A stretch of 64,000 nt of DNA, taken from the sequence record PZ445451.1. One strand, given 5' to 3'. Below, piece by piece: positions 1 through 64,000 of the stretch. The stretch's first letter is position 1, and every line of letters starts with the position of its first letter. The translations under genes were made by a program, and so were the position numbers. Source of the stretch: a phage. The notes under the pieces were generated by a model. That model was given only the letters and a program-made list of their open reading frames with translations. It was not told where the DNA came from and searched no databases.

Positions 1-1
1 T

Positions 2-337
2 TGTGCAAGCGGTAAAAAACATGTTGTTACAGTAGGTGGTGCTTTCTTTAGTGACAACGAGAAAATAAAAGCAACTGTTACAGGTCAAACCTATCTACAG
101 TCTAATGCTTTAAACTGGGCTAGTAATGGCTACGCTAAAGCAGCAGGTACTAAGATTGTTATTCCAGGTGCAGGTGCAAATGGCGGCGATCTTGTGACAA
201 CTATAGCACGTGCTACATACGTGACAAATAGTTTGTACACAATAGATATTGCAGATCCAATTGTAACACCTACAGCAGAGAATACACAAATTAAAGCTCT
301 GAATCCTGTTACTTTTGTTACTGTCAACAATGCTTAA
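2..337 (+). CDS. 3' end of a structural (tail-fibre-like) protein, 5' truncated by window edge
   Basis: Open frame from window start to TAA at 335-337; same orientation as the fibre genes downstream; followed by GC hairpin. Confidence 0.4.
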   Translation, partial: CASGKKHVVTVGGAFFSDNEKIKATVTGQTYLQSNALNWASNGYAKAAGTKIVIPGAGANGGDLVTTIARATYVTNSLYTIDIADPIVTPTAENTQIKALNPVTFVTVNNA

Positions 338-340
338 TTA

Positions 341-361
341 AAAAGGGGCGAAAGCCCCTTT
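341..361 (+). terminator. Hairpin GGGGC-GAAA-GCCCC flanked by A and T runs
   Basis: Perfect 5 bp GC stem with GNRA-like loop directly after stop codon; T-rich 3' side. Confidence 0.5.
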
Positions 362-378
362 ATAAAAGGAGTAGTAAA

Positions 379-2340
379 GTGATTTTAACACGTCCAAATA
401 GTGCCATTGCAGACATGGTAGAGTCTCGCTATAGAAAGCGTAGAAGTTTTGCAAGTGGTTTTACCTTAAGAGATGCTCGTGAAGCATTGCTCTTTGAAGC
501 TGACGGTAACTACTATCAGTGGAAAGGTTCTCTACCTAAAGTTGTACCTGCTAACTCTACTCCTACATCTACTGGAGGGATTTCAGATACAGCTTGGAAA
601 AATGTGGGTAATGCAGATGACATTGCTCAAATAGAATCAGAATTAGATGCTATTGAAGCTGAAATTGAAGATCTTAGAGAATCCATTCCAGAAGCTGGTA
701 AATCAGCTTACCAGATTGCCGTAGACAATGGTTTCCAAGGTACTGAGACAGACTGGTTGGCTTCTTTAAAAGGTGATCCAGGTGCTCCATTAAAGCTGCT
801 AGGGACGCTATCTAATACCAACCAATTACCTGCAACTGGAAACAATGCAGGAGATGCATGGATTGTAGGCGAGAATATGTATGCTTGGGATGGTACTGCT
901 TGGAGAAAAGTAAACTCACAGGGGCCAGAAGGTAAATCTGCTTATGAAGTATGGCTTGCAGCAGGAAATGAAGGTACAGAACTAGATTATCTTGCTTCAA
1001 TTAAAGGTGATAAAGGGGAGCCTGGCCCAGAGGGGCCACAAGGTGTGCCAGGTAATAATGCTAATGGTTTTGATTACCAAGGCGCAGCTAATTCCGTTTC
1101 AGATCTTCCTTCTGCATCTCATGGAAACACATCTCAAGCATGGAGTGTTGGTACATATCTATACGTGTCAAACGGTGTAGAATGGATCAATATGGGCGCT
1201 ATAGTGGGGCCAAAAGGAGATAAAGGCGACAAAGGAGATAAGGGTAATACTGGTGATTCAGCTTATCAAGTCTGGTTAAATGCTGGTAACGTTGGTACTA
1301 TTGACGAATATATTGCCTCTCTGAAAGGAGAAAAAGGTGATAAGGGAGACAAGGGTGATCAAGGTGTACAGGGTATACAAGGCTTGACGGGGCCAACTGG
1401 CGCAGGGTTGACCATTATTGATATTCTGACTAACACTTCTGAACTACCACAAACTGGAGAAGATGGTGATGGTTATCTAATCAATAATGAACTTTGGGTC
1501 TGGTTGCAAGGAGCCACAGAGTGGACAAATGTTGGTCGTTTAGCTGGTACTCCAATCACTGCAAAAGGACACGTTGCGTCTGCAAGTGCGCTTCCTCCTA
1601 CAGCCAATTACGGTGATGCTTATCTGACGGAAGATACAGGTCATCTTTACATTTACACCTATAATGAACAAACTCAAACTGCTGAATATGTAGATATGGG
1701 TAGTTTGAAAGGTGATAAGGGTGAAAAAGGTGACGCTGGTACTAACGGTACAGACGGTGCAACTTGGATTGTTAAAACAACAGATCCAATCTCTAGTGAT
1801 GGTAAACAAGGTGATTATGCCTTTAATATCTCCACTGGTGAGGTGTTCTTAAAAACATCTGCAACTGTCTGGTCTTCTCAAGGTACACTACCTAGTATCA
1901 CAGATGCACCTAGTGATGGTAAGACTTATGCTCGTAAAGATGGGGCATGGGAAGAACTCACTAATTCTGTAGATGGTCAAGATATAGTTCCAACAAAAGT
2001 AACAACTAATTTTATAGAGGTTACAGCATATACCAACAATTCTGTTACAGGGGACTGGACACCTCCAGGAACACATAACATGAATGTGTTGAATCTTACT
2101 GGTAACGCTACTATAAAAGCATGGCCTGGTGTCGAAGATAGTACAAAACCTAAACCATTCTCTGCAATAGTTTATCTTATCCAAGATGCCACTGGAGGTC
2201 GTACTGTTACTTTAGATCCATCTTACAAAGTAATTGGTTCCAGTGATATTAATACAGATCCTAACGGAGTAACAATACTACAACTAACATATTGTGGTGT
2301 TGGTGATTACGTGGATGCTATTGTTGCTAAACGCACATAA
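379..2340 (+). CDS. Tail fibre protein with collagen-like Gly-X-Y tracts
   Basis: GTG start 6 nt after AAAGGAG; GDKGDKGDKG, GEKGDKGDKGDQGVQG and GDKGEKGDAGTNG tracts; three copies of a SAYQxWLxxGxxGT..YxAS(L/I)KG repeat. Confidence 0.8.
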   Translation: MILTRPNSAIADMVESRYRKRRSFASGFTLRDAREALLFEADGNYYQWKGSLPKVVPANSTPTSTGGISDTAWKNVGNADDIAQIESELDAIEAEIEDLRESIPEAGKSAYQIAVDNGFQGTETDWLASLKGDPGAPLKLLGTLSNTNQLPATGNNAGDAWIVGENMYAWDGTAWRKVNSQGPEGKSAYEVWLAAGNEGTELDYLASIKGDKGEPGPEGPQGVPGNNANGFDYQGAANSVSDLPSASHGNTSQAWSVGTYLYVSNGVEWINMGAIVGPKGDKGDKGDKGNTGDSAYQVWLNAGNVGTIDEYIASLKGEKGDKGDKGDQGVQGIQGLTGPTGAGLTIIDILTNTSELPQTGEDGDGYLINNELWVWLQGATEWTNVGRLAGTPITAKGHVASASALPPTANYGDAYLTEDTGHLYIYTYNEQTQTAEYVDMGSLKGDKGEKGDAGTNGTDGATWIVKTTDPISSDGKQGDYAFNISTGEVFLKTSATVWSSQGTLPSITDAPSDGKTYARKDGAWEELTNSVDGQDIVPTKVTTNFIEVTAYTNNSVTGDWTPPGTHNMNVLNLTGNATIKAWPGVEDSTKPKPFSAIVYLIQDATGGRTVTLDPSYKVIGSSDINTDPNGVTILQLTYCGVGDYVDAIVAKRT

Positions 2341-2343
2341 TCA

Positions 2344-2368
2344 AAGCCCCTTCGGGGGCTTATTGTTT
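2344..2368 (+). terminator. Hairpin AAGCCCC-TTCG-GGGGCTT after fibre gene
   Basis: 7 bp stem with TTCG loop 4 nt after stop; short T-rich tail, so possibly attenuating rather than full terminator. Confidence 0.4.
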
Positions 2369-2379
2369 AAGGAGATTAA

Positions 2380-5199
2380 ATGTATCCTATTCCTCTATTT
2401 ATGTCAACAACACCAGCTTCAGTAGTAACAGCTACATCTATAACTACTTCCTCTATTGGTATTGCAATAGTTGGTGGTAAAAAACAACTGACATACACAG
2501 TTACACCGGAAGATGGTGCATTATTTGATATAGCTTTTTCATCTTCAGATAATACCAAAATGGTTATAGATAATAGTGGTATGATGGAGTTTGTTGCCGA
2601 AGGTGGTTTTGATGCAATAATGACAGCTAAAAATAATTTAGGTGCTGTCTTAACTGATCAATCTGGTGGTTATGCTTCAGAATTAAGTGTGTACACTGAA
2701 AGTCTATCGGCTATGGATGTAGGCACTACTCAACAGTTAGTTGCTACAATCAGTCCAGAAGGTGCTAAAGACCTTCCAGATATGGTAATTACATACACCA
2801 CAACAGATCCAGAAGTAGCTACTGTAAGCCCTACAGGGTTAATAACTGCTCTTAAAGATGGCGGTTGCCGTATAGGTTGTACTGCAACGTATCAAGGAAC
2901 AGTTGTGGCCTCTGATAGGTCTTATTTAGGTGTTAATGCTATTCCTGTTATTTCTAATGTAACAGCCGTGGCAAACAGTTATGGAGACGTTCGTGTTGCT
3001 TGGGATGTAACTGATCCACTAGACGGTGATACTTATACTGTAGAAGTATTAGATTTAAGTGATAATAGTGTTCAGTGGACTACAACAACCACGAATACTC
3101 ATGCTTACTTTGATATCTCTGACTCTATTCCTCTTTATGGGTTTGCTCCAACATACCTTAAAATTAGCGTTAAGAGCACCAAAGCAGCAGCCGTTATCTT
3201 TAATAACTCAATAGCTACAGATGATTCATTCATTAAAGAAGTTATTGTCTTTGCTGGACAAGATAACGTAAATGCACACTTTACAGAACTATCTGGTGCA
3301 AATAAAGCAGCAATGAGTAGCACAACAGCCCGTAATGCATATGCTGCGCAACGTGGTTTAGCAAATGCTGAAGTTCTTCCGTTAAATACAGCTTCTGGAT
3401 CATCAGCAGCAGATAAATATGCTGACGATAAAGCTGGAACAGGTACACCAGACAATTACTGGTATGATCTGGATAACACAGCAGATGGGCCATGCTTAAC
3501 TAACTTTATCACTAAAGTCACACCTTATGCAAGTAAGGTTAAAGCAATTATTTGGGGACAAGGTGAAAATGATGCTGTATCAGCATCTTCGACTGTTGCA
3601 GGTAGGTACAGTAACACTACACGTTACCATGATGCTACGATAGCTATCTTTGATAAGATGCGTACAATAGTTCCTGCTTCTCAAGCAAAAATTGTTTGGC
3701 AGATCCTAGGACGTTCTTATTTATATGGTGTAGAAGTTAATGGTGTGGATTGGCAGAAGTACAGAAATGTACAAAGAACCATCTCTACAGCACGTGATGA
3801 TGTTATCATTGGTTCTTGGGTAGATGGTGCTGAACGTTACAGTGGCTATGTTTATGAAGAAGGTATTGATGGTCGTATCCATTATGTTTCTTCTGTATAC
3901 CAAACAGCAGCTACAAAACTTGCTAAATCGGCAGCAGACGGTACAGACTTAACATCAACGTCACCTGTTTGGGTTGATATGGCTGTTCCAACTGGAGCAA
4001 CAGCCACTTCCCAATCTAATCAAGATACAATTTTAGCATGGGATGCTCAAGGCTATAGTAAACACTACTTCCGTAATATTAACGTCTTAACCGCATCTGT
4101 ATTAACTGAACAAACGCTTAATACGAACAGTTATACGTTTACCTATGCAGATCAAGTAGAACAATATGGTTTTGCAGCAGGAACTGCTATATTTGATGTT
4201 GCATATTATGACGAAGCAAATGATGTGTTATCTCCTTTAGTACGTTTTAATGTTAATATTACAGCAGGAACCGAAGAAGATAAACCTGTCGTGATGGACT
4301 ATGATTTGACGCAAGAAACTCTCCCATCAGATGTTAAGGTTAATGGTGGGAACTCTTTTGCTCGTGCCTCTGGAGATAAACTTGTAGCCACTAACACCTT
4401 GGTTGCCCCGTTGGAGTATGTTGGTACTACCCCTGTAGGTAGACGTGTAACAGCTAACACAGCTACACAAATTTTTGTCAACAACGCCTTAACAAGTGCA
4501 AGCCCGTGGGTAAAGACCAACTTAACTGTTGCAGCTTCATCTGATAACTCTCCGGCTGGAACTACTGCTAATGTATTCAAATTAACTCCGACTACAACCT
4601 CTGGTAGTCATATCTTAACTGCAACATATACTAACGCGTACAACATATCTGCCGGACGTAACTGGTCTGCCTCTGTTTTCTTGAAAGCGAACGGGATTAC
4701 TAAGGCCAAACTAAGATTAAAAGCAGGAACTGAAGTTAATGAGGGTACTTTTGATTTAGCAGCAGGTACATTCACAGGAAGTGAAGCTAATATTATATCT
4801 ATGGGCAACGGTTGGTATCGTGCTATTCTGCATAAAACAGGGATAGCCAAACAGTCCTCCATAAGTTTTGAAATAATTGCCTTGGATGCAACTGGTGCGG
4901 AGATTTTCGCTGGAAATGGTACTAGTAACCTTGCAGTTTGGTTGCCACAGCTTGAAGGTGCTTCTACAGGAGAAACATCAAAAGCTGGATCGCCTTATGT
5001 CTGCACATATCCTGGAAATTTAGGAGGAGTATCCTTCACTATACCAAGGAACGGACATACTGGTGTGGATGTTTACTATTCCAACGGAGACGTTGTTCGT
5101 GACGTATTCTCTGGTACGGCATCTACTTGGACAATAAACTACTCCAGCTTGTACGATTGGGGATCAGTCTTTATTACAGGTTTGAAATATTACGACTAA
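2380..5199 (+). CDS. Tail fibre/tailspike with Ig-like domain and SGNH/sialate-O-acetylesterase-like motifs
   Basis: ATG after AAGGAG; Big_2-like segment (VGTTQQLVATISPEG...VATVSPTGLITALKDGG); FAGQDN and WGQGEND motifs resembling SGNH esterase blocks; 939 aa. Confidence 0.65.
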   Translation: MYPIPLFMSTTPASVVTATSITTSSIGIAIVGGKKQLTYTVTPEDGALFDIAFSSSDNTKMVIDNSGMMEFVAEGGFDAIMTAKNNLGAVLTDQSGGYASELSVYTESLSAMDVGTTQQLVATISPEGAKDLPDMVITYTTTDPEVATVSPTGLITALKDGGCRIGCTATYQGTVVASDRSYLGVNAIPVISNVTAVANSYGDVRVAWDVTDPLDGDTYTVEVLDLSDNSVQWTTTTTNTHAYFDISDSIPLYGFAPTYLKISVKSTKAAAVIFNNSIATDDSFIKEVIVFAGQDNVNAHFTELSGANKAAMSSTTARNAYAAQRGLANAEVLPLNTASGSSAADKYADDKAGTGTPDNYWYDLDNTADGPCLTNFITKVTPYASKVKAIIWGQGENDAVSASSTVAGRYSNTTRYHDATIAIFDKMRTIVPASQAKIVWQILGRSYLYGVEVNGVDWQKYRNVQRTISTARDDVIIGSWVDGAERYSGYVYEEGIDGRIHYVSSVYQTAATKLAKSAADGTDLTSTSPVWVDMAVPTGATATSQSNQDTILAWDAQGYSKHYFRNINVLTASVLTEQTLNTNSYTFTYADQVEQYGFAAGTAIFDVAYYDEANDVLSPLVRFNVNITAGTEEDKPVVMDYDLTQETLPSDVKVNGGNSFARASGDKLVATNTLVAPLEYVGTTPVGRRVTANTATQIFVNNALTSASPWVKTNLTVAASSDNSPAGTTANVFKLTPTTTSGSHILTATYTNAYNISAGRNWSASVFLKANGITKAKLRLKAGTEVNEGTFDLAAGTFTGSEANIISMGNGWYRAILHKTGIAKQSSISFEIIALDATGAEIFAGNGTSNLAVWLPQLEGASTGETSKAGSPYVCTYPGNLGGVSFTIPRNGHTGVDVYYSNGDVVRDVFSGTASTWTINYSSLYDWGSVFITGLKYYD

Positions 5200-5228
5200 T
5201 AAAAAAGGAGCCATTAGGCTCCTTTTCT
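5200..5228 (+). terminator. Bidirectional hairpin AAGGAGCC-ATTA-GGCTCCTT between converging genes
   Basis: 8 bp stem flanked by A run upstream and T run downstream, between + gene ending 5199 and - gene ending 5235. Confidence 0.6.
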
Positions 5229-5234
5229 TTTATC

Positions 5235-5666
5235 TTAATCAGTGAAAATTACGCTTACATCTTCTTTAGAAAAGAGTTTATGATCTTCACCTTTTGTCTC
5301 AAGAGTTTCATACAGGTTAAGAAGTTCTGAAACATCTTTCTCTACCAGTTTCTTCAATGTTGCAATTTTCTGTTTGCGATTCTTAATACGTTCAGCTACA
5401 ACCTTACGTTGGTATCCAGCAGTACGATAACCTGAGAAAGTTACACCAGTGAGACTTGCAGTTACAGGATCGTAATGACGTTCAATCTGAAATTTATTAA
5501 AAGGTACAGCGTCATCACGAATAATCTTACCGCCATTACTTACTTGACGAAGACCAGTAACTTGTTCCAGTCGTGCCATAGAAATCTTTGGAGATAGACC
5601 AGAATCCAGGTTCATACCGTTGTTAATCAGTGCTTTCAGGGTGATTTTGCTGTTCAGTGTACTCAT
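5235..5666 (-). CDS. Hypothetical protein
   Basis: 143 aa ORF with GGAGG 9 nt upstream of ATG; start overlaps 3' end of methyltransferase gene. Confidence 0.5.
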   Translation of the reverse strand: MSTLNSKITLKALINNGMNLDSGLSPKISMARLEQVTGLRQVSNGGKIIRDDAVPFNKFQIERHYDPVTASLTGVTFSGYRTAGYQRKVVAERIKNRKQKIATLKKLVEKDVSELLNLYETLETKGEDHKLFSKEDVSVIFTD

Positions 5667-6354
5667 TTAGTCGTTCCTCCGCTTGCTTAAAAATATTTAC
5701 ATCGGCTTCACAGCCTAAGTATTCTCTACCTGTTAAAAGTGCCGCAACTTGTGTTGTTGCACTTCCAGAGAAGAAGTCTAAGATTACATCTCCTTCGTTG
5801 GTATGTATATTAATAAGGTCACAAAACAAAGTCAAGTGTTTTTGTGTTGGATGAAAACGATCTGCTCCTTGATAGATAGGATACTCAAACACACCCTTAT
5901 GGTAGGAAGCATTGAAGGTTGGCTTCGAACCTTTAACACAAACAATAGCCATCTCTTTAGCGTTACTAAGATAGTTAACACCGCTGTTGATGGGTACAGG
6001 GTTTGTTTTAATCCATTCAATAGTACGGAACATACGAAAACCAAGCGGTTCAAGGATTTCACGTAGCTCCTGGATCTTCCAGATATCATACCAAACTATG
6101 CAAGTACCACCTTTTCTAAGCACCCTATAGGCTTCTTTGAATACTTCTTTAAAGTAAGGAATATCTACAACATCCCAATCACCAAAGTTGTAAGATACAC
6201 GGAATCTATCTGTATCTTTTCCAGTAGGCTCTCCAGATTGAAAATTTGTGTCACGAGAAATAGCATATGGTGGATCAGTAAGAATCAAATCTACACTATT
6301 GCTTTCGAGGGTTTGCAGGTAGTTTAATGCGGTGTTGTTTACAAATTCGCTCAT
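5623..6354 (-). CDS. DNA methyltransferase (DPPY motif, N6-adenine or N4-cytosine class)
   Basis: LILTDPPYA near N-terminus and FFSGSATT SAM-binding motif near C-terminus; motif order typical of beta-class amino-methyltransferases. Confidence 0.8.
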   Translation of the reverse strand: MSEFVNNTALNYLQTLESNSVDLILTDPPYAISRDTNFQSGEPTGKDTDRFRVSYNFGDWDVVDIPYFKEVFKEAYRVLRKGGTCIVWYDIWKIQELREILEPLGFRMFRTIEWIKTNPVPINSGVNYLSNAKEMAIVCVKGSKPTFNASYHKGVFEYPIYQGADRFHPTQKHLTLFCDLINIHTNEGDVILDFFSGSATTQVAALLTGREYLGCEADVNIFKQAEERLNEYTEQQNHPESTD

Positions 6355-6372
6355 TATATCTCCTTCAAAGAA

Positions 6373-6392
6373 AAGGAGCCGTTAGGCTCCTT
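6373..6392 (-). terminator. Hairpin AAGGAGCC-GTTA-GGCTCCTT followed by T run on minus strand
   Basis: Near-identical stem to the 5205-5224 hairpin; lies after the SSB gene. Confidence 0.5.
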
Positions 6393-6414
6393 ATATTTAC
6401 ACAATATTTAATTA

Positions 6415-7362
6415 TTAGAAACAGTGCAGGAAGTTTCGACCATACTGCAAACCAATAGGAGCAAATGGGATATCATCATCGAAATCTTGAACAACAGGTT
6501 CTGGTTCTTTCGGTGCTGGCTCTTTCTTCTCTACTTTTTTAGTTTCTTTCTTAACTTCTTGTACTGGGATAGACATTCCACGGATAGCAGCAGCTACTTT
6601 ATCAGACAAAGCAAGAACTTCACGAGCAGCTTCAATAATCTCTTCTGCCGTTACAGTTTTACCTGTATGATCACGACAAGCGTTAAGAATTGCGTGTCCA
6701 ACTGAAGCACCAAGATCATAGTCAGTTACATCAACGCCACGATCTTTAGCAATTTCAGCTTTCAGAGTAACAGTTGCAGATTGTACCACACCAGCCAAGT
6801 CGAAAGCATCACCTTTCACACCAGCACGTAGAAGCTCCAGAGCGCCGTTTACAGCGTGTCCTGTTTCAATCCCTACGGTATCACGTTTTTTGTAGTTAGG
6901 CTTGCTACCGTCATTATTAGAGGGCTTATTTCCACCTTTTGAAGAGGATTGTGCTTGCTGAACACCTTCTGTTGAAAGAATAGTGATTTTACCTTTAGAG
7001 GAATTATAGTATGTTTTGCCATTCCATTCAGAAGGTTTAACATCCATAGTTAGTTCTACACCTTTTTCGATAGTAACCCATTTATCACCATCTTTAACTT
7101 GCAGGTTTTCATGTTCTGGGTGCAGTTTAACTTCACCTAAGCTAACCCAAACACCTTTATCATCAGCACCAGCACCTTTCTCTTTAATAAGCAGAGATGC
7201 TTTGTGAGTTGATTCAATTTTCTTATCTGGTTGACCTGCAACCTTAATATAAGAGACTTTCATTTCATCAAACTTATCCAGTTTGACATATTCAACGATA
7301 CCTTCAGCCCAGAATGCTTCTTTTTTAGTACGACGGTCGATTTCAGAATTAATTACTGGCAT
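6415..7362 (-). CDS. ssb: Single-stranded DNA-binding protein
   Basis: C-terminal acidic tail QDFDDDIPF typical of SSB partner-binding tips; Gly/Ser/Asn-rich linker; sits in replication module. Confidence 0.7.
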   Translation of the reverse strand: MPVINSEIDRRTKKEAFWAEGIVEYVKLDKFDEMKVSYIKVAGQPDKKIESTHKASLLIKEKGAGADDKGVWVSLGEVKLHPEHENLQVKDGDKWVTIEKGVELTMDVKPSEWNGKTYYNSSKGKITILSTEGVQQAQSSSKGGNKPSNNDGSKPNYKKRDTVGIETGHAVNGALELLRAGVKGDAFDLAGVVQSATVTLKAEIAKDRGVDVTDYDLGASVGHAILNACRDHTGKTVTAEEIIEAAREVLALSDKVAAAIRGMSIPVQEVKKETKKVEKKEPAPKEPEPVVQDFDDDIPFAPIGLQYGRNFLHCF

Positions 7363-7378
7363 AAATTCTCCTCTATAA

Positions 7379-7777
7379 TTACATTACTTTAACACAAAAC
7401 TCTCGTAAAAGAGTAGCGTCAGTTTCTTCCAACAGGTATTTACCAAGACCAATACCAAATCCTATTTCACCACTTTCAAAATGGAGGATTTGTATCTTTT
7501 CTCCACCAAGGTTAATTACTTTTGCTTTTCCAGGATTATCCAAAACATCTCGTATTGTATCCTGTAGTAACATAAGCTCACGTTTTGTGATAGTGGTTTC
7601 AGATATCTCTTTGTTTTCTACTCTCACTGTTAAACGATTGTATCCACCAAAGAGACATAGTATTTGAATAAAAAAGGTATTATCTTGAGGTTCAACATCT
7701 TTTTTAGTTAGTTCAAGACGATTAGTTTCTCTACTGTAGAACGTCTCGACTAAGATTTTAGAACGATTATCTGTCAT
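7379..7777 (-). CDS. Hypothetical protein
   Basis: 132 aa ORF in co-directional gene string; no recognisable motif. Confidence 0.5.
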   Translation of the reverse strand: MTDNRSKILVETFYSRETNRLELTKKDVEPQDNTFFIQILCLFGGYNRLTVRVENKEISETTITKRELMLLQDTIRDVLDNPGKAKVINLGGEKIQILHFESGEIGFGIGLGKYLLEETDATLLREFCVKVM

Positions 7778-7820
7778 TCAAGTCCTCATAATAACACATA
7801 ATTGTAAGGTTTGTCAACAC

Positions 7821-8414
7821 TTAAATCTTAAATTCTTCGTTGTTAAGTGAATCCAGTGTACGTACTTCTGGTTCTTTGGGGATGAAAACGTCTTTTACAA
7901 AGCGGAACATAGGGAAACGTTCTGCCATTTTACGGACGTGTGCTTCTTTACCTGTGTAGCGGTGATTAATAGTACAAATATTAGTTTTCAGCGCAAATTC
8001 AAAATCTGGATGATATACATAATTTTGACCATCCCAGTAACACAGGCAAATAGCTACGTCAAAGTTCCATACGATTTCACTGCGTACACCTTCTTCCATG
8101 ATCATAAAGTTAAACTTAAGATCTTTATAGTATGCTTCAAATACCCATTTCAAATGTGGTAGTTCGGCATAAGTGTGTTCTGTTTGCTTAGTAAGTTGTT
8201 TAACATTACGTGCACCAACACCCAACATCAAAAATTTCTCTACTAGTACGAGTGTATTGTGGTTAGGCATACGCAAGTAAATATCAATATCTTGCGCAGG
8301 TTTCTCTAATCGCCAATCACGTACAGCGCCGCCAGCTACAATTGCAAACGGATCTACCAGTTGGCACATACGTAATACTTCTAAAGCTCGTACTTTTTGA
8401 TCTTCAATATTCAT
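7821..8414 (-). CDS. Pol-beta-type nucleotidyltransferase, CCA-adding/poly(A)-polymerase head-like
   Basis: AIVAGGAVRDW...DIDIY matches the GGxVRD...DxD head-domain signature; start moved to internal ATG 7 nt after AGGAG. Confidence 0.55.
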   Translation of the reverse strand: MNIEDQKVRALEVLRMCQLVDPFAIVAGGAVRDWRLEKPAQDIDIYLRMPNHNTLVLVEKFLMLGVGARNVKQLTKQTEHTYAELPHLKWVFEAYYKDLKFNFMIMEEGVRSEIVWNFDVAICLCYWDGQNYVYHPDFEFALKTNICTINHRYTGKEAHVRKMAERFPMFRFVKDVFIPKEPEVRTLDSLNNEEFKI

Positions 8415-8422
8415 ATTTTCTC

Positions 8423-9010
8423 CTATCGTTTCCACTCTTTGTGTTGTTCTACATGCTCAAGCATTTCATTATATAGTGCTTTAAGATGTGGAACAACTCT
8501 TTCATCTTCAGTTTCAAAGAATTTTGTAAGCTGCTCTGCTTTAGCTTTCAACCAGCAAAGATGCGCTTCAATTTCAGTATTAAAACGTCCCAGCGTTTTT
8601 ATGCGACTGTCTACTTTTATATTGGCTTTGTATTTATTACGATCTTTTTCGTAACTACATCCCACCATAGTCCCATGAGATCTTTTACTTACTCTATAAG
8701 CTAAGAACTTATTAAGATCTCCTGTTACTAAAAGACAGGTATTGGGAGAGTAAACTCTCCCTCCTATAATATCTTTATCAAGTTCTAAGTTTTCCCAGTC
8801 ATCCCAAGTTTGCAACCAGGAATAGAAATTGGAGAACAACTTCCATTCTTCACAAACTGTCACCCCATTATAACAAGGATCACGTTCTTGTTGACAAGGG
8901 GAGTAACACCTCCCCAACATAGACATCCATTTCATATAAGCAGGGTGCATAGTTCCTCTAGGAGATCTTACAGTAAAATCTCCATCAAAAATACCATGAC
9001 CATATACCAT
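8423..9010 (-). CDS. Putative freestanding homing-endonuclease-like / AP2-type DNA-binding protein
   Basis: YMKWMSMLGRCY...YNGVTVCEEWKLFSNFYSW resembles the N-terminal DNA-binding module of phage HNH/AP2 homing endonucleases; AAGGAG RBS. Confidence 0.4.
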   Translation of the reverse strand: MVYGHGIFDGDFTVRSPRGTMHPAYMKWMSMLGRCYSPCQQERDPCYNGVTVCEEWKLFSNFYSWLQTWDDWENLELDKDIIGGRVYSPNTCLLVTGDLNKFLAYRVSKRSHGTMVGCSYEKDRNKYKANIKVDSRIKTLGRFNTEIEAHLCWLKAKAEQLTKFFETEDERVVPHLKALYNEMLEHVEQHKEWKR

Positions 9011-9039
9011 AAAAACTCCTTATAAAACAATATGTTAGA

Positions 9040-12000
9040 CTAATGACAACTGGCCCATGAGTTACCAACATCGTACCCAGCAGTGAGAGGTACATTAAGA
9101 TTGTAATACTCACCAGCTTTATTAACAGCGATAGATGCTAATTCTCCAGCACGACTGTAGGCTGTAAACCAACCACCTTTCGGAGATTCATGTACGTTCG
9201 CCCAAATCTTGCCAGTACGTTTCTCTTCCTCTTCTTTCCAGGCATTAACTTTATCCAAACATTCTTTATCAATTTTCTTTTGTTCTTCTGGATCATCAAC
9301 TTGAGTCCAACCTAAAGATTCTTTAGAGAACCATTTAAAATGCACCAGATCACGAGTTACTTCAAGTTGTGCTTCATCGTGATATGCAATCATTTGTTGA
9401 ACGAATGACTTATTTTTCCAGTCATCAACAAAAAAGTCAACAGCTAATCCTTCTTCTTCGATAAGATCGTCGTAGATAACCATTGCTCTTTTTGCACAAA
9501 TAACACCACCACTCTGGAACAGAGAGTTAAGTATTGCGTGTGCAGATCGTGTAGGTACTTTTCTACCATCAATACCGAGAATGTATTTCTTACCTGTTTT
9601 AACCCAAAAGTCATGCAGACGTTCTTTAAGAAGCGCAAGAGGTTTTGCAGCTTCCCAGAAAGCATCGTATACAAGCTGTCCTGTATACATATCACTACCT
9701 ATAGTTTTTGCTACTTTTGCAGCTTGAGCACCATAAGTAATACCATACTTAACAGATTTAGCAGGGCTTCGTTCAAACTTACGACCAATAGTGTCAGAAA
9801 TACGTCGAGCCATCATTGTATGAACATCATTAGGTTTTTCCAATAATAGAGCATTACAATATTCGTGTGGTTCCTGCTCGTACCGCCAACAATTCCCTGT
9901 AATCGTGATGCAGTCTTTCTGACGCATAACCCATGTACCGAGTTCTGTTTGTGGACACCAAACATCTTCTACACCCCATTCTTCAATAGTCAGACTTTGA
10001 ACAGGGATGTGAGAGCGGTTAGCCAACGTTGCCACTTTTACTTTCTGGTCTTTCGTATTGAAGGCTACAGAAATATTACCCCCATGAACCAGGTATGAGG
10101 CAGTTAAGGCTGCTTCAAAAAGTTCTCCTGGGTTCTGCGCCCAGCGCCAAACAGGTTTTTGTTTATGTTTGTGCCAGTAACCATCCGCAATCAAAAAACC
10201 TTCCAAGAAAGCCACACGCTCGGCATGAGACATATTAACTACACGTTCTACCCACGGAACATCCCATTTACCTTGTTGAACAGAAGTTAAACTATTTACT
10301 TGATCTTGTTCCATGTTAAATGGAGCATTACAAATAATGTTATCTCCTGTGCAAAGCTCGGCAGTTGTTCTGACTTTAGGCACATAAGTATTCCCTGTAC
10401 TACGAGTATTAACATACCAACGGTGATCTGCTGTTGCACGATAAGTATGGGATTTTCCTTTAATCTCAAACGTCTTACTATTTTTATAGAAGACCTTACC
10501 TTTTACTTTAGTCCATTCTTTAAGTCCTGTTTCTGGGTTATATCCTAAGATTTCATCCCCTTCTTGTAGATCGTGATAACCAACCCAACCTTTACGGGTT
10601 AGTGCTTGTGCATCCATAGGTACACAGTAGTGTGATTCTATTTTTGCCTCAAGAGAATCAAAGTCATAACCAATTTGGAAGTATTTTGGAACTTCTACAC
10701 CAAATAAGTTACGCATTTCATATCCGTACAGAGATGTTACACGTGGGATATTTGCTACTAACCTATGTTTCATACGAGATGTAGCTGCATCACACGTTGC
10801 AGCAGGAGTTGGTATACGACCATCAGCCCTTACTGCTGCCAGATAACCTTTATCGTAATCCTCTTCATCTTCTTCCCAATCAGCACCACCACCTAGAATA
10901 GAGTTCCTACGGTGTTTATACGTAAGATACTGCACAATCTGCGTAGCATAAGGAAACTTTTCACCCAGTGCTTCCAAGTTAGGACAAATATCTTTCTCTT
11001 GCCCTTTTGTAAAGGAAGGGTTCGTAAGCACTTTAACACCACGACCTTTAGCTTTAGCAATACGATCTCTTAGTTTCCATTCCAAAGTTTCTGGTGTGCA
11101 CTCCAGATGATCACATCTGTCCTGGCAGAAGTTAGATGCTAACGTTTGATCAACATAGTCACGAATAGCTTTCTCCATTTGTGCTTCATCTTTCTTAATC
11201 TTAGTGCCAGATTTAAGAGTGATATCTTTATCTTTGTATTCAGATGGACTCCAACCTAAACCAACTAACCAGTTTTTAATATGTGTAGTGTCGTCTAAAG
11301 TAGCAGGTACTGTAGGATCACAAATAGGTTCTTCTGCTGGAATAGGGAGTTTAAACTCTTTACCTAAAGCAAATAACCACCAACCATCTTCTTTTTGTAC
11401 AAGTTCACCAGAATGTTTCTCTGCAAACTTTATCATGTTACTTGAAGGTTCACCATTCTTTTTAAACTGTAGTTTAGGTGGAATGAATGATTTCAAATAA
11501 CCTTTGGTAGCAGGTTTAGGAGGTAGCACAGGTTCTGCCTCTAAACGACATGCTTCCATTCGAGCATCCAGATCACGAATATTATCTTCTGCTTGTTTCA
11601 TATTGAAAGCAAAGCCACGGTGCTCTTGACGTGTAATAATATCAGCTACACGTTGTTCTAAGTTAAATGGTTCAGACCACTTATTATAATCACCCCACTC
11701 TTCCATCAAATAACGGAACACTGCGGTGTTAGCTTTGTTATCGTAAATACAGTAATACAGCATATCTGCTGCAAATGTTTTAAATCTTTCAGTTTCAGGG
11801 ATGTTTTTTCTAAAATCAATTTTAACATCCCCTCCAGCTTTCTTAGATAACTCTGCCAGACTATGACCACCGAAGCGATCAGGGTTTAGTGTCTTACTTA
11901 AGATCATAGTATCACAAATTTCAATGTTACTATTACCCCAAGTATTGTACTTAATACTGTAGTTGAGTTTAAAAAATAATTTAATTGCCAGTAAGTCGAA

Positions 12001-12354
12001 GTTAATGATGTTGTGTCCAACTACTTTGGTAATTTTATAGTTTGAATTACCTTTAAATTTACCTGTTCCATTTACAAAATCAGGAAAATCTTTAAGAGGG
12101 AAATGGGTATATTCTAAATGCTCATATTCCTCCAATCGGTATTCATACTTTCCGTCAGTCTCAATATACGGACGACCATCGAAAAGATATTTATCACCAT
12201 CATGGAAAGCAATAATCTCTCCAGTATCATGACTTTCGCACACAATACAGTGCATTGCAAAACTATCTTTTAAACGATATGGACTTGCCAAGTAATCTAC
12301 ACTTTCGTCATTAAGCAAGTTGTTACTTTCAATGTCGAAAGTAAAAGCTCCCAT
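9040..12354 (-). CDS. DNA polymerase family A with 3'-5' exonuclease domain, interrupted by an intein
   Basis: Motif A GYDFDSLEAKIESHY, motif B RSPAKSVKYGITYG, motif C AYHDE; AAGGAGG RBS; 245-residue insert between motifs A and B. Confidence 0.9.
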   Translation of the reverse strand: MGAFTFDIESNNLLNDESVDYLASPYRLKDSFAMHCIVCESHDTGEIIAFHDGDKYLFDGRPYIETDGKYEYRLEEYEHLEYTHFPLKDFPDFVNGTGKFKGNSNYKITKVVGHNIINFDLLAIKLFFKLNYSIKYNTWGNSNIEICDTMILSKTLNPDRFGGHSLAELSKKAGGDVKIDFRKNIPETERFKTFAADMLYYCIYDNKANTAVFRYLMEEWGDYNKWSEPFNLEQRVADIITRQEHRGFAFNMKQAEDNIRDLDARMEACRLEAEPVLPPKPATKGYLKSFIPPKLQFKKNGEPSSNMIKFAEKHSGELVQKEDGWWLFALGKEFKLPIPAEEPICDPTVPATLDDTTHIKNWLVGLGWSPSEYKDKDITLKSGTKIKKDEAQMEKAIRDYVDQTLASNFCQDRCDHLECTPETLEWKLRDRIAKAKGRGVKVLTNPSFTKGQEKDICPNLEALGEKFPYATQIVQYLTYKHRRNSILGGGADWEEDEEDYDKGYLAAVRADGRIPTPAATCDAATSRMKHRLVANIPRVTSLYGYEMRNLFGVEVPKYFQIGYDFDSLEAKIESHYCVPMDAQALTRKGWVGYHDLQEGDEILGYNPETGLKEWTKVKGKVFYKNSKTFEIKGKSHTYRATADHRWYVNTRSTGNTYVPKVRTTAELCTGDNIICNAPFNMEQDQVNSLTSVQQGKWDVPWVERVVNMSHAERVAFLEGFLIADGYWHKHKQKPVWRWAQNPGELFEAALTASYLVHGGNISVAFNTKDQKVKVATLANRSHIPVQSLTIEEWGVEDVWCPQTELGTWVMRQKDCITITGNCWRYEQEPHEYCNALLLEKPNDVHTMMARRISDTIGRKFERSPAKSVKYGITYGAQAAKVAKTIGSDMYTGQLVYDAFWEAAKPLALLKERLHDFWVKTGKKYILGIDGRKVPTRSAHAILNSLFQSGGVICAKRAMVIYDDLIEEEGLAVDFFVDDWKNKSFVQQMIAYHDEAQLEVTRDLVHFKWFSKESLGWTQVDDPEEQKKIDKECLDKVNAWKEEEEKRTGKIWANVHESPKGGWFTAYSRAGELASIAVNKAGEYYNLNVPLTAGYDVGNSWASCH
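9892..10626 (-). mobile_element. Intein in DNA polymerase with LAGLIDADG-like homing-endonuclease motif
   Basis: Starts with Cys right after motif A, TADH block B, LEGFLIADGY motif, ends ...ITITGN followed by Cys; removal restores normal A-to-B spacing. Confidence 0.65.
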
Positions 12355-12422
12355 TCTCCCTCCTTAAAATATTTCTAAAGTCTTAATTTGTTAATACTGT
12401 ACCACAAATTAATTGTTTTGTA

Positions 12423-12440
12423 AAGGGGCTTTCGCCCCTT
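12423..12440 (-). terminator. Hairpin AAGGGGC-TTTC-GCCCCTT upstream of polymerase gene
   Basis: GC stem with flanking A/T runs between two minus-strand genes. Confidence 0.45.
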
Positions 12441-12444
12441 CTTG

Positions 12445-12840
12445 TTATTTATTGTCAGCACTTAGTTGTACTTTAATAAGGCAATTAGGGACACCATTGG
12501 TATTTCTCAAGCCTACACGGTCAATTTTAACTGTTCCTGTTAAGCCACTAAAAGTGGAAACAATGTTATTAATGTTTTCATCCTTACTAGCGATATCAAG
12601 AACAACTTTATCACTAACATTTTTCAGCATACGATCTACAAGCTCTCCCACAAAACCACTGGTAGTTTGAATGAGAAGGTATAGGCAACCATCCTCAAAC
12701 CACAAATGTTCACCATAAGCATAACCGTATGGTTCTAATTCTAATCCGTCTTGAAATTTAAACTTAGCAATAGTTTTCGTATAATCATATGCTAAAGCAG
12801 AAGGGCATACCCCATAGAGGATGTTTTCGTTGTCTTTCAT
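12445..12840 (-). CDS. Hypothetical protein
   Basis: Start moved to internal ATG (MKDNENILYG) preceded by AAGGAG, which removes overlap with primase-helicase. Confidence 0.5.
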   Translation of the reverse strand: MKDNENILYGVCPSALAYDYTKTIAKFKFQDGLELEPYGYAYGEHLWFEDGCLYLLIQTTSGFVGELVDRMLKNVSDKVVLDIASKDENINNIVSTFSGLTGTVKIDRVGLRNTNGVPNCLIKVQLSADNK

Positions 12841-12850
12841 ATTTTTCTCC

Positions 12851-14623
12851 TTAATAAGAACCAGCAGAAATATTTTCTGGGTTACTTGTGTATTGATCGT
12901 AATCGTGAAGTGTAGCTGTTTTAATCTCATAGAAGAAACTACCTGCTGCACCAGTCTCTGAGAACTCACGGTTCTTTAGGATGTAGCAATATGTGCGGTT
13001 ACGTTCCATAGGATCTTCAGCTTGTTTATCACGCTCCAGCGCAATTGTGATACCAGCACCTTTAGCAAGGAAGCTACTACCCATTGCATCATCTTCTACA
13101 ATATGCTCATTACTATTGTTAGAAGACTTTTTAACGTGTGAAATTACAACAATGGTTATTGCGTACTCTTTCATAATGCGTTTGAGCCACGTCGCAAGTT
13201 CCTCTTGTTGTGACACGTCCATACCAGAAAGCAAATCAGAATAAGGGTCGATAACAAGAATGGTTACTCCGAAATAAATAATCATTTCCAGAACCTTCTC
13301 TTTAATCACATCTACGTTAGCTCCACGATCATCACAAACATAGAAACGTGGTGTTCCATCTTCCCGTTCGTAAAAATCACGAATCTTTTCTTCATTATCT
13401 TTTAAAATCTTTTCCTTCTCTTCTTTCGTTTTACGGTGAAGAGGGATATGCAAGAATGAAGACAGTAAGTTACGAGAATACTTCTTATACGTTGCCTCCA
13501 AAGATAAAATACCAAGAGTATGTTCTGGGTGTGCAAGAATAATGTGTTTCGTAATCTCGTTAACCAACAGTGTCTTACCGATACTTGTTTTTGCAAGTAT
13601 AACAGTAATTTCTTCTTCTACCAAGCCTCCACCTAACATATTCGAAGCAACACGCATGAATGGAGGAAGGGTGATCATTTTAGCTTCCAAGCATTCCAAG
13701 GCTGCTTCATACAGTACGTTAGAAGCGTAAACACCAGCAGGTGTGTACAGTTTAGCTTTGAAAAAGCGATCAATAAAATGATCAATTTTTCCTTCTACTA
13801 GTGCTTGGTTAGGATCTTTAACATCCGTTAGTTCCATCACGTAAACTTTATTACGTGGTAAGATTTTAACACATTTCTCAACTGCTGCACGTCCAGCTTC
13901 ATCATTATCCATACATAGAACAATCTTTTTAAATTGATCTAAGAATTTATAACGATGTTGAAGCTGCTTATGCAGAGATGTTTCGCCACAAGTACCAGAT
14001 ACTACAGCAGGAACAGGATATTTACCACCCTTGTTATAATCTTTTAGCATCTGTGTTGCAGCCAGCATATCGTGTTCACCACCAACGATTAGAATAGTAC
14101 CGCTGTGGTTACGATATTTAAACTCCCCAAAAAGATCACAATCCTTTCCTGTTTCACCGATAGGATGTGAGAAATCTTTTGGATCGATACGTTGTTTATA
14201 CCCAGCAATATTGTAATCTTTAGTTGTAGGGTATAGTGTTGAAATTACTTCGCCAGTAGCTTCATCGTACATATAGCGTACACCGAAAGGCTTAGAGATA
14301 TCTTCACGAATACCGCGATAACCTTTTGGATTAGTTCCAGTGCTGGCTTTTAGTTTATCATGTACTTCTGGATTAAACTCACTACCCAAGATATCCTCCT
14401 CTTCAATTTCTTCGCCGTGTGCATTTAACCATTTTTGATCAGGGATAGTAAAGCCACAAGAAAAACAATGTGCGCCTCGATGGTCTTCATCGGCATCTAA
14501 GCCATATACCATCAAATTGTTTTGTGATCGATCACGCCCTCCTTTCATACAACGAGGACACCCAGTATGTCCTTCTTGACTTAGATCAATGTTATACCCA
14601 TATTTATTTACAACATAAGACAC
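12851..14623 (-). CDS. Bifunctional primase-helicase (T7 gp4-like)
   Basis: N-terminal zinc ribbon CPRCMKGG...HCFSCGF, TOPRIM-like CMDNDEAG, Walker A AKTSIGKT and DnaB-like C-terminal domain. Confidence 0.85.
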   Translation of the reverse strand: MSYVVNKYGYNIDLSQEGHTGCPRCMKGGRDRSQNNLMVYGLDADEDHRGAHCFSCGFTIPDQKWLNAHGEEIEEEDILGSEFNPEVHDKLKASTGTNPKGYRGIREDISKPFGVRYMYDEATGEVISTLYPTTKDYNIAGYKQRIDPKDFSHPIGETGKDCDLFGEFKYRNHSGTILIVGGEHDMLAATQMLKDYNKGGKYPVPAVVSGTCGETSLHKQLQHRYKFLDQFKKIVLCMDNDEAGRAAVEKCVKILPRNKVYVMELTDVKDPNQALVEGKIDHFIDRFFKAKLYTPAGVYASNVLYEAALECLEAKMITLPPFMRVASNMLGGGLVEEEITVILAKTSIGKTLLVNEITKHIILAHPEHTLGILSLEATYKKYSRNLLSSFLHIPLHRKTKEEKEKILKDNEEKIRDFYEREDGTPRFYVCDDRGANVDVIKEKVLEMIIYFGVTILVIDPYSDLLSGMDVSQQEELATWLKRIMKEYAITIVVISHVKKSSNNSNEHIVEDDAMGSSFLAKGAGITIALERDKQAEDPMERNRTYCYILKNREFSETGAAGSFFYEIKTATLHDYDQYTSNPENISAGSY

Positions 14624-14635
14624 AGGATTCTCCTA

Positions 14636-14905
14636 CTAAAATGATTCGTTTGTCTCCATAATATATTGCATTTCCAAATCTTCCATATGTTTCTTAAATT
14701 GGTAAACAATTTCCGATGGGGAAATATCTATATCAAAAAGTTCTTTTGTACCAGAATAAAATCTAATACCATCAACAATAAGACCACCATAATAATCCCA
14801 ATCACTTTCTCGTGAGAAAGGGTTAGGTTCTTCATAATAGTAATCTACTTCAACAATAATAGGCTCTTTATTATCTTGTTTATACTCAAAATCAAAAGTG
14901 TTCAT
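14636..14905 (-). CDS. Hypothetical acidic protein
   Basis: 89 aa ORF packed between primase-helicase and glycosyltransferase genes. Confidence 0.45.
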   Translation of the reverse strand: MNTFDFEYKQDNKEPIIVEVDYYYEEPNPFSRESDWDYYGGLIVDGIRFYSGTKELFDIDISPSEIVYQFKKHMEDLEMQYIMETNESF

Positions 14906-15849
14906 TATAAATCCTCGATAAGCAGTCTGCGGGTTTCATTTAAATCATCAATATTGTAGTTATCTCTTACATACTTAGCAAGAGCCAATCCTTTCTCAAT
15001 ACAAACATCAGGAGATTCGATTAAGTATTCTACAATATCTTTCCACTCTTTAACTGAATCAGCAAAGAAGATTAGATCTTTAAATTCTTCAGTATAATAG
15101 TTCTCTCGTGGCGAACAAACGAGTGGCAAACCTTTAGCACCAGCTTCAAGAATTTTTAAATTACTTTTGGCATTATTAAAATGATTATTTACTAACGGAG
15201 CTATGGAGATTTGATGACCATCGTATGCTTCCATATAACACTCATAAGGACGAATACCTTCATAAACACAATCTGGTTGAATATTTTCTTTAATTTGCAA
15301 CCATTGAGCACTACTCAACTCTTCGTGATCTCTACGAAATCCACATAAAGTTAAATCTTTACCAAAATCAGGAAGAATTGCTAAATCATGTTTATGTGTT
15401 TCACTTCCCGCCCAAACCAGTGGACTTTTAGAATAACGATCTTTAGTAAGAACAAACTGTCCTTCATCAAAAGGTAATCCGTTAGGCACAATATGTACAT
15501 TATCATTGTATTGGCTTAATTCAACCTTTAATGCCGGAGTTGTTGTAGTTACAAGATCGCTTCTTTCAAGGAACCATTTTAGGTCATCTCGGATTTGATT
15601 TTCAAATAGTCCTTCAAGCATATGCCCTTCAGGAATAATTAAAGAATCATCCAGATCCATTACCAATTTAAACCCAAGTTGTTTAAGAGCCAGGAAACCT
15701 GGCTTTCCACGTGTTGGTACTCCATTGAACACAAAAATATTATGCTTAGGATTAATGGTCAGTTTGCGTTTATATGGCAAAATGATTCTATGAAAATCAC
15801 ATACACTATACTTTTCATTTCCGCGTGTGTCAAGAATAATATTAGGCAT
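14905..15849 (-). CDS. Glycosyltransferase, GT-B fold (paralog 1)
   Basis: C-terminal SNLKILEAGAKGLPLVCSP donor-binding-like motif; shares blocks CD(F/Y)HRI, VFN(G/R)V, DLDD, LTKDRYS with the adjacent gene. Confidence 0.55.
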   Translation of the reverse strand: MPNIILDTRGNEKYSVCDFHRIILPYKRKLTINPKHNIFVFNGVPTRGKPGFLALKQLGFKLVMDLDDSLIIPEGHMLEGLFENQIRDDLKWFLERSDLVTTTTPALKVELSQYNDNVHIVPNGLPFDEGQFVLTKDRYSKSPLVWAGSETHKHDLAILPDFGKDLTLCGFRRDHEELSSAQWLQIKENIQPDCVYEGIRPYECYMEAYDGHQISIAPLVNNHFNNAKSNLKILEAGAKGLPLVCSPRENYYTEEFKDLIFFADSVKEWKDIVEYLIESPDVCIEKGLALAKYVRDNYNIDDLNETRRLLIEDL

Positions 15850-15860
15850 ATAACTCCTTG

Positions 15861-16835
15861 TTAAAGACTTTCAATAACTTGACGACGCAGTTCATTGGCA
15901 TCTGCAAGATTATAATTAAGACGAACGTGTTCTGCAAGCATCATACCACGATCTTCTGTGTATCTAGGGTTCCTCATTAGCTTGACAACTTCATAATGCC
16001 AAGATGCTTTAGAGTCTGCATAGATAACAGCCTTTGCATCTACCGGATTGAAGTACGGCAGCACAGGAGAACAGATAATAGGAAGACCCTTTGCACCTGC
16101 TTCCAAAATCTTCAAATTGCTTTTACAGTTGTTGAAGTCATTATCTACCAGAGGAGCAATTGCAATACTGTGACCGTCATACACAGACATATACTCACCT
16201 AAATTTTTAATAGCTGGTTTATACTGTGCATTTGGAATTTTACGTTTTATTTTAACCCACTCCGCAGTAGTTAGATACTGACTGTTATTTCCAACAGGTG
16301 CAGAAGGATACACTTCATACCCTGCAATTGTCAATAGTGTATCATCAAATGTATTAGCTACAAGAGATAAATCAGGTTCATGGCTTGCTCCTCCAGCCCA
16401 AACAATAGGCGTGTCAGAATAACGGTCTTTTGTTAAAGTAAATTGACCTTCGTCGTAAGGCAGTGCGTTTCTAATAACGACAACATTACGATTTAAATGA
16501 CGAATTTTGTAAGCTAGGTATTCTGTTGTTACTGTAACAACATCTGCTAACTTAACCATCTCTACAATAGTTTTTGAGTGATTAGTAAATACGCCAGCCA
16601 TATAATGTTCAGGATTAAGCGAATAAAAATCATCTAAATCAACAATAATCTTAACACCTTGTGCCTTCAGGCGTTTAACTTCGTCTGATCCACGAGAATA
16701 CACTCTATTAAAAACTAAAACGTCTTTCTTAGGCTTAAACGTATTTCCCGCAAATGGCATTACAATACGATGGTAATCACAACCACTGCCTAACTTATTA
16801 TCACACTTAAGTACAGGAGTATTAGGATTTACCAT
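15861..16835 (-). CDS. Glycosyltransferase, GT-B fold (paralog 2)
   Basis: Same blocks as 14905-15849 including SNLKILEAGAKGLPIICSP; start set at internal ATG 6 nt after AGGAGG. Confidence 0.55.
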   Translation of the reverse strand: MVNPNTPVLKCDNKLGSGCDYHRIVMPFAGNTFKPKKDVLVFNRVYSRGSDEVKRLKAQGVKIIVDLDDFYSLNPEHYMAGVFTNHSKTIVEMVKLADVVTVTTEYLAYKIRHLNRNVVVIRNALPYDEGQFTLTKDRYSDTPIVWAGGASHEPDLSLVANTFDDTLLTIAGYEVYPSAPVGNNSQYLTTAEWVKIKRKIPNAQYKPAIKNLGEYMSVYDGHSIAIAPLVDNDFNNCKSNLKILEAGAKGLPIICSPVLPYFNPVDAKAVIYADSKASWHYEVVKLMRNPRYTEDRGMMLAEHVRLNYNLADANELRRQVIESL

Positions 16836-17508
16836 ATTTTTGAGCCTCCTCATAAGAGATAAAAGTTTTACCATTGCGAAGATCCTCCAGTGATTGTTTA
16901 TATTGTTCCCAGTTTACACCAATCCCCTGTTCTTTCTCTTCTTTTGACAGATTCGCAAAAGGTAAAGGATTATCTCCAAACACATCGTCAGGATGGATAA
17001 ACGCCATAATTCGAATAGGACATGGTACACCGAGAATGCCTCGGTTCAAACCTGCCAGTGGAACGCGCTGAATCCACTCTGCATCTTCATATCCATAACC
17101 GTGGGTGTATGAGCGGAAATAGCCAGCTTTCTCAATAACTGCACGGGAATACATACCAAACTGGCACATACCTAGTTCCCAAATAACCACCTCCCCTTCA
17201 ATACCTTTTACTTTATCTTTAAAGTATTCAGGCATACCAAAGAAATCCCAACCATTTTCCTTTGCCTGTTTTACAAAATATGTTTCCCACCCTGGAACAA
17301 CAGGGTAGCAATCATCATCAAAAATAAACCAGTAGTCATACCCTTCATCATAAAACTTTTTCATCAGTTCATTACGGGCATATGCAACACCTTTTCGTTC
17401 ACGATCATACTGTACAACAAAAGTAGCATTAGGATCAGTCACAAGATAATCTTTAAGAGGACGCTTACCTACAGTAATAACACCAACACCAATTTTTGTA
17501 TTTTCCAA
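16822..17508 (-). CDS. Glycosyltransferase, GT-A fold (family-2-like)
   Basis: FIFDDDCYP DxD-type motif and YGYEDAEW motif. Confidence 0.6.
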   Translation of the reverse strand: MENTKIGVGVITVGKRPLKDYLVTDPNATFVVQYDRERKGVAYARNELMKKFYDEGYDYWFIFDDDCYPVVPGWETYFVKQAKENGWDFFGMPEYFKDKVKGIEGEVVIWELGMCQFGMYSRAVIEKAGYFRSYTHGYGYEDAEWIQRVPLAGLNRGILGVPCPIRIMAFIHPDDVFGDNPLPFANLSKEEKEQGIGVNWEQYKQSLEDLRNGKTFISYEEAQKYGKS

Positions 17509-17517
17509 AATAACTCC

Positions 17518-18081
17518 TTAAATAATTTTATTCATGTCTTGACAATGTAAAAGGTGTGAAACAGCTTTTCTAGGATCATCATTACCTAAACGGTAGGTGT
17601 GAAATAAATATAACCCACGTAATAAACCTAGCCTTTTGTTGTTAGCATGTAATGCTTTAGAGAAAATTATATCAAACTGTATTGACCTTTCCTCAAAAGG
17701 GATTTCATTCCACAGACTCTTACGAAAGAGAAGAAAGAATCCTGCTAAGATAGCATCTGTAGGTACTTCCTCTATTGAGTTTCCCCATTCTAGATGTGCT
17801 CTTTTTGCAATCTCAATGTGGTGTAATATATTCGGATCTTCACTTCTTTCATTATTAAATAATTGATATGTTGATCCCAATCTGTTACAAGATGCACCAA
17901 GAACATCAAAATCAGGATTTGAACGGACAATTGATTCCAGCCAAGCAGGTTGTTCTGGAAGAAGAAACATTGTATCAATGTCTCTTAGGCAAATCCAACT
18001 ATCTTCTGGTAAGACACTTATTGTGTCATTGATACCTTTTCCAATATCTCCAGAAAGATAGGGAGTTATGTGAAATATCAT
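17518..18081 (-). CDS. Putative small glycosyltransferase-like protein
   Basis: ICLRDIDTMF DxD-like motif; clustered with three glycosyltransferases; weak assignment. Confidence 0.3.
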   Translation of the reverse strand: MIFHITPYLSGDIGKGINDTISVLPEDSWICLRDIDTMFLLPEQPAWLESIVRSNPDFDVLGASCNRLGSTYQLFNNERSEDPNILHHIEIAKRAHLEWGNSIEEVPTDAILAGFFLLFRKSLWNEIPFEERSIQFDIIFSKALHANNKRLGLLRGLYLFHTYRLGNDDPRKAVSHLLHCQDMNKII

Positions 18082-18138
18082 ACTCCCTCCGTATTATTAC
18101 TTTAGCATTTTTAGACTAAAAAGTCAAAATGGTTTTAC

Positions 18139-18333
18139 CTATTGATTACGTTTTGCGAGTTCCATTTGGATAGCTAAACTGTGATCTCGTGCTTCCATAT
18201 ACTCTTTATATGTTTCATTAAGATGATCACGACAAACATCACGCAGTTTAATCAGTTTATCTGTAGGGATACCACTAAGATCATCCCAAGATTTTACAAC
18301 TTCACCAGTATCATTGATCCCAATGGTTTTCAT
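18139..18333 (-). CDS. Hypothetical small protein
   Basis: 64 aa ORF in operon context. Confidence 0.4.
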   Translation of the reverse strand: MKTIGINDTGEVVKSWDDLSGIPTDKLIKLRDVCRDHLNETYKEYMEARDHSLAIQMELAKRNQ

Positions 18334-18589
18334 CTACAACCTCCTTAATTGCTACAGCACAGTTTTTGCAGATACACTGCCCTTTACCTTTAGAAATCTG
18401 GATGTAAGGTTCATTTTCATTTTCGCCCTTACGTGAGTCATATATTACAGAATTGAAGCACACAACGCAAATATTTTTTAAGATTGTATACTTATCAACT
18501 TTCTTTTTTGTTTTAAAGTTAACTTCAATAACATCAGCCATCAGTGTAACACTCCCAGTATATTGCTTTGTGACATAACCATAGAACAT
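18311..18589 (-). CDS. Cys-rich small protein, probable zinc ribbon
   Basis: CVVCFN...CICKNC paired CxxC motifs. Confidence 0.4.
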   Translation of the reverse strand: MFYGYVTKQYTGSVTLMADVIEVNFKTKKKVDKYTILKNICVVCFNSVIYDSRKGENENEPYIQISKGKGQCICKNCAVAIKEVVDENHWDQ

Positions 18590-18819
18590 TCAACATTATC
18601 GTGACTACGTGAAAAACGTTCCCAAACATCTTCATCGACTCGTAAAGCTATACAAGGATAGACGTTATCATTGATCATTTCAATTGAATAAACATCCACA
18701 TTGTCTTCGTCTTCGATGAACATCATTGCAAACTGTTCTAAATGTTTCCTAATGTAATGTACATCCTCTTCTGTAAGACCAATAACAAGATAACTTGCAA
18801 CGATAACGCCATCTTTCAT
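18541..18819 (-). CDS. Hypothetical small protein
   Basis: 92 aa ORF in operon context. Confidence 0.4.
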   Translation of the reverse strand: MKDGVIVASYLVIGLTEEDVHYIRKHLEQFAMMFIEDEDNVDVYSIEMINDNVYPCIALRVDEDVWERFSRSHDNVECSMVMSQSNILGVLH

Positions 18820-18829
18820 CTATATCTCC

Positions 18830-19339
18830 TTAGCGATAGAATTGATGTTCTTTGTAGCGGTACACTAGAACCATATCTTTTTCCCAGTGTGCTCTTATTG
18901 TAGATTTTTTAAAGTATAATGCTCCTTTTGTAATATCTAATGCAATTCGTAATTCTGGAAAATGCGTATCGAGATAAAGTAGACGTTCTGCTATAGCCTT
19001 AGCTTCCTTCCACTTATCACGTTCCATAACGTTGAATGTCTTTGTGTAAGAGAATTGTCCTTTTTGAAACAAAACTTCTTTTATAGTATCAGGGAAATAT
19101 GAATCTCTAGCCCTATTCAATACTACATTACCAACAGCAGACATACCGCGCTTTCCTTGATTACGACTTTCTGCATAGATTGCACAAGCTAATAGATTTT
19201 CTTTACTATCACGCTTTGTACACTTGTGAACTACTTTAGCAGTTTTTACGTTTGCAGCTTCGGCTTGCGCCACAACAGGTGTAAATGTAAAAGCAGTTAA
19301 GGATAGTAACGCAATTGCGACAAAGGTTTTTATTGACAA
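18830..19339 (-). CDS. Secreted cell-wall hydrolase (SleB-like), candidate endolysin
   Basis: Signal peptide MSIKTFVAIALLSLTAFTFTPVVAQA; CAIYAESRNQGKRGMSAVGNVVLNRAR...QKGQFS matches cell-wall hydrolase signature. Confidence 0.65.
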   Translation of the reverse strand: MSIKTFVAIALLSLTAFTFTPVVAQAEAANVKTAKVVHKCTKRDSKENLLACAIYAESRNQGKRGMSAVGNVVLNRARDSYFPDTIKEVLFQKGQFSYTKTFNVMERDKWKEAKAIAERLLYLDTHFPELRIALDITKGALYFKKSTIRAHWEKDMVLVYRYKEHQFYR

Positions 19340-19402
19340 ACTTGCCTCCTATTTTGTTAAACGAACTTTTATTGTAACACAGAAGAGGCTGTTTTGCAAG
19401 TG

Positions 19403-19421
19403 GAGGGGGATTATCCCCCTC
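19403..19421 (-). terminator. GC hairpin GAGGGGGA-TTA-TCCCCCTC
   Basis: 8 bp stem between two minus-strand genes; no clear U tract, so may be a stability or processing element. Confidence 0.3.
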
Positions 19422-19431
19422 TTAGACTCTG

Positions 19432-20034
19432 TTAGATATTGTAAACCTTTGTATGAGTTACTACACCATCTTCTACAAAATCAATACGTTCTTGATCCGT
19501 AACTAGTGCAGACAACACTTTAAATTTAATTTTTACACGTTCAAAAGCTGGTTGACCATCTTTAAGATAATTATGTTCGGTTGTCACTGTCTTGTTTACA
19601 AAATCAACTTTCGCTTTACCGTTTTCGCGCAAGTGGAATGTTTTTCCTGCTTTATACACAATTTCAACATTACCTTCGAGAGTAATTCCTTCAAAAAGTT
19701 CACCCTCTTCTTCATTTTCTTCACTTTTGAACAGACGACGAAACTCTTCCATATCAAGATAAACAACATCTTCAGAACAACTATCAGTAAGGTATGTCTT
19801 ACCATCCATTAACCCGAAATATTGCCAGATCGCAGAATAAACATCACTAGTTGATCCAAGGGTTTCCCTGAGTTTAGTTCCACGGATTACCTCATAAACT
19901 TCAAAACTGAAACCAGACTGCAAAGCATTAAACAGTACATCACTAACTTCTAAAGCATAATCTTCATTGTTGTCAATATCCACAAGAAAATTGCCGCTAC
20001 GAATAAGTTTTTGACCTTCTAAAGTAATACCCAT
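19432..20034 (-). CDS. Hypothetical protein
   Basis: 200 aa ORF; no recognisable motif. Confidence 0.5.
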   Translation of the reverse strand: MGITLEGQKLIRSGNFLVDIDNNEDYALEVSDVLFNALQSGFSFEVYEVIRGTKLRETLGSTSDVYSAIWQYFGLMDGKTYLTDSCSEDVVYLDMEEFRRLFKSEENEEEGELFEGITLEGNVEIVYKAGKTFHLRENGKAKVDFVNKTVTTEHNYLKDGQPAFERVKIKFKVLSALVTDQERIDFVEDGVVTHTKVYNI

Positions 20035-20061
20035 TGTTTTCTCCTCTTCTATTTAAAATAT

Positions 20062-20077
20062 GCGCCCCGAAGGGCGC
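20062..20077 (-). terminator. Hairpin GCGCCC-CGAA-GGGCGC after TerD gene
   Basis: 6 bp GC stem directly downstream of the TerD stop, followed by T-rich stretch on minus strand. Confidence 0.35.
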
Positions 20078-20086
20078 TATGATTTA

Positions 20087-20683
20087 TTACTCGAACCAAT
20101 CGTCGCCAGCGCCAAACGCTTTAACTACATCGTAAATGTCAAGCCCAGCTTTACCTACACCATATGCTTTCAGTTTCCATTCACTGTCTTCCCGTACCAG
20201 GGAGGCAACGTGGCAAATGGTGTTACCTGCAAGTTCTGGAGCCAAGAAGTCAAAGTCCAGCAGTTCAACATTACGTTCATCATCGAAGATTTTAAGGAAA
20301 CCTTCGGTAGCGTGACCAAGGCGTTTCTTACCCGTTTCGTCATCAATAGTAATTACGAATGCAATTTCCTGTGCTTCAGCAGAGATATTATCCAGTGTAA
20401 CATCAATCTGCTCCATTTGTCCTACACCGTCACGAACATCTTCACCTGCAAAAGTAGAACGTTCAGGATCAAATTTCTGTGCGTAGCATACCAGGTGGCG
20501 AGGAGACAACAGTTCCGGCAGACCAGATGCATTGTGTCGGCAAATCAGAGCACTAACATCCAGATCCAGTTTTTCGTTAGATTTCCAAGAGAATTCCAGA
20601 CGAATACGTTTCAGTGCTGGTGCGATCTTTTTCAGAGAAACTTTTTCGCTAGAACCTTTTTTCAGGGAAATTTTCTGAGTCAT
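20087..20683 (-). CDS. terD: TerD-family protein
   Basis: Blocks LDLDVSALIC, GEDVRDGVGQMEQIDVTL, acidic IDDETG and C-terminal WKLKAYGVGKAGLDIYDVVKAFG match the TerD fold pattern. Confidence 0.8.
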   Translation of the reverse strand: MTQKISLKKGSSEKVSLKKIAPALKRIRLEFSWKSNEKLDLDVSALICRHNASGLPELLSPRHLVCYAQKFDPERSTFAGEDVRDGVGQMEQIDVTLDNISAEAQEIAFVITIDDETGKKRLGHATEGFLKIFDDERNVELLDFDFLAPELAGNTICHVASLVREDSEWKLKAYGVGKAGLDIYDVVKAFGAGDDWFE

Positions 20684-20755
20684 AATTTATTATCTCCTTT
20701 GTTGTTAATTTACGTTGTCTATTTTACTAATCTTTTCTACAAAGTCAAGCGTTTT

Positions 20756-21550
20756 TTACGCTTTTGCTCCAAATTTTTTAACCCACTCACCAAACTCTTC
20801 GGATAGTAGTTTATCGTAAAGTTCTTCGTCAGACAAGGACAAATCTGCAATACCGATAAAATCAACATTATCATATTCTTTTGCCAAGTCTTTCAGGAAT
20901 TTAAAGTTTGCATTACCTACACCAACCATAAACCAGTAAACAGGTGTATTGCGGTGTTTGTTCAGTAAGCTACGTACTGCTGAAGTATCCATGTTCTCCC
21001 CGTCAGTTTGGAAGAAAATCATTGCAGGAGTACGATCAACTTGTGCATCAGTATCTACAACCTGTTCTACAACAGTACGTGTAACTTCTACAAGTTCTTT
21101 TTTACCAGTTAGTTTAGCAAGGAAACCCTTAGCCGGAACTTCTTCATACTCAACGACTTCGCGTGTAATATTTTTCATAGGTACACTACCGAAGTATGTA
21201 TCATAGATCTCTTGCATTACTGGGGCATAAGCTGTACCACCATTGATGCAAACATTAGACATACAAGAGCCGACATAATCATCATATACATCAGCCGTTG
21301 CAGGAGGCAGTTCAAAAGAAGAACTATTGAAAGCCCACATGTCAATCTGTGCATTATCATCAAACTTCATACCAAACGGCAGCAGCTTACCTACAAAATC
21401 ACTAACAGTGCCATCACGATACAGCTCACACATACTACCCGAAATGTCTAAGGCGCTACCGACACGAAGAACAACATCGTTAATCTTTTTCTTACGCAGA
21501 GATACAGTAAGAGTTTCTTGACGTTTTTTAAGACTGATTTTATTGGACAT
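20756..21550 (-). CDS. von Willebrand factor A domain protein (TerY-like)
   Basis: MIDAS-type DISGSM motif, later FQTDGE; adjacent to TerD as in bacterial ter loci. Confidence 0.7.
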   Translation of the reverse strand: MSNKISLKKRQETLTVSLRKKKINDVVLRVGSALDISGSMCELYRDGTVSDFVGKLLPFGMKFDDNAQIDMWAFNSSSFELPPATADVYDDYVGSCMSNVCINGGTAYAPVMQEIYDTYFGSVPMKNITREVVEYEEVPAKGFLAKLTGKKELVEVTRTVVEQVVDTDAQVDRTPAMIFFQTDGENMDTSAVRSLLNKHRNTPVYWFMVGVGNANFKFLKDLAKEYDNVDFIGIADLSLSDEELYDKLLSEEFGEWVKKFGAKA

Positions 21551-21551
21551 A

Positions 21552-21821
21552 TTATTTCTCCTTTCTGAGTGTAATGTTAGTAACTTCTAAATCCACTTCT
21601 ACCATTTCTGTATCATATGAAATACAGCTAAGTTGACCTCTTTGTGAACCGTTCAGACACATCGCTTGGTTTGTATTAACCTTAATAAACACTAAGTTTC
21701 TGAACGTATCTAAACCAGAATCTTGATAGGCAACATAATATACAAATGTATCACCTGCGTCAAGTTCTCCAAAACATTTAGGTTCATCTGATTTGTCGTC
21801 TTTGATATTAAATTTAAGCAC
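21552..21821 (-). CDS. Hypothetical protein
   Basis: 89 aa ORF within Ter-like cluster. Confidence 0.45.
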   Translation of the reverse strand: MLKFNIKDDKSDEPKCFGELDAGDTFVYYVAYQDSGLDTFRNLVFIKVNTNQAMCLNGSQRGQLSCISYDTEMVEVDLEVTNITLRKEK

Positions 21822-22377
21822 TATCTCCTCCTTTACCTACTTTCCAACCTAAATAGAAAGCCTCTCTGGTGATTTTTTGCAACTCGTTTAAAGAGATAGT
21901 TACAACTAAATCATCTTCAATTTCTAGCTTTGAGTCTTCTTCTGTCTCAATGCAAGTATTATGCACTTTGTGGTAAGGATTGTCAACACGTTTAAATTTA
22001 TTATTTTCAGTGCTGAAGAAGCAATCTGGATCTTCTTCTCCATCACCCCAACCCTGGTTAGGGTCTTCTTCAGATCTTTCTGTTGGGATTTCACCTGTAA
22101 AGTGCTCTTCTAACACCATAGCAATACCATCCCCAAGATCGGAAGAGAACATCAAATTACAAACTTCTTCCCAAGGCATAGACCACTTGAATCTTTTACG
22201 ATTGCCATGTTTATCTTCTTCGTTAGAGAAAACACTACCATAGCTATCATAATTGCCATACATCTCTTCAACAACTTTACCACCTTTCAAAAGAAATAGG
22301 TAGCAAGGAGAGCCATCGAAAGAGGTAGAAAGAGCAGCATTACCAGACTCTTTGCACAAGAAACTAAAACATCCCAT
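21814..22377 (-). CDS. Hypothetical acidic protein
   Basis: 187 aa ORF within Ter-like cluster. Confidence 0.5.
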   Translation of the reverse strand: MGCFSFLCKESGNAALSTSFDGSPCYLFLLKGGKVVEEMYGNYDSYGSVFSNEEDKHGNRKRFKWSMPWEEVCNLMFSSDLGDGIAMVLEEHFTGEIPTERSEEDPNQGWGDGEEDPDCFFSTENNKFKRVDNPYHKVHNTCIETEEDSKLEIEDDLVVTISLNELQKITREAFYLGWKVGKGGDSA

Positions 22378-22577
22378 TATACACCAGCCTTAAGATCAAT
22401 TATAGCCAAAGTTGTTTCAGAGTGTGTTTGCTCGTCTACAGGTGCAGTCATATGATAATACAAAAAATCTTCAACATCATACCAATCTGACTCTTGACCT
22501 TGTTTCCAACCATCAATGAAAGCATCTTCCATAATGGTTTGTAACTCTTCACGAGTTAAGTGAATATCTTTACTCAT
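22377..22577 (-). CDS. Hypothetical small protein
   Basis: 66 aa ORF with start/stop overlap to neighbours. Confidence 0.4.
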   Translation of the reverse strand: MSKDIHLTREELQTIMEDAFIDGWKQGQESDWYDVEDFLYYHMTAPVDEQTHSETTLAIIDLKAGV

Positions 22578-22810
22578 TACACATTCTCCTCTTTTACCAA
22601 TTCCATCGTTGAACTATCAAAACCATCTTTAGAAGAATAGGTATAGACAGAACGTAGTTCTCGCAGGACAGTAAATACATTAGGATCATCTAACCAAGCA
22701 TCCTGGAGGAGAACATAACGATCTTCATTGTCGTACTGGACAGCGATCATAGAACCAGACAGTTTGTAAATTTTAATATTCATAATATATTTCTCCTTAA
22801 AGTAGACCAC
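22577..22810 (-). CDS. Hypothetical small protein
   Basis: 77 aa ORF, translationally coupled. Confidence 0.4.
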   Translation of the reverse strand: MVYFKEKYIMNIKIYKLSGSMIAVQYDNEDRYVLLQDAWLDDPNVFTVLRELRSVYTYSSKDGFDSSTMELVKEENV

Positions 22811-23900
22811 GTTTAACAGTTTGAATCATACCATCTTCAAGAGATTGCACTTCTTGAATGTAATCAATACGAGCAGCACGGGCTTCAGTGTTGATTCGGT
22901 TAGTTTCTTCCAACATTTTAACTAAGTTTTCTTGATCACGACGTAATGTTTCAATATCCAATACTTGACGATTAGCAAGTTGTGTAGCTTCAATCTGGTT
23001 TTGTGCAGCCAGATCACTACCCATTGCAATAGCAGCATTAAATTCATTCAGTACGTTGTTCTGTGTATCGGCTGCTTTCTTCTGGCGTAGACTTTCAATA
23101 TACATAGAAAAGTTTGCAGAGTAAGCAGGGATAACGTTATTCACAATATTACGGGCTGATCGCATCAAACTTGCAGATACTTTCTGCATACTTTGTACAC
23201 GTGGCCCCATCTGAACACAGAGTAAACGTAAGGCTTTCAGGTCTGCAATACGAATTTCAAGCAGATCCATAGTATCACGAGTACGTTTACGCTCTTCTAC
23301 TTCATTTTCAGGTAGTGTATTAAGGCGAACTTCTTCTTTTTCATAAGTAGCTGTTAGAAGCTCTATATCCCTGTTTAAGCTAAGAGCATATTTTGCAATA
23401 GCCTCTTCTAAACGTTGCAGATATCGTAAAGAATCTTCTTCTTTTTTCAAGTCTGTTTGGAGTATCTTTACCAAACCTTCAATACGGTTATTGATGGTGT
23501 CAAATTCTCCAAACAAATCTTCTTTCATACCTAAAACTTTCTTAACTAGTTTACCTAAACCTTTAGATTGTTTAATAGAGTTAGGATCAAGTTGCTTTGC
23601 TTGCTTAATAAGTGCAGTTAAACGTTCACTCATTTCATCTCCCTGAGATGAACGCTGGTGTTTAAGCACTTCAGCATTAAGGTTACGAAGAGTAAGTCCT
23701 GCATCAGCACCAACCTGTTCAATCTCTTCACGAGACATTGGAGGCAGCATTTGTACAGGGCGTGCAACAGCAGGGGCATATACAGGACTTGCATCCATAG
23801 CACTTGGAGCAAACAAAGACTTACTTTTTTCTGTTGTTGCCGTGAATACACTCATTTCAGACGGTTTGCTTTTTACGGCACTGATAAAAGGACTGGACAT
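22797..23900 (-). CDS. TelA-like (toxic anion resistance family) coiled-coil protein
   Basis: 367 aa largely alpha-helical/coiled-coil protein of TelA size, flanked by TerD, vWA and TerC genes; assignment from context and composition. Confidence 0.45.
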   Translation of the reverse strand: MSSPFISAVKSKPSEMSVFTATTEKSKSLFAPSAMDASPVYAPAVARPVQMLPPMSREEIEQVGADAGLTLRNLNAEVLKHQRSSQGDEMSERLTALIKQAKQLDPNSIKQSKGLGKLVKKVLGMKEDLFGEFDTINNRIEGLVKILQTDLKKEEDSLRYLQRLEEAIAKYALSLNRDIELLTATYEKEEVRLNTLPENEVEERKRTRDTMDLLEIRIADLKALRLLCVQMGPRVQSMQKVSASLMRSARNIVNNVIPAYSANFSMYIESLRQKKAADTQNNVLNEFNAAIAMGSDLAAQNQIEATQLANRQVLDIETLRRDQENLVKMLEETNRINTEARAARIDYIQEVQSLEDGMIQTVKRGLL

Positions 23901-23968
23901 TCAATTTCCTCCATATTCTTTAGTAGATGGTGATACCTCTGTACCACCATCATAACACAAATTAAGTA

Positions 23969-24820
23969 TTAAACAAACATATCTAAATAATTTGTAGTAA
24001 TAAATGCTCCATCTGCTTCCAGATTAACATAACCAGTAGCATTAGTGGTTAAGAAATCCAGATCGAAGGACTCTTTAACACCACGTACCTCAACACGAGA
24101 AATATCGAATACAGGTAGTGTAACAGCCTCTTCGTGCAATACCGTACCTTTGTAGGTTGCCTTAATGATAAACTTGATATTACCCGTTCCCGCATCATAC
24201 AAAACACTTTCAAAGCCTTTGAGAGTATACTTATCACCAGAGGTGAAGTGCAAAGTTGCTTTGTTTACAGTACGTTTTTTACGAGGAGTTCCTTTCACAC
24301 GTTTATGATCACTACGTTTTTTGTATTTAGGAATGAATACAAACGATACACTCTCAAGAAAGGTATCAACATCAAGGATTTTAATATCCTCTGTTGCAGC
24401 AAATTTTGAAGTCGTTGCATCAAAATGCTTTTCCCTGCGATCATACATAAAGATATCAAAACGATCTTCTAAATCAAACAAATTATGTATCTTAATTTCA
24501 GAATGTTTGCACATTGCAGCAACCTTAAACTCTTCAAAACGTGGGTGTTCTACAAGCTCTTCAAGTTTTACACCAAAGACAGTATATTGCTTCGAAGTCT
24601 TTTCTGGTGTTGGCATTACAGAAGCATAGTCCCCGATTGCGCTCTTAAAGCAAAATTGCTCTTGACCTGTATTTTTACCAACGAATTTACAGTATTCGTC
24701 ATCGTGCATACTTTCTTTGGTAGTACCAACAAACTCAAAACCATCTTTATTCTTCTCAAGAATTTCTTGATTAAAGATCCAACCTTCCAGGCGATACACT
24801 TTACCAACTTCTAGTTTCAT
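23969..24820 (-). CDS. Hypothetical protein
   Basis: 283 aa ORF within Ter-like cluster. Confidence 0.5.
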   Translation of the reverse strand: MKLEVGKVYRLEGWIFNQEILEKNKDGFEFVGTTKESMHDDEYCKFVGKNTGQEQFCFKSAIGDYASVMPTPEKTSKQYTVFGVKLEELVEHPRFEEFKVAAMCKHSEIKIHNLFDLEDRFDIFMYDRREKHFDATTSKFAATEDIKILDVDTFLESVSFVFIPKYKKRSDHKRVKGTPRKKRTVNKATLHFTSGDKYTLKGFESVLYDAGTGNIKFIIKATYKGTVLHEEAVTLPVFDISRVEVRGVKESFDLDFLTTNATGYVNLEADGAFITTNYLDMFV

Positions 24821-24855
24821 CTGTTTCTCCTTCTTATTTAATCTGTATTAAATTA

Positions 24856-25446
24856 TTAACGACGACGTGAGCTACTAAAACTACGTTTCGACGAAGAATA
24901 ACTTTTCGAAGACTTACTATAAGAGCTAATAGGACTTGAGTAAGACTTACGAGCAGAGTAATCACTATTCACTTTTGTTGTTGATGGGCGTGAATACGTT
25001 TGTACACTTTGCTGCTTAATTGTGTTTTGTTTAGTGGTTGTATATGTATTTACAGGTTTATCATAAAAACTACGCTTTTGTGTTGTATATGATTTACTGT
25101 TAGTTGTAGGAGCAGCATTGTTATTAATAATGGTTGTATTGCTACCGCCATCTCTATAACCACCACCGCCACTATTACCACTCAACATATGACCAAGAAG
25201 CATACCTGTAGCAAATTCACCTACACCAGAAGAACTACTACCACCTCCTTGCACAACAACTGTTGAAGGTTGTGCAGGTGCTGCTTGAACAACTTGAGGT
25301 GCAGGTTGATTTACATATTGTTCATCTACCATCTGATTTGGTGTTTGTTGGTAACGTTGATTTTGTACATTTTCAGAATCATCACAACCTACCAGCAATG
25401 CACTACCTAATACAACTGCAACAATAAAAGATTTAATGTTTTTCAT
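24856..25446 (-). CDS. Lipoprotein with low-complexity Q/S/T-rich region
   Basis: Start at internal ATG after GAGGG; signal peptide ending in LLVGC lipobox; serine-rich basic tail. Confidence 0.55.
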   Translation of the reverse strand: MKNIKSFIVAVVLGSALLVGCDDSENVQNQRYQQTPNQMVDEQYVNQPAPQVVQAAPAQPSTVVVQGGGSSSSGVGEFATGMLLGHMLSGNSGGGGYRDGGSNTTIINNNAAPTTNSKSYTTQKRSFYDKPVNTYTTTKQNTIKQQSVQTYSRPSTTKVNSDYSARKSYSSPISSYSKSSKSYSSSKRSFSSSRRR

Positions 25447-25639
25447 TTGTAACCCTCTCATTTAAAGTCTCAACACAATTTTTAAAATCCCTAGAGAAAC
25501 AATACATCTGTTCTCCGTTCCTGTTGATAGTAATTGTATGGTTATCAATGTATGTTGTCAAGATAAAAATCAAACAAAATAACCCTAAAGCAAAACAAAT
25601 ATTTTCAAACAGAATCCAAAGAACACGTAAAACCACCAT
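25433..25639 (-). CDS. Small membrane protein
   Basis: 68 aa ORF with one hydrophobic helix (FALGLFCLIFILTTYI). Confidence 0.35.
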   Translation of the reverse strand: MVVLRVLWILFENICFALGLFCLIFILTTYIDNHTITINRNGEQMYCFSRDFKNCVETLNERVTNEKH

Positions 25640-25654
25640 CAGATCACCTCAACA

Positions 25655-25672
25655 AAGCCCCCGAAGGGGCTT
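25655..25672 (-). terminator. Hairpin AAGCCCC-CGAA-GGGGCTT after TerC gene
   Basis: 7 bp stem followed by TTTGTT on minus strand. Confidence 0.5.
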
Positions 25673-25678
25673 AATGAA

Positions 25679-26656
25679 TTAAGCAACAGTCTGGTCTTCT
25701 TTTTCAGGGAAGATTAAACTTGCAATAACACCCAGCCCCAGAGTACCTAACACAATATACATACTGATCGTCGGATCAATGTGTGCTGGCAGGAAACTCA
25801 CTTTTGCGTGCAGAGTTTCTGCAAACGGGTGATACATCAGTTTTACACCCACAAATACCAGGACTACGATAACTGCTTTCTCCAGATGAACCAAATATTT
25901 CAGTGCAACACTAAGGACAAAGAACAGAGCACGTAGACCTAAAATTGCACACAGCATTGAAGAAAATACAAGCAGAGGTTCTTGTGTCACTGCAATTACT
26001 GCTGGAACAGAGTCTACTGCAAAGATTACGTCAACCATTTCCATTACAAACACACAAACCAGAGCCGGAGTTGCTACACGAACACCATTTTTGATTGTGA
26101 AGAACTTCTCACCATCCATCTGATCAGATACAGGGAACAGCTTACGAACAATGCGAGTAACCCAGTGTTTAGAGTAATCAACTTCTGCGTCATTATCTCC
26201 AGCGAATACCATTTTAGCTGCACAGAAAAGGATGACCGCACCGAAGAAGATATTAACATACCAGCCCAAACTCAACAAGTAAGTGCCTACTGCTACAAAC
26301 ACACCTCGGAAGACAATCGCACCTGCAATACCCCAAAGTAGAATCTTGTGTTGCAAGTGTGTGCTTTTAATACCAAAACTTGCGAATACTGCCACAAATA
26401 CTACTAAGTTATCTACAGAAAGAGATTTCTCCAACACATACCCACTCAAGAACAAGCTCGCAAAATCAGCACCGTGTTGGAAGTATACAAAACCATAGTA
26501 GGCTAATGATACCCCAATCCAGAAAATTGACCAACCAACTGCCGATTTAAATGAAATCTCTTTGTTTTCTCTGTGTCCAAAGAAATCAATACAAATCGAC
26601 AACACTAAAATACCCACTAAAACAACCACATCAATAATTGGGAAACCCAGTTGCAT
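25679..26656 (-). CDS. terC: TerC-family integral membrane protein
   Basis: Multi-pass membrane protein with SLSVDNLVVFVAVFASFGI, the DNxxVF signature of TerC. Confidence 0.85.
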   Translation of the reverse strand: MQLGFPIIDVVVLVGILVLSICIDFFGHRENKEISFKSAVGWSIFWIGVSLAYYGFVYFQHGADFASLFLSGYVLEKSLSVDNLVVFVAVFASFGIKSTHLQHKILLWGIAGAIVFRGVFVAVGTYLLSLGWYVNIFFGAVILFCAAKMVFAGDNDAEVDYSKHWVTRIVRKLFPVSDQMDGEKFFTIKNGVRVATPALVCVFVMEMVDVIFAVDSVPAVIAVTQEPLLVFSSMLCAILGLRALFFVLSVALKYLVHLEKAVIVVLVFVGVKLMYHPFAETLHAKVSFLPAHIDPTISMYIVLGTLGLGVIASLIFPEKEDQTVA

Positions 26657-26733
26657 TCTCTTCTCCTCTTTAATGCGGAGGACAATCCTCCGCTCTATGT
26701 CTTATACTATAAACTGTTTTTAAAGAAAGTCAA

Positions 26734-26982
26734 CTAGTTCAGTTCTGTAATTTTAAGTTTATCTTCTTTGTTAATGATAGGGAAAGCTACAGCATCACCT
26801 ACATCATCAATAAAGCAAATAGCAAGACCACCTTCCACTTTGCTAACCTGACCGTTAAAGGCATGATACGGGGCAGGAACTTCATCCCCATCTTCAATGA
26901 GAATAGCCTCGTAAACCTTGCCGATAGTACAATCACGGGTGTTTATAAATTTTTCAAGCACTTCAACATTTACTTTACGCAT
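26734..26982 (-). CDS. Hypothetical small protein
   Basis: 82 aa ORF upstream of TerC. Confidence 0.45.
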   Translation of the reverse strand: MRKVNVEVLEKFINTRDCTIGKVYEAILIEDGDEVPAPYHAFNGQVSKVEGGLAICFIDDVGDAVAFPIINKEDKLKITELN

Positions 26983-26996
26983 ATAAAGATCCTCTC

Positions 26997-27203
26997 TTAT
27001 TTGTTAGATTGAAAGATACCACGGAGTACCGCAAGAATGAACGTCACACAGACTACACTCCAAAACGTTACAGGAACATGATGCCAGTCTAAGCCGATAA
27101 TGTCAATCATATAATTGTATGCTAAAAGCAGTAGCCAACTAGGGATTAACACAATCAAGAACACAACAATAAAACAACCTAATACTGCTAAAACACCTGC
27201 CAT
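26997..27203 (-). CDS. Small two-helix membrane protein
   Basis: 68 aa, two hydrophobic segments. Confidence 0.45.
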   Translation of the reverse strand: MAGVLAVLGCFIVVFLIVLIPSWLLLLAYNYMIDIIGLDWHHVPVTFWSVVCVTFILAVLRGIFQSNK

Positions 27204-27212
27204 ACTTTCTCC

Positions 27213-27929
27213 TTATTTCAGTTTGTAAACAATTACATTTAAACCTTTGTTTACTAGAGTTTCTTCGATCATAAGTTTTACAATATTCCAAGAACCTCCA
27301 GCCAAACCACAACCAAGCATTGGTAAACCTACAATTTTACCGCCTGAAGATACAACATCGTCTCCCATACTATCTAGCGCATTGTAGATAGCTTCATAAT
27401 TCAGGTCACGCTTACCTTCCTCACGACTACTATAACCATATTGTCCATATAAATTATAAATTGTCAAATTGTTTTCTGTATATTTGGTAAACGTACCTAA
27501 TTTTTTATAATCACCACGTTTAGTGGCACAATCTGCTTTAAACGCACCAGGCCACTTGCTTTTAATTTTTGGTGCAATACCACTACCCATAGTGCAAAAA
27601 CAGTTACAGCAGTGTGCTATAGCGTCTATATCGCCTCTCTCGGCTGCTGCTAAAAGATCACCGTATACCTCAACGATACCTGCTGGATAACTTGTTACAA
27701 TTTCATCTTCCCAGTACATTTTCTCTACACCACCGATCAGTGCAAAGTTTTGTGTAATGCGATCATCAATATAGTTAAGACCTGAAACATACACAGCGTA
27801 TTCATCCTGTGCTGTAATACCTTGCACACGAATTCTTAAGACACCATCTTTATCTGTTGCTACACGCCCAAAATCTTTTTCTGTAATATTGGTGATAGGA
27901 TCTCCGAAAGTCATTACTTTATTAGACAT
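27213..27929 (-). CDS. Rossmann-like nucleotide-processing domain protein (macro- or LOG/SLOG-like)
   Basis: DAIAHCCNCFCTMGSGIA and VGLPMLGCGLAGGSW Gly-rich loops resembling macro or LOG motifs; start set at ATG after AAGGGG, overlapping PRTase stop by 8 nt. Confidence 0.45.
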   Translation of the reverse strand: MSNKVMTFGDPITNITEKDFGRVATDKDGVLRIRVQGITAQDEYAVYVSGLNYIDDRITQNFALIGGVEKMYWEDEIVTSYPAGIVEVYGDLLAAAERGDIDAIAHCCNCFCTMGSGIAPKIKSKWPGAFKADCATKRGDYKKLGTFTKYTENNLTIYNLYGQYGYSSREEGKRDLNYEAIYNALDSMGDDVVSSGGKIVGLPMLGCGLAGGSWNIVKLMIEETLVNKGLNVIVYKLK

Positions 27930-28779
27930 AATAATCCCCTTTAACATTAGATTTGTTGATAATGTTGCTTTCAAAAAATTGACGTAGGAAATCAAAGTTC
28001 TCTTTGTATTTTTCAACGTTATTGTAACCTTCTGCAAGGCAACCAAAGAACAGTTGTTCTACATAATACAAAGGAAGTTGTGAAAGTGCAATTTTAAAAT
28101 CAACTTCGCTTTGACTCATTAGATACTTAATAGGACGAACCAAACATTTAGCATCAGTTTCTTGCTTAATCATTTTAATAAAAGCTGCCAGATTGTTGAT
28201 ATAGTTGAAGTTAAGTGCAGCTTCGGTATTGGCTTCTGTACCTTCATACTTTGCAAAGTACAGGAAAAACGTATCGTTTTCAACACCTTCTTTGTCTAAA
28301 ATTTCAATAAGTTTTTCTTCGTGTGTTCCTGTAATATTAACATCATCAATGAAAATCAGAGTTTTATTACCCCAGAAATCACGATTGATAGAGAAAGTGT
28401 CACCATCGATCAAAGCCTTACGATCTTCTTTGCTAAGAAATCCATAATCATTAATGTAGCTCACTTTACGATGAACGATATCCCACTCCACTGCTTTACC
28501 TCCTTTGATAGAGATTAGGTAGTTGAGGTGATCTACAAAATGTTCAGATAACACTGTAGCTGCATTTTTCACATAGTTATATGGAGATGGAATAACAACA
28601 AAACTTTCATTTACCAGTCGTTCTTCATACTTAGAAAAGAAACTTTCAGCCAGAATGCGCCCCATTCTTTTTGCTGCCTGGTTACTGCCAAACTTTAGCT
28701 TGGAATAATCTGCAATGTTAAATTTTGCTTCCTTCAGGTTAGTAAAAGTATTAGCAAAATGTTGAATTTGATTACGCAT
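27922..28779 (-). CDS. Type I phosphoribosyltransferase-domain protein
   Basis: PRPP-binding signature LIFIDDVNITGTHEE. Confidence 0.6.
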   Translation of the reverse strand: MRNQIQHFANTFTNLKEAKFNIADYSKLKFGSNQAAKRMGRILAESFFSKYEERLVNESFVVIPSPYNYVKNAATVLSEHFVDHLNYLISIKGGKAVEWDIVHRKVSYINDYGFLSKEDRKALIDGDTFSINRDFWGNKTLIFIDDVNITGTHEEKLIEILDKEGVENDTFFLYFAKYEGTEANTEAALNFNYINNLAAFIKMIKQETDAKCLVRPIKYLMSQSEVDFKIALSQLPLYYVEQLFFGCLAEGYNNVEKYKENFDFLRQFFESNIINKSNVKGDYYV

Positions 28780-29428
28780 TAATAAGTTCCTCTTTTTTAA
28801 GTTTAGCCAACAAGTCTTCTGGATTAATAATATGACAGAACTTCATCCCTATGTCAACAGCTTTTCCATCATAGATCAAACTATCTCCAACGTGTAAGAT
28901 CTCCTCTGGTGCGAGATCAAACGTTACCATTTCATCAAAAGAGAGTTTAAAAAACCTGGGATCTGGTTTACACAAGCAAAACTCATCAGAAAAATGCATA
29001 AAGTCAAATGGTAATTTTGTCAAGCCAGAATATACAGCTAAGAAACTACCAGGTACAAAATTGGTATTGCTTTTAATACTCAAAGAATAGGTTGAACTTA
29101 GCTCTTCCAACTTCTTGCAAAGTTCAGGGTTTAATGTTGGAGGATGTTTTATAAACATTGCTAAACAGTCTCTTTTTAACCCATCCACCTTATCAAGATC
29201 AATGTTCAAATGAGCAGAAAGTGTTTCCCAAGCATTTCTAGATGTTCCACAAATGCCTTTTTCTGCTTTTAAATCCAAGAGAGTTTTTACCTCTTTATAT
29301 ACGGTAGCTGCTTCTACCTCAGAACAAGAGGCATACTCGGCAATAACCTTGTTGCGTTCTTCTGCATACAAAGGATTAGCAGTAATAAGAGTATTCCATA
29401 CATCAAAAGAAATATGCTTAACAGTCAT
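28772..29428 (-). CDS. HAD-superfamily hydrolase (phosphatase-like)
   Basis: N-terminal ISFDVWNTLI motif I-like block and C-terminal HVGDSLIYDGK motif IV-like block; overlaps PRTase start by 8 nt. Confidence 0.55.
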   Translation of the reverse strand: MTVKHISFDVWNTLITANPLYAEERNKVIAEYASCSEVEAATVYKEVKTLLDLKAEKGICGTSRNAWETLSAHLNIDLDKVDGLKRDCLAMFIKHPPTLNPELCKKLEELSSTYSLSIKSNTNFVPGSFLAVYSGLTKLPFDFMHFSDEFCLCKPDPRFFKLSFDEMVTFDLAPEEILHVGDSLIYDGKAVDIGMKFCHIINPEDLLAKLKKEELINA

Positions 29429-29429
29429 T

Positions 29430-29585
29430 TTAATCCTCCGTCCAAAAGAATATCATCTGCTTAATTTTATTAATCTCTTGATGTAGTAACTTTCCAGCAT
29501 GTGATTGATCTTTAATATTGACAGCAAGAATTTCAAGCTCCGTCAGTTTTTCTTGGATAGCTTTATATTCATCATCTGTAAGCAT
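29430..29585 (-). CDS. Small coiled-coil ORF (51 aa), not in ORF track
   Basis: ATG after AAGGGGAAG; stop overlaps the RBS of the HAD gene. Confidence 0.3.
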   Translation of the reverse strand: MLTDDEYKAIQEKLTELEILAVNIKDQSHAGKLLHQEINKIKQMIFFWTED

Positions 29586-29596
29586 TTTCTTCCCCT

Positions 29597-29800
29597 TTAG
29601 AATGGTAATCTTTGTATATCACTTATCCCCACACCAAGAAGTCTAGCAATATCCTTATCTAAAAGCAACTCTTTTTGTTCTAAAATGTTAATCAGATCTC
29701 CTAATACTTCTTTAATGTCACGATCATTTTTAGCAACGTGACCACCTGCTGTATCAACTTTATCTTTAAAAACAAAATAATGATCCATAATACCCTCCAT
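29597..29800 (-). CDS. Hypothetical small protein
   Basis: 67 aa ORF directly after terminator hairpin. Confidence 0.4.
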   Translation of the reverse strand: MEGIMDHYFVFKDKVDTAGGHVAKNDRDIKEVLGDLINILEQKELLLDKDIARLLGVGISDIQRLPF

Positions 29801-29807
29801 ATAAATA

Positions 29808-29827
29808 AAGGAGGCTTTCGCCTCCTT
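29808..29827 (-). terminator. Hairpin AAGGAGGC-TTTC-GCCTCCTT after ATPase gene
   Basis: 8 bp stem followed by T-rich run on minus strand. Confidence 0.55.
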
Positions 29828-29834
29828 TTATCAC

Positions 29835-30995
29835 TTAGTAAGAACGACCACCAAACACATACTCTGTGTAGTTTTTACGTTCTTTGTTTTTAATAACAAC
29901 TTCAATGTTGTTACCTTTATCATCGGTGAACATAAAGTGATAACCGTCACCACCCATTGTACGAATGTGTTTTTCATCATACGTTAGCAAGATACGGTCT
30001 ACACCCCAGTAGTAGTCACCTTCTTCATCTTTATCTTCTACGGTAACAATCCCTTCCATTTCAGGAAGATGCTCTTCACCTAGTTTATGGTCTACAGCTA
30101 CAACATAACGATTACCGCTAAACAAACCTTGTGCTGTCATACCGTCAATATCGGTATCTGACGAAACATCTCCTGTACGATCTACACCGTTAACTTTCAG
30201 AAGTTTAACCTCTTTTGCAGCATAGCGGTGTTCAGTAATACTGATACCCATCAATGCAAGTGCATCAGAGAATTTGTCATTAGGGTAACGGTTAAGTTCT
30301 TCTACTAATGACTGAACAATATCAAAGTTCAAATCCACGGAGAGATTATAAAGCGTTTCAAAATCTGGTAAGAAGGCTTTGTTCTCCAGATTTTTAGCCA
30401 GATAATCATCCATAGTAGCTTTAGGTAGTTTCTTATAGCTAAAACTGTAGAAAATACGGCTAGGACGATTACGCAAAAATTCTGATACATAACCATCATT
30501 TTTAGTCAATACAAACAGTTTGTCGTAGCCACCAACACCATCCAGCAGGGTAAGCAAACCATCTTGTGCATCTTTTTCAGCATACAGTTTATCAAATTCA
30601 TCGATCATAATCATCACAGGTTGTGTGATTTTAGACATAAAATTGATAAAGCCTTCACCATTAAAAGCACTACCGATAGAAATAGTAGGAATACCCATTT
30701 CACGAAGAGCAGAAGACAGCATTTTAGCTTGCAAAGTTTTACCGCTACCTTTCGTACCTTCAAGGAGAACACCTGTGTTTTTACCTTTGCGGCTAAGGAA
30801 CGTTTTGATAATACGTTCTGATTTATCATCAGTATCACCGTATGTTACTGAAGGGACTTCCATATCGTTTTTAGGATACAGGAAGAACTCACCACTTTGA
30901 GTAACACCTACACCAAAAGTTCCTGCTGGAATTTCTTCAATATCTGTACCAGATTTCTGACGCAGAAAGATTTGATTGCCGAATACTGTAAACAT
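29835..30995 (-). CDS. P-loop NTPase (AAA-like), paralog of 46733-47860
   Basis: Walker A GTKGSGKT, Walker B IMIDEFDK, LLTLLDG and NRPSRIFY blocks shared with the plus-strand paralog. Confidence 0.6.
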   Translation of the reverse strand: MFTVFGNQIFLRQKSGTDIEEIPAGTFGVGVTQSGEFFLYPKNDMEVPSVTYGDTDDKSERIIKTFLSRKGKNTGVLLEGTKGSGKTLQAKMLSSALREMGIPTISIGSAFNGEGFINFMSKITQPVMIMIDEFDKLYAEKDAQDGLLTLLDGVGGYDKLFVLTKNDGYVSEFLRNRPSRIFYSFSYKKLPKATMDDYLAKNLENKAFLPDFETLYNLSVDLNFDIVQSLVEELNRYPNDKFSDALALMGISITEHRYAAKEVKLLKVNGVDRTGDVSSDTDIDGMTAQGLFSGNRYVVAVDHKLGEEHLPEMEGIVTVEDKDEEGDYYWGVDRILLTYDEKHIRTMGGDGYHFMFTDDKGNNIEVVIKNKERKNYTEYVFGGRSY

Positions 30996-31015
30996 AGTTT
31001 TCTCCTCTATTTAAT

Positions 31016-31486
31016 TTAGTCAGATTCCCAAATGTTGTCTTTCTTAACCCACATTCGTTGATTATCTGAACCTCTATAACGTTTCGTTGTTGGTTGATTC
31101 ATATCATACTTACCATCTATCACTATGTCAACCAGTTTTTTAATTTTCTCTGGAATTTCTTCAAAAAGATATCCTGTATATAAGACAATATCTTTTTTGT
31201 TTCCAAAACAATCTCTTACCTTCTCAAGAACATACTCTACAGTGTCAATGTTCTCTTTGTCAAGAGGTTCACCACCTAAAACTGTTAATCCTTTAATGAA
31301 AGGTCGAGATAAATCTTCCAAGATAAGATCTAATGTTTCAGCAGTGAACTCTTGTCCGTAGTTATACGACCAGGCTTTCTGGTTAAAGCAGCCACGGCAA
31401 CCGTGGCTACAACCGCTCACCCACAAAGAGCATCTTACACCGTCACCGTTGAGCATGTCAACAGGTTCATATCCGGCGTAATTCAA
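31016..31486 (-). CDS. nrdG: Anaerobic ribonucleotide reductase activating protein (radical SAM)
   Basis: CSHGCRGCFN radical-SAM cluster motif near N-terminus; ATGA overlap with nrdD stop. Confidence 0.85.
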   Translation of the reverse strand: MNYAGYEPVDMLNGDGVRCSLWVSGCSHGCRGCFNQKAWSYNYGQEFTAETLDLILEDLSRPFIKGLTVLGGEPLDKENIDTVEYVLEKVRDCFGNKKDIVLYTGYLFEEIPEKIKKLVDIVIDGKYDMNQPTTKRYRGSDNQRMWVKKDNIWESD

Positions 31487-33282
31487 AAGTGTTTCTCCCT
31501 TTCTAGTACCTCTTGCATTTTACCTTTATTATAAGGGCGAGAGTTAGGAGCAGAAAGGTATCCTGACACTCTTCTGATCACAGATATGGATTCTTCTTCA
31601 TGATTTCCACAACTTGGACACTCGAAGCCTTTAGCTGTTGCCTTAAATTCACCATGAAAACCACATTTGAAACACTGATCTACAGGTTGGTTCACGCCAA
31701 AATAAGGAATTTTGTTGTAGGCATAATCTACAAGAGTTTCCAGTGCTTGCAAGTTATTTTTAAGGTTTGGTGTTTCTACATAACCTATGTTCCCACCATT
31801 ACTAATTTGTGCAAAACCTTCCTCATAATCCCATTTTTGGAACGGGGTAGTGTGCATCCATACAGGTTGATGGAAAGAGTTTGTCAAGTAGTCACGATCA
31901 ATAGAACCAGGATAGCGATCATTTAATGCTTTGGCAAATTTATAGCACAAGGATTCTGCTGGTGTTCCATACAAACTAAAAGCTAAACCAGAACGTTCTT
32001 TAAATGTGCAACAGATATCCTTCATATATTGAAGGATGTTTTTACCCATTGCTTTTGGATTGGTGTTATTTGGGTATAAAATCTCCATAGCTTCTGCTAA
32101 ACCTACATAACCGATACTAATAGAGGCATAACCACCTTCAAATAGTTTACCAATCTCTTCATTAGCTTCTAGTCGAGCTAAAGCCCCTTCCATAAACAAT
32201 GTAGGGTTTTGAGATGCTTTGGTATGTCTAATACGGTTAACACGTAGCATATGTGCCTTATACGCCATCTCCATATGTTGTTCCAGCAGTTCAGTAAATA
32301 AGATGCCCTTTTCACGGGATTCTGCTGCAATGATAGGTAAGTTTAAAGAAACTACGCCTAAATTGAAACGACCATCATATTTTTCACCTTGCTCTGTTGC
32401 ATAGTATGACAAGAAACTACGGCAACCCATGCTTGTGACGCGACCATCTGAAGATCCTGTAACTTCTTTGTTTAAAGGTACAGAGATAAAATCAGGATAA
32501 ATGCGTTCAGCACAACACTCCATTGCCAGTTGCTTCAGATCATAGTTTGGATCGCCAGCTTTCATGTTAACACCATCTTCCAAGAAGAAGATAACTTTAG
32601 GAAACACAGGAGTTACCCTATCTTTTCCTAATCCTTGTTTGTGCACCATTAGGTAGTTTTTAGTGATCATTCTACCAAAAGCAGAGGTATCCAAACCTAA
32701 ACTAATTGTTATAAAAGGTGACTGACCATTTACACTCATTAGGGTGTTCACCTGGTAGATTAAAGTTTGCATTGCATCATAGACCTGTTTATCTACCATA
32801 CGCATAGCAATATCATAATCGCCAACATCGGCATATATTTTATTAAAACTTGCTTTAACGTATTGACTAAGCCCAGTATCAATATGTGCACAAGTTTGTC
32901 CACCATATTGGCTAGAAGCTACTGCTTGAATAATTTGAGTTAGGACAGTAGTCGCTACACCGATAGACTTTGGTTTTTCAATATGTGCATTACCAATACG
33001 GAAACCGTTCTCAAGCATATCTTGGTAATTTACCAGGCAACAATTAGTTAGAGGTGAGAGTAAATAATCTAAATCGTGAATGTGACCATACCCACTTTTA
33101 TGCCATTCTGCCAGATCTTCCGGTAAAATATGGGTCATTGCCATGTGCTTGCTTAGGATACCTGCTAGTAAGTCTCGGTGAGTATTAACAATCATTGCAG
33201 GTTTGTTTGCATTTTCACGAGTAAATTCTTCGGATGTTTGTTCGAGGAATCCGATTACATCCTCATATAGTTTTTGGGTCAT
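31483..33282 (-). CDS. nrdD: Anaerobic ribonucleoside-triphosphate reductase
   Basis: C-terminal zinc ribbon CFKCGFHGEF...CPSCGN and glycyl-radical motif RRVSGY; start set at ATG 5 nt after GGAGG instead of track start inside hairpin. Confidence 0.9.
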   Translation of the reverse strand: MTQKLYEDVIGFLEQTSEEFTRENANKPAMIVNTHRDLLAGILSKHMAMTHILPEDLAEWHKSGYGHIHDLDYLLSPLTNCCLVNYQDMLENGFRIGNAHIEKPKSIGVATTVLTQIIQAVASSQYGGQTCAHIDTGLSQYVKASFNKIYADVGDYDIAMRMVDKQVYDAMQTLIYQVNTLMSVNGQSPFITISLGLDTSAFGRMITKNYLMVHKQGLGKDRVTPVFPKVIFFLEDGVNMKAGDPNYDLKQLAMECCAERIYPDFISVPLNKEVTGSSDGRVTSMGCRSFLSYYATEQGEKYDGRFNLGVVSLNLPIIAAESREKGILFTELLEQHMEMAYKAHMLRVNRIRHTKASQNPTLFMEGALARLEANEEIGKLFEGGYASISIGYVGLAEAMEILYPNNTNPKAMGKNILQYMKDICCTFKERSGLAFSLYGTPAESLCYKFAKALNDRYPGSIDRDYLTNSFHQPVWMHTTPFQKWDYEEGFAQISNGGNIGYVETPNLKNNLQALETLVDYAYNKIPYFGVNQPVDQCFKCGFHGEFKATAKGFECPSCGNHEEESISVIRRVSGYLSAPNSRPYNKGKMQEVLEREKHF

Positions 33283-33301
33283 TAATCCTCCGTGGAAAAT
33301 A

Positions 33302-33324
33302 AAAGCCAGCATTAAGCTGGCTTT
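33302..33324 (-). terminator. Hairpin AAAGCCAGC-ATTAA-GCTGGCTTT upstream of nrdD
   Basis: 9 bp stem followed by TTATTTTCC on minus strand. Confidence 0.55.
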
Positions 33325-33371
33325 AGGGTGGATCTTTATTTTAAATCTTTTTCGTAAGATTGTCCTTGATC

Positions 33372-34322
33372 TTAGTCAAGGTTTTTGGTAATACGTGTAC
33401 AACCATCAGAAGTCAAACCGTCAACTTGAGTTTCCCAAGTGCCATGAATATTTCGGAACAATGTTGTTACACCTTTTGGTTCATTAATAATGATTGCCAT
33501 AACAAGTTTAGGATCGATAACAGACATAATCTTTTCCTCAATACCCTCTGTAATAACATTATTACGCACAATATTAATTACATCTTCTTGTACAGAAAGG
33601 GTACTTACGTTCTTAAGAGTATATACCTGCTGCGTAGTGTAAATGATACGAACATAACTTACAGAACGAGTAGGCACAGGTTTACGCGGTCGGCGAAAAC
33701 GTGGTTTTGGTGAAGATTCAGTCTTACTTTCATTTTTTGAATAATACTCCTCAAACAGTTTAGTAAATGTTTTTACATCAACTACAAACCGATCTTTCCT
33801 ATATGGAGAATTCTTATGTGCACCATTAATACCACTGTTTTCATCGAAGAAAGTAATGTTTTCTTCAGTTGAATACATTAGATAATGATCTGCATTTTTC
33901 CAATGTGGTTGTGGACAATGAGGATTACAAACGGAAAGCAAGTAATTAATATTTTCTTCCGTGGCCTCAGTATCAAGGAAACACGTATTATGCACAGTCA
34001 GTTGTACTTTTTCAGCCATATCTTTTTCTTTATCCTCTTTAGCAAGATATTCAGTACGAATAATCTCCAGAAAACCTTCAGGTGTTACTTCCATAAATTT
34101 ATATTCAGGATGAAGCTCCATATATTCAAATCCACAACCATCTAATTGCTGTAGAAAGTTAGGGTAGAAGAACAAATCATTAACACTGTGAATCAGATCA
34201 TTGATTTCTGCTTCAGTTGTGTAACCAAAACTCTTGTGAATTGCTTCGTTAAGAATATGCAGGATACCCATCTCTTCTGCTGCTTTTTTAACTTCCAGTT
34301 TATTAGCGTAAAATGCAATCAT
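33372..34322 (-). CDS. Hypothetical protein
   Basis: 316 aa ORF; no recognisable motif. Confidence 0.5.
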   Translation of the reverse strand: MIAFYANKLEVKKAAEEMGILHILNEAIHKSFGYTTEAEINDLIHSVNDLFFYPNFLQQLDGCGFEYMELHPEYKFMEVTPEGFLEIIRTEYLAKEDKEKDMAEKVQLTVHNTCFLDTEATEENINYLLSVCNPHCPQPHWKNADHYLMYSTEENITFFDENSGINGAHKNSPYRKDRFVVDVKTFTKLFEEYYSKNESKTESSPKPRFRRPRKPVPTRSVSYVRIIYTTQQVYTLKNVSTLSVQEDVINIVRNNVITEGIEEKIMSVIDPKLVMAIIINEPKGVTTLFRNIHGTWETQVDGLTSDGCTRITKNLD

Positions 34323-34339
34323 TATGTTCTCCTTCTAAA

Positions 34340-34774
34340 TTAGTTTAAAATTTCTTTTGCAATGGTAGAAGCAAGTTTTCCATCATATTGATTCGGATAC
34401 TCTGCTTTAAGGTGTTTCATCATATCTGGCATTTTCTTGCCTGTCAAGGCAAATTCTTCAGCAATAGCTCGAAGATCATCTTCAGATAGCATTTCTGGTA
34501 AATATTTTTCCAGAATGGTGATATCACGCATAGCTCGCTCACATTTGCTAATGGAGGCATTAACTTTCTTAAGCGAGTCTAGTTCCTCTTTAGCGTGTGC
34601 AATACCAATCTTAACAATGTTAATCATAATATCATCTTCTGATTTATTCAGATTTGCCTTTTGAGTACGAGCAAGGTCAAACTCACCAATAATATTAGTT
34701 AACAAAGCAAAAGCACCCTTATCGGTTGTACGTGCTAAGATACGATCTGCTTTCATTTGTGTCACAATAGACAT
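34340..34774 (-). CDS. GatB/YqeY-domain protein
   Basis: ILEKYLPEMLSEDDLRAIAEEFALTGKK...GKLASTIAKEIL matches the C-terminal signature of YqeY/GatB-type domains. Confidence 0.55.
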   Translation of the reverse strand: MSIVTQMKADRILARTTDKGAFALLTNIIGEFDLARTQKANLNKSEDDIMINIVKIGIAHAKEELDSLKKVNASISKCERAMRDITILEKYLPEMLSEDDLRAIAEEFALTGKKMPDMMKHLKAEYPNQYDGKLASTIAKEILN

Positions 34775-34786
34775 TCTATTCTCCTC

Positions 34787-35359
34787 TTATTTGCTAATGC
34801 TTTGAATCTTATTTACAACACGGTTTATTGCCAGTGAAGCCCTAGGCTCCGCAATACCTGTTGCATAGATATAAGGATGACCTTTTGGAGACTCCCTCAT
34901 ACCGAATGAACCTAATTCTAAACCATATTCATCCTCTACGTCAACCCCAATATTAGTGGGTACTAAATATGTTTTAACTCCATAATAAGTAGAGAAGAAA
35001 CAGCGCATAGCGTTAGCATACTCTTCAATTGTAGCATCAGGGTAGAACTCAATCAACTCCAATTTCAAGAAAATATTAAAATGGGTATCATCTAAATTTT
35101 CTTCTGTGCGGTAACATGGTGTTAGTGCCATATACGGATTACCTACTGCAAATTCAAAACCATCCTTCTCCATTTGCAGGAAAGATTGTTCTGCACTAGC
35201 TACATAGTATTTACCGTTAGGATGCCCTAATGGGCGATCCTCTTTATTTTCTGGTAGTGTATACGCCAGTATATCAGCATCCACGAGATATGGAACTTCT
35301 AACATTTGTGCAAATCGACCATAGTAATCAATAGCTTGAGCTATTACTGCAACATTCAT
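34787..35359 (-). CDS. Minimal class II aminoacyl-tRNA-synthetase-like catalytic core (class IIb-like)
   Basis: CYRTEENLDDTHFNIFLKLE resembles class IIb motif 2 (FRNEG...HNPEFTMLE); GIAEPRASLAI resembles motif 3; only 190 aa, no anticodon-binding domain. Confidence 0.45.
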   Translation of the reverse strand: MNVAVIAQAIDYYGRFAQMLEVPYLVDADILAYTLPENKEDRPLGHPNGKYYVASAEQSFLQMEKDGFEFAVGNPYMALTPCYRTEENLDDTHFNIFLKLELIEFYPDATIEEYANAMRCFFSTYYGVKTYLVPTNIGVDVEDEYGLELGSFGMRESPKGHPYIYATGIAEPRASLAINRVVNKIQSISK

Positions 35360-35607
35360 GATCGACCTCCATTGCGGAATGCACGTTTAGTAATGTTTGA
35401 CATAGTGATCAAATCTTGAAGCGTCATACCAGGAAAATGCTGTTCAAGAACACCTTCAACAGCGCCTACAATATCTGATAACTCAATAAGTTGCATCAGC
35501 TTGCAATCTTGATCAATAGCATCTTGAAGTTCATAAAGCTCTTCTTGAATCTTAGCAACAGAACCATATTCCTCTTTGCTAATCTCCTTCAAATGATACC
35601 CTGCCAC
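35356..35607 (-). CDS. Small all-alpha protein, possibly MazG-like NTP pyrophosphohydrolase
   Basis: EExxExxDAI...ELSDIVGAVEG acidic helix pattern; weak. Confidence 0.3.
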   Translation of the reverse strand: MAGYHLKEISKEEYGSVAKIQEELYELQDAIDQDCKLMQLIELSDIVGAVEGVLEQHFPGMTLQDLITMSNITKRAFRNGGRS

Positions 35608-35617
35608 TTTAACCCCC

Positions 35618-38392
35618 TTAGTTTATCAGTTTATTTATGTCTGGTAAAAGATTTATTTCACCTAAGAAATCACCTTCACCTTCCTCTAGCCAACTCTCAT
35701 ATGCTTGTGCATGATTATAGTTACCATCAAAAGAATCTGCAACAAATTTTTCTACAGTTTTTCGAGATGTGCCAGCGCCAAATACACCAAGTTTAATACT
35801 ATTGATCGGTAAAGTGGTGCTTGTTGGTACTTTCTCTGTTGCAACACGGTTGATATCTATAATCTCCTGTACGGTTGTGTTCCATTGTAAGCATTTAACA
35901 CAACGGGTATGCGCTACATACAGTAGGTTTCGCTCTGCCTCTTCCAGTCCTACCCATTCACCAGTTTTTTTATCATAATTGGAAGGAAAATCATTAGCAA
36001 CAATAACCTGATCCCACTCCAAACCTTTAGACTTGTGTGCTGTAGTCAATGTGACTTTTGCTGTAGGAGAATTTCTATGCGTTCTAAGTGTATGTGCTAT
36101 AGTGTTTGCCTTGCCAGAAACTACGATGTTTAACAAGCGTTTAGCATCTGGATCAGCCTCTGCACACTCAACAAATTCATTCCAGTCTGCGTAAGGTAAT
36201 ACAGTTTCATGTTTTACTTTCTCAATATCTCCTCTCCGAAGAGCATTAACACTATCTACCATAGAGATAAAATCCCTGGTATCTACGTTAATAATAATTT
36301 CTTCCCCATCTGCAATACGATCCATTGCCTCCATAAGCAAGGTTAAATTCTTGCGAAAGATGATAGTGTAAGGTTTTGTATAGTCTACAACATCTGATTT
36401 GTAGCTACCTACTACAGTATCAAAGCCTTTACCAACCAAAGGATGACGCAAAGGTTCTTTATCGCTTAAAATCATATTGGCAATGTTTGCCACTTTGGGG
36501 CCAAAACGGAAGCAAGCAGTTAATGGAAGCTCTGCCCCATACTTAGCTGTTTCAATCATCATATTAGAGCTACCTCTAAATTGATAAATGCAGTTGTGGC
36601 TAAGAATTTCATTGCCAAAGAAGTTAGCAGTATCCTCTACTTCAATATCATAATAGATACCCTCACTATCTACAATGTCCACAATCTCTTCTGCCGTTAC
36701 AGTATCACCATCTTTTACCAACACAGACATGCCTTTAAACAAACCCGCTGCCGGAATTAAGTTATATTTGGCACTGTTCACAGAGGACATGCATTCTTTT
36801 AAAGATGCAAACGGAACTATTTCAAGGATCTTTTGTGCAAAACTCAATGCTTCACGATAAGAATTGAAATATTTACGTACACGGTAACGACCTTCCAATT
36901 TAGCAGCACTTACGCTTACACCTGCTTTAATCAGTGAAGAATAGATCGGCATTTCACTTTCTGTCCACTCAAAACTAACTTGTGTTCCTTTACAACCTTG
37001 TGCTCGCAAAGTCACTGTTAGCATTTTTCTTTCATCTACTGCACAATTGATGCTGTGCCAGTGTGGATAAGCAAAATGATAATCTTTATCCTCTAAAAGT
37101 TTAAAACCATTTTGTCCGAATTGTTCAAAGATGTTATTGATCCTTTCTTGATTAATGCCGCGTGAACTTGCTTCAAATACACAAGTAGGAATGCCATATT
37201 GTAAACTGTATGCCATTTCTTTTTCCATAGCAGCTTCACGGTTTTCAACAATATCCAACACCCATAATTTCTGTGCTTTTTCAGAACGTGTACGTTGCCC
37301 CAGTTTAGAAAAACCTTCTTTATCATCGAATTTGTTAGTGATCCCTACTCGGAAACCTAAATCTTTCCTCCACATTAGGTATACCACCATCTGATCATCT
37401 TTCAGAACATAGGATGAAGCCCAAATACGATGGTTATGTGTCATATCTAAAGTTTTACCTGTGGCAGTAATAATATTCCTACCTTTTGTACGTGTAGATA
37501 AAGTCTTATTTGTTACTTTTCTAAATGTAATTTTACCATTAGAATAAGACTCTACCTTATCACCGATTTGTAGGTCTTTCATTGTAACCTGACCATTCTC
37601 GGTATTAAGTACCGTGTTTTCCGACACACATTGGAATTCATCGCCCACTACCACAATTTGTTTTGCAGATTTAGCATTTCGCAGAATAGACAAGAATGCA
37701 GGGTTAACATCCTGGAATTCATCACCAAAAATAATGTCATAACCAAGATCAGCACCTGATAACTCAAACAATTTTACATAGGTGTCATGCGTCATCAAAG
37801 TATCTGTGTTAGGATCAATGCGCTCTCGCCACAATTGTTTTGCATACTTAACTACTTCTGTAATTAGTTTGTGTTCGTTAATACCTTTTCTTTTAATATC
37901 TGCAAGATGTACACCAGGGAAATGTTTACGGCTGATAAAAGGATCATCCGAAAATTCAAACTTACCTACGGTTTGCTTGATCATTAAACCAATCATAGCA
38001 CGAGTTAAAAGTGTTTTCCCTCGTTTATCAATAAGATTATTAATCTTAAATTTCTTTGCTATCTCACTACCTGTACCTGCAACGTTAACATACTGTCCTT
38101 CTGGTCGTGACAGTTTTGCACGTAAACGATGATCCAGGAATTGATAGCAAATGGAATGCAATGTACGGCATTCTACATTTGGTGGCATCTTACGCCGTGC
38201 TTCTTCTGCCATGCTTTTATTGAAAGCTAAGTAAAGAATGCGATCTTCTGTACTGTTAGCCAGCAAATAAAGTGTTGACGTTTTGCCTGATCCAGATTTA
38301 GCTTGGATAGTTAAAAAACGATGGTCTGGAAAAGCCTCCTTAATAGCTGTTTGCTCTTCTGTTGGAGTAAAACTCAACTCTTTCTTAGCCAT
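35618..38392 (-). CDS. UvrD/Rep-family (SF1) DNA helicase interrupted by an intein
   Basis: Walker A AKSGSGKT, motif II IIFGDEFQD, motif III split as VVVGDEFQ / CIYQFRGSS by a 346-residue insert; start set at ATG after AGAGAGG. Confidence 0.85.
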   Translation of the reverse strand: MAKKELSFTPTEEQTAIKEAFPDHRFLTIQAKSGSGKTSTLYLLANSTEDRILYLAFNKSMAEEARRKMPPNVECRTLHSICYQFLDHRLRAKLSRPEGQYVNVAGTGSEIAKKFKINNLIDKRGKTLLTRAMIGLMIKQTVGKFEFSDDPFISRKHFPGVHLADIKRKGINEHKLITEVVKYAKQLWRERIDPNTDTLMTHDTYVKLFELSGADLGYDIIFGDEFQDVNPAFLSILRNAKSAKQIVVVGDEFQCVSENTVLNTENGQVTMKDLQIGDKVESYSNGKITFRKVTNKTLSTRTKGRNIITATGKTLDMTHNHRIWASSYVLKDDQMVVYLMWRKDLGFRVGITNKFDDKEGFSKLGQRTRSEKAQKLWVLDIVENREAAMEKEMAYSLQYGIPTCVFEASSRGINQERINNIFEQFGQNGFKLLEDKDYHFAYPHWHSINCAVDERKMLTVTLRAQGCKGTQVSFEWTESEMPIYSSLIKAGVSVSAAKLEGRYRVRKYFNSYREALSFAQKILEIVPFASLKECMSSVNSAKYNLIPAAGLFKGMSVLVKDGDTVTAEEIVDIVDSEGIYYDIEVEDTANFFGNEILSHNCIYQFRGSSNMMIETAKYGAELPLTACFRFGPKVANIANMILSDKEPLRHPLVGKGFDTVVGSYKSDVVDYTKPYTIIFRKNLTLLMEAMDRIADGEEIIINVDTRDFISMVDSVNALRRGDIEKVKHETVLPYADWNEFVECAEADPDAKRLLNIVVSGKANTIAHTLRTHRNSPTAKVTLTTAHKSKGLEWDQVIVANDFPSNYDKKTGEWVGLEEAERNLLYVAHTRCVKCLQWNTTVQEIIDINRVATEKVPTSTTLPINSIKLGVFGAGTSRKTVEKFVADSFDGNYNHAQAYESWLEEGEGDFLGEINLLPDINKLIN
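36593..37630 (-). mobile_element. Intein in helicase motif III
   Basis: Begins CVSENTVLN, block B THNH, ends YYDIEVEDTANFFGNEILSHN followed by Cys; excision rebuilds canonical GDxxQ-IYxFRG. Confidence 0.65.
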
Positions 38393-38393
38393 T

Positions 38394-38870
38394 TCAACCT
38401 CTCTTAATTTGTTTAACAAGCATAGGAACAAAATCTCGTTTTAAAATTTGTTCAATAATGTGATCAGGTAGCTGTTGGAAATTATAATTAAAAGCTACTG
38501 TCTCACCTTTAGGTGTTTCTACCCGCACATATAACATGTTACGAAGTTTATCCACTTGTGCTGTATATTCTAAACCACGTAATTGATGCATTGCAAACAT
38601 CAAATCATCAGGTTCAGTTTGGAATCTATCACTTGTCTGCATCAAGGATAAGGTAAAAGGTAGATTTTCCCTAAGAGCTACCTTCTTAGGCACTAATGAA
38701 GGGAAATACTCCCCAATAACTTCCTGTGTAAGCTGAATACACTCTTTTTCAAGCTGGTTTTGTTCCTTGAGTTCACAAACACTTTTTTGTAAAGTGTTAA
38801 CCTCTTTTTGCAAGGCTGCTAGTTGAGCATTTAACTTTCTTTTTTGATTACGACCAAAACGTTTAGACAT
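38394..38870 (-). CDS. Hypothetical protein with N-terminal coiled coil
   Basis: 158 aa ORF. Confidence 0.5.
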   Translation of the reverse strand: MSKRFGRNQKRKLNAQLAALQKEVNTLQKSVCELKEQNQLEKECIQLTQEVIGEYFPSLVPKKVALRENLPFTLSLMQTSDRFQTEPDDLMFAMHQLRGLEYTAQVDKLRNMLYVRVETPKGETVAFNYNFQQLPDHIIEQILKRDFVPMLVKQIKRG

Positions 38871-38878
38871 ATTTCCCC

Positions 38879-39394
38879 CTAGTAAAACCCCTTAACAATT
38901 TGTATTAACTCGGCACAACGATTGACCAACTTTTCCTCGTACAATACACGTTGTGGCATATGTTGTATAATATACTCCATTTGCTCATGCCATGTCCACT
39001 TTTCTTTTTTGTCCGGGATAACATCACTAGCACGAGAATTATCTTTTAATGTTTGTATAATCCAATTGCTTGGAAAGTGCTCTCCACCTTTCTTAAATGG
39101 TTTATAGTGGCCTAGAGTGAATTGAGAATCCCCTGTTAGAGCACCCAATTTATTTAGATGGATAATCAAACTACGAAACACGTAGTATTCATAGATGTTA
39201 TCCACCGTATAGCAAGCATAATATTTCAAGATGCCCTTATCTCGCGGATACTTACCAACATCCAGATTGCACCAGTTGACATTTTCTGGATCATAGTGGT
39301 GTTCCTTAAGCCATATTTCTCTTTCATCAAAGTCTGGATATATTACCGCCCTGCTTACAGAGTCAACAAGTGGAGATTGAGCATCAAAAAACAT
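38879..39394 (-). CDS. Hypothetical protein
   Basis: 171 aa ORF. Confidence 0.5.
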   Translation of the reverse strand: MFFDAQSPLVDSVSRAVIYPDFDEREIWLKEHHYDPENVNWCNLDVGKYPRDKGILKYYACYTVDNIYEYYVFRSLIIHLNKLGALTGDSQFTLGHYKPFKKGGEHFPSNWIIQTLKDNSRASDVIPDKKEKWTWHEQMEYIIQHMPQRVLYEEKLVNRCAELIQIVKGFY

Positions 39395-39415
39395 TATATT
39401 TTCCTTATTGGTTTG

Positions 39416-39856
39416 TTAAACGTTTTCTAAATCTTTTAAGGCATTACCCAACGTTAGAACAATAACATCGTTTGCTGCCTCTTCCCCATTGATATTGGTG
39501 AAATTTGGTGTGACAAAAGTAACCATATAAAACTCGTCCACCTGGAAGATAGCAATAACACCATCCATCTTAACATCTTGACGAAAGGAAAAACCAATCA
39601 TCTTCTCTTGCAAAGGCATCTCCCCTTCCTTCATTACCGCTAGGGAGTTTTCAGGAATGTTATATTTATCTGCTCCGATGTAGATGTACGTAATGTTATC
39701 TTTATCGTGATGATACAGGGTTGCTTTTTCCATATCTAAACCTGACAGATCAAATACGTTAATTTCTTGTGTAGTCTTCATAAATATCCTCCCAAATCCA
39801 ATAATCATCTGTGTAAGTAGGATGCCTTTTATCCCACTCTGTTCTAGCCCAAGCAA
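39416..39856 (-). CDS. Hypothetical protein (start uncertain)
   Basis: Track ORF overlaps upstream gene by about 100 nt; true start probably an internal ATG near 39781-39808. Confidence 0.4.
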   Translation of the reverse strand: MLGLEQSGIKGILLTQMIIGFGRIFMKTTQEINVFDLSGLDMEKATLYHHDKDNITYIYIGADKYNIPENSLAVMKEGEMPLQEKMIGFSFRQDVKMDGVIAIFQVDEFYMVTFVTPNFTNINGEEAANDVIVLTLGNALKDLENV

Positions 39857-40145
39857 CCGCTGCTACCAACACATCACCATGACAAGGTTGAGGTGAGCAG
39901 AAGCAAACTAAGTCTTTCCCTTCTAATTCTAACAAATCCTCAAGAGTGATTTTACCACAACGAATTTGTTCCCACAACCACTCTTTATATCTTTGTATAG
40001 TTGATCCTCGTGGTTCATCATCCTTTAACTTGAAAGGATTTGCAAACTTTGAGGCTTTTAACCCCATATGAGGCATAGCTCTGCCAATGTACACTGCACC
40101 TTCAGGTATTACTTTACCTAAGTGGTAAAAATTTAATACTTTCAT
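39759..40145 (-). CDS. Hypothetical Cys/His-motif protein
   Basis: LVCFCSPQPCHGDVL motif suggests metal binding. Confidence 0.45.
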   Translation of the reverse strand: MKVLNFYHLGKVIPEGAVYIGRAMPHMGLKASKFANPFKLKDDEPRGSTIQRYKEWLWEQIRCGKITLEDLLELEGKDLVCFCSPQPCHGDVLVAAVAWARTEWDKRHPTYTDDYWIWEDIYEDYTRN

Positions 40146-40146
40146 A

Positions 40147-40497
40147 TTAACCCAAACACATCTGCGCGATCAAGCCTTGTATAAATTTATTAGCTTCTTT
40201 ACTGTCGTAGTCAGTCTCTTCTGGATATCCATCTTCATCGTACACAACTGTACCTTCAATATACCCTGCCTCAATTAAGGCGCGGATCATATCAAATTGC
40301 CAGCATGAGTTACCAAATGGACGTTTACCATTAAAACACTCTTCTTCTCTCCATAACGTAGAGAGTAGTTGTCGGAAATATTCCCGTACAGTGACAGTAC
40401 CAAGATCTGAATCCTCAAACATAACATCCAGGGCATCAGGATTGCTTTTCTCTACATAAGGAATATATTTAACACCATTAATAGTTACATCAAGCAT
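40147..40497 (-). CDS. Hypothetical protein
   Basis: 116 aa ORF. Confidence 0.45.
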   Translation of the reverse strand: MLDVTINGVKYIPYVEKSNPDALDVMFEDSDLGTVTVREYFRQLLSTLWREEECFNGKRPFGNSCWQFDMIRALIEAGYIEGTVVYDEDGYPEETDYDSKEANKFIQGLIAQMCLG

Positions 40498-40869
40498 TTA
40501 TTTCTCCTTATCATCATATTCTAGGAACATATCTGCACGATATGCTTTACGCTCTTCAAACTTAGCAGGATCTACAACAATAAGCAATACAAGGTTAACA
40601 TCTAAATACTTTTTAACAAATAGAAATAAATCTTTTCCACAGTTAAAACCTACACCAGTATAGGCATCCCCATATTGATCTACTGATTTAATCTTCTTAC
40701 TAACCGTACATTCTATGCTATTCTTTTCTTCTTGGTATAAGGCTTTCCCACCCCAATATGTAAAGAATTTAGTACCGTCAGCACCAAGTTTAAAACCCTC
40801 TGTTGCATGTCCCGCAAATGAAAGTAAGCATAACCAAGTGATCATCAGGTACTTTAGCATTTTAACCAC
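40498..40869 (-). CDS. Secreted small protein
   Basis: N-terminal signal peptide MVKMLKYLMITWLCLLSFAGHA. Confidence 0.45.
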   Translation of the reverse strand: MVKMLKYLMITWLCLLSFAGHATEGFKLGADGTKFFTYWGGKALYQEEKNSIECTVSKKIKSVDQYGDAYTGVGFNCGKDLFLFVKKYLDVNLVLLIVVDPAKFEERKAYRADMFLEYDDKEK

Positions 40870-41344
40870 CTAATTGCAAATGTTTAGAAAGAACAATATC
40901 CCACTGATCACCACAACCGTTATCTATGCGGAACATAATGTACGTATCATCTTCTTCTACGACATATAATACCTCATAGGAATTACAACAGCCTTCCCAA
41001 TTTTTAACAGCCTCTGGTGTATCATGTGTAAAAATTTCATTACCATCATATGACCAAAACAAAGGAGTAAGGTTTTCGAACGTCAGTGAAGTAGGGTTCA
41101 CTTCGTCTTTAACTGCTTCCTCATATTCCTTATGCGTTTGTACTGCTTTAGTTAGTGTACTCATGTCTATCTCCTTTTCTCCTTCTTGACTATGGAGGAT
41201 AGCGAACTCTCTAAACTCCACCTCACGCCATGTTTTCAGGTAGTGCTTTATAATTTGATCAACATCTGCCTGTTCAACGTTACTTTTCAAGCAATAGTAG
41301 TCATGGTCTTCACCCATTCTACCCCATATGCTATACATTGTCAT
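40862..41344 (-). CDS. Hypothetical protein
   Basis: 160 aa ORF. Confidence 0.45.
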   Translation of the reverse strand: MTMYSIWGRMGEDHDYYCLKSNVEQADVDQIIKHYLKTWREVEFREFAILHSQEGEKEIDMSTLTKAVQTHKEYEEAVKDEVNPTSLTFENLTPLFWSYDGNEIFTHDTPEAVKNWEGCCNSYEVLYVVEEDDTYIMFRIDNGCGDQWDIVLSKHLQLGG

Positions 41345-41612
41345 CTGATTGATCCTTCACATTGTTCTTGGCATACACAGGAATAACATCATGGTGATCT
41401 TTATTACTTTCGTCTGTTAAAGCCCAAAACAACTTACCTGCCGGATGTTTAAAGATGTAAGCAATAGGTTCCTCTTCCTGTGCTTCTTTGCTACGGATGC
41501 CATCCCGCCAGGCAAGCCAAGTGTAGATCATCATCTCTTGACGTTCTTCTTCATTAGGCCACAGATGGGGTAGAAAGTTTTTATCAAACCATTGCTTAAA
41601 CTCTTCAGTCAT
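41331..41612 (-). CDS. Hypothetical protein
   Basis: 93 aa ORF. Confidence 0.45.
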   Translation of the reverse strand: MTEEFKQWFDKNFLPHLWPNEEERQEMMIYTWLAWRDGIRSKEAQEEEPIAYIFKHPAGKLFWALTDESNKDHHDVIPVYAKNNVKDQSDDNV

Positions 41613-41622
41613 AGTCTACTCC

Positions 41623-41787
41623 TTAGCGTACAAAGTTAACTTCTGCTTCTTTCAGCTTTGACACTTCTACATAACCACCATGATCATCTTTAATCCATTC
41701 TTTTCCTTTACGGATGATAACAGGATATGTAGAGTGAGTAAGTTTAGGTACAGATCTTTTTGTTTTAGTGATAGAAATGTTTTGCAT
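41623..41787 (-). CDS. Small basic ORF (54 aa), not in ORF track
   Basis: ATG 6 nt after AAGGAG on minus strand. Confidence 0.35.
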   Translation of the reverse strand: MQNISITKTKRSVPKLTHSTYPVIIRKGKEWIKDDHGGYVEVSKLKEAEVNFVR

Positions 41788-41847
41788 AGTAATCTCCTTA
41801 GTAAATTTTACATAGAGTCTAGATTATTTAGTAGGTAGAGTCAATAA

Positions 41848-42114
41848 CTAATTACTGTTAGATCTGTACTCTGTCTTCCATTCACAATGGTAAACTTCAA
41901 CAGGTTCTAACTTCCAGTGTTCAGGAACTAGTTCAGGACAATATCTACAAAAGAGAAATAGATAGATAACTAAGACAGGTATTAAATAGTAAAATGGTAT
42001 ACGATCATAACCATACTTACGAGATAACATGTAGACATATAGATAGGGTATAACAATTAATCCTATAACTATAAGTAAGAAGAGAAGTATAAACCTTAGT
42101 GTAGTAACATCCAT
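41848..42114 (-). CDS. Small two-helix membrane protein
   Basis: 88 aa, two long hydrophobic segments. Confidence 0.45.
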   Translation of the reverse strand: MDVTTLRFILLFLLIVIGLIVIPYLYVYMLSRKYGYDRIPFYYLIPVLVIYLFLFCRYCPELVPEHWKLEPVEVYHCEWKTEYRSNSN

Positions 42115-42278
42115 AGTATTCTCCTATACAGTAATATACTCTGTTCCTGCCCCTCCATGAGTGACAGGAACAATATCTATAGAGAATACTAACTCGCTTC
42201 GCTCGTCACCTTTCAGGTTTAGGGTAGCATGTTTTTCTGAAAAAGTCAATACTCTCCACAAAACTTTACAAAATACTT

Positions 42279-42551
42279 TTACATAGGTACAACAGAGTCT
42301 GTTTTGAAGTCGTACATATGATTTACACCTGTGATTTTTGACATAGAGATCGCACGTTTAGCACCTGCAATTACCTGGTCTGTCTTCTTAATCTCTTCAC
42401 GGAACTTACGCACAGTTAGAGAGAAGAAACGATGATCCATCCATTGACGATTCACACGATCACGCTTGAAGTGACGGAAATCTTCAATCTGTTTATTGCG
42501 CAATCGGCGCAGTACATGCAATAATTTATAGTAAGGGTGTTTATTTTTCAT
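42279..42551 (-). CDS. Small basic protein, possible nucleic-acid binder
   Basis: 90 aa, rich in R/K. Confidence 0.4.
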   Translation of the reverse strand: MKNKHPYYKLLHVLRRLRNKQIEDFRHFKRDRVNRQWMDHRFFSLTVRKFREEIKKTDQVIAGAKRAISMSKITGVNHMYDFKTDSVVPM

Positions 42552-42554
42552 AAT

Positions 42555-42983
42555 TTATTCTCCAAATCGAAAATCGTCAATATCATCAAACCATACACAA
42601 TGGCGAGTCCTTTCTTTTTCTGTTGCAGACATTGTTTCAACAGCTTTAGGACTAAGCACAACAGGAATGTAACGAACAGGTCGTTCATAGTAGTAGCCAT
42701 ACTTTTCTGTATTAGCTGCCTCAAAGACTTTACGGCGTTCTTCAAGATCTTCTATGGTGAATCCTACCATATAACCATCATGTTTGCTACCCCATCCTTC
42801 CTCACTTTCAACAATCGGGATATAAAAGCCGTTACGCGTCCCTGACGCTGGTTTTTCTTGAGCCTGAAGGCAAGCCTCCCATCCTGCTTTAAAGACGTTA
42901 TAGAGCGATTTACGCACGTTATGAGTGCCGCTTTCGCTTGCTGGATAGAGTTCATTAAATTTATCTTGGATTTGTTGTGTCAT
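42555..42983 (-). CDS. Hypothetical protein
   Basis: 142 aa ORF. Confidence 0.45.
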   Translation of the reverse strand: MTQQIQDKFNELYPASESGTHNVRKSLYNVFKAGWEACLQAQEKPASGTRNGFYIPIVESEEGWGSKHDGYMVGFTIEDLEERRKVFEAANTEKYGYYYERPVRYIPVVLSPKAVETMSATEKERTRHCVWFDDIDDFRFGE

Positions 42984-43126
42984 ACTCGCCCCTTAGTGAT
43001 TATTTGACCAGCTAAACAAATAGCTTGTAGTACAATAAAGAAGTAGCCTAATTTTACACTACCCAATACCCAGAATGCAATGTTTGCAAACAAACAAAAA
43101 GCAATATTAAGTCTAAAGAATAACAT

Positions 43127-43327
43127 TTAATCCCCTTCATATTTAGGTAAAGGCATATATGCCACAATAGGAGGGTAATCAAAGTGAAAATGATGGTTCA
43201 CCACAATAATCTTACCAGACATACTTTTATGCACTTCACAATACCCTTTTTCACCATCTTCCATTACCACCACATACTCACCTAGTGGGATATCGTATGG
43301 ATCTTCTACTTTTACCCATTCTGTCAT
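43127..43327 (-). CDS. Hypothetical small protein
   Basis: 66 aa ORF. Confidence 0.4.
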   Translation of the reverse strand: MTEWVKVEDPYDIPLGEYVVVMEDGEKGYCEVHKSMSGKIIVVNHHFHFDYPPIVAYMPLPKYEGD

Positions 43328-43593
43328 TTTGGAAATACCTCTTGTCCATCTTCATGCATTTGTAGTAAAGTTTCACAGATTTCATACACATTCTGGTATG
43401 TTACAACTGAGAGATCAGATTCTTGATCTTCGACAAGCATAGCACAAAGAGCTTTAATGTCAATACCTTTACAATGTTCCGTAGCTACACGGTACATTTC
43501 ACCATCCTCCCAAACAATTGGTTGCGGGAGCAAAACATCTGTACCATCTTCACAAGTTACAATGTAGTCTGCAATATTATCACGAATTTTCAT
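43324..43593 (-). CDS. Hypothetical small protein
   Basis: 89 aa ORF with ATGA coupling. Confidence 0.4.
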   Translation of the reverse strand: MKIRDNIADYIVTCEDGTDVLLPQPIVWEDGEMYRVATEHCKGIDIKALCAMLVEDQESDLSVVTYQNVYEICETLLQMHEDGQEVFPK

Positions 43594-43847
43594 TGTACTA
43601 CCCCCTTAAATCCAGATGTACTGCCAGTTTTAACTTTTGCTTTAAGATGTTCCAACTCTACCATAGGTGTTGCTACTTGTATAGGATTTTCCTCAACCTC
43701 ATAAATATAATATTCATAATAAGCATACTTACCAATAGAGTGCAGATACTTAATTGCATGTTCAGGCGAATCTGCTTCAACATACCCTAAATCTTTTGTG
43801 GTACGACCTTCGCAATCACCTTCGGTAGTTACATGATAAAGTGTCAT
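43590..43847 (-). CDS. Hypothetical small protein
   Basis: 85 aa ORF. Confidence 0.4.
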   Translation of the reverse strand: MTLYHVTTEGDCEGRTTKDLGYVEADSPEHAIKYLHSIGKYAYYEYYIYEVEENPIQVATPMVELEHLKAKVKTGSTSGFKGVVQ

Positions 43848-43996
43848 AAAACCTCCTCATAGTAAGGTAAAGCCTTGATCAGTTGTTCTGAAGTGCCATT
43901 TTGCACCCACGTAACACCATTGTCAACAGAAACATACCCTTTTTTGTCAATAAATTTACGCAGACAGTCAGTGAACTTGTTTTTGTAGATAACCAT
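43844..43996 (-). CDS. Small ORF (50 aa), not in ORF track
   Basis: ATG after AAGGAG; stop overlaps next start (ATGA). Confidence 0.35.
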   Translation of the reverse strand: MVIYKNKFTDCLRKFIDKKGYVSVDNGVTWVQNGTSEQLIKALPYYEEVL

Positions 43997-44010
43997 GTTT
44001 ACTCCTTTGT

Positions 44011-44196
44011 CTATTGTTCTTTCTCAACTTTACGCAGTTCATCTCGGCAATTGTTTTGATATTTTTGATCATTTAGTTCCTCCTTTGTAAGGACTGTAAT
44101 TAGTAGTTCATTAACAAGTTTTGGAATTGATTTCCCTTCTGCCTTTGCGCGATTTAACAACGCGTTATAAGTTGCAGAGTCAAAATTAATATTCAT
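44011..44196 (-). CDS. Ribbon-helix-helix-like small DNA-binding protein
   Basis: MNINFDSATYNALLNRAKAEGKSIPKLVNELL resembles CopG/Arc-type RHH N-terminus. Confidence 0.4.
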   Translation of the reverse strand: MNINFDSATYNALLNRAKAEGKSIPKLVNELLITVLTKEELNDQKYQNNCRDELRKVEKEQ

Positions 44197-44211
44197 TTGG
44201 TTTTCTCCTTA

Positions 44212-44568
44212 TTACATCCACAGATTATGGAAATACTTAGCAAACAAAATACGACCTTCTAAACGATCTTGCCGTTGTTTTTCATTAACTTCTTCCGGTG
44301 GAGTTGAGTCCTTAAAAGAAGACTCCATTTTTTCAAGAATTTCTAACCAGTGTTCTGCTGCTCGTTCTTCCATATAAGGTAGATAGTCACCTTTAGCGTG
44401 TGGGTACATCCGACGAAGTAACCCACTAGGAATTTTAATATTGTTTGTGGCTATCACTTTTGCACGATACGCAGAAAGTGCATTGTAGATCAGTTTACTT
44501 AGTGTCACATCTAGATCAAGAAGATCACTCTCTTCAAATTGAATTTCATCGTGTACAATTTTCATCAT
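44212..44568 (-). CDS. Hypothetical protein
   Basis: 118 aa ORF. Confidence 0.45.
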   Translation of the reverse strand: MMKIVHDEIQFEESDLLDLDVTLSKLIYNALSAYRAKVIATNNIKIPSGLLRRMYPHAKGDYLPYMEERAAEHWLEILEKMESSFKDSTPPEEVNEKQRQDRLEGRILFAKYFHNLWM

Positions 44569-44849
44569 GCCTTCTCCCGATCTGCGTCTAATTTCAACAA
44601 GAAAGCTGTATACTCTTCCGAACCTTGGTGTAAAAACATGCGATAAGAGCTTACCAGTTTTTTCGTTGTTGTATAACGTTCCATTTCCCCAACAATACCT
44701 CCACCCAGTGTGTAGAGCACAACACCCTCAAACCCAACATGAGTTACTACTTCAACCAAATCTGTGTTATCCCAATGGTAGTTAGGTGACACAATAAGAT
44801 CGCCAACTGTCAGTTTAATGTTTGCTGCTTCGTCTTGTGAATAGTACAT
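44565..44849 (-). CDS. Hypothetical protein
   Basis: 94 aa ORF. Confidence 0.45.
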   Translation of the reverse strand: MYYSQDEAANIKLTVGDLIVSPNYHWDNTDLVEVVTHVGFEGVVLYTLGGGIVGEMERYTTTKKLVSSYRMFLHQGSEEYTAFLLKLDADREKA

Positions 44850-44861
44850 TTTGTTCTCCTC

Positions 44862-45152
44862 TCACATTAAGACACGTTTTGTACCGATGGGAGCATTGTC
44901 GAACATGTTTATCACTTTGTCAAGTTTGTGTACTAACTCGTTCGTAATGTTCCACTCTTTGTATGATCTCCATTGTTTCTTATTCTCACCTACCTGGTGT
45001 AAAACTTTGATTGGTGCATTCAAACGTACATTGCGTTCTTTGTCCTCTTCAAAAGAGGCTAACCATTTTTCGTTATGCCCATGAACAGCAATAATAATGC
45101 CAAAACCATCAAAAGTTTCTGTAATATTCTTAGTTGCTAGTGTGATGTTCAT
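44862..45152 (-). CDS. Hypothetical protein, first gene of the minus-strand block
   Basis: 96 aa ORF next to divergent intergenic region. Confidence 0.45.
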   Translation of the reverse strand: MNITLATKNITETFDGFGIIIAVHGHNEKWLASFEEDKERNVRLNAPIKVLHQVGENKKQWRSYKEWNITNELVHKLDKVINMFDNAPIGTKRVLM

Positions 45153-45210
45153 ATCTAACCTCTTTTGTTACGATACACACAGAGTACCAGAAATTAATTT
45201 CAGATCAAGT

Positions 45211-45239
45211 ATTGACATACTGTTTTATTGTGCTAATCT
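45211..45239 (+). promoter_or_regulatory. Candidate sigma70-like promoter for the plus-strand block
   Basis: TTGACA at 45211-45216, weak -10 (TAATCT) about 16-17 nt downstream, in divergent intergenic region. Confidence 0.3.
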
Positions 45240-45271
45240 TAATGCATACACAAACGAGAGGAGATAAACGA

Positions 45272-45823
45272 ATGCAAAACACCGATCTGACTTGGATAGA
45301 AGCTAAAGAAGCCATGTTAAAAGGCAAACGCGTTAAACATAAATACTTTTGCGAAGGAGAATGGTTTGAAATGCGTAACCGATCCCTTGTAGATGAAAAA
45401 GGGAATGACATGGGACAATGGTTCAAAAATGAAATTTGGCAGGGAACAGGTTGGTCTATAGTTGAAGAGCAGCCTAGCCCAAGCGCACTGTTTAGCCCTA
45501 TTATGTATCGCGTTATCGGTGCTTTAGTTGTTGATCACGGGATTGCAGTGGAAAAAGAATGCTGGGAAGAGGTATCTTTTTTCAACCTGGCTTCTTATGC
45601 AAAAAGCCATATGCACTTGTTTGAAGAAGGGGATGAATTTGTTCTTCGTATGCGATATGGCAAAGAATTCAGATTACCACTTGATAATGATGTAGACACT
45701 GTTGTAAAATGGTTAGCAGAGCATTACGCTTACGATGCAATTTGTGGTCGCAGCTTCGGCAACGAACGCTGGGACATGATTTGTGAAAAATATGATTTTG
45801 AGCCGGAGTACGGAGTTTTATAA
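45272..45823 (+). CDS. DUF2829/Tad2-like N-terminal domain fused to an unknown C-terminal domain
   Basis: Start at ATG after GAGAGGAG; LTWIEAKEAMLKGKRVKHKYF...WQGTGWSIVEE recalled as matching the DUF2829 pattern. Confidence 0.4.
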   Translation: MQNTDLTWIEAKEAMLKGKRVKHKYFCEGEWFEMRNRSLVDEKGNDMGQWFKNEIWQGTGWSIVEEQPSPSALFSPIMYRVIGALVVDHGIAVEKECWEEVSFFNLASYAKSHMHLFEEGDEFVLRMRYGKEFRLPLDNDVDTVVKWLAEHYAYDAICGRSFGNERWDMICEKYDFEPEYGVL

Positions 45824-46074
45824 TGTTAAGTATCAAACCTAAAATGATAACAGCAGATGAAGCAGACTTTATTTTCAAATGTGGACGTGTATGGAGAGAA
45901 TTCACAAAAGGGAATGAAGTGGTGGTTGTTGTCGAACACAAGATATCTATCCAGGATCTGTTTGGACAATATGTTGATGTTATTAAATTAGGTATTGACA
46001 AGGGTTTAGTTGAGGTGTTAACATTAGATCAAGTTGAAGCAGAGCACCTCGATAAAGTGGTGGTTGAATTTTAA
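45823..46074 (+). CDS. Hypothetical small protein
   Basis: 83 aa ORF, start overlaps upstream stop. Confidence 0.4.
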   Translation: MLSIKPKMITADEADFIFKCGRVWREFTKGNEVVVVVEHKISIQDLFGQYVDVIKLGIDKGLVEVLTLDQVEAEHLDKVVVEF

Positions 46075-46094
46075 AATACAGACGGGAGAAAGGT

Positions 46095-46268
46095 ATGAGT
46101 TTCTTTGTTACAGTATTTATGGCTATCTGGATTGTAGTCTCACTCGTTCTTTTCCTGGTGGGTTGTCTGGAAGAGATTAAGAAAGCGGTTATTTGCGGTT
46201 TCTTTGGCTTTATTATCTCTCCTGCCTGGATGTGGTTCTTCATTATGATTGGTTTCCTTAAAAGGTAA
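46095..46268 (+). CDS. Small membrane protein (57 aa), not in ORF track
   Basis: Two hydrophobic helices. Confidence 0.4.
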   Translation: MSFFVTVFMAIWIVVSLVLFLVGCLEEIKKAVICGFFGFIISPAWMWFFIMIGFLKR

Positions 46269-46282
46269 GTGAGGAATAAAGA

Positions 46283-46720
46283 ATGAGTAAAACAAACGCA
46301 ATCGCAGATAAAGCAACGGATGTACTTCTGAACATGGTTAACGTCACTATTCAAACAATGAGTGATGTTGTGGAGTTTGGAAAACAACAAATTCCAGAAG
46401 TAATCCATCAATTATTAGTGTGGAAAGCAGTATCCGCAGGTTTATGGCAACTTTTTAGTATTTGCTTTATGCTTATTACTTTTATTGCTGTGCGGAACAT
46501 CGTAAAAGCAATTAAAGATAAAGAATGCCTGTGGTCACGAGATCGTTATGGTGAAGTATCTGCTTTACCTATTGTTGGTCTTGTTGTCTGTGCTTTCTTT
46601 TTCTTTTTAGGGTTTGTTATTTTCTTTTCGAATTTTGATTGGCTAAAAATCATTATTGCACCAAAAGTGTATCTGATTGAATTTGCTGCTGATTTAATTC
46701 GTTCATCTCAACAAAGATAA
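46283..46720 (+). CDS. Membrane protein, two transmembrane segments
   Basis: 145 aa with LWQLFSICFMLITFIAV and IVGLVVCAFFFFLGFVIFF hydrophobic segments. Confidence 0.5.
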   Translation: MSKTNAIADKATDVLLNMVNVTIQTMSDVVEFGKQQIPEVIHQLLVWKAVSAGLWQLFSICFMLITFIAVRNIVKAIKDKECLWSRDRYGEVSALPIVGLVVCAFFFFLGFVIFFSNFDWLKIIIAPKVYLIEFAADLIRSSQQR

Positions 46721-46732
46721 AAGGAGTTTAAA

Positions 46733-47860
46733 ATGAAATACACGATTTATGGTGATATTGTAAGTGTAAATAAAGATATGGGCGTGGAATCTAACTATCT
46801 TCCACCTGGATTCTATACTGTTAGTCGTGATCCCCTTGGCAATTATTTTTTAAGCCGTGGTAATCTGACAGGTGTACCGGATGTTCTGTATGGTGAAACA
46901 GAAAAACGAGCAAATCACGTTATTCGTACATTCCATCGCCGGAGTGCACAAGGTAAAAATACAGGCTTGCTTCTGACAGGAACTAAGGGCAGTGGTAAAA
47001 CTATGTTAGCCAAACTCATTAGTCGTGACCTTGTAGAAGAAGGTATTCCAACTATTATGGTTACTCAAGCCTACAGTGATGCTAATTTCATTGAACTTAT
47101 TAGCAAGATCACAGACAAAGCAGTCATTATTTTTGACGAGTTTGATAAAGTATATGAGAAGAAACAAGATCAAGAAGCACTTCTCACTTTATTAGATGGT
47201 ACTGGCAGTGGTAATAAACTGTTTATTCTGACTAAAAACAGTGGTTTTATCTCTGAATTCTTTTTAAATCGTCCTAGTCGTGTGTTTTATAATTTTAATT
47301 ATGATAAAATCTCACTAGAAACTATGATTGACTATTTAGATAAAAACCTGGATAACAAAGCACACTTTGATAATTTCCAAAGACTTTGGGATGTAAGTTT
47401 AGAGTTGTCCTTTGATGTGATCCAAGGTATAGTAGAAGAACTTAATTTCTATCCTGATTTATCCTTTAAAGAATGCATCTCTATGATGGGCGTTTCTTTG
47501 GGTGGTGGTAATAAATGGGATATCAGCAGCGTTGTTATTAATGGAAAACTTCAGAAAGTTAGCTGGGTATCTAGTTGGCATAACTTCACACCTGCAATCT
47601 TTTTAGGTGGTTCGTGCACACTAGACGTGTACTTGTCATCTCCAAGTGATGCAGACTCTAAAGAAGCCCTTGCTAATAGCTCTTACGTGGTTTTTGATGA
47701 TGAAGGCGATGCTCGAATTCCATTGAATGCGACAAAAATGAAAGCAGATCTTATTACAGGCGGTAAAATAGTTGTGTTTAGTGATGATCCAGAAGATTCT
47801 TTCCGTATTGTTCTGGAACCAACTATCACCAATGGTGCAACTTTGGCAAGTGTGTTTTAA
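46733..47860 (+). CDS. P-loop NTPase (AAA-like), paralog of 29835-30995
   Basis: Walker A GTKGSGKT, Walker B IIFDEFDK, LLTLLDG and NRPSRVFY blocks shared with the minus-strand paralog. Confidence 0.6.
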   Translation: MKYTIYGDIVSVNKDMGVESNYLPPGFYTVSRDPLGNYFLSRGNLTGVPDVLYGETEKRANHVIRTFHRRSAQGKNTGLLLTGTKGSGKTMLAKLISRDLVEEGIPTIMVTQAYSDANFIELISKITDKAVIIFDEFDKVYEKKQDQEALLTLLDGTGSGNKLFILTKNSGFISEFFLNRPSRVFYNFNYDKISLETMIDYLDKNLDNKAHFDNFQRLWDVSLELSFDVIQGIVEELNFYPDLSFKECISMMGVSLGGGNKWDISSVVINGKLQKVSWVSSWHNFTPAIFLGGSCTLDVYLSSPSDADSKEALANSSYVVFDDEGDARIPLNATKMKADLITGGKIVVFSDDPEDSFRIVLEPTITNGATLASVF

Positions 47861-47875
47861 GTAAGCCAGCAAATA

Positions 47876-47900
47876 AAAACCCGCTTCGGCGGGTTTTCTT
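47876..47900 (+). terminator. Rho-independent terminator AAAACCCGC-TTCG-GCGGGTTTT
   Basis: 9 bp stem with TTCG loop followed by T run. Confidence 0.6.
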
Positions 47901-47934
47901 GTATTAATACCAGATTTAATAAGAGGAGTAATAG

Positions 47935-49338
47935 ATGACAGCACCAAAATCATGGGAACAATATAAAGAAGAATTAACACCCCTTGCTAAAAATCACAAT
48001 ATTCAAATCCTGGGTTATGTTGGGGAATGGAAAGGGAGCAAGACTAAACTTAAACTATCTTGCCCTGATCATGGAGAGTGGGAAAGTACCACAATCGCTA
48101 AATTTAAAACTAAAGGCAGTAAATGTTGCCCCGATTGCAATGGTCGTAGAAAAGTAACAGAAGAAAAGGAATGTATTTCCCTTGTTGATATTGCTAAAGA
48201 AAGAGGGTTTACTTTTATAGGTCTTGCCGAGGAGTGGCGAGGTGTGCGAACAAAAATTCGCATAGTTTGCCCTAAACATGGAGAGTGGAACACCACGCAC
48301 ATTATTGATTTTAGGAATGGACGTGGTTGTCCTATCTGTTCTGGTAAGAAGCCGTTAACATGGGAAACAGAATTACCGATCTTGGCAGAGATAGCACAGA
48401 AGAAGGGGTATCAGGTGTTAGGGTACGTTGGAAAATGGAAAGGGTGTTACACAAAACTTGATTTGTTGTGTCATTGTGGGAACAGATGGGATACTACAAG
48501 TATTAACAGTTTTAAAAATGGCAATGGTTGTCCTTTATGTAGGAGGGAGAATATAAGGAAGGCAAAAACAATATCCGACGATCAACATATTGCAGATTTC
48601 TTTTCTACAGGGAAATTTAAGGAAGGCACTATCTTCACCAATACAGGGAAACGTAGTTGTAGTAAATCAGGAGATATTATCTGGATGATCGAGTGTCCTG
48701 TTTGCTCCCATGATGAATATGTTCAAGCAGGTGTTTGCGATGGTAAATTTTACTCTAGAGGAAGTGATCTTAAACAAGGAAGTATCCCTTGCCGCTGTGC
48801 AACTAGCTATCATTATACAGAAAATCAGATTACCTACAAAGTGAGAAAGGAAATAGAAAAGAAAGGGTATGTCTGGGTAGATTGGATTACCAAACCATCT
48901 TCTATAGGTAAGTTTAAATATCTTTGTCTTGTACATGGGGAGCAGATAGGGAGTGCTCGTAACTTATTAACTCAAGGGTGTGGGTGTTCACAGTGTGCTG
49001 GTCATAGTCAACAGCAATTATATATTAATATTGTTAAAGATAATGATATTACAGTTGCTCTTAAGTTTGGCATAGCTAAAGATAGTGACAGGCGATTAAA
49101 CAGTCAAAATAGCCGTAATCTGTTTTTTATGGAGCGTATTTGTTTATATGATTTTAGTACAGTGAAACAGTGTAAGGCTGCTGAAAGAGCTATAAAGAAA
49201 AAATTAAAAACTGGTATCTTAACAGCAAGAGAGTTGAAAGATGGTTATACAGAAACAGTAAGTGTTTCTGATTTGGAAAATCTTCAAAAAATTATTACAC
49301 AATATGGTGGCAAATTAGTATACAGTAAGGAGATGTAA
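47935..49338 (+). CDS. Tandem zinc-ribbon repeat protein with C-terminal T5orf172/GIY-YIG-like domain
   Basis: At least four repeats of CPxHGEW...F(K/R)xGxGCPxC; C-terminus QQQLYINIVKDNDITVALKFGIAKDSDRRLNSQNSRNL resembles T5orf172-type domain. Confidence 0.45.
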   Translation: MTAPKSWEQYKEELTPLAKNHNIQILGYVGEWKGSKTKLKLSCPDHGEWESTTIAKFKTKGSKCCPDCNGRRKVTEEKECISLVDIAKERGFTFIGLAEEWRGVRTKIRIVCPKHGEWNTTHIIDFRNGRGCPICSGKKPLTWETELPILAEIAQKKGYQVLGYVGKWKGCYTKLDLLCHCGNRWDTTSINSFKNGNGCPLCRRENIRKAKTISDDQHIADFFSTGKFKEGTIFTNTGKRSCSKSGDIIWMIECPVCSHDEYVQAGVCDGKFYSRGSDLKQGSIPCRCATSYHYTENQITYKVRKEIEKKGYVWVDWITKPSSIGKFKYLCLVHGEQIGSARNLLTQGCGCSQCAGHSQQQLYINIVKDNDITVALKFGIAKDSDRRLNSQNSRNLFFMERICLYDFSTVKQCKAAERAIKKKLKTGILTARELKDGYTETVSVSDLENLQKIITQYGGKLVYSKEM

Positions 49339-49890
49339 ATGCGGATTACTGATAAGTATGTGTTCTTCTTTTCAGCAAAAGATGAATTTAGCAACTGGTA
49401 TCTATCATCTTTTATTGAACCTTTAGCACCCAAGTATAATAATTCTATTACAAGTTCTGTTGAATTTACTTGTGTGGAACAATATATGATGTGGAGAAAA
49501 GCATGTTTGTTTTATGATTACAGTATTGCATCTTCTATTTTAACCGGAGATCTAAGATATACAGGAGAAAAAGAACAAGCATATTATAAGCGACTAGGCA
49601 GATTAGTTAAAGATTATGATGAAGATACCTGGACTTCTTTACGGGAGAAGATTGTCAAACGTGGTTTGTATCTTAAATACACACAAAATGAAGATCTCAA
49701 AAATAAACTTATAGCCTACGCAGATAAGGAGTTCGTAGAGGCAAGCCCCTATGATTCTATTTATGGTATCAAAATGGGGATGTGGGATCGTGATGTGGAA
49801 AATAAGGACTGTTGGAAAGGACAAAATCTTTTAGGAAAATGGCATACAGACCTTGCTGTTTATCTAAAAACACAATCTGATATTTCCTGA
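49339..49890 (+). CDS. NADAR (YbiA-like) domain protein
   Basis: FFFSAKDEFSNWY, CVEQYMMWRKACLF and DSIYGIK...GQNLLGKWHTDL align with the conserved YbiA blocks. Confidence 0.6.
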   Translation: MRITDKYVFFFSAKDEFSNWYLSSFIEPLAPKYNNSITSSVEFTCVEQYMMWRKACLFYDYSIASSILTGDLRYTGEKEQAYYKRLGRLVKDYDEDTWTSLREKIVKRGLYLKYTQNEDLKNKLIAYADKEFVEASPYDSIYGIKMGMWDRDVENKDCWKGQNLLGKWHTDLAVYLKTQSDIS

Positions 49891-50103
49891 TATTTTGAAA
49901 ATTTTTATTTTTATAAAAAGGGGTGTGGGTTTCATGTACGGAAATTCACCCTCTGCACAGTATATCCAGAGTAAGTAGTATTCTACACCCTGTTAATAAA
50001 GTATTTAATTTGTTTGTTGGACTATGGTATCTGATCTTTAAAAGGCATACTATCTCTTAACTACTACTTATAACAAAACAGTAAAATCATTTTTATAAAA
50101 AGG

Positions 50104-50310
50104 ACAAAATTATTTAAAGTTTTTACAGATTTTTGGATACAAATTTTGAAAATGAAAAGTTCAAGTTTGGTCAAAATTATTTAAAGTTTTTGTACGTATT
50201 TCTATCCAGATTTTGAAAATGAAAACTTCAATTTTTTAAAAATTCCCCAGTTTATTTAAAGTTTTTTTGCCTTTTTCCGTAGAAAAATCAAAAATGAAAA
50301 GTTCAATTTC
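50104..50310. repeat. Three AT-rich tandem repeat units of about 65-80 bp
   Basis: Each unit has TATTTAAAGTTTTT (50112, 50177, 50253) and TTTTGAAAATGAAAA(G/C)TTCAA (50144, 50211, about 50290); the latter holds the inverted pair TTGAA...TTCAA. Confidence 0.6.
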
Positions 50311-50326
50311 GTGTTTTTATAGGTGT

Positions 50327-50445
50327 GCGTATGATAATCATTCTCATTTGTAAATGAGAATCATTATCATTTAATTATGTAAGTGATAATCATTCTCAGT
50401 AAGAGAATGAGAATCATTAGCAAATGAGAATTTTTCTCATTTAGA
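50327..50445. promoter_or_regulatory. Cluster of Fur-box-like palindromes
   Basis: GTATGATAATCATTCTCATTT-GTA-AATGAGAATCATTATC near-perfect palindrome; GATAATCATTCTCA...GAGAATGAGAATCATTA; AATGAGAA-TTT-TTCTCATT; 13-15 of 19 identity to GATAATGATAATCATTATC. Confidence 0.45.
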
Positions 50446-50703
50446 GAATAACGCGCAGGGGCGGTGTTTGTCTCGCGCTCCCGTGTCCCCTCGCCATACA
50501 ATAAGAATAGCATAACCAACAACAAAAGCAAGCGATTATTTTTATCTTTACATTTCTTTACAAATTTATTTTAGACGAGCTACCGGCGATCAACCTTCCA
50601 ACCAGTGCCCCCTGGTATGTTAGCCCCGCCTTTACGCCGTGGGGGTGGCGTTTCCTCTTCTGTATGTAAAACAGTATAAGCCCGATCCCTGGGCTTGTCA
50701 AGA

Positions 50704-50970
50704 TTATTTTTTGTTTTCTTGCCAGGAAAGGACACCTAACCAAAAATACATATCGCCCCGCGCCCCTGGCGGGATCTTGCTTTCCCCGCCGCCACTGCAA
50801 GCCCATAAATAACCATCAGCGAACGGATCAAAATGTTCTATCTCTTCCACCTTATGATCGCCCAGGTTGAGAACGGTTTCAATCTTTAAGCCCGTTGCGC
50901 TTGCTACCTGGTGCACCGTGCCGCCTTGCCAGCCCAATGAGTGCATGAGATGTAAAGGAGTATTTGTCAT
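50704..50970 (-). CDS. Hypothetical protein inside GC-rich island (possible moron)
   Basis: 88 aa minus-strand ORF with RBS-like AAAGAAAGGG; surrounding 0.6 kb is visibly more GC-rich than flanks. Confidence 0.4.
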   Translation of the reverse strand: MTNTPLHLMHSLGWQGGTVHQVASATGLKIETVLNLGDHKVEEIEHFDPFADGYLWACSGGGESKIPPGARGDMYFWLGVLSWQENKK

Positions 50971-51078
50971 GGTATCGCCCTTTCTTTGATGTGCGCCCTG
51001 GTTGGCGCGGTAGAAAGATAATAGCCGTTTCCTTTATAGATAGCAAGCAAAAAAGAAATGAAAAAAGATTAAAAATGG

Positions 51079-51107
51079 TTGACGTTACCAGGATAATAAC
51101 ATATTAT
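51079..51107 (+). promoter_or_regulatory. sigma70-like promoter TTGACG-17-TATTAT
   Basis: Good -35/-10 match with 17 bp spacer upstream of the early gene array. Confidence 0.45.
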
Positions 51108-51234
51108 TCATCTTGTCGAGGGGGGCAAGGCACAACGACAATAAATAAAAGGCGGGTGCAATGCAGGACGGGCAAAGGTGAGGATCTCCATAATCCACCG
51201 TCACAATAACATTACTTATAAAAGGTTGATAACG

Positions 51235-51330
51235 ATGATCAAGAAAGAAAACAGCTTGACGGTTGGAACGATTAACGCTATCATTCTAGCCGTTCCATTT
51301 TGGATTGTAGTAGCGGTTGTTATTTTCTAA
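51235..51330 (+). CDS. Small hydrophobic peptide (31 aa), not in ORF track
   Basis: MIKKENSLTVGTINAIILAVPFWIVVAVVIF, one transmembrane helix. Confidence 0.35.
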   Translation: MIKKENSLTVGTINAIILAVPFWIVVAVVIF

Positions 51331-51339
51331 AAAATATTC

Positions 51340-51395
51340 TTGACAACGTTTTTTAATCTGATAAGATGTATCACATAGGGCGGCAATAGTGCCGC
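51340..51395 (+). promoter_or_regulatory. Promoter plus 5' stem-loop unit (PeSL-like)
   Basis: TTGACA 51340-51345, 16 bp spacer, TAAGAT, then CACATAGGGCGGCAATAGTGCCGC hairpin at predicted transcript 5' end. Confidence 0.65.
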
Positions 51396-51419
51396 TCATA
51401 ACAGAAGAGAGAAATAATC

Positions 51420-51692
51420 ATGGCATCATATAGCGCATCAATGATCGTAACGGGCATGACTGGTAAACCTATGCGCGGTGGCGGATCTTTCGCTAACATC
51501 AATATTGATGGGCGTTTATCCCTGGATGCAGCGATCACCGTGGCACGGGAAACATTTAAAAAAGAATGTAATTTCAATAAACAAGATTATCTCGGCTTCG
51601 TTATTGAAAAAACAGCGCGCTTTGTTGATTATAAAAGCCCGAAAATGATCGACACTACACTAAAAGCGCAAGATGTAGCATTTTTGCTTTAA
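51420..51692 (+). CDS. Early protein, unknown function
   Basis: 90 aa ORF downstream of PeSL unit with A/G-rich RBS. Confidence 0.55.
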   Translation: MASYSASMIVTGMTGKPMRGGGSFANINIDGRLSLDAAITVARETFKKECNFNKQDYLGFVIEKTARFVDYKSPKMIDTTLKAQDVAFLL

Positions 51693-51695
51693 GGC

Positions 51696-51755
51696 TTGAC
51701 ACTGAAAAATAATTTAGTAATATATACCACATAGGGCGGGAAATGGTTTCCCGCC
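51696..51755 (+). promoter_or_regulatory. Promoter plus 5' stem-loop unit (PeSL-like)
   Basis: TTGACA 51696-51701, 16 bp, TAATAT, then CACATAGGGCGGGAAATGGTTTCCCGCC hairpin 51735-51755. Confidence 0.7.
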
Positions 51756-51777
51756 AAATCAAAGAAAGGGTAACACA

Positions 51778-52140
51778 ATGAGCAAGCAAATCAATACTAT
51801 CATGTTAAACCTGGTATCTTTCCGCGATGACGTGAAAAATCTTTCGCGTGATGCAGTGGATGCACGGATCGAAAGCTATCGCACACAGATCGCAACATTA
51901 CCGTTAAAACGTGATCAACATGCCGCTAATATGATGCTTGGTGCTATGATTAAAAAGATGATTCAGTGTGATCTTACCCTGGCTTATGAATATGCTGGCG
52001 ATCTCTTTGTAACGTATAATAAGCCCGTTCCAGGTATGAGCACCACGGAAGAATTGCATGCCTTAAATTTGCGACAAGATGCATGGGATAACATGCGCCG
52101 TGTTATGGTATGGGCCGAAAGCGGTAAAATTTACGAATAA
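51778..52140 (+). CDS. Early protein, unknown function
   Basis: 120 aa ORF, RBS AAAGAAAGGG. Confidence 0.55.
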   Translation: MSKQINTIMLNLVSFRDDVKNLSRDAVDARIESYRTQIATLPLKRDQHAANMMLGAMIKKMIQCDLTLAYEYAGDLFVTYNKPVPGMSTTEELHALNLRQDAWDNMRRVMVWAESGKIYE

Positions 52141-52146
52141 AAACGG

Positions 52147-52200
52147 TTGACATTGCACTAAAACCTGATAAGCTATCTTAAAGCGGGAATTGTTCCCGCT
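52147..52200 (+). promoter_or_regulatory. Promoter plus 5' stem-loop unit (PeSL-like)
   Basis: TTGACA 52147-52152, TAAGCT -10, hairpin AGCGGGAA-TTG-TTCCCGCT 52182-52200. Confidence 0.6.
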
Positions 52201-52218
52201 TACATAGGATAAAACTTT

Positions 52219-52365
52219 ATGAAACAATATGTAATGAGTATCCACACCAAAAACGGCGCTACTGTTACGACTCCGGCACGGTTTGCACTTGTAAACCGTT
52301 GCAAGAGACTAAAACGAGAGTTAAAAAATAACCGTGCAACGGGCTTTAAACGCTGGGGAGGATAA
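52219..52365 (+). CDS. Small basic ORF (48 aa), not in ORF track
   Basis: MKQYVMSIHTKNGATVTT...RWGG; its last codons contain GGAGG 6 nt before the TTG start of the next ORF. Confidence 0.4.
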   Translation: MKQYVMSIHTKNGATVTTPARFALVNRCKRLKRELKNNRATGFKRWGG

Positions 52366-52367
52366 TC

Positions 52368-52628
52368 TTGTTTTTTCTAAAAGTTTGTGATAATGTGATC
52401 GCTTTTGAACATGCTACAACGTTCGACCTGGCGAGATACGCTATCAGGTTTAAAGATAATGTTTATCCCCGTGCTGGCGGCGGTTACACTATTTTTAATC
52501 ACCGTAACGCTCAATTAACGGATATAACTAATCCAGATCCTGGAGTGTATCGGATAGGCTGGCTACCGTCAAAAGACGCTGCAAGCATGTTTAAGGTGTG
52601 TAAACTACTAACAGAAGAGGCGAACTAA
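52368..52628 (+). CDS. Early protein, TTG start, translationally coupled
   Basis: 86 aa frame with no in-frame ATG near 5' end; GGAGG 6 nt upstream of TTG. Confidence 0.45.
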   Translation: MFFLKVCDNVIAFEHATTFDLARYAIRFKDNVYPRAGGGYTIFNHRNAQLTDITNPDPGVYRIGWLPSKDAASMFKVCKLLTEEAN

Positions 52629-52629
52629 C

Positions 52630-53184
52630 ATGGGGCGTGAATATGTGATCCAGTCCTGGGTAAAGCATGATGCTAATGATCCGCGCATAATACCAGATGA
52701 CATGATCGATCACATGGTAGGGTATAGCGGGGAGCAGATAGGAAATCGAGCGGCAAAGAGCAACGGCAACACCAGGACGCGATCCGTTCGTCCTGGATGG
52801 CTGGCGAATGGTAACGCTGACATTGCAAGCGCCGCAGATCCAAGCGATGACGCTAAAAATAATCCCTTGTACAGCATTGATCCGGCTTTTAAGGTGTTGG
52901 AAGAGTATCCCGCTAAATTAGCCGCACTAGATAAGGCATACGAAGAAAAGCGCATGGCCTGGACTGTATACAACACCGCTAAAATGGTGCTAGATGCAAA
53001 ACTAATTAAAGCCCAGGAGAAGATCAATAAACTTGTTACCATAGCGCAAGAGGAAGACCAGGGCGACCAGGAGGAAGAGGAAGAAATCATGCCTACCCTG
53101 GAAGAGGAAGAGATCCAGCCATACATGCCGACAGAAGAGGAAAAAAGACAAGCCCTAAAAAATTATGAAAATTGCATTGTGTAA
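52630..53184 (+). CDS. Early protein with strongly acidic C-terminal tail
   Basis: 184 aa; EEDQGDQEEEEEIMPTLEEEEIQPYMPTEEE tail; ATG overlaps previous stop. Confidence 0.55.
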   Translation: MGREYVIQSWVKHDANDPRIIPDDMIDHMVGYSGEQIGNRAAKSNGNTRTRSVRPGWLANGNADIASAADPSDDAKNNPLYSIDPAFKVLEEYPAKLAALDKAYEEKRMAWTVYNTAKMVLDAKLIKAQEKINKLVTIAQEEDQGDQEEEEEIMPTLEEEEIQPYMPTEEEKRQALKNYENCIV

Positions 53185-53187
53185 GGC

Positions 53188-53243
53188 TTGACATATGCAA
53201 ACAAGCCCCGTAATATGTACCACATAAAGCGGGGCAACGCCCC
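53188..53243 (+). promoter_or_regulatory. Promoter plus short stem-loop
   Basis: TTGACA 53188-53193, 17 bp, TAATAT, then GGGGC-AAC-GCCCC hairpin. Confidence 0.5.
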
Positions 53244-53265
53244 ATAAGGTGAAATAAAAAATCAC

Positions 53266-53293
53266 TTGACACCTGAAATCAGTAAGCTATAAT
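53266..53293 (+). promoter_or_regulatory. Consensus sigma70 promoter TTGACA-16-TATAAT
   Basis: Perfect -35 and -10 hexamers with 16 bp spacer; no following hairpin. Confidence 0.65.
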
Positions 53294-53330
53294 GCTTATA
53301 TAGATTGAAACATTACTAAGGAATAAAAGC

Positions 53331-53510
53331 ATGGCTATTATTGCAAAGACTGAGATCGTAGGTTTAGATTCTATCATCCTGGCATATGAGGAAGCTATAG
53401 AAATGTATGTGGTTTCCTATGGTGATTATATCCGTGAATATAAATCTATTGATCTAGCTTTTGAATGCTATATTCGCCAGGTCAATAAAGCATATGATGA
53501 TTATCGTTAA
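53331..53510 (+). CDS. Small ORF (59 aa), not in ORF track
   Basis: ATG after GGAATAAAAGC; downstream of consensus promoter. Confidence 0.4.
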   Translation: MAIIAKTEIVGLDSIILAYEEAIEMYVVSYGDYIREYKSIDLAFECYIRQVNKAYDDYR

Positions 53511-53529
53511 AAGTTTTAGTCTTGTGCTA

Positions 53530-53558
53530 TTGACAACGAACGATAGTACAAGCATAAT
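53530..53558 (+). promoter_or_regulatory. sigma70-like promoter TTGACA-17-CATAAT
   Basis: Good -35, acceptable -10; no clear hairpin. Confidence 0.5.
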
Positions 53559-53605
53559 AACTTTTATCGGGAATACTCCTAACTAATCAAAAGAGATTAA
53601 AGACT

Positions 53606-53971
53606 ATGGCTAAAAATATCAATGTTTCTGCTTATGCTACCCTGGCTAACACTGCTAAAATTGAACTATCCAGCATTGAAGCGGTACATATTAGCGCCCG
53701 TCGCTGGTTTCAAAAGTCTTATGGTAATACTTATTTCTCTTTGATGGTTGACGTTGAGATCGGCGGTAAACTGATCGAAGTAGTTAACGTTCCGTTTCAA
53801 TATGGTTATGGGGATCATTTTGATACCGTTGCCCTAGAAGAGTTTAGCAAGGTTATCAACCTGGAAGGTAAAGAGTTTTCAAATTATGCTTACCTTTCCC
53901 GCTTTTGCCGTGATAATGGGATCGCTGTATACAGTCATGCAAGCGATGTAAAACGTAAAAAAGATTTATAA
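53606..53971 (+). CDS. Early protein, unknown function
   Basis: 121 aa ORF, RBS AAAGAG. Confidence 0.55.
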   Translation: MAKNINVSAYATLANTAKIELSSIEAVHISARRWFQKSYGNTYFSLMVDVEIGGKLIEVVNVPFQYGYGDHFDTVALEEFSKVINLEGKEFSNYAYLSRFCRDNGIAVYSHASDVKRKKDL

Positions 53972-53977
53972 AAAGCA

Positions 53978-54035
53978 TTGACAGCACGAATAAAAAGCAT
54001 ATAATACTTATATCGAGAGCGGGAATAGTTCCCGC
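53978..54035 (+). promoter_or_regulatory. Promoter plus 5' stem-loop unit (PeSL-like)
   Basis: TTGACA-16-TATAAT (53978-54005), hairpin GCGGGAA-TAG-TTCCCGC 54019-54035. Confidence 0.7.
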
Positions 54036-54059
54036 CTCACTGAAAAAGAGATTAACATC

Positions 54060-54299
54060 ATGGCTAAATCTAAAATGTACAACGGTCACAAAAATAAAAC
54101 TCATTGGAATGTAAGCCTTTGGATTAATAATGATGAATCGTTATACTTATACGCTGTAGGTTTAATAAATGAGTGCGGCAATAAAGATAAAGCGGCGGAT
54201 CTGATGTGCTACAGATTAAAACAGGATGGAATCACTCATACACCTGATGGTTTCAAGTATAGTAAAACTGCAATCCGTGCCGCTATGGTAGGAATGTAA
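54060..54299 (+). CDS. Early protein, unknown function
   Basis: 79 aa ORF downstream of PeSL unit. Confidence 0.55.
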   Translation: MAKSKMYNGHKNKTHWNVSLWINNDESLYLYAVGLINECGNKDKAADLMCYRLKQDGITHTPDGFKYSKTAIRAAMVGM

Positions 54300-54308
54300 T
54301 AAAAGCAG

Positions 54309-54368
54309 TTGACAACGTTTTTTAATCTGGTATAGTTTATCGCATAGGGCGGGAAATGGTTTCCCGCC
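54309..54368 (+). promoter_or_regulatory. Promoter plus 5' stem-loop unit (PeSL-like)
   Basis: TTGACA-16-TATAGT, hairpin GGCGGGAAA-TGG-TTTCCCGCC 54348-54368; core identical to the 51696 unit. Confidence 0.7.
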
Positions 54369-54390
54369 AAATCAAAGAAAGGTTATCATT

Positions 54391-54618
54391 ATGGCTATCG
54401 TTATTGTTCGCGTATCCGGCACGGTTGGAATCTCCCAGGTAGTAGCAGTTATCACCGAGAAGAAAGGGGATGATCTTCACTCCTCATTGAATAGCTGGGC
54501 GGTCGCTAACTTTGGGCAATGGTCGAGCGTTGAGTACATCGAATCCTACCAGGTGCCAACGATTAGCCTGACCGATCTCAACGTTGATCGTCTGTTATGC
54601 CTGGATCAATTAAACTAA
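54391..54618 (+). CDS. Early protein, unknown function
   Basis: 75 aa ORF, RBS AAAGAAAGG. Confidence 0.55.
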   Translation: MAIVIVRVSGTVGISQVVAVITEKKGDDLHSSLNSWAVANFGQWSSVEYIESYQVPTISLTDLNVDRLLCLDQLN

Positions 54619-54626
54619 AAATAATA

Positions 54627-54684
54627 TTGACAAGACAACTAAAATTAGTAAAATGTAATTCATAGGGCGGCAATAGTGCCGCCC
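54627..54684 (+). promoter_or_regulatory. Promoter plus 5' stem-loop unit (PeSL-like)
   Basis: TTGACA-16-TAAAAT, hairpin GGGCGGCA-ATAG-TGCCGCCC 54665-54684. Confidence 0.65.
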
Positions 54685-54705
54685 CTAGTAAGAGAGATTA
54701 TCAAA

Positions 54706-54921
54706 ATGGCTAATATCCGCACCTTGTTAAAAAATGCAAAGCAAGTTTTATTTTCAGATGACGAGTATTTCAACAAAGACATTACAGGCGTGAAAAATTT
54801 AAAAGACGTGAAGGATGTTATCGGTATCCGTGGATCTTTACGTAAAGGTGACATATACGGTAACAAGGTGCAATATAAACTGTCAAAAGATTATGATTTT
54901 ACTTTGACAATTATTTCATAA
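54706..54921 (+). CDS. Early protein, unknown function
   Basis: 71 aa from ATG (MANIRTLLKN); the track start lies inside the 5' hairpin. Confidence 0.5.
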   Translation: MANIRTLLKNAKQVLFSDDEYFNKDITGVKNLKDVKDVIGIRGSLRKGDIYGNKVQYKLSKDYDFTLTIIS

Positions 54922-54927
54922 AACTAC

Positions 54928-54988
54928 TTGTAAACCTGGTAAAATAAAGTAAACTATATTCATCAAGGCGGTGGAATAGCCCACCGCC
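54928..54988 (+). promoter_or_regulatory. Weaker promoter plus 5' stem-loop unit
   Basis: TTGTAA-16-TAAACT, hairpin GGCGGTGG-AATAGC-CCACCGCC 54967-54988. Confidence 0.5.
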
Positions 54989-55012
54989 TAACAAAGAGAA
55001 GAGGAAAACATC

Positions 55013-55183
55013 ATGATCACTTTCACTACCCGTGAAGCCGCTCGCAACGTTGCACGTAAAGTTAACGCCGCCAACCTGGGCGCTACGCTTAAAGCCCCGG
55101 TGAAAGATGAATCAGGAAAATGGATCTTTCCTGGTCTGCGTCACGCTGATAAGCTGGGAACATTAACGTTAAAAAATAAATAA
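55013..55183 (+). CDS. Small ORF (56 aa), not in ORF track
   Basis: MITFTTREAARNVARKVNAANLGATLKAP...; RBS AGAGAAGAGGA. Confidence 0.45.
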   Translation: MITFTTREAARNVARKVNAANLGATLKAPVKDESGKWIFPGLRHADKLGTLTLKNK

Positions 55184-55190
55184 TATCCGC

Positions 55191-55249
55191 TTGACAGTAG
55201 CATCGTTTATAAGTAAAGTAACAACAACGGCGGGAAATGGTTTCCCGCC
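55191..55249 (+). promoter_or_regulatory. Promoter plus 5' stem-loop unit (PeSL-like)
   Basis: TTGACA-17-TAAAGT, hairpin GGCGGGAAA-TGG-TTTCCCGCC 55229-55249. Confidence 0.7.
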
Positions 55250-55269
55250 ATCAATAAAGAGATAAGATT

Positions 55270-55629
55270 ATGAAATCAGTAAAAGCAATTAAAACTTACA
55301 TTGTGTCGGCTATTTCTTTTGATGGTACTACAACCGAAAAAGAAAAAATCACCGAACTGATGCGCCGTTTTAACTCTGAATACTGGTATCAATCTAATCG
55401 TGATCGTTATAATAACAATATGGTACAAGCTGTTAAAAGCTGGTTACAAGGTTTACCGTCAGATATCAATATCGCTTTTAATTATAACGAGATCGATCAA
55501 TTATTAATTGAATGGAAGTACATAAAAGAAACAAGCAAAGAAACAACCGTTACCCGTGAGCGGGAAAATTATTGGTTATATATTGCAAGCATGATCGTAA
55601 CTTTGGCAAAATATCATAACGTAGCGTAA
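55270..55629 (+). CDS. Early protein, unknown function
   Basis: 119 aa ORF, RBS AAAGAGATAAG. Confidence 0.55.
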   Translation: MKSVKAIKTYIVSAISFDGTTTEKEKITELMRRFNSEYWYQSNRDRYNNNMVQAVKSWLQGLPSDINIAFNYNEIDQLLIEWKYIKETSKETTVTRERENYWLYIASMIVTLAKYHNVA

Positions 55630-55643
55630 TCGAGAGGAAAAAC

Positions 55644-55781
55644 ATGAACGCATCACAGCAGATCGAAAAATTCAACCGCAACAAAGCGAGTAAAGATTGG
55701 AACGAAGAGATCACCAAGAAAGGCGACAAGCGGAACAAAACAAAAAGAGATCGCAGCAGCAAAAGATACTGGAACGAATAA
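55644..55781 (+). CDS. Small lysine/arginine-rich ORF (45 aa), not in ORF track
   Basis: ATG after GAGAGGAAA; followed by terminator. Confidence 0.4.
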   Translation: MNASQQIEKFNRNKASKDWNEEITKKGDKRNKTKRDRSSKRYWNE

Positions 55782-55786
55782 CAAAA

Positions 55787-55810
55787 AAGGGCGCAATAAG
55801 CGCCCTTTTA
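55787..55810 (+). terminator. Rho-independent terminator AAGGGCGC-AATAA-GCGCCCTT + TTT
   Basis: 8 bp GC stem followed by T run. Confidence 0.65.
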
Positions 55811-55899
55811 GCTTATATAGAGGCTTGTTGCTTATAGGCAAGGGTAACGCCAGGATAAGCCTATAAACCACGTTAGACGGCTTTACAGGAGCTTTAAAA

Positions 55900-56082
55900 A
55901 TGAAATTAGAGGAAATAAGCAAGGCACTAGCCCAGGGGCAAAGGTTATGCGCCCGATATCGTGATCAATATGGCTTCATAACTAGCGGCGTGATCCTGGG
56001 GATGGAAGGCAATAAGATTTTTATTGACACGTTGAAAAACGTTGTATATAGTGACAATATAATCTCAATAAAACATATATGA
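55900..56082 (+). CDS. Hypothetical small protein
   Basis: 60 aa ORF after ACAGGAG RBS. Confidence 0.45.
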   Translation: MKLEEISKALAQGQRLCARYRDQYGFITSGVILGMEGNKIFIDTLKNVVYSDNIISIKHI

Positions 56083-56492
56083 GGCAAGAAATGAAAAAAT
56101 TATTGATCGCTGGTTTACTCTCTTTTGGCATGGTTGGAACATCTAGCGCGGCGATATCCTCCACAGTAGCAGAATTAAGCGCCGTTGATGCAATGGAAAA
56201 CGTCATGATCATTAATAATGCGATCCCCGATGAAATCATGGAGGATTCACACATGATCGCTTATGGTGCTGTTACACAACTAACGGCAAAAATAGATAAA
56301 TCTATTGTTAATGGCTTAAATGAAGATGTACCATGTGAAATTATTACCAGTGTGCTCACTACTCAAAATTTTACGCCGTGGCTAAAAAGTATTCAAAAAG
56401 TACACAGTACAGCCGCAGATCGTAGCAATGAAAAACTAGTGTCAGCACTTGCAACGTATACCCTAGCAAAATGCACCGAAATAAAAGATTGA
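56079..56492 (+). CDS. Secreted/periplasmic small protein
   Basis: ATGA-coupled start; signal peptide MKKLLIAGLLSFGMVGTSSAA (second in-frame ATG at 56091 also possible). Confidence 0.55.
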   Translation: MRQEMKKLLIAGLLSFGMVGTSSAAISSTVAELSAVDAMENVMIINNAIPDEIMEDSHMIAYGAVTQLTAKIDKSIVNGLNEDVPCEIITSVLTTQNFTPWLKSIQKVHSTAADRSNEKLVSALATYTLAKCTEIKD

Positions 56493-56539
56493 CAACATAG
56501 AAAGCACGTTATAAGATACACACAACAAAGGAGAACTAC

Positions 56540-56842
56540 ATGAACGGCATAGCTAAAACGTTTTTTCTTTTTTCTGGTGTAAATGATCCATCAATAAAAG
56601 TCGATAGCGTAAAAGAAAACAATACTATCACCGCTAAATTGTTTCAAGATGAAACAAATAACGTGCTAATCATTAATCTTAAAGAAATAACAAAAGGTTA
56701 TTATACTATTGCTTACCATGCGATCTATAATGCTGGTACTAGTGAGGAAGTGCAAACAAGCAACAACGAAAGCGCGGCGCTACCTGGTGATCTGGTGCTG
56801 GGCGTTATCAGTTTAATTGTCAATGATTTTTTTAAGGAGTAA
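56540..56842 (+). CDS. Hypothetical protein
   Basis: 100 aa ORF after AAGGAG RBS. Confidence 0.5.
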   Translation: MNGIAKTFFLFSGVNDPSIKVDSVKENNTITAKLFQDETNNVLIINLKEITKGYYTIAYHAIYNAGTSEEVQTSNNESAALPGDLVLGVISLIVNDFFKE

Positions 56843-56846
56843 AACC

Positions 56847-56942
56847 ATGCCCTATTTACATTTATTTTTCGGTATCTTATTGACAGGATCTTTTTTCTTC
56901 TGTATGCTTGTTTCTATTGTAAACCACGTTTTAAAACATTAA
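56847..56942 (+). CDS. Hydrophobic micro-ORF (31 aa), not in ORF track
   Basis: MPYLHLFFGILLTGSFFFCMLVSIVNHVLKH; ATG 7 nt after AAGGAG. Confidence 0.4.
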   Translation: MPYLHLFFGILLTGSFFFCMLVSIVNHVLKH

Positions 56943-56951
56943 GGAAACAGC

Positions 56952-57071
56952 ATGAAAATTATTCCCGTACAGTATAGCGTAATAAATCCAGCATATGAGG
57001 AAGGAAGGAAAACAAGCATGGCTTTATGTTGTATTGCTACTATAGCCATGTTATTATACACTGTGTTTTAA
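56952..57071 (+). CDS. Micro-ORF with hydrophobic C-terminus (39 aa), not in ORF track
   Basis: MKIIPVQYSVINPAYEEGRKTSMALCCIATIAMLLYTVF; RBS AAGGAAAC. Confidence 0.35.
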   Translation: MKIIPVQYSVINPAYEEGRKTSMALCCIATIAMLLYTVF

Positions 57072-57100
57072 TAGGTTTTATAGTTGTACGCTTTAAAGGC

Positions 57101-57128
57101 TTGACAATTTTTTGTTATGCTTTAAAAT
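57101..57128 (+). promoter_or_regulatory. sigma70-like promoter TTGACA-16-TAAAAT
   Basis: Good -35/-10; following hairpin degenerate (CGGC-AAAG-GCCG). Confidence 0.5.
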
Positions 57129-57171
57129 ATATCTTGAAAACGGCAAAGGCCGCAAACAAAAGGGTAAAATT

Positions 57172-57495
57172 ATGAAATCTGTGATCGGTGTTTATTTGGA
57201 TAATTCTGATTTTTTCTATCATCGCGCTCGTTTCCTTGATGCTATTGATATGATAGAATCAGGCTTTAAAGAATACCGCCTTGCACATGATGACCTGGAA
57301 GCATTACAGGGCAATAGTGTTTTTACATTGCAAGCGAAAGCACTATGTAAAAGCCGGATCGACATTGCGAGCAAAAAGATAGAACGCGGCATGTCCTGGT
57401 TGCGCACCGCAGAAATCAACATGGGGCAATGGTACGGCAAAAACTTAGAAAATAAACATACCTTTGTCAATGTAGAAAATATTGAAGATTATTGA
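57172..57495 (+). CDS. Early protein, unknown function
   Basis: 107 aa from ATG (MKSVIGVYLD) after AAAGGG; track start lies upstream of the predicted transcript start. Confidence 0.5.
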   Translation: MKSVIGVYLDNSDFFYHRARFLDAIDMIESGFKEYRLAHDDLEALQGNSVFTLQAKALCKSRIDIASKKIERGMSWLRTAEINMGQWYGKNLENKHTFVNVENIEDY

Positions 57496-57557
57496 TTGAC
57501 AGCACATCTAACGAGTAGTATATTGTATCTCATAGAGCGGGGAAATGGTTTCCCCGC
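57496..57557 (+). promoter_or_regulatory. Promoter plus 5' stem-loop unit (PeSL-like)
   Basis: TTGACA-17-TATATT, hairpin GCGGGGAAA-TGG-TTTCCCCGC 57537-57557 (compensatory G:C relative to other copies). Confidence 0.7.
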
Positions 57558-57577
57558 CTTAAAAGAAGAGATAAGCT

Positions 57578-57862
57578 ATGAAGATCACAAAAGCACTTTC
57601 CAACTATGCAGCACGTCGCGGATTATGCTTATCCGTTGAAAACTTAGGGAAAGAAGATTTTTTGTGTTTTTGGGAGCTTGAAAATGAAAGTGAATGGTTG
57701 TTCTCTTATTCTATCTGCGAAGATCAAAACGGTTGTTTGTTAACCTGGCGCGGTAATATCTATCTACCGGAAGAAATCAAAGAAGAATTGCCAGGCACGA
57801 TCATGACTGAGAAACAGCTTAAGGAAGTGATTAATTTTGTAGGGCAAAACATTAAAAAATAA
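57578..57862 (+). CDS. Early protein, unknown function
   Basis: 94 aa ORF, RBS AAGAAGAGATAAG. Confidence 0.55.
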   Translation: MKITKALSNYAARRGLCLSVENLGKEDFLCFWELENESEWLFSYSICEDQNGCLLTWRGNIYLPEEIKEELPGTIMTEKQLKEVINFVGQNIKK

Positions 57863-57863
57863 T

Positions 57864-57920
57864 TTGACACTAGGCAAACAACGTAGTAAAGTTTATCACA
57901 TAGGGCGGCAATAGTGCCGC
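57864..57920 (+). promoter_or_regulatory. Promoter plus 5' stem-loop unit (PeSL-like)
   Basis: TTGACA-17-TAAAGT, hairpin GCGGCA-ATAG-TGCCGC 57905-57920; near-identical to the 51340 unit. Confidence 0.65.
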
Positions 57921-57943
57921 TCATAACAGAAGAGAAACAAATC

Positions 57944-58114
57944 ATGATCCCGACTATGTTTTATGTATCGCGCAAAGGTCACAATATTTTTTGGTCTGAA
58001 GATTTAAATGAAGCCATGACGTTTGCCCGTGATCGTGTTGCTATCGGTGGCGTTAACATTACTGTAACCGATGAAAACGGCATTGAATACTATAACGGCG
58101 ACGATGAAGAGTAA
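57944..58114 (+). CDS. Early small protein (56 aa)
   Basis: ATG (MIPTMFYVSRKG); track GTG start lies inside the 5' hairpin. Confidence 0.5.
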   Translation: MIPTMFYVSRKGHNIFWSEDLNEAMTFARDRVAIGGVNITVTDENGIEYYNGDDEE

Positions 58115-58121
58115 TTAATAA

Positions 58122-58142
58122 GGCGGGGGAGTATTCCCCGCC
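58122..58142 (+). other. PeSL-type hairpin without an upstream promoter
   Basis: GGCGGGG-GAGTATT-CCCCGCC directly after a stop codon and 20 nt before next ATG; no TTGACA/-10 upstream. Confidence 0.45.
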
Positions 58143-58161
58143 GTCAATAAAGAGGTAAATC

Positions 58162-58431
58162 ATGAAAATATCTTTGGACGTTGCAATCAAGGCCATCGAA
58201 TCCGGTTACACCCTGGTAAAAGATGATAAGGCTAAAATAGTGCATCATGTTAACAAGGAAACAGGCGAAAGCATGATCACATATAAAGCCGCCTACTTTC
58301 TCCAATCAGTAGCAGATCCGCGCGTACAACGCCAGGTTACAGCGGCTATTGCTAAAAAATTATGTGCTTTACAGGGCACAAGTTTTAACGAGATCGCCCC
58401 GTGTTTTGACTGGTCGAGCTTGAAAAAATAG
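58162..58431 (+). CDS. Early protein, unknown function
   Basis: 89 aa ORF, RBS AAAGAGG. Confidence 0.55.
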   Translation: MKISLDVAIKAIESGYTLVKDDKAKIVHHVNKETGESMITYKAAYFLQSVADPRVQRQVTAAIAKKLCALQGTSFNEIAPCFDWSSLKK

Positions 58432-58432
58432 T

Positions 58433-58494
58433 TTGACAATATGCTGTTATCTGGTAAAGTGTACGACATAGGGCGAGGCAATAAGGCAACGCCC
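58433..58494 (+). promoter_or_regulatory. Promoter plus divergent 5' stem-loop
   Basis: TTGACA-16-TAAAGT, then ATAGGGCGAGGCAATAAGGCAACGCCC imperfect hairpin. Confidence 0.5.
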
Positions 58495-58513
58495 ATTAAT
58501 GAGGGGTAGAATC

Positions 58514-58618
58514 ATGTTAGAGAAAATTTTCACGGTTGTAATAGTGGGCCTGGCGTTATCGGTTGGATTGGTTGCAACTATGGCTAACATGATCCTATCT
58601 TCCCACGGTATTGGATAA
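58514..58618 (+). CDS. Hydrophobic micro-ORF (34 aa), not in ORF track
   Basis: MLEKIFTVVIVGLALSVGLVATMANMILSSHGIG; RBS GAGGGG. Confidence 0.4.
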   Translation: MLEKIFTVVIVGLALSVGLVATMANMILSSHGIG

Positions 58619-58628
58619 GGTGAATCAA

Positions 58629-58844
58629 ATGATCACGAATAAGACAGGTAAAACAGAATTTTTACGCAGCTTGCAAATAGGTAAACCTGAGATCTGGCAT
58701 TGCACTAAATCCGCGCATAATGAAATGAAAGATTTTACCGCTACTTTACAACGTGTTAAAATATCTATCACACAGAAAAAAGCCTTGTTAGTAGTAGAAA
58801 ACGAGATCCCGCAAACCATTATTATTGTCGAGCGTACAGCATGA
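58629..58844 (+). CDS. Early small protein (71 aa)
   Basis: ATG 6 nt after AAGGTG; track TTG start less likely. Confidence 0.5.
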   Translation: MITNKTGKTEFLRSLQIGKPEIWHCTKSAHNEMKDFTATLQRVKISITQKKALLVVENEIPQTIIIVERTA

Positions 58845-59227
58845 AAACTGAAATCATTAACGAAATGATCAACGGCTATAAAGAAGCCTTTATTTTTGCC
58901 GAACCAGCGACGGATCACAATGGGGAATATATTGAGAATCTAGACGATTATGATTTTTCTCCTAGCGCCCTGAAACGTATTACCAGCGATGTGACCGCCT
59001 TTTGTAGTGCCAATGTTGCCGCTATCTCTGAGGCAATGAGCGACGGCGCTACAGCAAACCAGATCGGGAATGATTTACATTTTACCCGTAACGGTCACGG
59101 CGTAGGTTTTTGGGATCGCCCTGAAATATACACTACTAACACCGCCAACCGTTTAACTGATGCAGCTAAATTAATGCCATTGGTGCATGCTTACATTGGT
59201 GAAGATAATTTGATTTATATTGACTAA
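58841..59227 (+). CDS. Early protein, unknown function
   Basis: 128 aa ORF, ATGA-coupled to previous gene. Confidence 0.55.
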   Translation: MKTEIINEMINGYKEAFIFAEPATDHNGEYIENLDDYDFSPSALKRITSDVTAFCSANVAAISEAMSDGATANQIGNDLHFTRNGHGVGFWDRPEIYTTNTANRLTDAAKLMPLVHAYIGEDNLIYID

Positions 59228-59232
59228 AAGTG

Positions 59233-59290
59233 TTGACACCGATCCCCAATATGTTATTATTTACCACGTAAGCGGGAAATGGTTTCCCGC
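59233..59290 (+). promoter_or_regulatory. Promoter plus 5' stem-loop unit (PeSL-like)
   Basis: TTGACA-16-TATTAT, hairpin GCGGGAAA-TGG-TTTCCCGC 59272-59290. Confidence 0.7.
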
Positions 59291-59314
59291 CAGGTAATCA
59301 AAAAGGTAAATACT

Positions 59315-59704
59315 ATGCGCAACCTGGTTTCTGTTTCTAACGTTGAAAAATTTCAATCTTTACAGGGTATCGTTAACAACGTAGCGCCTTTTTTAGTCAA
59401 CGGCTTGATTGCAAAGATGAAAAATAAACATCATGCGGCATGGTCTGCTTACTGCTTTGATAATGATGAAAAAGCGGCTGAAATGATGCTAAATATGCTG
59501 TTAGACAGTGTAGAATCATCTTTACCGGAAAACATCGCAGAAGAGATCACCTATCGTTATAATATGGCGATCACTTACCAGGAGGTTGCGCAATTTAATA
59601 TGATGGACGATGACGAACAACAGGATCAGGAAATGTTTTGGGAGTATGCTGATCGTCAATCGGCTTTTGATGAAAAATTAGCGATGTATTATAACGAATA
59701 TTAA
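59315..59704 (+). CDS. Early protein with acidic segment
   Basis: 129 aa from ATG after AAAAAGG; track start lies inside promoter/hairpin. Confidence 0.55.
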   Translation: MRNLVSVSNVEKFQSLQGIVNNVAPFLVNGLIAKMKNKHHAAWSAYCFDNDEKAAEMMLNMLLDSVESSLPENIAEEITYRYNMAITYQEVAQFNMMDDDEQQDQEMFWEYADRQSAFDEKLAMYYNEY

Positions 59705-59717
59705 TACACGGTAAAAG

Positions 59718-59745
59718 AAAGGGGCGCACTAAGCGCCCTTTTTTG
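59718..59745 (+). terminator. Rho-independent terminator GGGCGC-ACTAA-GCGCCC + TTTTTT
   Basis: GC stem followed by six T. Confidence 0.65.
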
Positions 59746-60089
59746 TATTCTTTTTTCACGATGGAAACAACACGTAAAGAATAGGCGTAAAGGTGGCGTA
59801 AAACCATCTAAAACCGACTGTAACCGCTTAAACAAGGTAGGAATGATTAATCACCTTACCAGGGTGAAAAAGCTGTTATAAAGCTACCTAGAGCGTTTAA
59901 AGCACATAGGGAATAATTTGCTTTTTATCTTGCCTTTTATCCTGCTTTTGATTATTATTATGGAACGGGCGGCACCTGGGGACAGGGGAAGATAATCACC
60001 GGAAGATCCCGCTATATATTGATAGCTAATACCTATTAAACAACAAAACATCAAAGGAATAAACTATCAAATCTTTACAATCCTACCTA

Positions 60090-60150
60090 TTGACACAGGA
60101 TCACCCTTATACTAATATGTATCCCGTAGGGCGGGAAATGGTTTCCCGCT
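60090..60150 (+). promoter_or_regulatory. Promoter plus 5' stem-loop unit (PeSL-like)
   Basis: TTGACA-17-TAATAT, hairpin GCGGGAAA-TGG-TTTCCCGC 60130-60150. Confidence 0.7.
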
Positions 60151-60168
60151 TGATATAGGAATCATACC

Positions 60169-60402
60169 ATGATCGAACAAATTAAAAGCACTACACCAAA
60201 TGTTAACGGCAATGTTTCACACTTTATCGGTGATAATGAAAGGGGCACACCATACGCCGCCGTAACCGTGCAACCTAATGGCGATTATTGGTTTACCGTG
60301 TACGGATCATACTCTTTCGGACGCCCGGCACATGATAAGATCTTGCAAGCGGTTAAACCTGCGGGGAAGAATATCACAGCAGAAAAATTTTATAAAAAAT
60401 AG
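60169..60402 (+). CDS. Early protein, unknown function
   Basis: 77 aa ORF. Confidence 0.55.
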   Translation: MIEQIKSTTPNVNGNVSHFIGDNERGTPYAAVTVQPNGDYWFTVYGSYSFGRPAHDKILQAVKPAGKNITAEKFYKK

Positions 60403-60403
60403 C

Positions 60404-60432
60404 TTGCTTTATTTCTTCTGTTAACTTATAGT
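60404..60432 (+). promoter_or_regulatory. sigma70-like promoter TTGCTT-17-TATAGT
   Basis: Acceptable -35/-10; downstream GTAGGGC start conserved but hairpin degenerate. Confidence 0.4.
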
Positions 60433-60477
60433 TATCGCGTAGGGCAAACAATTTTAAACGGTAAACGAGGAATCACC

Positions 60478-60861
60478 ATGAGCAATATCATCAACCTGGC
60501 AGCGACTGTAAACGGTAAAGATTTTAACGGCGCTGTAGACCGTGATCCTATGTGGTGCTTATCAGTGTTTAAAGGCGACCTGGTTGAAGTTAGAACAACC
60601 GAAGGCTATAGCGATGATTATAAATGCGAGATCCATTTACATAACTGGTACACGGGGAAAACTTATGCGCTGAATCACGCATTTATCGGGAAAATTGAAT
60701 ATCGCGAAATGATCGACGAAGAAACGGGGCAAGATTTTAGCGATTATGTTTATATCCGTTCAGAAACATTAGCCGAACGCTTGATCGAGAAAATGAAAGC
60801 AAAAAATAAAATTAATTTAGCTCATTGGCTTGATATAACAAATGATCCGGCTTACAAGTAA
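60478..60861 (+). CDS. Early protein, unknown function
   Basis: 127 aa ORF, RBS ACGAGGAA. Confidence 0.55.
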   Translation: MSNIINLAATVNGKDFNGAVDRDPMWCLSVFKGDLVEVRTTEGYSDDYKCEIHLHNWYTGKTYALNHAFIGKIEYREMIDEETGQDFSDYVYIRSETLAERLIEKMKAKNKINLAHWLDITNDPAYK

Positions 60862-60876
60862 ATAACATTTCACACC

Positions 60877-60903
60877 AGGGCGCACAAAGCGCCCTTTCTT
60901 TTT
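60877..60903 (+). terminator. Rho-independent terminator AGGGCGC-ACAAA-GCGCCCT + TTCTTTTT
   Basis: 7 bp GC stem and T-rich tail ending the early gene array. Confidence 0.65.
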
Positions 60904-61106
60904 ACCTAAATAAAGATGATAGCTTTTACCTATCAAAAACGTTCACCGAAAAAAGTGAATAGATCGCGGTATCGAGCTAATCAAGGAGCAGATGAACAAC
61001 CATACCATGAAGATCATAAGGCGCTTACAACGTGTTTTAGACCGCTTATTTTTAATTTCTCAATGTAACTATCGGGCAAAAACAGCCTTTTTCTTGTCTT
61101 TCCTCT

Positions 61107-61182
61107 TAAATGATAATCATTCTTATTTATAGCTGATTATTTATGCAATAAACTGCATAATGCAATAATGATAATCATTCTT
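61107..61182. promoter_or_regulatory. Two Fur-box-like sites
   Basis: AAATGATAATCATTCTTA (61108-61125) and AATAATGATAATCATTCTT (61164-61182); the latter matches the Fur consensus at 16 of 19 positions. Confidence 0.45.
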
Positions 61183-61573
61183 AACTTATGACCATCTAAC
61201 CTATAAAATAATAAGTTATCTAACTAAATTAAAACTAATTATCCCACCTTTATTTATAACTTACTTTTACTATCTCATTGATAACCTTATATTAAACAAC
61301 AATAACCAATATAAATCATTACTAAGCTAACTATAATCTATCTAACCCTTAAAACTATAACTATAATCTATCGAATTGTTGCACAAAGTAACTATTAAAT
61401 TGTTAGTAACTTTACTAAATAATTAATATCCTATCTATTTATGATCTAATCTTTACCTTACTATCTATTACCTAAATAACCATTTCATACAGAAATTATT
61501 TCATACAATAACTATAACAAGAAATATAATTCGCAAGCGTATCATTAGCAGCCTATGCCGGACACATAGGCGG

Positions 61574-61719
61574 CTAATAATAACGCAACTACACACCCCA
61601 CATAATAACCATCACCGATAGTTATTATTTGTGCTTATGTAGCTTGCAACAATTGCAAGCGCAACAATATACATGGTATATTGTATCCCTTACATTGTTG
61701 CGGTGCGTTATTATTAGCT
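61574..61719. repeat. Long nested imperfect palindrome
   Basis: Outer arms GCTAATAATAACGC (61574-61587) and GCGTTATTATTAGC (61706-61719); inner CGCAACAATA / CATTGTTGCG; GCTTGCAA-CAA-TTGCAAGC at 61643-61661. Confidence 0.6.
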
Positions 61720-62045
61720 AATGTTTGGAACATTGGCTATAATATAAGCTACATATAATAAGCTATACAATAATAAACATAATGAATAATGACACTGATG
61801 ATCATAATGCGCCACCTTCCAGGGGGCGCTATGTGAACACAAAGAAATCTTTCTTGTCAAGAAAAATATCACCATTATTGCGCAAAATTATTTATATCTG
61901 AACAGATGATTTTTCATACTATTGCCCCCTATAGTATCCCTATTTGTTGTAATGTATTCCCCTATTTGTTGAGCCTACTCTCTTAAAAGCGCAATAAATT
62001 AGAATTATCTTGATTTTTAGGTAGTTTTATAGTATAGAAAATATG

Positions 62046-62064
62046 CAAATGATAATCATTATCA
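62046..62064. promoter_or_regulatory. Fur-box-like site
   Basis: GCAAATGATAATCATTATC matches GATAATGATAATCATTATC at 17 of 19 positions. Confidence 0.5.
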
Positions 62065-62240
62065 GCTATCTTCCACAGGTGGCACTATTTCACGCCAGAT
62101 CATTTCATTTGGCAAGGTGTATATAGATGTTTAGAAATGCCAAGCCATTGATTTACTTAGAATTTATCTGTTTTGTTGTGAGTAGTGCCTTTCTTGCTCA
62201 GAAAATAATCAAAAGTCTTATAAGTCATTGAATGATAATG

Positions 62241-62259
62241 CAAATGATAATTATTCTCA
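62241..62259. promoter_or_regulatory. Fur-box-like site
   Basis: GCAAATGATAATTATTCTC, 15 of 19 match; preceded by another AATGATAAT half-site at 62232-62240. Confidence 0.4.
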
Positions 62260-62380
62260 TTGATATTTGAGGGGGACGGTCGGCAGAAATCGGGGGCGCT
62301 AAAAATCGCGTTAAGCACCTCTCGCAAGCGAGCAGTATTTTGCGGCAAGTTATTGATATTATTGGCTTTACGCTTATGGA

Positions 62381-62490
62381 AAGGGGGTGTGTCGAAATAA
62401 ATCGGGTATACCGGAAAATTTTTGTGGCATAGATATTTATTTGTCTATATTATGTACAAAGGGGTGTGTTAAAAATAATAGGTATATATA
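62381..62490. repeat. Two copies of a roughly 30 bp direct repeat
   Basis: AAAGGGGGTGTGTCGAAATAAATCGGGTATA (62381-62411) and AAAGGGGTGTGTTAAAAATAATAGGTATAT (62459-62488), about 80 percent identical. Confidence 0.5.
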
Positions 62491-62717
62491 GAATAATTGA
62501 TAGGGAAATCCTATACTAATCCCTCCATTAATGATGTTCCTAGGTTGCTGTTCTTGTAACAGATGAAAAGACGCTGTATGATGTGTGGCATGAGACGTAA
62601 ATTTATAAGATGCAAATAATGCTTGCATTGAATAGAAATGTCTGTATAGTGGTTTGCATACCGCGCACGACGCGTTTCCATTTTCAATAAAATGTTAGCA
62701 TTATGGGGAGGTAGAAA

Positions 62718-63179
62718 ATGAGACAACTATCTATACTGGAAGCACATGTGCAATGTGTTGCAGATTATGTCAAAGAACACTCAAGTTTGTTGGATGTAAC
62801 CTGTGCAGTGCAAAATGATGTAGGTATTGTCTGTGTGCGACATATCTTATCTGAAACTCGTTATGAAGTATTTCGTGCCAAGTTGTTTGGATGTGATCAA
62901 GTGCATGTAAACTTCTTGGATTCCAATTTTCGTTATGCTTTAGAAAATATTGATGATTATCTTCCTTGCTCTCCGACCGGATATGTGATGATAGCAGCAA
63001 ATGAAGTAACACCAAACAACAGTGAGCGGGAAACTTTGTTACGGAAGAAAATACGCCAACTGCAAGTGTTGAATGAACTGAAAGAAGAGATTGAAAAAGA
63101 ACTGAAAGAAGATTTTGGTATGCTTCCAAAAGACGCTTTGAAATGGTTTGATGAACTAGGAGAGGAAAGTTATGAATAA
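62718..63179 (+). CDS. Hypothetical protein with C-terminal coiled coil
   Basis: 153 aa ORF after GGGGAGG RBS. Confidence 0.55.
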   Translation: MRQLSILEAHVQCVADYVKEHSSLLDVTCAVQNDVGIVCVRHILSETRYEVFRAKLFGCDQVHVNFLDSNFRYALENIDDYLPCSPTGYVMIAANEVTPNNSERETLLRKKIRQLQVLNELKEEIEKELKEDFGMLPKDALKWFDELGEESYE

Positions 63180-63348
63180 AGAAACTACTGTGTACTTAGT
63201 AACAAAGAATACCCCAGGCTGGAGCCAATGCAGCACTGTCCCTTACAAGATCTGTGCAACATTAGAACTAGCACAACGTGCAGAAGCAGAAGTGAATGCC
63301 ATGCAATACAGCTATGGTGAAATCATTCCTTTTACTCTTGAACAATAA
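63172..63348 (+). CDS. Small ORF (58 aa), not in ORF track
   Basis: ATG inside the last codons of the upstream gene, after GGAGAGGAAAG. Confidence 0.4.
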   Translation: MNKETTVYLVTKNTPGWSQCSTVPYKICATLELAQRAEAEVNAMQYSYGEIIPFTLEQ

Positions 63349-63359
63349 GGAGTTGTGTA

Positions 63360-63812
63360 ATGTTTGAAATTGGTAAAGTGTATCGTTTTAAAAACCCATC
63401 TTATATCCGTAAGTTTGCTAACGTGTCTGAGTGCAATAGCAGGATTGCTTCTTTTTTAGGTGATTCATATTTTCGTGTATTAGATGTGGATGATTGGTAT
63501 GGTGTCACTGCTTTGCAATCCTTAGCAGGAGAACAAGAAATTATCGCTCAAAATGAAGGAGACTTTCTTCAGTGTTACACGTTGCTTGCAAAAAGTGAGT
63601 TTGAGTATTTTGTAGAAGTCTTAGAGGAAGCACCAAAAAGTAAACACGAAGAGAAATACCTGCTTGTAGTGGATGGAGTTCCGATCATGGAAACCATCTC
63701 CCGTGAGGAAGTTGAAAAAGAGGCGAAACGTTACAAGCTGGATCGTACACAGAGTGTAGTTGAAGTCTATTCTCTTGTTGGTGTTGCAGATATTAGTGTG
63801 AACATCGTATAA
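63360..63812 (+). CDS. Hypothetical protein
   Basis: 150 aa ORF after AAGGAG RBS. Confidence 0.55.
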   Translation: MFEIGKVYRFKNPSYIRKFANVSECNSRIASFLGDSYFRVLDVDDWYGVTALQSLAGEQEIIAQNEGDFLQCYTLLAKSEFEYFVEVLEEAPKSKHEEKYLLVVDGVPIMETISREEVEKEAKRYKLDRTQSVVEVYSLVGVADISVNIV

Positions 63813-63860
63813 TATATGTGTAATGACAGATACATTCTTCGTGTATCTGATAAGTCTCCT

Positions 63861-64000
63861 ATGTTTGACTGGCGGGGTTGGTGGCTACTAGCTCCGATGC
63901 AAGGTCTGACAGACGTGGAAAAGGAGGCTTATGTGTATACAAAAGAAGAGATAGAAGATAGCCTTTATTTGACAGATAACATTAAGAATGGTATCTTTGA
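63861..64000 (+). CDS. Hypothetical protein, 3' truncated by window edge
   Basis: Open frame from ATG 63861 to window end; weak RBS. Confidence 0.3.
   Translation, partial: MFDWRGWWLLAPMQGLTDVEKEAYVYTKEEIEDSLYLTDNIKNGIF

Follow-up and report, generated by a model that had tools for sequence, protein, structure and literature searches.

Introduction

SGNH domains in phage fibres are already well known. The esterase tailspikes and fibres of the G7C gp63.1 (PDB 4qnl), Possum and Moo19/B2 type keep the Ser-His(-Asp) site intact, are built as trimeric spikes, belong to a different SGNH subfamily from the domain described here, and have been demonstrated to deacetylate O-antigen. The closest solved relative of this domain is in phage N4 gp65 (PDB 9lc0, 9yf4 and 9yf5), a 1382-aa podovirus protein that is both a non-contractile tail sheath subunit and a receptor-binding protein. 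N4 gp65 carries NCTSP_N and a split TIM barrel along with its SGNH-like and FN3 modules (aa 724-1073 and 439-602), and its full SGNH-like domain has Gln for the nucleophile Ser and Tyr for the His. Phage phi92 gp142 has a predicted deacetylase domain and was proposed to bind the N4 glycan receptor (NGR) in Vequintavirus and Justusliebigvirus; Vequintavirus phages are NGR-dependent.

The phi92-like phages are among the coliphages with the broadest host ranges, and serve through their fibre set as a template for engineering host range. Sorting real enzyme domains from binding or scaffold modules alters how such fibres are annotated, assayed and recombined. Here we describe a fibre protein of this group with an esterase-like domain that has Asp in place of the nucleophile Ser.

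Results

The window analysed was a 64,000-nucleotide stretch of phage DNA (PZ445451.1). Positions 2380-5199 on the + strand correspond to exactly one ORF of 939 aa in the ORF list, which is 100% identical to MZ501100.1 35055-37874 and encodes bas60_0037 of PaulScherrer, a Justusliebigvirus that infects E. coli and belongs to the phi92-like phages. The gene and its flanking signals are as follows.

2370..2375, + strand: ribosome-binding site AAGGAG, 4 nt 5' of the ATG (direct sequence reading)
2380..5199, + strand: CDS, lateral tail fibre protein bas60_0037, Escherichia phage PaulScherrer (ORF list)
5203..5236, + strand: strong intrinsic terminator after the stop codon, a 10-bp stem followed by a T-run (hairpin 5203-5226)

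The terminator ends a rightward fibre operon of which bas60_0037 is the final gene. Related records annotate terminators at the same place, and an AGGAG motif is likewise annotated ahead of the counterpart gene in the phi92 record. The product carries the annotation lateral tail fibre and matched PHROG families 32204 and 11922, both 'tail protein'. Some database records of the protein already carry the product name 'tail carbohydrate esterase' and one orthologue is labelled 'non-contractile tail sheath'. Searching for related loci with the single bas60_0037 protein returned only two near-identical IMG/VR loci.

The protein is a string of domains in the order Big_2, Big_2, FN3, SGNH-like, FN3 and a swappable CBM-like tip.

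2452..2904, + strand: two bacterial Ig-like (Big_2) domains, aa ~25-175 (Pfam, PHROG, tblastn)
2935..3186, + strand: FN3-like beta-sandwich a, aa ~186-269 (match in representative P0007)
3235..3954, + strand: SGNH-fold, SASA-type esterase-like domain without the nucleophile serine, aa ~286-525
3982..4263, + strand: FN3-like beta-sandwich b, aa ~535-628 (model strands; FN3 matches by Foldseek)
4264..4458, + strand: low-confidence linker, aa 629-693 (pLDDT 32-58, C-terminal model)
4459..4986, + strand: C-terminal beta-sandwich, CBM/lectin-like, aa ~694-869 (pLDDT about 90)

Big_2 was matched in Pfam at E 1.4e-13 (51 bits against a threshold of 22.8) over two stretches, the stronger at aa 112-169, and PHROG Ig-domain families also matched the N-terminal part. 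This part is common to fibre proteins of Phapecoctavirus and other phages, and many other phages matched bas60_0037 by tblastn only over aa 35-220. The Phapecoctavirus homologues have the same N- and C-terminal parts and a different middle. The first FN3-like sandwich was placed using representative P0007, which is 87% identical to the bas60_0037 protein and matched the FN3 part of the family profile over aa 172-269 (E 3.6e-11). Divergence rises sharply at the second FN3-like sandwich (75% identity), and short alleles stop there (muut_214 at 628 aa and Av05_00106 at 647 aa). Only long alleles have the C-terminal beta-sandwich, which is swapped between phages. Its top Foldseek matches were the tail fibres of Pseudomonas phages Pa193 and E217 (E 1e-8 and 5e-7) followed by CBM27, 61, 22 and 36, and Laminin_G_3 was matched by 9 of 40 homologues. 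It is probably the distal glycan-binding tip.

The central domain has the SGNH fold of the sialate-O-acetylesterase (SASA) type. The model has the three-layer alpha/beta/alpha arrangement with five parallel strands, and relatives gathered by exhaustive HMMER search produced an alignment of 83 domain copies. The Pfam SASA family (PF03629) scored the protein below its gathering threshold of 24.8 bits (14.8 for the whole protein and 16.1 for the domain) and aligned only the WGQGEND stretch, and 18 of 34 relatives matched SASA at E <= 0.01. The single-sequence score would fit a chance resemblance of the motifs in a region that is not an esterase-type domain, but this reading is extremely improbable as the family alignment, profile searches and predicted fold already refute it. 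The domain descends from true acetyl-esterases. The original prediction, made from the DNA letters, had placed SGNH/sialate-O-acetylesterase-like motifs FAGQDN and WGQGEND in this gene, and both are real (aa 291-296 and 392-398) and correspond to blocks I and III of a SASA-type domain. It had named the lack of an SGNH fold as counter-evidence, and HMM and fold assignment instead found that fold. It had also called the product a fibre or tailspike; fibre agrees with the operon, annotation and PHROG matches, while tailspike does not fit a string of Ig-like and FN3 domains that has a CBM-like tip and no beta-helix.

The active-site blocks were located in the domain as follows.

3250..3267, + strand: block I FAGQDN, aa 291-296, with Asp295 (codon 3262-3264) at the nucleophile Ser position of GQSN
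3385..3408, + strand: block II region NTASGSSA, including Gly340
3553..3573, + strand: block III WGQGEND, aa 392-398 (Trp392, Gln394, Gly395, Glu396, Asp398)
3868..3885, + strand: block V DGRIHY, aa 497-502, with His501 (3880-3882) kept; missed in the original prediction

Block I reads GQDN in bas60_0037 where the canonical motif is GQSN. Asp295, which the model places where strand 1 ends and helix 1 begins, occupies a column with Ser in 61 of the 83 aligned copies and Asp in eight, which confirms that Asp stands where the catalytic Ser was expected. The eight Asp copies are made up of the bas60_0037 clade, a sister clade and one unrelated copy, and Asp was found at this position in all bas60_0037 orthologues examined. 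The bas60_0037 lineage retains all the remaining canonical pocket residues at ~45% identity to Ser-bearing relatives. The block II Gly, 88% conserved in canonical members, is retained as Gly340 and is Ala or Ile in the sister lineage. The five block III residues follow WxQGExD and all match invariant or nearly invariant positions of the family; together with Gly340 they presumably form the oxyanion hole, as in SGNH hydrolases generally. In block V the position three before His501, Asp in 62% of canonical members, is Gly498, and an Asp (Asp497) is found at -4. Compared with SASA-type SGNH hydrolases (PF03629; 1zmb, 2apj and NanS 3pt5) the bas60_0037 domain has Asp for the nucleophile Ser, is missing the DxxH acid, scores under the Pfam gathering threshold and is set in a phage fibre between FN3 domains. 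It also differs from esterase tailspikes of the G7C gp63.1 type, as the nucleophile of their intact Ser-His-Asp site is absent.

The sister lineage is 48% identical to the bas60_0037 lineage and has the same Ser-to-Asp change; Asp295-Asn296 is invariant in both lineages despite this distance. Members of the sister lineage do not have block I Gln294, block II Gly340 or block III Gln394, and His501 is also gone in some (Gln in P0001 and P0002). This loss of pocket residues is expected if catalysis had already gone. The nearest outgroup includes Ser forms and one Ser-to-Ala form (P0011). The Ser-to-Asp change shared by the bas60_0037 clade and its sister arose once. Purifying selection acts on the domain (pN/pS 0.05-0.19), which is 98-99% identical at the amino acid level as compared to 75% in the flanking FN3-like sandwich b. 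By these sequence comparisons the SGNH-like domain is being maintained and is not decaying.

The SGNH-like and FN3 domains are homologous in sequence and structure to the adsorption module of N4 gp65. BLASTP of bas60_0037 against the N4 gp65 modules gave E 1e-12 and 3e-12, the family profile matched N4 gp65 at E 1e-144, Foldseek of the SGNH-like domain gave E 3e-24 with a TM score of 0.76, and bas60_0037 matched PHROG 15324 at E 2.8e-37. A phmmer search of the whole protein against the PDB returned an Ig-like match only; N4 gp65 was reached with the family profile. In both proteins FN3 repeats of the same type come after the SGNH-like domain, both serve adsorption, and the nucleophile Ser is absent from both full-length SGNH-like domains, with His retained in bas60_0037 as compared to Tyr in N4 gp65. 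Unlike N4 gp65, bas60_0037 has Big_2 domains at its N-terminus and a CBM-like tip. In Pfam searches NCTSP_N and the NCTSP TIM barrel (PF23844 and PF23845) were not found in bas60_0037; in PaulScherrer both sit in a separate gene, bas60_0026. The 'non-contractile tail sheath' label is therefore a transfer from partial homology.

bas60_0026, the orthologue of phi92 gp142, lies in the same fibre gene cluster of the same phage and likewise shares homology with parts of the N4 sheath proteins. Its NCTSP_N and TIM barrel with the GMSHY motif have homologues in N4 gp64 and in gp65 (aa 55-109 and 340-416); neither GMSHY nor the TIM barrel was found in bas60_0037. We considered bas60_0037 as the published NGR deacetylase fibre and rejected this, as that fibre is bas60_0026. 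We also rejected bas60_0037 as a shared NGR determinant, as its SGNH-like domain is near-absent from rV5-like phage records by tblastn. The exceptions in that search were four short-form homologues of ~47% identity in Av-05, TH18, 19-1-2 and 24-2-1. The first of these, Av-05, belongs to Avunavirus in the Vequintavirinae.

Discussion

We read the retained SGNH-like domain of bas60_0037 as an esterase-like module that is probably non-catalytic and would most likely bind host sugars rather than remove acetyl groups. The account that we favour, at somewhat better than even odds, is that bas60_0037 is an accessory lateral tail fibre built as beads on a string, attached by its conserved N-terminal part, that carries a selected, non-hydrolysing, sugar-docking SGNH module and a CBM-like tip. 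The nucleophile Ser would have become Asp in the ancestor of the bas60_0037 clade, and purifying selection has preserved the domain since then, most probably in a non-hydrolysing role. In the PaulScherrer lineage the pocket is otherwise intact (Gly293, Gln294, Asn296, Gly340, Gln394, Gly395, Glu396, Asp398 and His501) and may dock a surface sugar that is acetylated or otherwise decorated without cleaving it. Pocket and tip together could then let the fibre adhere reversibly and multivalently to glycans of the host surface. The N4 gp65 domain, which has neither Ser nor His and is still part of a receptor-binding protein, supports this account. Against it, Asp can act as the nucleophile or as the general base of hydrolases with other folds, and retention of His501, Gln394 and Gly340 is equally expected of a working non-canonical site. 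In addition, the phi92 copy (gene 152/153 region) is disrupted in its record, where an apparent 218-nt deletion takes out the stretch of FN3-like sandwich a (aa ~186-269) and two apparent frameshifts occur, so that some hosts may not require the gene.

Such a site would use Asp295, together with His501, as nucleophile or general base and strip acetyl groups from host glycans as the G7C gp63.1 tailspike does. The conservation of the block II Gly, the block III Gln-Gly-Glu-x-Asp and the block V His in the PaulScherrer lineage, the invariance of Asp295-Asn296 over two lineages just 48% identical and the strong purifying selection are all consistent with this, as is the name 'tail carbohydrate esterase' on some records, but names of that kind stem from similarity of fold or profile and not from assay. 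The sister lineage with the same Asp has lost Gln294, Gly340, Gln394 and sometimes His501, the triad acid position at -3 from the His is Gly, a close relative has Ala at the nucleophile site and the corresponding domain of N4 gp65 is plainly inactive. No SGNH hydrolase is known to us that uses Asp as its nucleophile. We consider a working deacetylase of this kind unlikely. The possible receptor-modifying deacetylase of the original prediction is not supported in the form given: Ser is replaced by Asp clade-wide, the DxxH Asp is missing (Gly498), the sister pocket is eroded, the N4 gp65 equivalent has Gln and Tyr, and the published deacetylase fibre is bas60_0026. Its caveat that the domain may be divergent or inactive is the better supported half, and its interpretation overall is partly supported. 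A purely structural role has a somewhat larger share of the remaining probability and is still the weaker candidate next to sugar docking. The domain would then be a spacer, or a docking module against fibre or baseplate proteins, with all receptor contact made by the C-terminal CBM-like or the Ig-like domains. The packing of the gp65 domain in the N4 sheath scaffold offers an analogy, and the Phapecoctavirus homologues join the same ends to a different middle. The sister lineage keeps the domain despite its eroded pocket, which argues that the function shared across the clade can do without the pocket and thereby speaks for a structural role rather than sugar binding. However, the short alleles (628-647 aa) stop after SGNH-FN3 and lack a further tip domain, which means that part of this module must be the working end, and the PaulScherrer lineage has kept the pocket minus Ser over the same time span in which the sister lost it.

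With the N4 gp65 link, the known homology of N4-like podoviruses to phi92-like myoviruses grows from a single fibre gene to two, which bears on whether their shared NGR dependence came by module exchange. A broader reading, which we regard as rather doubtful, is that the Asp-for-Ser pocket, otherwise intact and under selection, would be a new SGNH functional type, either an Asp/His hydrolase of a host surface glycan or a dedicated acetyl-sugar lectin, that bas60_0037 paired with bas60_0026 would correspond in myoviruses to the N4 gp64/gp65 sheath, and that a common, horizontally exchanged set of modules that recognise NGR and its exporter NfrA, and not convergence, would underlie the host range that N4-like podoviruses share with phi92-like myoviruses. 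As a single case bas60_0037 is a modest, hypothesis-level result.

Identity and domain architecture of bas60_0037

The window comes from Escherichia phage PaulScherrer (Bas60, MZ501100.1), a phi92-like phage of the genus Justusliebigvirus, and window position 1 is position 32676 of MZ501100.1. The region originally predicted to encode a fibre or tailspike with SGNH-esterase-like motifs was exactly one ORF, bas60_0037, the final gene in a rightward fibre operon. The record annotates it as 'lateral tail fiber protein with intimin and glycosidase domains', and near-identical orthologues are labelled 'tail protein', 'tail carbohydrate esterase' or 'non-contractile tail sheath' in other records.

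2370-2375, ribosome-binding site AAGGAG of bas60_0037
2380-5199 (+), bas60_0037, 939 aa
aa ~25-175, two Big_2 domains (Pfam)
aa ~186-269, FN3-like domain (FN3a)
aa ~286-525, SGNH-like domain (model and Foldseek)
aa 291-296, FAGQDN, SASA-type block I
aa 392-398, WGQGEND, SASA-type block III
aa 497-502, DGRIHY, block V, a further motif
aa ~535-628, FN3-like domain (FN3b; model and Foldseek)
aa ~694-869, C-terminal tip, beta-sandwich (pLDDT about 90)
5203-5226, terminator with a 10-bp stem, closing the operon

The product lines up small domains in a row, with distal modules that can be exchanged, and is not a beta-helix tailspike. A low-confidence linker follows FN3b. Structurally, the tip best matched the tail fibres of the Pseudomonas phages Pa193 and E217 and, after these, carbohydrate-binding modules. 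Laminin_G_3 was matched by 9 of 40 sequence homologues.

The upstream gene (379-2340, +) is a fibre gene orthologous to phi92 gp151. Its N-terminal domain is Tail_spike_N (TSP1/gp66-type), it contains collagen-like GXY repeats, and it matches fibritin-C weakly; between it and bas60_0037 lies a hairpin (2344-2361). Elsewhere in the window, the DNA polymerase gene bas60_0044 (~9040-12354, -) contains an intein according to the record annotation.

The domain belongs to an SGNH-type family

Pfam searches of bas60_0037 returned the two Big_2 domains and a sub-threshold SASA (PF03629) match spanning WGQGEND (E 0.022 with the full-length protein, 0.0088 with the domain). As the SASA match alone was weak, a family was built around the domain. 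Searching 1.84 billion representatives exhaustively with HMMER yielded 77 relatives, many of them very long proteins with 2-3 domain copies and trailing FN3-like repeats. Alignment of 83 domain copies gave the consensus AGQSN / WAQGExD / D..vHY, corresponding to SASA-type blocks I, III and V, and Pfam SASA was matched by 18 of 34 aligned members (best 1.5e-13). An AlphaFold2 model of aa 270-640 built with the family alignment (pLDDT 94.8, pTM 0.90) had an alpha/beta domain with five strands and, after it, a beta-sandwich. Asp295 was located where strand 1 ends and helix 1 begins and His501 in the loop preceding the last long helix, the canonical sites of the SGNH nucleophile and base. The alignment, SASA matches and model therefore confirmed the originally noticed FAGQDN and WGQGEND as SGNH-type blocks, far beyond chance, and the fold prediction proposed at that time as a check was positive.

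In some canonical Ser-bearing relatives (e.g. the library representative P0061) the domain was joined to RTX calcium-binding repeats. As these proteins are secreted by bacteria, the family reaches beyond phages.

Replacement of the nucleophile Ser

The nucleophile column held Ser in 61 of the 83 copies, bearing out the earlier observation that Asp stands at the expected catalytic Ser of block I. Asp was found in eight copies: the bas60_0037 domain, its representative at 87% identity, five Av-05-like short forms of 645-648 aa (48% identical) and one unrelated half domain. The bas60_0037 and short-form clades were sisters in a neighbour-joining tree, making a single Ser-to-Asp change the simplest history; their nearest outgroup had Ser three times and Ala once. 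Conserved columns were audited against 40 canonical Ser-Gln-His members. Across nine invariant columns the bas60_0037 domain showed a single difference, Ser295 to Asp, and it also lacked the DxxH acid (Gly498). Beyond Ser, the short-form clade had lost Gln294, block II Gly340 and Gln394, and two of its five members had lost His501, as would be expected if hydrolysis went with, or before, the Ser-to-Asp change.

Despite the loss of Ser the domain is not decaying. Comparison of PaulScherrer with four other Justusliebigvirus alleles gave a pN/pS of 0.05-0.19 and 98-99% identity for the SGNH-like domain and identity down to 75% for the adjacent FN3b, and GQDN, WGQGEND and RIHY were identical across all five orthologous loci examined. 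The bas60_0037 lineage kept its pocket complete except for Ser over the same time that the sister lineage lost its own, and we therefore think that the pocket is still used. Such a pocket would most plausibly bind a substituent on a sugar and leave it uncleaved, and judging from these alignments we lean toward a serine-less module that derives from an esterase and is retained for binding. Retention of the same module for a purely structural role is less likely given the otherwise intact pocket. A non-canonical Asp/His enzyme, with His501 at the base site, is unlikely, as is the receptor-modifying deacetylase of the original prediction, given Asp at the Ser site, the missing DxxH acid and the further pocket losses in the sister clade. 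The functional reading should be reversed, with binding or architecture more likely than deacetylation. The finding was partly anticipated by automatic annotations.

Relationship to phage N4 gp65 and gp64

The closest relative of known structure was the phage N4 'non-contractile tail sheath' protein gp65 (PDB 9lc0, 9yf4, 9yf5), matched by the family profile at E 1e-144. The matched stretches were a full domain with FN3 (aa 724-1073), the N-terminal half of a domain (aa 439-602) and three more FN3 repeats. Foldseek aligned the entire model with gp65 (E 3e-24, TM 0.76). BLASTP of bas60_0037 against gp65 gave E 1e-12 and 3e-12, with gp65 aa 428-603, 619-1059 and 1203-1258 matched, and bas60_0037 matched PHROG 15324, 'tail sheath and receptor binding protein', at 2.8e-37. 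The N4 structural paper describes gp65 as the receptor-binding sheath subunit, in a heterodimer with gp64, and does not apply the words SGNH or esterase to gp65. The full domain of gp65 differs from bas60_0037 in carrying GINQF and SWIYY, with Gln at the Ser site and Tyr at the His site.

N4 appears to have a second SGNH-like domain with its halves on two chains, gp65 aa 439-602 and gp64 aa 15-77. The gp65 N-terminal half keeps Ser (FAGESQ, WGQGDQD) and the gp64 C-terminal half carries His (GQIHF). The NCTSP TIM barrel is likewise split (gp65 aa 374-416, gp64 aa 109-407). This nested, chain-crossing arrangement may hold the heterodimer together, and the split domain could be the real esterase site of N4.

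It is well established that receptor-binding proteins of phages can carry SGNH esterase domains. [quoted passage not shown] We rejected bas60_0037 as this fibre; the gp142 counterpart is bas60_0026 (L004 7928-10087, outside the window), which has the GMSHY motif (aa 338) together with Pfam NCTSP_N and the whole NCTSP TIM barrel, all three absent from bas60_0037. It matched N4 gp64 (E 4e-32) and gp65 aa 55-109 and 340-416. Jointly, bas60_0026 and bas60_0037 have homologues of most gp64/gp65 sheath modules (NCTSP_N, TIM barrel, SGNH-like domains, FN3 repeats). This looks less like the convergence that a 2026 preprint proposes than like common ancestry or an exchange of modules, and our literature search found no paper noting gp65-module homology for bas60_0037. 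Searching rV5-like phage records with the SGNH-like domain recovered nothing beyond four short-form homologues at ~47% identity (Av-05, TH18, 19-1-2, 24-2-1), and the domain therefore cannot be the common NGR determinant.

Allele forms

The complete 939-aa form was found in only about 27 phage records. A short form ending after FN3b occurred in many Justusliebigvirus phages (e.g. muut, 628 aa) and in Avunavirus Av-05 (647 aa), and in Phapecoctavirus proteins the N- and C-terminal parts were similar and the middle was different. Divergence between the long alleles of 939 aa and the short ones of 628-647 aa, which concerns window 3982-5199, jumped at about aa 531, with FN3b 75% identical at a pS of 0.59 as compared to a pS of 0.04-0.09 for the SGNH domain, marking a recombination boundary directly after the SGNH domain.

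The phi92 copy (L005 2911-4573, from NC_023693.1; genes 152/153), compared with window 2380-4263, lacked nt 591-808 of the bas60_0037 gene, a 218-nt stretch spanning FN3a. A 1-nt deletion and a 2-nt insertion in its SGNH part put block I out of frame with blocks III and V, indicating either a pseudogene in the type phage or errors in its record. Two 146,366-bp records named 'Campylobacter phage', for which C. jejuni is given as host, MG065689.1 (A110a) and MG065656.1 (C3), carried the bas60_0037 gene in a form 94-98% identical to that of E. coli Justusliebigvirus phages and are probably mislabelled or contaminant genomes.

What the first reader, a model, noticed from the sequence alone, without database searches (positions are those of the whole stretch)
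7821..8414. Small CCA-adding-enzyme-like nucleotidyltransferase in the replication module
The GGAVRD...DIDIY head signature in a protein of about 200 aa suggests tRNA 3'-end repair, polyadenylation or nucleotide-signal synthesis. Phage tRNA repair is a known counter to tRNA-cleaving host defences, so this may be an anti-defence gene; together with the aaRS-like and YqeY genes it forms a possible tRNA-centred theme.
Basis: inference. Interest (0 to 1): 0.5.

Follow-up and report, generated by a model that had tools for sequence, protein, structure and literature searches.

The report
Minimal Gad2-family phage nucleotidyltransferase
This is a real, conserved phage gene for a stripped-down nucleotide-adding enzyme that looks like the catalytic head of a tRNA CCA-adding enzyme. 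It lacks the parts needed for CCA repair and belongs to the family of the anti-Gabija protein Gad2, so it is more likely a replication-linked counter-defence enzyme than a tRNA repair enzyme.

Summary
The window is Escherichia phage PaulScherrer (Bas60, phi92-like). The ORF at 7821-8414 (minus strand, 197 aa, bas60_0042) is real. It has an AGGAG ribosome-binding site, pN/pS of 0.03-0.06, and the exact GGAVRD...DIDIY motif. It belongs to a family of about 1000 clusters of roughly 190-aa phage proteins (PHROG 1614).

The tRNA-repair reading is not supported:
- Only motif A is intact. Motif B (RRD) is NFD, and motif D (EDxxR) is KEAHV, with the indispensable templating Arg lost.
- The neck, body and tail domains are absent.
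- All 14 phage tRNA genes already encode CCA.
- The phage's Pnk/RNA-ligase cassette lies about 98 kb away, and the aaRS-like/YqeY genes about 26 kb away.

Public Pfam hits place the protein in PF26128 "Gad2". Profile-profile comparison with genuine Gad2 gives 95.5% probability. Gad2 has an unknown mechanism, an extra 260-aa C-terminal region and a different genomic context.

Across 39 dereplicated viral lineages, the gene lies within 2 kb of a T7-type primase-helicase or DNA polymerase in 24 and within 5 kb in 29. My best reading is an active minimal nucleotidyltransferase working with phage replication, probably as anti-nuclease counter-defence. It is a new member of a known kind and of moderate interest.

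The parts
7821..8414 (-). CDS bas60_0042, 197 aa: minimal class II-type (CCA/PAP-head-like) nucleotidyltransferase. Member of PHROG 1614 and of Pfam PF26128 'Gad2' by precomputed hits.
8420..8424 (-). Ribosome-binding site AGGAG, 5 nt upstream of ATG 8414. It overlaps the TAG stop (8425-8423) of the upstream HNH gene, which suggests translational coupling.
   Evidence: sequence read directly
8277..8333 (-). Motif A: GGAVRDW (res 28-34) followed by the metal-binding DIDIY (res 42-46). G28, G29, W34, D42 and D44 are invariant in the family.
   Evidence: aligns to GGAVRD...DxD of CCA enzymes
8046..8066 (-). Remnant of class II motif B: NFDVAIC (res 117-123), against RRDLTIN in E. coli Cca. The two Arg residues are lost and the Asp is kept. 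It aligns to Gad2 TFDFTVC, whose D106 is invariant.
   Evidence: spacing D44->D119 = 75, against 69 in Cca and 80 in PcnB; the assignment itself is inference
7914..7952 (-). Remnant of the class II motif D helix: GKEAHVRKMAERF (res 155-167), against GEDPLRVLRVARF in Cca. The templating Arg is replaced by V160. K162 is nearly invariant in the family.
   Evidence: the assignment itself is inference
9040..12354 (-). Family A DNA polymerase with an intein (9889-10623), transcribed in the same direction. In intein- and HNH-free relatives it lies directly upstream of the NTase.
8423..9010 (-). HNH homing endonuclease (phrog_953, E 7e-75) inserted between the DNA polymerase and the NTase. It is absent from the near-identical contig L096.
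12851..14623 (-). T7 gp4-type primase-helicase (Toprim_2 + DnaB_C). With the DNA polymerase, it is the most frequent neighbour of NTase homologues.
7379..7777 (-). 132-aa protein of unknown function (phrog_16560). It is the conserved downstream neighbour only in the phi92-like clade.
6415..7362 (-). 315-aa acidic-tailed protein carrying DFDDDIPF; probably the phage SSB. It is the next gene in the same module.
   Evidence: the SSB assignment is inference
7788..7817 (-). Sigma-70-like promoter match (TTGACA-18-TATTAT, TG extended, 11/12), immediately after the NTase stop codon.
   Evidence: consensus match only

Best explanation
bas60_0042 encodes a stand-alone, catalytically competent nucleotidyltransferase. 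It consists of a class II (CCA-adding enzyme / poly(A) polymerase) head domain plus the first neck helix. It keeps the metal- and triphosphate-binding motif A. It has lost the ribose-sensing Arg pair of motif B, the base-templating Arg of motif D, and the whole tRNA-binding neck/body/tail. It therefore cannot work as a CCA-adding enzyme.

It belongs to a very large, almost exclusively viral family (PHROG 1614; Pfam PF26128 'Gad2'). It is co-oriented with the T7-type replisome genes and, since no terminator-like site lies between the polymerase and it, probably co-transcribed with them.

I infer that it is made together with the replisome and transfers a nucleotide (NMP, or possibly dNMP) to an acceptor connected with replicating phage DNA. 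The most likely acceptor is a nucleic-acid 3' end; alternatively the enzyme makes a small nucleotide product. The benefit would be protection of the phage from a host nuclease-type defence, as shown genetically for its only characterised relative, Gad2, against Gabija.

Shown here: gene reality, fold, family membership, loss of the CCA motifs, replisome linkage.

Inferred: enzymatic activity, the acceptor, the anti-defence role.
For: The gene is real and constrained:
- RBS and coupling to the upstream gene.
- pN/pS 0.03-0.06.
- 56 phage records at >=95% protein identity.

The catalytic core is intact:
- GG and DxD are invariant in 138/138 family representatives.
- The model is confident, pLDDT 89.

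Link to the Gad2 family:
- PF26128:Gad2 is an unmarked (E<=1e-5) hit for the 99%-identical P0001 and for many distant homologues.
- hhalign of the family against the Gad2 family gives 95.5%, E 1.4e-8, over 121 columns.
- Genuine Gad2 hits phrog_1614 (8e-6), and both proteins hit phrog_4400.
- Gad2 is necessary for SPbetaL7 to escape Gabija and is a predicted NTase (bioRxiv 10.1101/2023.05.01.538930).

Replisome linkage:
- In 39 NTase lineages (<60% identity) from IMG/VR, a primase-helicase or DNA polymerase lies within 2 kb in 24, within 5 kb in 29 and within 10 kb in 31.
- They are on the same strand in 54 of 57 cases, and the gene order varies.
- Other recurrent neighbours are a FEN exonuclease, DNA ligase, ThyX and dNMP kinase.
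- In the HNH-free relative, the polymerase is followed directly by the NTase.

Gabija is described as a DNA-end-sensing system (PMC12904381).
Against: - No biochemical data exist for any short-form member. The mechanism of Gad2 itself is unknown.
- Homology to Gad2 covers only the ~120-residue NTase core.
- Gad2 has GGAITS instead of GGAVRDW, and an extra ~260-aa C-terminal region that may carry the anti-Gabija specificity.
- Gad2 sits among small accessory genes, not replication genes.
- The candidate third carboxylate, E93, is acidic in only about 70% of family members.
- Replication-module location may reflect expression timing or modular inheritance rather than function.
- Bas60's isolation host, K-12, has no Gabija (own knowledge).
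- PADLOC gives no hit, though it models defence proteins rather than anti-defence proteins.
Confidence: 0.4

Rival explanations
1. tRNA 3'-end CCA repair or maturation enzyme. The protein would rebuild CCA ends of host or phage tRNAs damaged by tRNA-tail-cleaving defences, or add CCA to phage tRNAs.
For: - Motif A is a near-perfect class II signature, and the best structural matches are CCA/A-adding enzymes and PAP I.
- Databases often label homologues 'tRNA nucleotidyltransferase/poly(A) polymerase'.
- Defences that cut tRNA 3' tails exist (Cas12a3, PMC12851939).
- Two metagenomic homologues lie 3-5 kb from RtcB or from an RNA ligase/RlaP/kinase set, and one lies 2.6 kb from a 17-tRNA array.
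Against: - Motif B RRD is NFD. In motif D EDxxR, the templating Arg is V160 here and I/V/P across the family. In selection experiments the D and R of EDxxR could not be substituted (PMC11784652).
- There is no neck, body or tail: 197 aa against about 400.
- PolyA_pol scores below the gathering threshold, and the NCBIfam CCA models score 15 bits against a 290-bit cut-off.
- All 14 Bas60 tRNA genes encode NCCA.
- The phage's Pnk/RNA ligase/phosphoesterase cassette is about 98 kb away.
- tRNAs lie within 10 kb in only 5 of 60 loci.
- The conserved neighbours are replisome genes.
Confidence: 0.1
2. A replication or DNA-metabolism accessory with no defence role. For example, a terminal (deoxy)nucleotidyl transferase acting on genome ends, Okazaki primers or nicks, or one step of a DNA base-modification pathway.
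For: - Strong, order-independent linkage to primase-helicase and DNA polymerase across 39 lineages.
- Loss of the motif B Arg pair, which in class II enzymes reads the ribose 2'-OH (own knowledge), could permit dNTP use.
- The BASEL authors made the same suggestion for a nucleotidyltransferase encoded with the replication genes of Gordonclarkvirinae (PMC11990801).
Against: - The gene is absent from many phages with the same replisome type, such as T7 (own knowledge; also implied, where it occurs in 60 of more than 500 other Autographiviridae). It is therefore accessory, not core.
- No partner modification enzymes are conserved next to it.
- The only genetic phenotype in the wider family is anti-defence.
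Confidence: 0.2
3. RNA tailing, or synthesis of a small nucleotide product. Examples are a poly(A)/oligo-N polymerase acting on host or phage RNA, or a maker of a nucleotide decoy or inhibitor that keeps a nucleotide-sensing nuclease off.
For: - The minimal architecture, without a nucleic-acid-binding domain, fits small-molecule chemistry.
- GajA is inhibited by nucleotides (own knowledge), so a nucleotide product could explain Gad2-type inhibition.
Against: - No conserved effector or sponge partner is present.
- Replisome linkage is not explained by this reading.
Confidence: 0.15
4. Protein nucleotidylylation (AMPylation) of a host defence or replication protein, in the manner of MNT-type minimal nucleotidyltransferases.
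For: The small stand-alone Pol-beta fold is comparable in size to MNT antitoxins. Gad2 from SPbetaL7 is toxic when expressed.
Against: - There is no HEPN or other conserved partner.
- The motif A context (GGxxRD) is of class II RNA-NTase type, not MNT type.
Confidence: 0.07

Closest known systems
Gad2 (Gabija anti-defence 2) of Bacillus phage SPbetaL7; Pfam PF26128
   Same: - The N-terminal Pol-beta NTase core is homologous: hhalign 95.5%, E 1.4e-8, query residues 12-151 against Gad2 17-140.
- Shared AGG, DxDxY, Q102/Q88 and FD..C motifs.
- Both are hit by the Pfam Gad2 model, and their PHROG hits cross-link.
- Both are essentially phage or prophage proteins.
   Different: - Gad2 is 400 aa, with a conserved ~260-aa C-terminal region that is absent here.
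- Gad2 has GGAITS instead of the family-invariant GGA[PV]RDW.
- Gad2 lies among small accessory genes of Firmicutes (pro)phages, not in a replisome module.
- Anti-Gabija activity has not been tested for any short form.
[quoted passage not shown]
   Same: - Same fold and same motif A (GGAVRD-x8-DxD).
- The order and spacing of the motif A, B and D positions are preserved.
   Different: - Motif B RRD is NFD, and motif D EDxxR is KEAHV.
- No flexible-loop or motif E signature is recognisable.
- There is no body or tail domain: 197 aa against 400-465.
- The score is below the Pfam and NCBIfam thresholds.
- Sequence similarity is confined to about 40 residues.
NP_344798.1 of Streptococcus pneumoniae (PDB 2la3), a 191-aa stand-alone 'CCA-adding enzyme head domain' protein
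   Different: Sequence identity is 9%, and profile search finds no match. It is a bacterial protein of unknown function, so it gives no functional information.
Small 'tRNA nucleotidyltransferases' of Autographiviridae (e.g. Pectobacterium phages PP47, PP81, Q19, PP2, DU_PP_II)
   Same: These are proteins of 167-215 aa with the same fold (BFVD hits, E 1e-7). They are encoded between the primase/helicase and the DNA polymerase (PMC7693777), so they share the replisome linkage.
   Different: They are only distantly related in sequence (15-17% identity in the structural alignment). They are equally uncharacterised, and the tRNA label in that paper is a prediction.

Membership tests
Pol-beta superfamily nucleotidyltransferase fold | hG[GS] turn followed by DxD on the next strand, in an alpha-beta-alpha-beta-alpha-beta core | tested here: met
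Pol-beta superfamily nucleotidyltransferase fold | Third catalytic carboxylate on a neighbouring strand | tested here: inconclusive
   The candidate E93 on strand 88-96 is E/D in about 70% of the family and N in 14%.
Class II CCA-adding enzyme / poly(A) polymerase (PF01743) | Motif A: GGxVRD ... DxD | tested here: met
   GGAVRD(28-33)-x8-DID(42-44); aligned to Cca, PcnB and PDB CCA enzymes.
Class II CCA-adding enzyme / poly(A) polymerase (PF01743) | Pfam / NCBIfam model score above the curated threshold | tested here: not met
   PolyA_pol 19.1 bits against a 23-bit cut-off. NF009814 scores 15 against 290, and TIGR03671 scores 14 against 281.
Class II CCA-adding enzyme / poly(A) polymerase (PF01743) | Motif B: RRD | tested here: not met
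   The positionally equivalent stretch is N117-F118-D119. Across the family, position 119 is P/D/S.
Class II CCA-adding enzyme / poly(A) polymerase (PF01743) | Motif D: EDxxR amino-acid template (D and R indispensable, PMC11784652) | tested here: not met
   The equivalent stretch is K156-E157-A-H-V160. The Arg position is I/V/P across the family.
Class II CCA-adding enzyme / poly(A) polymerase (PF01743) | Neck, body and tail domains that bind the tRNA / RNA primer | tested here: not met
Class II CCA-adding enzyme / poly(A) polymerase (PF01743) | CCA (or A) addition to tRNA 3' ends | not testable with these tools
   This needs an in vitro assay or cca complementation.
Pfam PF26128 (Gad2) | Significant match to the family HMM | tested here: met
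   This rests on precomputed public hits only: PF26128.2 for P0001, which is 99% identical, unmarked and so E<=1e-5. The local Pfam copy lacks this model, since genuine Gad2 also gives no hit. Independent support: hhalign 95.5%.
Pfam PF26128 (Gad2) | Full Gad2 architecture (about 400 aa: NTase core plus conserved C-terminal region) | tested here: not met
   Only Gad2 residues 17-140 have a counterpart. The Gad2-invariant residues from 142 to 389 have none.
Pfam PF26128 (Gad2) | Inhibition of Gabija defence | not testable with these tools
   Genetic evidence exists only for SPbetaL7 Gad2 and a Brevibacillus homologue.
PHROG 1614 (phage 'nucleotidyltransferase') | Match to the family profile over most of its length | tested here: met
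   E 4.6e-34, residues 7-193.
Known anti-phage defence proteins (PADLOC), including MNT/HEPN and CD-NTase systems | Match to a defence-system model, or a conserved partner gene | tested here: not met

The most novel reading that the evidence does not exclude
The short-form Gad2-family enzymes are replisome-associated terminal transferases. Having lost the ribose- and base-reading residues of CCA enzymes, they add untemplated (deoxy)nucleotides to phage DNA 3' ends or to primers. This masks the DNA ends from end-sensing host nucleases such as Gabija or RecBCD. It would reveal the unknown mechanism of Gad2 and a new way for phages to protect replicating DNA.
Probability: 0.12. Interest if true: 0.75.

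Novelty: new member of a known kind. Interest (0 to 1): 0.4.

Why it matters
- Gad2 is one of the few anti-defence proteins predicted to be an enzyme, and its mechanism was still unknown in 2026.
- This gene is a 197-aa version of the same catalytic core with nothing else attached.
- It sits in a well-behaved E. coli K-12 phage of the BASEL collection, which makes it a convenient handle for finding out what this very widespread viral enzyme family (about 1000 sequence clusters) does.
- The analysis also corrects a common database label. 'tRNA nucleotidyltransferase / poly(A) polymerase' is not justified for these proteins.
- The analysis puts numbers on their association with T7-type replisome genes.

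Tried and rejected
- **Local Pfam and NCBIfam.** Both gave only sub-threshold PolyA_pol/CCA hits. The local Pfam copy lacks PF26128, so membership rests on precomputed hits plus my own hhalign.
- **PADLOC.** No hit.
- **Sequence search of the PDB.** Only the ~40-residue motif A region matches CCA enzymes, at E 0.003. hhalign of the family against E. coli Cca or PcnB extends no further. The motif B and D assignments are therefore by position and spacing only.
- **tRNA theme.** There are no tRNAs in the window and no Rfam family in the window. tRNAs lie near homologues in 5 of 60 loci. The phage tRNAs all encode CCA. I rejected the theme.
- **N-terminal extensions of longer family members.** They gave no Pfam domains.
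- **tblastn with a 385-aa PF26128 protein.** It did not reach the Bacillus Gad2. I located Gad2 through the SPbetaL7 record instead.
- **AFDB50 fold search.** Unavailable.
- **Literature.** No paper was found that characterises phi92 gp158 or any short-form homologue biochemically. Two preprints that mention Gad2 could not be read.
- **Second structure job.** Not used, because no fold-search jobs remained to exploit it.

Full report
**Identity of the window and the gene.** Megablast shows the window is 100% identical to Escherichia phage PaulScherrer (Bas60; MZ501100.1, Justusliebigvirus, phi92-like), positions 32676-96675. The finding corresponds to bas60_0042, annotated there as 'hypothetical protein'. 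The ORF is on the minus strand. That ATG is preceded by AGGAG with a 5-nt spacer, and the site overlaps the TAG stop of the upstream gene. GenBank's GTG start at 8435 adds seven residues that homologues lack. The protein is 99.5% identical to phi92 gp158 'nucleotidyltransferase'. Against three close relatives, pN/pS is 0.03-0.06. It is a genuine gene under purifying selection.

**The observation.**
- GGAVRD (res 28-33) and DIDIY (res 42-46) are present as described.
- The protein matches PHROG 1614 at E 4.6e-34.
- An exhaustive HMM search of 1.84 billion cluster representatives finds 995 clusters at E<=1e-3. Nearly all are stand-alone proteins of about 175-230 aa aligned over residues 1-175.
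- G28, G29, W34, D42 and D44 are invariant.
- Q6, A10, A27, A30, R32, D33, A40, Y82 and K162 are at least 90% conserved.
- An AlphaFold2 model built on 112 homologues is confident (pLDDT 89.4, pTM 0.83).

The description 'small CCA-adding-enzyme-like nucleotidyltransferase' is therefore confirmed.

**Why it is not a CCA-adding enzyme.** Sequence similarity to class II enzymes is limited to helix 1 plus motif A, about 40 residues. The curated models are not reached: PolyA_pol scores 19.1 against 23 bits, and the CCA equivalogs score 14-15 against 281-290 bits.

I used E. coli Cca and PcnB as rulers. The order and spacing of the core motifs are preserved. The distance from the second Asp of DxD to the motif B Asp is 69 in Cca, 80 in PcnB and 75 here. 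The distance from the motif B Asp to the motif D acidic residue is 39, 43 and 38. From there to the RF at the end of the helix it is 10, 10 and 10.

The residues that define the activity, however, are gone. RRDLTIN is NFDVAIC. GEDPLRVLRVARF is GKEAHVRKMAERF, so the templating Arg becomes V160, and this position is I/V/P across the family. In selection experiments on the human enzyme, no substitution of the D or R of EDxxR was recovered (PMC11784652). The protein stops shortly after this helix, so the rest of the neck, the body and the tail, which hold the tRNA, are missing. The motif B and D assignments rest on position and spacing and are my inference. The absence of the canonical residues is directly visible.

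**Why the tRNA theme does not hold.**
- ARAGORN finds no tRNA in the window, and Rfam finds nothing.
- The phage's 14 annotated tRNA genes lie at 146.7-149.3 kb of the genome. All of them encode discriminator-CCA, so no de novo CCA addition is needed.
- The phage has a classical RNA-repair set (polynucleotide kinase, RNA ligase, phosphoesterase) at 138.3-140.2 kb, about 98 kb from this gene.
- The YqeY-like gene (Pfam E 4e-8) and its 'aaRS-like' neighbour are at 34340-35359, about 26 kb away.
- Among 60 viral loci with a homologue, only 5 have any tRNA within 10 kb.
- Two metagenomic homologues lie 3-5 kb from RtcB or from an RNA ligase/RlaP/kinase set. This keeps a small probability for an RNA-end function.

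**What family it belongs to.** The public protein collection lists Pfam PF26128 for the 99%-identical cluster representative and for many distant homologues. The gene-context tool names that family 'Gad2', with an unmarked hit (E<=1e-5).

Gad2 is the second anti-Gabija protein of SPbeta-like Bacillus phages. Deleting it makes SPbetaL7 sensitive to Gabija. A Brevibacillus homologue cancels Gabija defence. It is predicted to be a nucleotidyltransferase, and the SPbetaL7 protein is toxic on expression (bioRxiv 10.1101/2023.05.01.538930). A February 2026 review still lists its mechanism as unknown (PMC12904381).

The local Pfam copy lacks this model, since genuine Gad2 gives no hit. I therefore tested the relationship directly.
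- I retrieved Gad2 from OQ921347.1.
- I built a 40-sequence Gad2 alignment and compared profiles. The result was 95.5% probability, E 1.4e-8, over 121 columns, with query 12-151 matching Gad2 17-140. AGG, DxDxY, Q102/Q88, F118-D119/F105-D106, C123/C110 and F138/F127 line up.
- Genuine Gad2 also hits phrog_1614 (8e-6), and both proteins hit phrog_4400.

The homology of the catalytic core is sound. Orthology is not:
- Gad2 is 400 aa, with a conserved C-terminal region of about 260 aa that is absent here.
- Gad2 has GGAITS where the short family has the invariant GGA[PV]RDW.
- Gad2 sits among small accessory genes.

**Genomic context.** In Bas60 the gene order on the minus strand is as follows:
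1. glycosyltransferases
2. primase-helicase
3. a 131-aa ORF
4. DNA polymerase A (with intein)
5. HNH endonuclease
6. the NTase
7. a 132-aa ORF
8. a 315-aa DFDDDIPF-bearing protein
9. Dam methylase

In a near-identical contig without the intein and the HNH gene, the polymerase is followed directly by the NTase.

To see whether this is general, I fetched 80 IMG/VR loci encoding relatives, called ORFs, clustered them by all-against-all BLASTP and labelled the recurrent clusters. After collapsing the NTases into 39 groups at 60% identity:
- a T7 gp4-type primase-helicase or a DNA polymerase lies within 500 bp in 11 groups, within 2 kb in 24, within 5 kb in 29 and within 10 kb in 31;
- the genes are on the same strand in 54 of 57 cases;
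- the NTase can be upstream of, between, or downstream of these genes.

Other recurrent neighbours are a FEN-type 5'-3' exonuclease, an ATP-dependent DNA ligase, ThyX and a dNMP kinase. Detection of polymerases depended on similarity within this data set, so these counts are lower bounds. The same placement was noted for small 'tRNA nucleotidyltransferases' of Pectobacterium T7-like phages (PMC7693777) and for a nucleotidyltransferase of Gordonclarkvirinae (PMC11990801). BFVD shows many 167-215-aa proteins of T7-like phages with this fold.

**Most likely function.** The invariant GG and DxD, the confident fold and the strong purifying selection argue for an active enzyme. The lost ribose- and base-reading residues and the missing RNA-binding domains argue for a substrate other than tRNA-CCA. 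The only functional datum in the wider family is counter-defence against Gabija, a nuclease system described as sensing DNA ends. The conserved company is the replisome.

I therefore favour (confidence about 0.4) a minimal nucleotidyltransferase made with the replication proteins that modifies a nucleic-acid end, or makes a nucleotide product, to protect replicating phage DNA from a host nuclease defence.

The rivals are:
- a defence-independent replication or DNA-modification role (0.2);
- RNA tailing or small-nucleotide synthesis (0.15);
- tRNA CCA repair (0.1);
- protein AMPylation (0.07).

None can be decided without biochemistry or genetics.

**Novelty and score.**
- The gene is already labelled 'nucleotidyltransferase' in RefSeq relatives.
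- The family already exists in PHROGs and Pfam.
- It is therefore a new, short-form member of a known kind.
- New here:
  - the demonstration that the CCA motifs B and D are degenerate;
  - the explicit link to genuine Gad2;
  - the quantified replisome linkage.
- Interest is moderate (0.4). The protein offers a tractable route to the unsolved Gad2 mechanism, but nothing here is strongly surprising.

Noticed in passing
window 8423-9010 and 9889-10623: The HNH endonuclease gene between the DNA polymerase and the NTase (phrog_953, E 7e-75) and the intein inside the DNA polymerase are both missing from the near-identical contig L096. There the polymerase is 859 aa and is followed directly by the NTase. 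They are mobile insertions that come and go within this phage genus.
   Followed up: partly
window 6415-7362 (minus strand): The 315-aa protein two genes downstream carries DFDDDIPF, identical to the C-terminal tip of E. coli SSB (own knowledge). It sits 15 residues before the protein's end. In a relative (L020) the protein ends exactly at ...DFDDDIPF. This is probably the phage SSB mimicking the host SSB interaction tail. No Pfam hit; phrog_4477, function unknown.
   Followed up: partly
window 7788-7817 (minus strand): A strong sigma-70-like promoter match (TTGACA-18-TATTAT with TG, 11/12) lies directly after the NTase stop codon and ahead of the 132-aa gene. No terminator-like site lies between the polymerase and the NTase.
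   Followed up: no
window 14905-18081 (minus strand): Four glycosyltransferase / 'disaccharide synthase' genes lie directly upstream of the primase-helicase in the same transcription direction. The phage also encodes a dTDP-rhamnose pathway elsewhere. Their target (DNA, host surface or virion) is unknown.
   Followed up: no
window 34340-35359 (minus strand): The 'YqeY' gene is confirmed by Pfam (PF09424, E 4e-8). The adjacent 190-aa 'putative tRNA synthetase' has no Pfam hit. Two more small 'putative aminoacyl-tRNA synthetase' genes are annotated outside the window (bas60_0186 and bas60_0197). This may be a repeated small-protein family worth its own look.
   Followed up: partly
window 49339-49890 (plus strand) and 27213-29428 (minus strand): The YbiA-like gene is the NADAR protein that a DarTG1 study singled out in Bas60 as a distinct phage NADAR (PMC11257639). 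A macrodomain protein, a phosphoribosyltransferase and a HAD protein form a separate cluster. Nampt and PRPP synthetase lie outside the window. Together these suggest ADP-ribose / NAD counter-defence functions.
   Followed up: partly
MZ501100.1 146693-149300 (outside the window; locus L093): All 14 annotated phage tRNA genes encode discriminator-CCA, always followed by A (NCCAA). ARAGORN finds a 15th tRNA-Met at L093 587-662 that is not annotated.
   Followed up: yes
loci L004/L005 (9339-11209), L008 (1-3898) and L014 (13155-20407): In a few metagenomic phages, NTase homologues lie 3-5 kb from RNA-repair genes: RtcB plus GIY-YIG in one, and RNA ligase plus an RlaP nucleotidyltransferase plus a kinase in another. 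A third lies 2.6 kb from a 17-tRNA array. These are a minority pattern compared with the replisome linkage.
   Followed up: partly
and one search hit lists: Records named as Campylobacter, Serratia, Acinetobacter and Salmonella phages carry this region. Listed examples are the Serratia record at 97.2% DNA identity, the Salmonella record at 98.5% protein identity, and the Acinetobacter record at 36.9% protein identity (Phapecoctavirus-like). The host labels of some of these records look doubtful.
   Followed up: no
Vibrio phage ICP1 records, e.g. HQ641351.1 118585-118959; locus L047: The ICP1 homologue (ORF223, 137 aa) covers only residues 3-126 of the query. It is therefore a head-only truncation lacking the motif D-like helix, and it lies near the genome end rather than next to the polymerase.
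   Followed up: no

Follow-up and report, generated by a model that had tools for sequence, protein, structure and literature searches.

The freestanding homing endonuclease genes of T4-like phages (Seg, Mob) spread by intronless homing. They sit between conserved genes of an essential module and occur sporadically among relatives. In a competitor that lacks them they should cut the adjacent gene, and so be co-converted together with short flanks. Their products belong to the GIY-YIG family or are canonical HNH enzymes with a zinc finger. In the HNH-AP2 homing endonucleases and I-HmuI (HNH_3; PDB 1U3E), a nuclease motif is followed by a modular DNA-binding domain. The recently named IPA-HNH family includes gp59, gp115/116 and gp209 of vibriophage ICP1, with gp59 as its founding member (Barth, Dunham & Seed 2023, PMC10448857). 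That study counted 431 such genes across 240 phage genomes and placed 29% of family members near DNA polymerase genes; the HNH-related N-terminal domain of the proteins diverges too far to be caught by Pfam HNH_3 and emerged from HMM-HMM comparison (PMC10448857). Our literature search found no other paper using the IPA-HNH name and no biochemical work on a family member. Experiments have demonstrated cleavage and homing for several T4 genes, which is not known for any IPA-HNH gene.

The window analysed here, a stretch of 64,000 nucleotides, is 100% identical to Escherichia phage PaulScherrer (Bas60, MZ501100.1), a lytic Justusliebigvirus of the Stephanstirmvirinae. A window coordinate equals the MZ501100.1 coordinate minus 32675. 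A preliminary description had proposed a freestanding HNH/AP2 homing-endonuclease-like gene at 8423-9010, in a replication module with a high load of mobile elements. We find that this gene, called HEG below, is a new member of the known IPA-HNH family and ordinary for such phages. It shares with the T4-like genes a place between conserved genes of an essential module, a sporadic occurrence among relatives and the expected attack on the adjacent gene of a competitor, but the nuclease families differ.

An IPA-HNH gene follows the DNA polymerase gene

The locus and the two inteins of the window are made up of these features:
7821..8414, minus strand: nucleotidyltransferase gene, the downstream neighbour of HEG, with 197-aa orthologs in HEG-minus phages
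8423..9010, minus strand: HEG-like gene of the IPA-HNH family, freestanding, 195 aa, identical to CDS bas60_0043, deposited as "hypothetical protein"
9016..9021, minus strand: Shine-Dalgarno AAGGAG of HEG, read from the sequence, with a 5-nt spacer to the ATG
9040..12354, minus strand: family-A DNA polymerase (pol) gene, from GenBank features and Pfam DNA_pol_A
9889..10623: pol intein, 245 aa, from the GenBank annotation
36590..37630: second intein, 347 aa, in a UvrD/Rep-family helicase gene (35618..38392), from the GenBank annotation

HEG is an exact open reading frame of 195 codons on the minus strand, with its ATG at 9010-9008, a strong ribosome-binding site and close orthologs. The frame is confirmed as real and not a chance one, because it has a PHROG 953 match, homologs, clusters in protein libraries and a dN/dS ratio below one (values given below). 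It adjoins the intein-containing polymerase gene, as had been described, but lies 29 nt downstream (3') of the pol stop codon on the same strand and not upstream of it. The two inteins that had been counted are those of the polymerase and the helicase, and the label of a replication module rich in mobile elements holds.

On its other side, the nucleotidyltransferase ATG (8414) lies 8 nt past the HEG stop codon. GenBank starts this CDS at a GTG (8435), which gives a 13-nt overlap with HEG. The true start is probably the ATG at 8414, since orthologs in phages lacking HEG begin at that ATG and have an AGGAG ribosome-binding site, which is annotated in phi92. A scan for promoters and terminators around HEG gave nothing above shuffled sequences and no terminator. 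As HEG has neither a promoter nor a terminator to itself, it is probably translated off the pol operon mRNA from the ribosome-binding site that it carries. Its composition is not anomalous (GC 0.34-0.39, like its neighbours), and the window holds no paralog of it. A weak tblastn match at 62052-62198 to HEG residues 16-63 (E=0.06) was judged to be chance, because no open reading frame covers it.

The HEG protein is matched end to end by PHROG 953 ("HNH endonuclease"; E=7e-75) and also by several related PHROGs. Sixty homologs were found in a set of 5.8 billion proteins (best E=3e-113). A profile built from 36 homologs recovered 7,039 clusters at E<=1e-30 from a library clustered at 50% identity (1.84 billion representatives), so the family is very large. 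With tblastn, 1,449 phage records showed relatives. Most of these phages infect Vibrio, Rheinheimera, Bacillus, Escherichia or Pseudomonas, and ICP1 isolates and Barbaviruses were recovered as well. Family copies are scattered within genomes, with three places per Barbavirus genome and five in Raoultella phage Ro1. Close orthologs of HEG are already named "HNH endonuclease" in RefSeq.

The link to the named family is through ICP1 gp59 (HQ641349 26526..27344), which shares 34% identity with the HEG protein over 156 aa (BLASTP, E=2e-21). Like the ICP1 genes, HEG is freestanding and its product has no Pfam HNH_3 match; the domain order is also alike, with a putative, divergent HNH-like N-terminal part ahead of an AP2 domain. 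Like HEG, gp59 lies immediately after a DNA polymerase gene. HEG (195 aa) is shorter than gp59 (272 aa) because it is without the N-terminal extension of about 85 residues found in gp59. The hosts also differ, HEG being carried by an E. coli phage of the Stephanstirmvirinae and gp59 by a vibriophage. Searched by itself, the HEG protein gave no domain in Pfam or NCBIfam and nothing relevant in the PDB with phmmer.

Two further observations concern annotation. In Rheinheimera phage barba_10-9B, the IPA-HNH homolog after the DNA polymerase gene (locus L020, 3965..4618) is annotated "tRNA nucleotidyltransferase", which looks like an annotation error for an AP2/HNH-like homing endonuclease gene. 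A link of HEG to defence systems was considered and dropped; PADLOC gave only marginal matches (E~0.006), on a 40-residue helix.

A helical domain, a putative nuclease motif and an AP2 module

The AlphaFold (AF2) model of the HEG protein has a pLDDT of 94 overall and 93 for residues 1-112. Its layout is as follows:
8813..8944, minus strand: family-specific helical N-domain, residues ~23-66, from conserved columns and AF2
8702..8788, minus strand: putative beta-beta-alpha-metal (His-Me finger-like) motif, residues 75-103, from invariant residues and AF2
8528..8674, minus strand: AP2-type DNA-binding domain built of three strands and one helix, residues ~113-161
8426..8527, minus strand: C-terminal helical tail, residues 162-195, from AF2 helices

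Short strands are predicted for residues 1-22, and helices for residues 23-36, 38-43, 54-57 and 59-66 of the N-domain (pLDDT >90). The hallmark of this domain is W28-x2-M31-x2-R34-C35...Y47...V52-C-E-E-W56...F62...W65, and Foldseek found no match to its fold among the solved structures of the PDB. I-HmuI and the HNH-AP2 enzymes differ here, having NUMOD4-like N-terminal strands where HEG has the helical domain. The preliminary description had taken an N-terminal motif for the DNA-binding module. That motif (W28..M31..R34C35..W56..F62) belongs to the helical domain, and the AP2 module lies at residues ~113-161.

The AP2 assignment draws on profiles and on the predicted structure. The model places strands at 117-120, 125-132 and 135-142 and a helix at 145-160. 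The Pfam AP2 model (PF00847) was found in 13 of 36 aligned homologs (best E=6.8e-8), and the score of the HEG protein itself falls below the Pfam filters. Against the AP2 domain of WRINKLED1 (WRI1), the family profile gave E=3.7e-4, with other ERF/AP2 structures weaker. With the full model, the Foldseek list of PDB matches was headed by the AP2 structures 7et4, 7wq5 and 3igm, all weak matches. On this profile and model evidence the three-strand-plus-helix unit is an AP2 domain, and the Pfam, WRI1 and Foldseek matches together place the DNA-binding module in the central to C-terminal part of the protein.

Between the helical domain and the AP2 module lies the putative nuclease motif, which reads L-E-L-D78-K79-D80...Y87-S-P...V95-T96-x3-N100. 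D78, K79, D80, Y87 and N100 are invariant across homologs, and E76, L77, S88, P89 and C92 are nearly so. A pattern scan matched 203 of 209 family representatives. Among the 203 motif-bearing representatives, the position of the catalytic histidine is a lysine in 197 and a leucine, glutamate or isoleucine in the other six; it is a histidine in none. The predicted topology is two strands (76-78 and 93-95) and a helix from 97, with a pLDDT of 93-94.

The sequence of I-HmuI (PDB 1U3E) aligns with this motif in an ungapped register. Its L-V-V-D74-H75...V91-T92-Q-K-I-N96 corresponds to L-E-L-D78-K79...V95-T96-G-D-L-N100 of HEG, with 22 residues from the aspartate to the asparagine in both. D74, H75 and N96 of I-HmuI are metal ligands and general base. 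HEG thus shares the register L-x-x-D-[H/K]...V-T-x3-N and the beta-beta-alpha topology, the latter as predicted, but the general base H75 is replaced by lysine and the middle asparagine of H-N-H is not conserved.

Profile and structure searches for this resemblance gave no significant match. The Pfam HNH model matched none of the 36 family members, in keeping with how the IPA-HNH family is defined. With hhalign (probability <1%), the family gave no HNH alignment to I-HmuI alone and nothing in the N-domain against a 120-sequence alignment of the I-HmuI/HNH_3 family, and the excised motif regions of I-HmuI and HEG were left unaligned. A profile search of the PDB with the family gave no match to a His-Me finger (HNH) nuclease. 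Foldseek with the N-domain model listed Gme HNH (4h9d) first (E=2.1) and PacI (3ldy) third (E=4), neither of them significant; the PacI match spans 29 columns at an rmsd of 2.3 A and 31% identity.

R.PacI (PDB 3LDY/3M7K) is a His-Me nuclease without the catalytic histidine, in which a tyrosine in the loop between the strands substitutes for it (Jablonska et al. 2017, PMC5714182). The same authors consider His-Me groups inactive when both the histidine and the substitute tyrosine are missing (PMC5714182). The invariant Tyr87 of the HEG family sits in the equivalent loop. In other respects the proteins differ, R.PacI being a zinc-stabilised homodimeric restriction enzyme without an AP2 domain, whereas no Cys4 zinc sites are conserved in HEG.

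Because of the PacI precedent and the invariant loop Tyr87, we consider it most likely that the motif is that of a beta-beta-alpha metal nuclease in which K79 and/or Y87 acts as a non-canonical base. Membership of HEG in the HNH superfamily is putative. A broader proposal, in which the IPA-HNH domain as such is an unrecognised catalytic variant of the His-Me nucleases whose chemistry is carried out by K79 and/or a PacI-like loop Y87, is tentative and somewhat doubtful. We also considered a PD-(D/E)xK reading of "ELDK" and rejected it, the predicted domain being mainly helical with a single hairpin and without a four-stranded core.

HEG is present, deleted or absent among close relatives

A 1.6-kb query spanning the pol/HEG junction matched 136 Stephanstirmvirinae-type records, of which 38-40 carry HEG. 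The polymorphism in presence and absence that had been suggested as a check is therefore real. Within Justusliebigvirus, 57 records match at >=90% identity, and 29 of these have the full junction. In the remaining ones, among them phi92, muut, inny, Paula and KKE7M, no more than ~140 nt separate pol from the nucleotidyltransferase gene. Most phages of the genus Phapecoctavirus are without HEG. Among them, phAPEC8 has a clean empty site, with a 49-nt spacer after pol (locus L006, 2474..2522). In the Phapecoctavirus nieznany, HEG lies directly after pol, where phAPEC8 has a hairpin, and the downstream gene is a different one. The position after pol is thus used in two genera with different downstream genes, and the ICP1 and Rheinheimera Barbavirus homologs also lie directly after a DNA polymerase gene. 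A universal target in the polymerase C-terminus, common to ICP1 and Barbavirus, was rejected because the C-termini of these polymerases differ.

The phAPEC8 spacer hairpin, AAGGGGC-UUCU-GCCCCUU, is GC-rich and stable (-19 kcal/mol, z=-3.1) and has a U-rich stretch behind it; the hairpin is absent from HEG-carrying phages. Some host labels among the matching records are odd. Five "Campylobacter phage" records (A150, A145, C3 and others; ~146 kb; host C. jejuni; accessions among the matches MG065639, MG065645 and MG065656) are ~95% identical to the PaulScherrer region, and Serratia phage KKP_3264 is 97% identical to it. These host labels may be wrong, or the phages may be unusually broadly distributed.

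Seven HEG-minus phages (muut, phi92, inny, Paula, KKE7M, phiWec187 and outra) retain remnants of the gene. In the six of muut type there is one common remnant, in which the ribosome-binding site, the ATG and four codons are joined to the last ~25 codons, and the tail (VVPHF...) now has internal stops. The seventh, outra, has an independent deletion of an alia-type allele, with MLTVYGEGINDLEGESTLPGSKKLTPHYMK joined out of frame to the tail. By the nucleotidyltransferase gene, the nearest neighbours of HEG-carrying phages are HEG-minus: PaulScherrer pairs with muut, JohannJBalmer with KKE7M and VEcB with Paula (99.3% identity in each pair), and ESCO32 with outra (99.5%). Because the nearest neighbour of each HEG-carrying phage lacks the gene, its presence is scattered over the local phylogeny. 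Every HEG-minus allele sampled in Justusliebigvirus derives from a deletion and is no naive target. The alleles therefore document losses but no gains, and invasion itself was not observed.

We considered a linkage between HEG and the pol intein, but all four combinations of presence and absence occur among close relatives. PaulScherrer, ESCO32 and SD2 have both elements; ECGD1, alia, VEcB and JohannJBalmer have HEG without the pol intein; phi92 has the pol intein only; and muut and outra have neither. The pol intein and HEG are independent mobile elements.

Recombination centres on the pol/HEG junction

Two features mark the junction:
9040..9063, minus strand: hypervariable last 8 pol codons including the stop, abutting HEG, with 9 of 24 sites variable
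8929..9045, minus strand: ~120-bp mosaic patch covering the pol stop codon, the intergenic spacer and HEG codons 1-27, from a four-way alignment with sliding identity

These 9 variable sites among the last 24 nt of pol compare with 4-7% over the adjoining 825 nt (hypergeometric P=3e-6), and the 13 phages show 7 haplotypes. The changes are mostly synonymous recodings (AGT/TCT serine, TAG/TGA stop), and the haplotypes do not sort by HEG presence. This stretch is a candidate recognition site, or a candidate site of cleavage and co-conversion. Across the mosaic patch, PaulScherrer matches nieznany, a phage of the other genus, at 86-88% identity, but its identity to alia, of its own genus, is only 50-60%. 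On both flanks the relation is reversed, and PaulScherrer is 98-100% identical to alia. With BLASTN, alia-type alleles align over nt 1-517 of HEG only. The hypervariable pol end and the mosaic patch together indicate a focus of recombination at the pol/HEG junction, the place at which cleavage and short tracts of co-conversion should fall.

Within the genus there are two classes of HEG allele, ~12% apart, and the flanks differ by ~2%. Between the genera, HEG (81% nt identity) is about as divergent as pol (78-80%). The dN/dS ratio between alleles is 0.13-0.31. Four phages have identical HEG proteins; in the one pair tested, alia and JohannJBalmer, the genes differ at 12.6% of synonymous sites. 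Intact HEG alleles are under purifying selection.

The polymerase gene of phiWec187 (L015, LC739536.1 98220..101768) stands apart. Its 3' 849 bp are ~88% identical to those of the other 13 Justusliebigviruses, which are 97-99% identical among themselves, and its CDS is 3549 nt long against 3315 nt for the intein-containing pol. phiWec187 may therefore have a divergent pol allele, a different insertion, or both.

Discussion

We think it probable that HEG is an active or recently active homing endonuclease gene in the spacer between pol and the next gene. This analysis shows its family membership, its domain layout, its sporadic distribution, the remnants, the empty site, junction-centred recombination and purifying selection. 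The preliminary description had called it HNH/AP2 homing-endonuclease-like and freestanding, which the homology to gp59 and the RefSeq names of its orthologs bear out. The term endonuclease stays provisional, because a lysine replaces the HNH histidine and no HNH match in Pfam, NCBIfam, hhalign or Foldseek was significant. No domain search assigned the protein to a non-nuclease family, and the gene is not universally conserved at this locus; the preliminary description had named both outcomes as ones that would count against it.

In the mechanism that follows, we infer that DNA is cleaved, what each residue does and where the target lies. The protein would be translated from the pol operon transcript by means of its own ribosome-binding site. 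Its AP2 domain, possibly aided by the variable N-terminal 27 residues, would recognise a specific sequence located at the 3' end of pol, or close to it, in a co-infecting phage without HEG. The beta-beta-alpha motif would then cut or nick the DNA, with D78 and N100 holding a metal ion and K79, or the loop Y87 as in PacI, standing in for the usual histidine base. Recombinational repair from the HEG-carrying genome would copy HEG and a short flank into the recipient.

There are two rival accounts. HEG could be a domesticated, non-catalytic site-specific binder of AP2 type, descended from a homing endonuclease and now regulating or protecting something in the replication module. The catalytic histidine is absent in every member seen, and His-Me groups without it or its tyrosine substitute are regarded as inactive (PMC5714182). 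A nuclease-domain match was never significant, and the position after the polymerase is fixed in three phage lineages. Purifying selection is strong, since four phages keep one and the same protein although synonymous sites have diverged. Yet about half of the phages of the same genus do without HEG and keep only pseudogene remnants, and other phages hold several family copies at scattered places. Recombination is focused at the junction of HEG, and the two acidic residues, the lysine, the tyrosine and the asparagine are invariant across clusters less than 50% identical, a pattern typical of an active site and not of a binding surface. We regard this account as improbable.

We give the same low weight to the idea that HEG was once mobile and is now immobile. 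It would then be ancestral to Justusliebigvirus and Phapecoctavirus, inherited vertically, reshuffled by ordinary homologous recombination and lost by deletion, and no homing today would be needed to account for the pattern. The near-equal divergence of HEG and pol between the genera fits such a history, as do the single deletion common to six HEG-minus Justusliebigviruses and the second one in outra, which document losses and not gains. It accounts less well for allele classes ~12% apart between flanks that differ by ~2%, for a ~120-bp patch of other-genus type exactly at the junction, or for hypervariability confined to the 24 nt of pol beside HEG. Purifying selection with all motif residues kept also stands against it, since under the classical homing cycle a selfish gene that has become immobile should not show it. 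Since the HEG-minus alleles derive from deletions, the pol-end haplotypes are unsorted and HEG diverges much as pol does, an ancient presence with vertical descent and repeated loss is a less probable alternative to the active or recently active homing endonuclease gene that we prefer.

For the PaulScherrer genome the consequences are small. One "hypothetical protein" is relabelled as a selfish element, which helps to explain mosaicism near pol. For the abundant family to which it belongs, the locus is a handy test bed, with E. coli K-12 as host and a candidate target of only 24 nt. Natural phages of three kinds are at hand, with HEG, with a remnant of it or with a clean empty site, and the question to put to them is whether a His-less "HNH" domain cuts DNA. 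If the IPA-HNH domain is a His-less catalytic variant, a family of more than 7,000 clusters (50% identity) would consist of working nucleases or nickases whose active site is non-canonical, and the clade of the PaulScherrer HEG would have specialised on the region around the stop codon in genes for family-A DNA polymerases.
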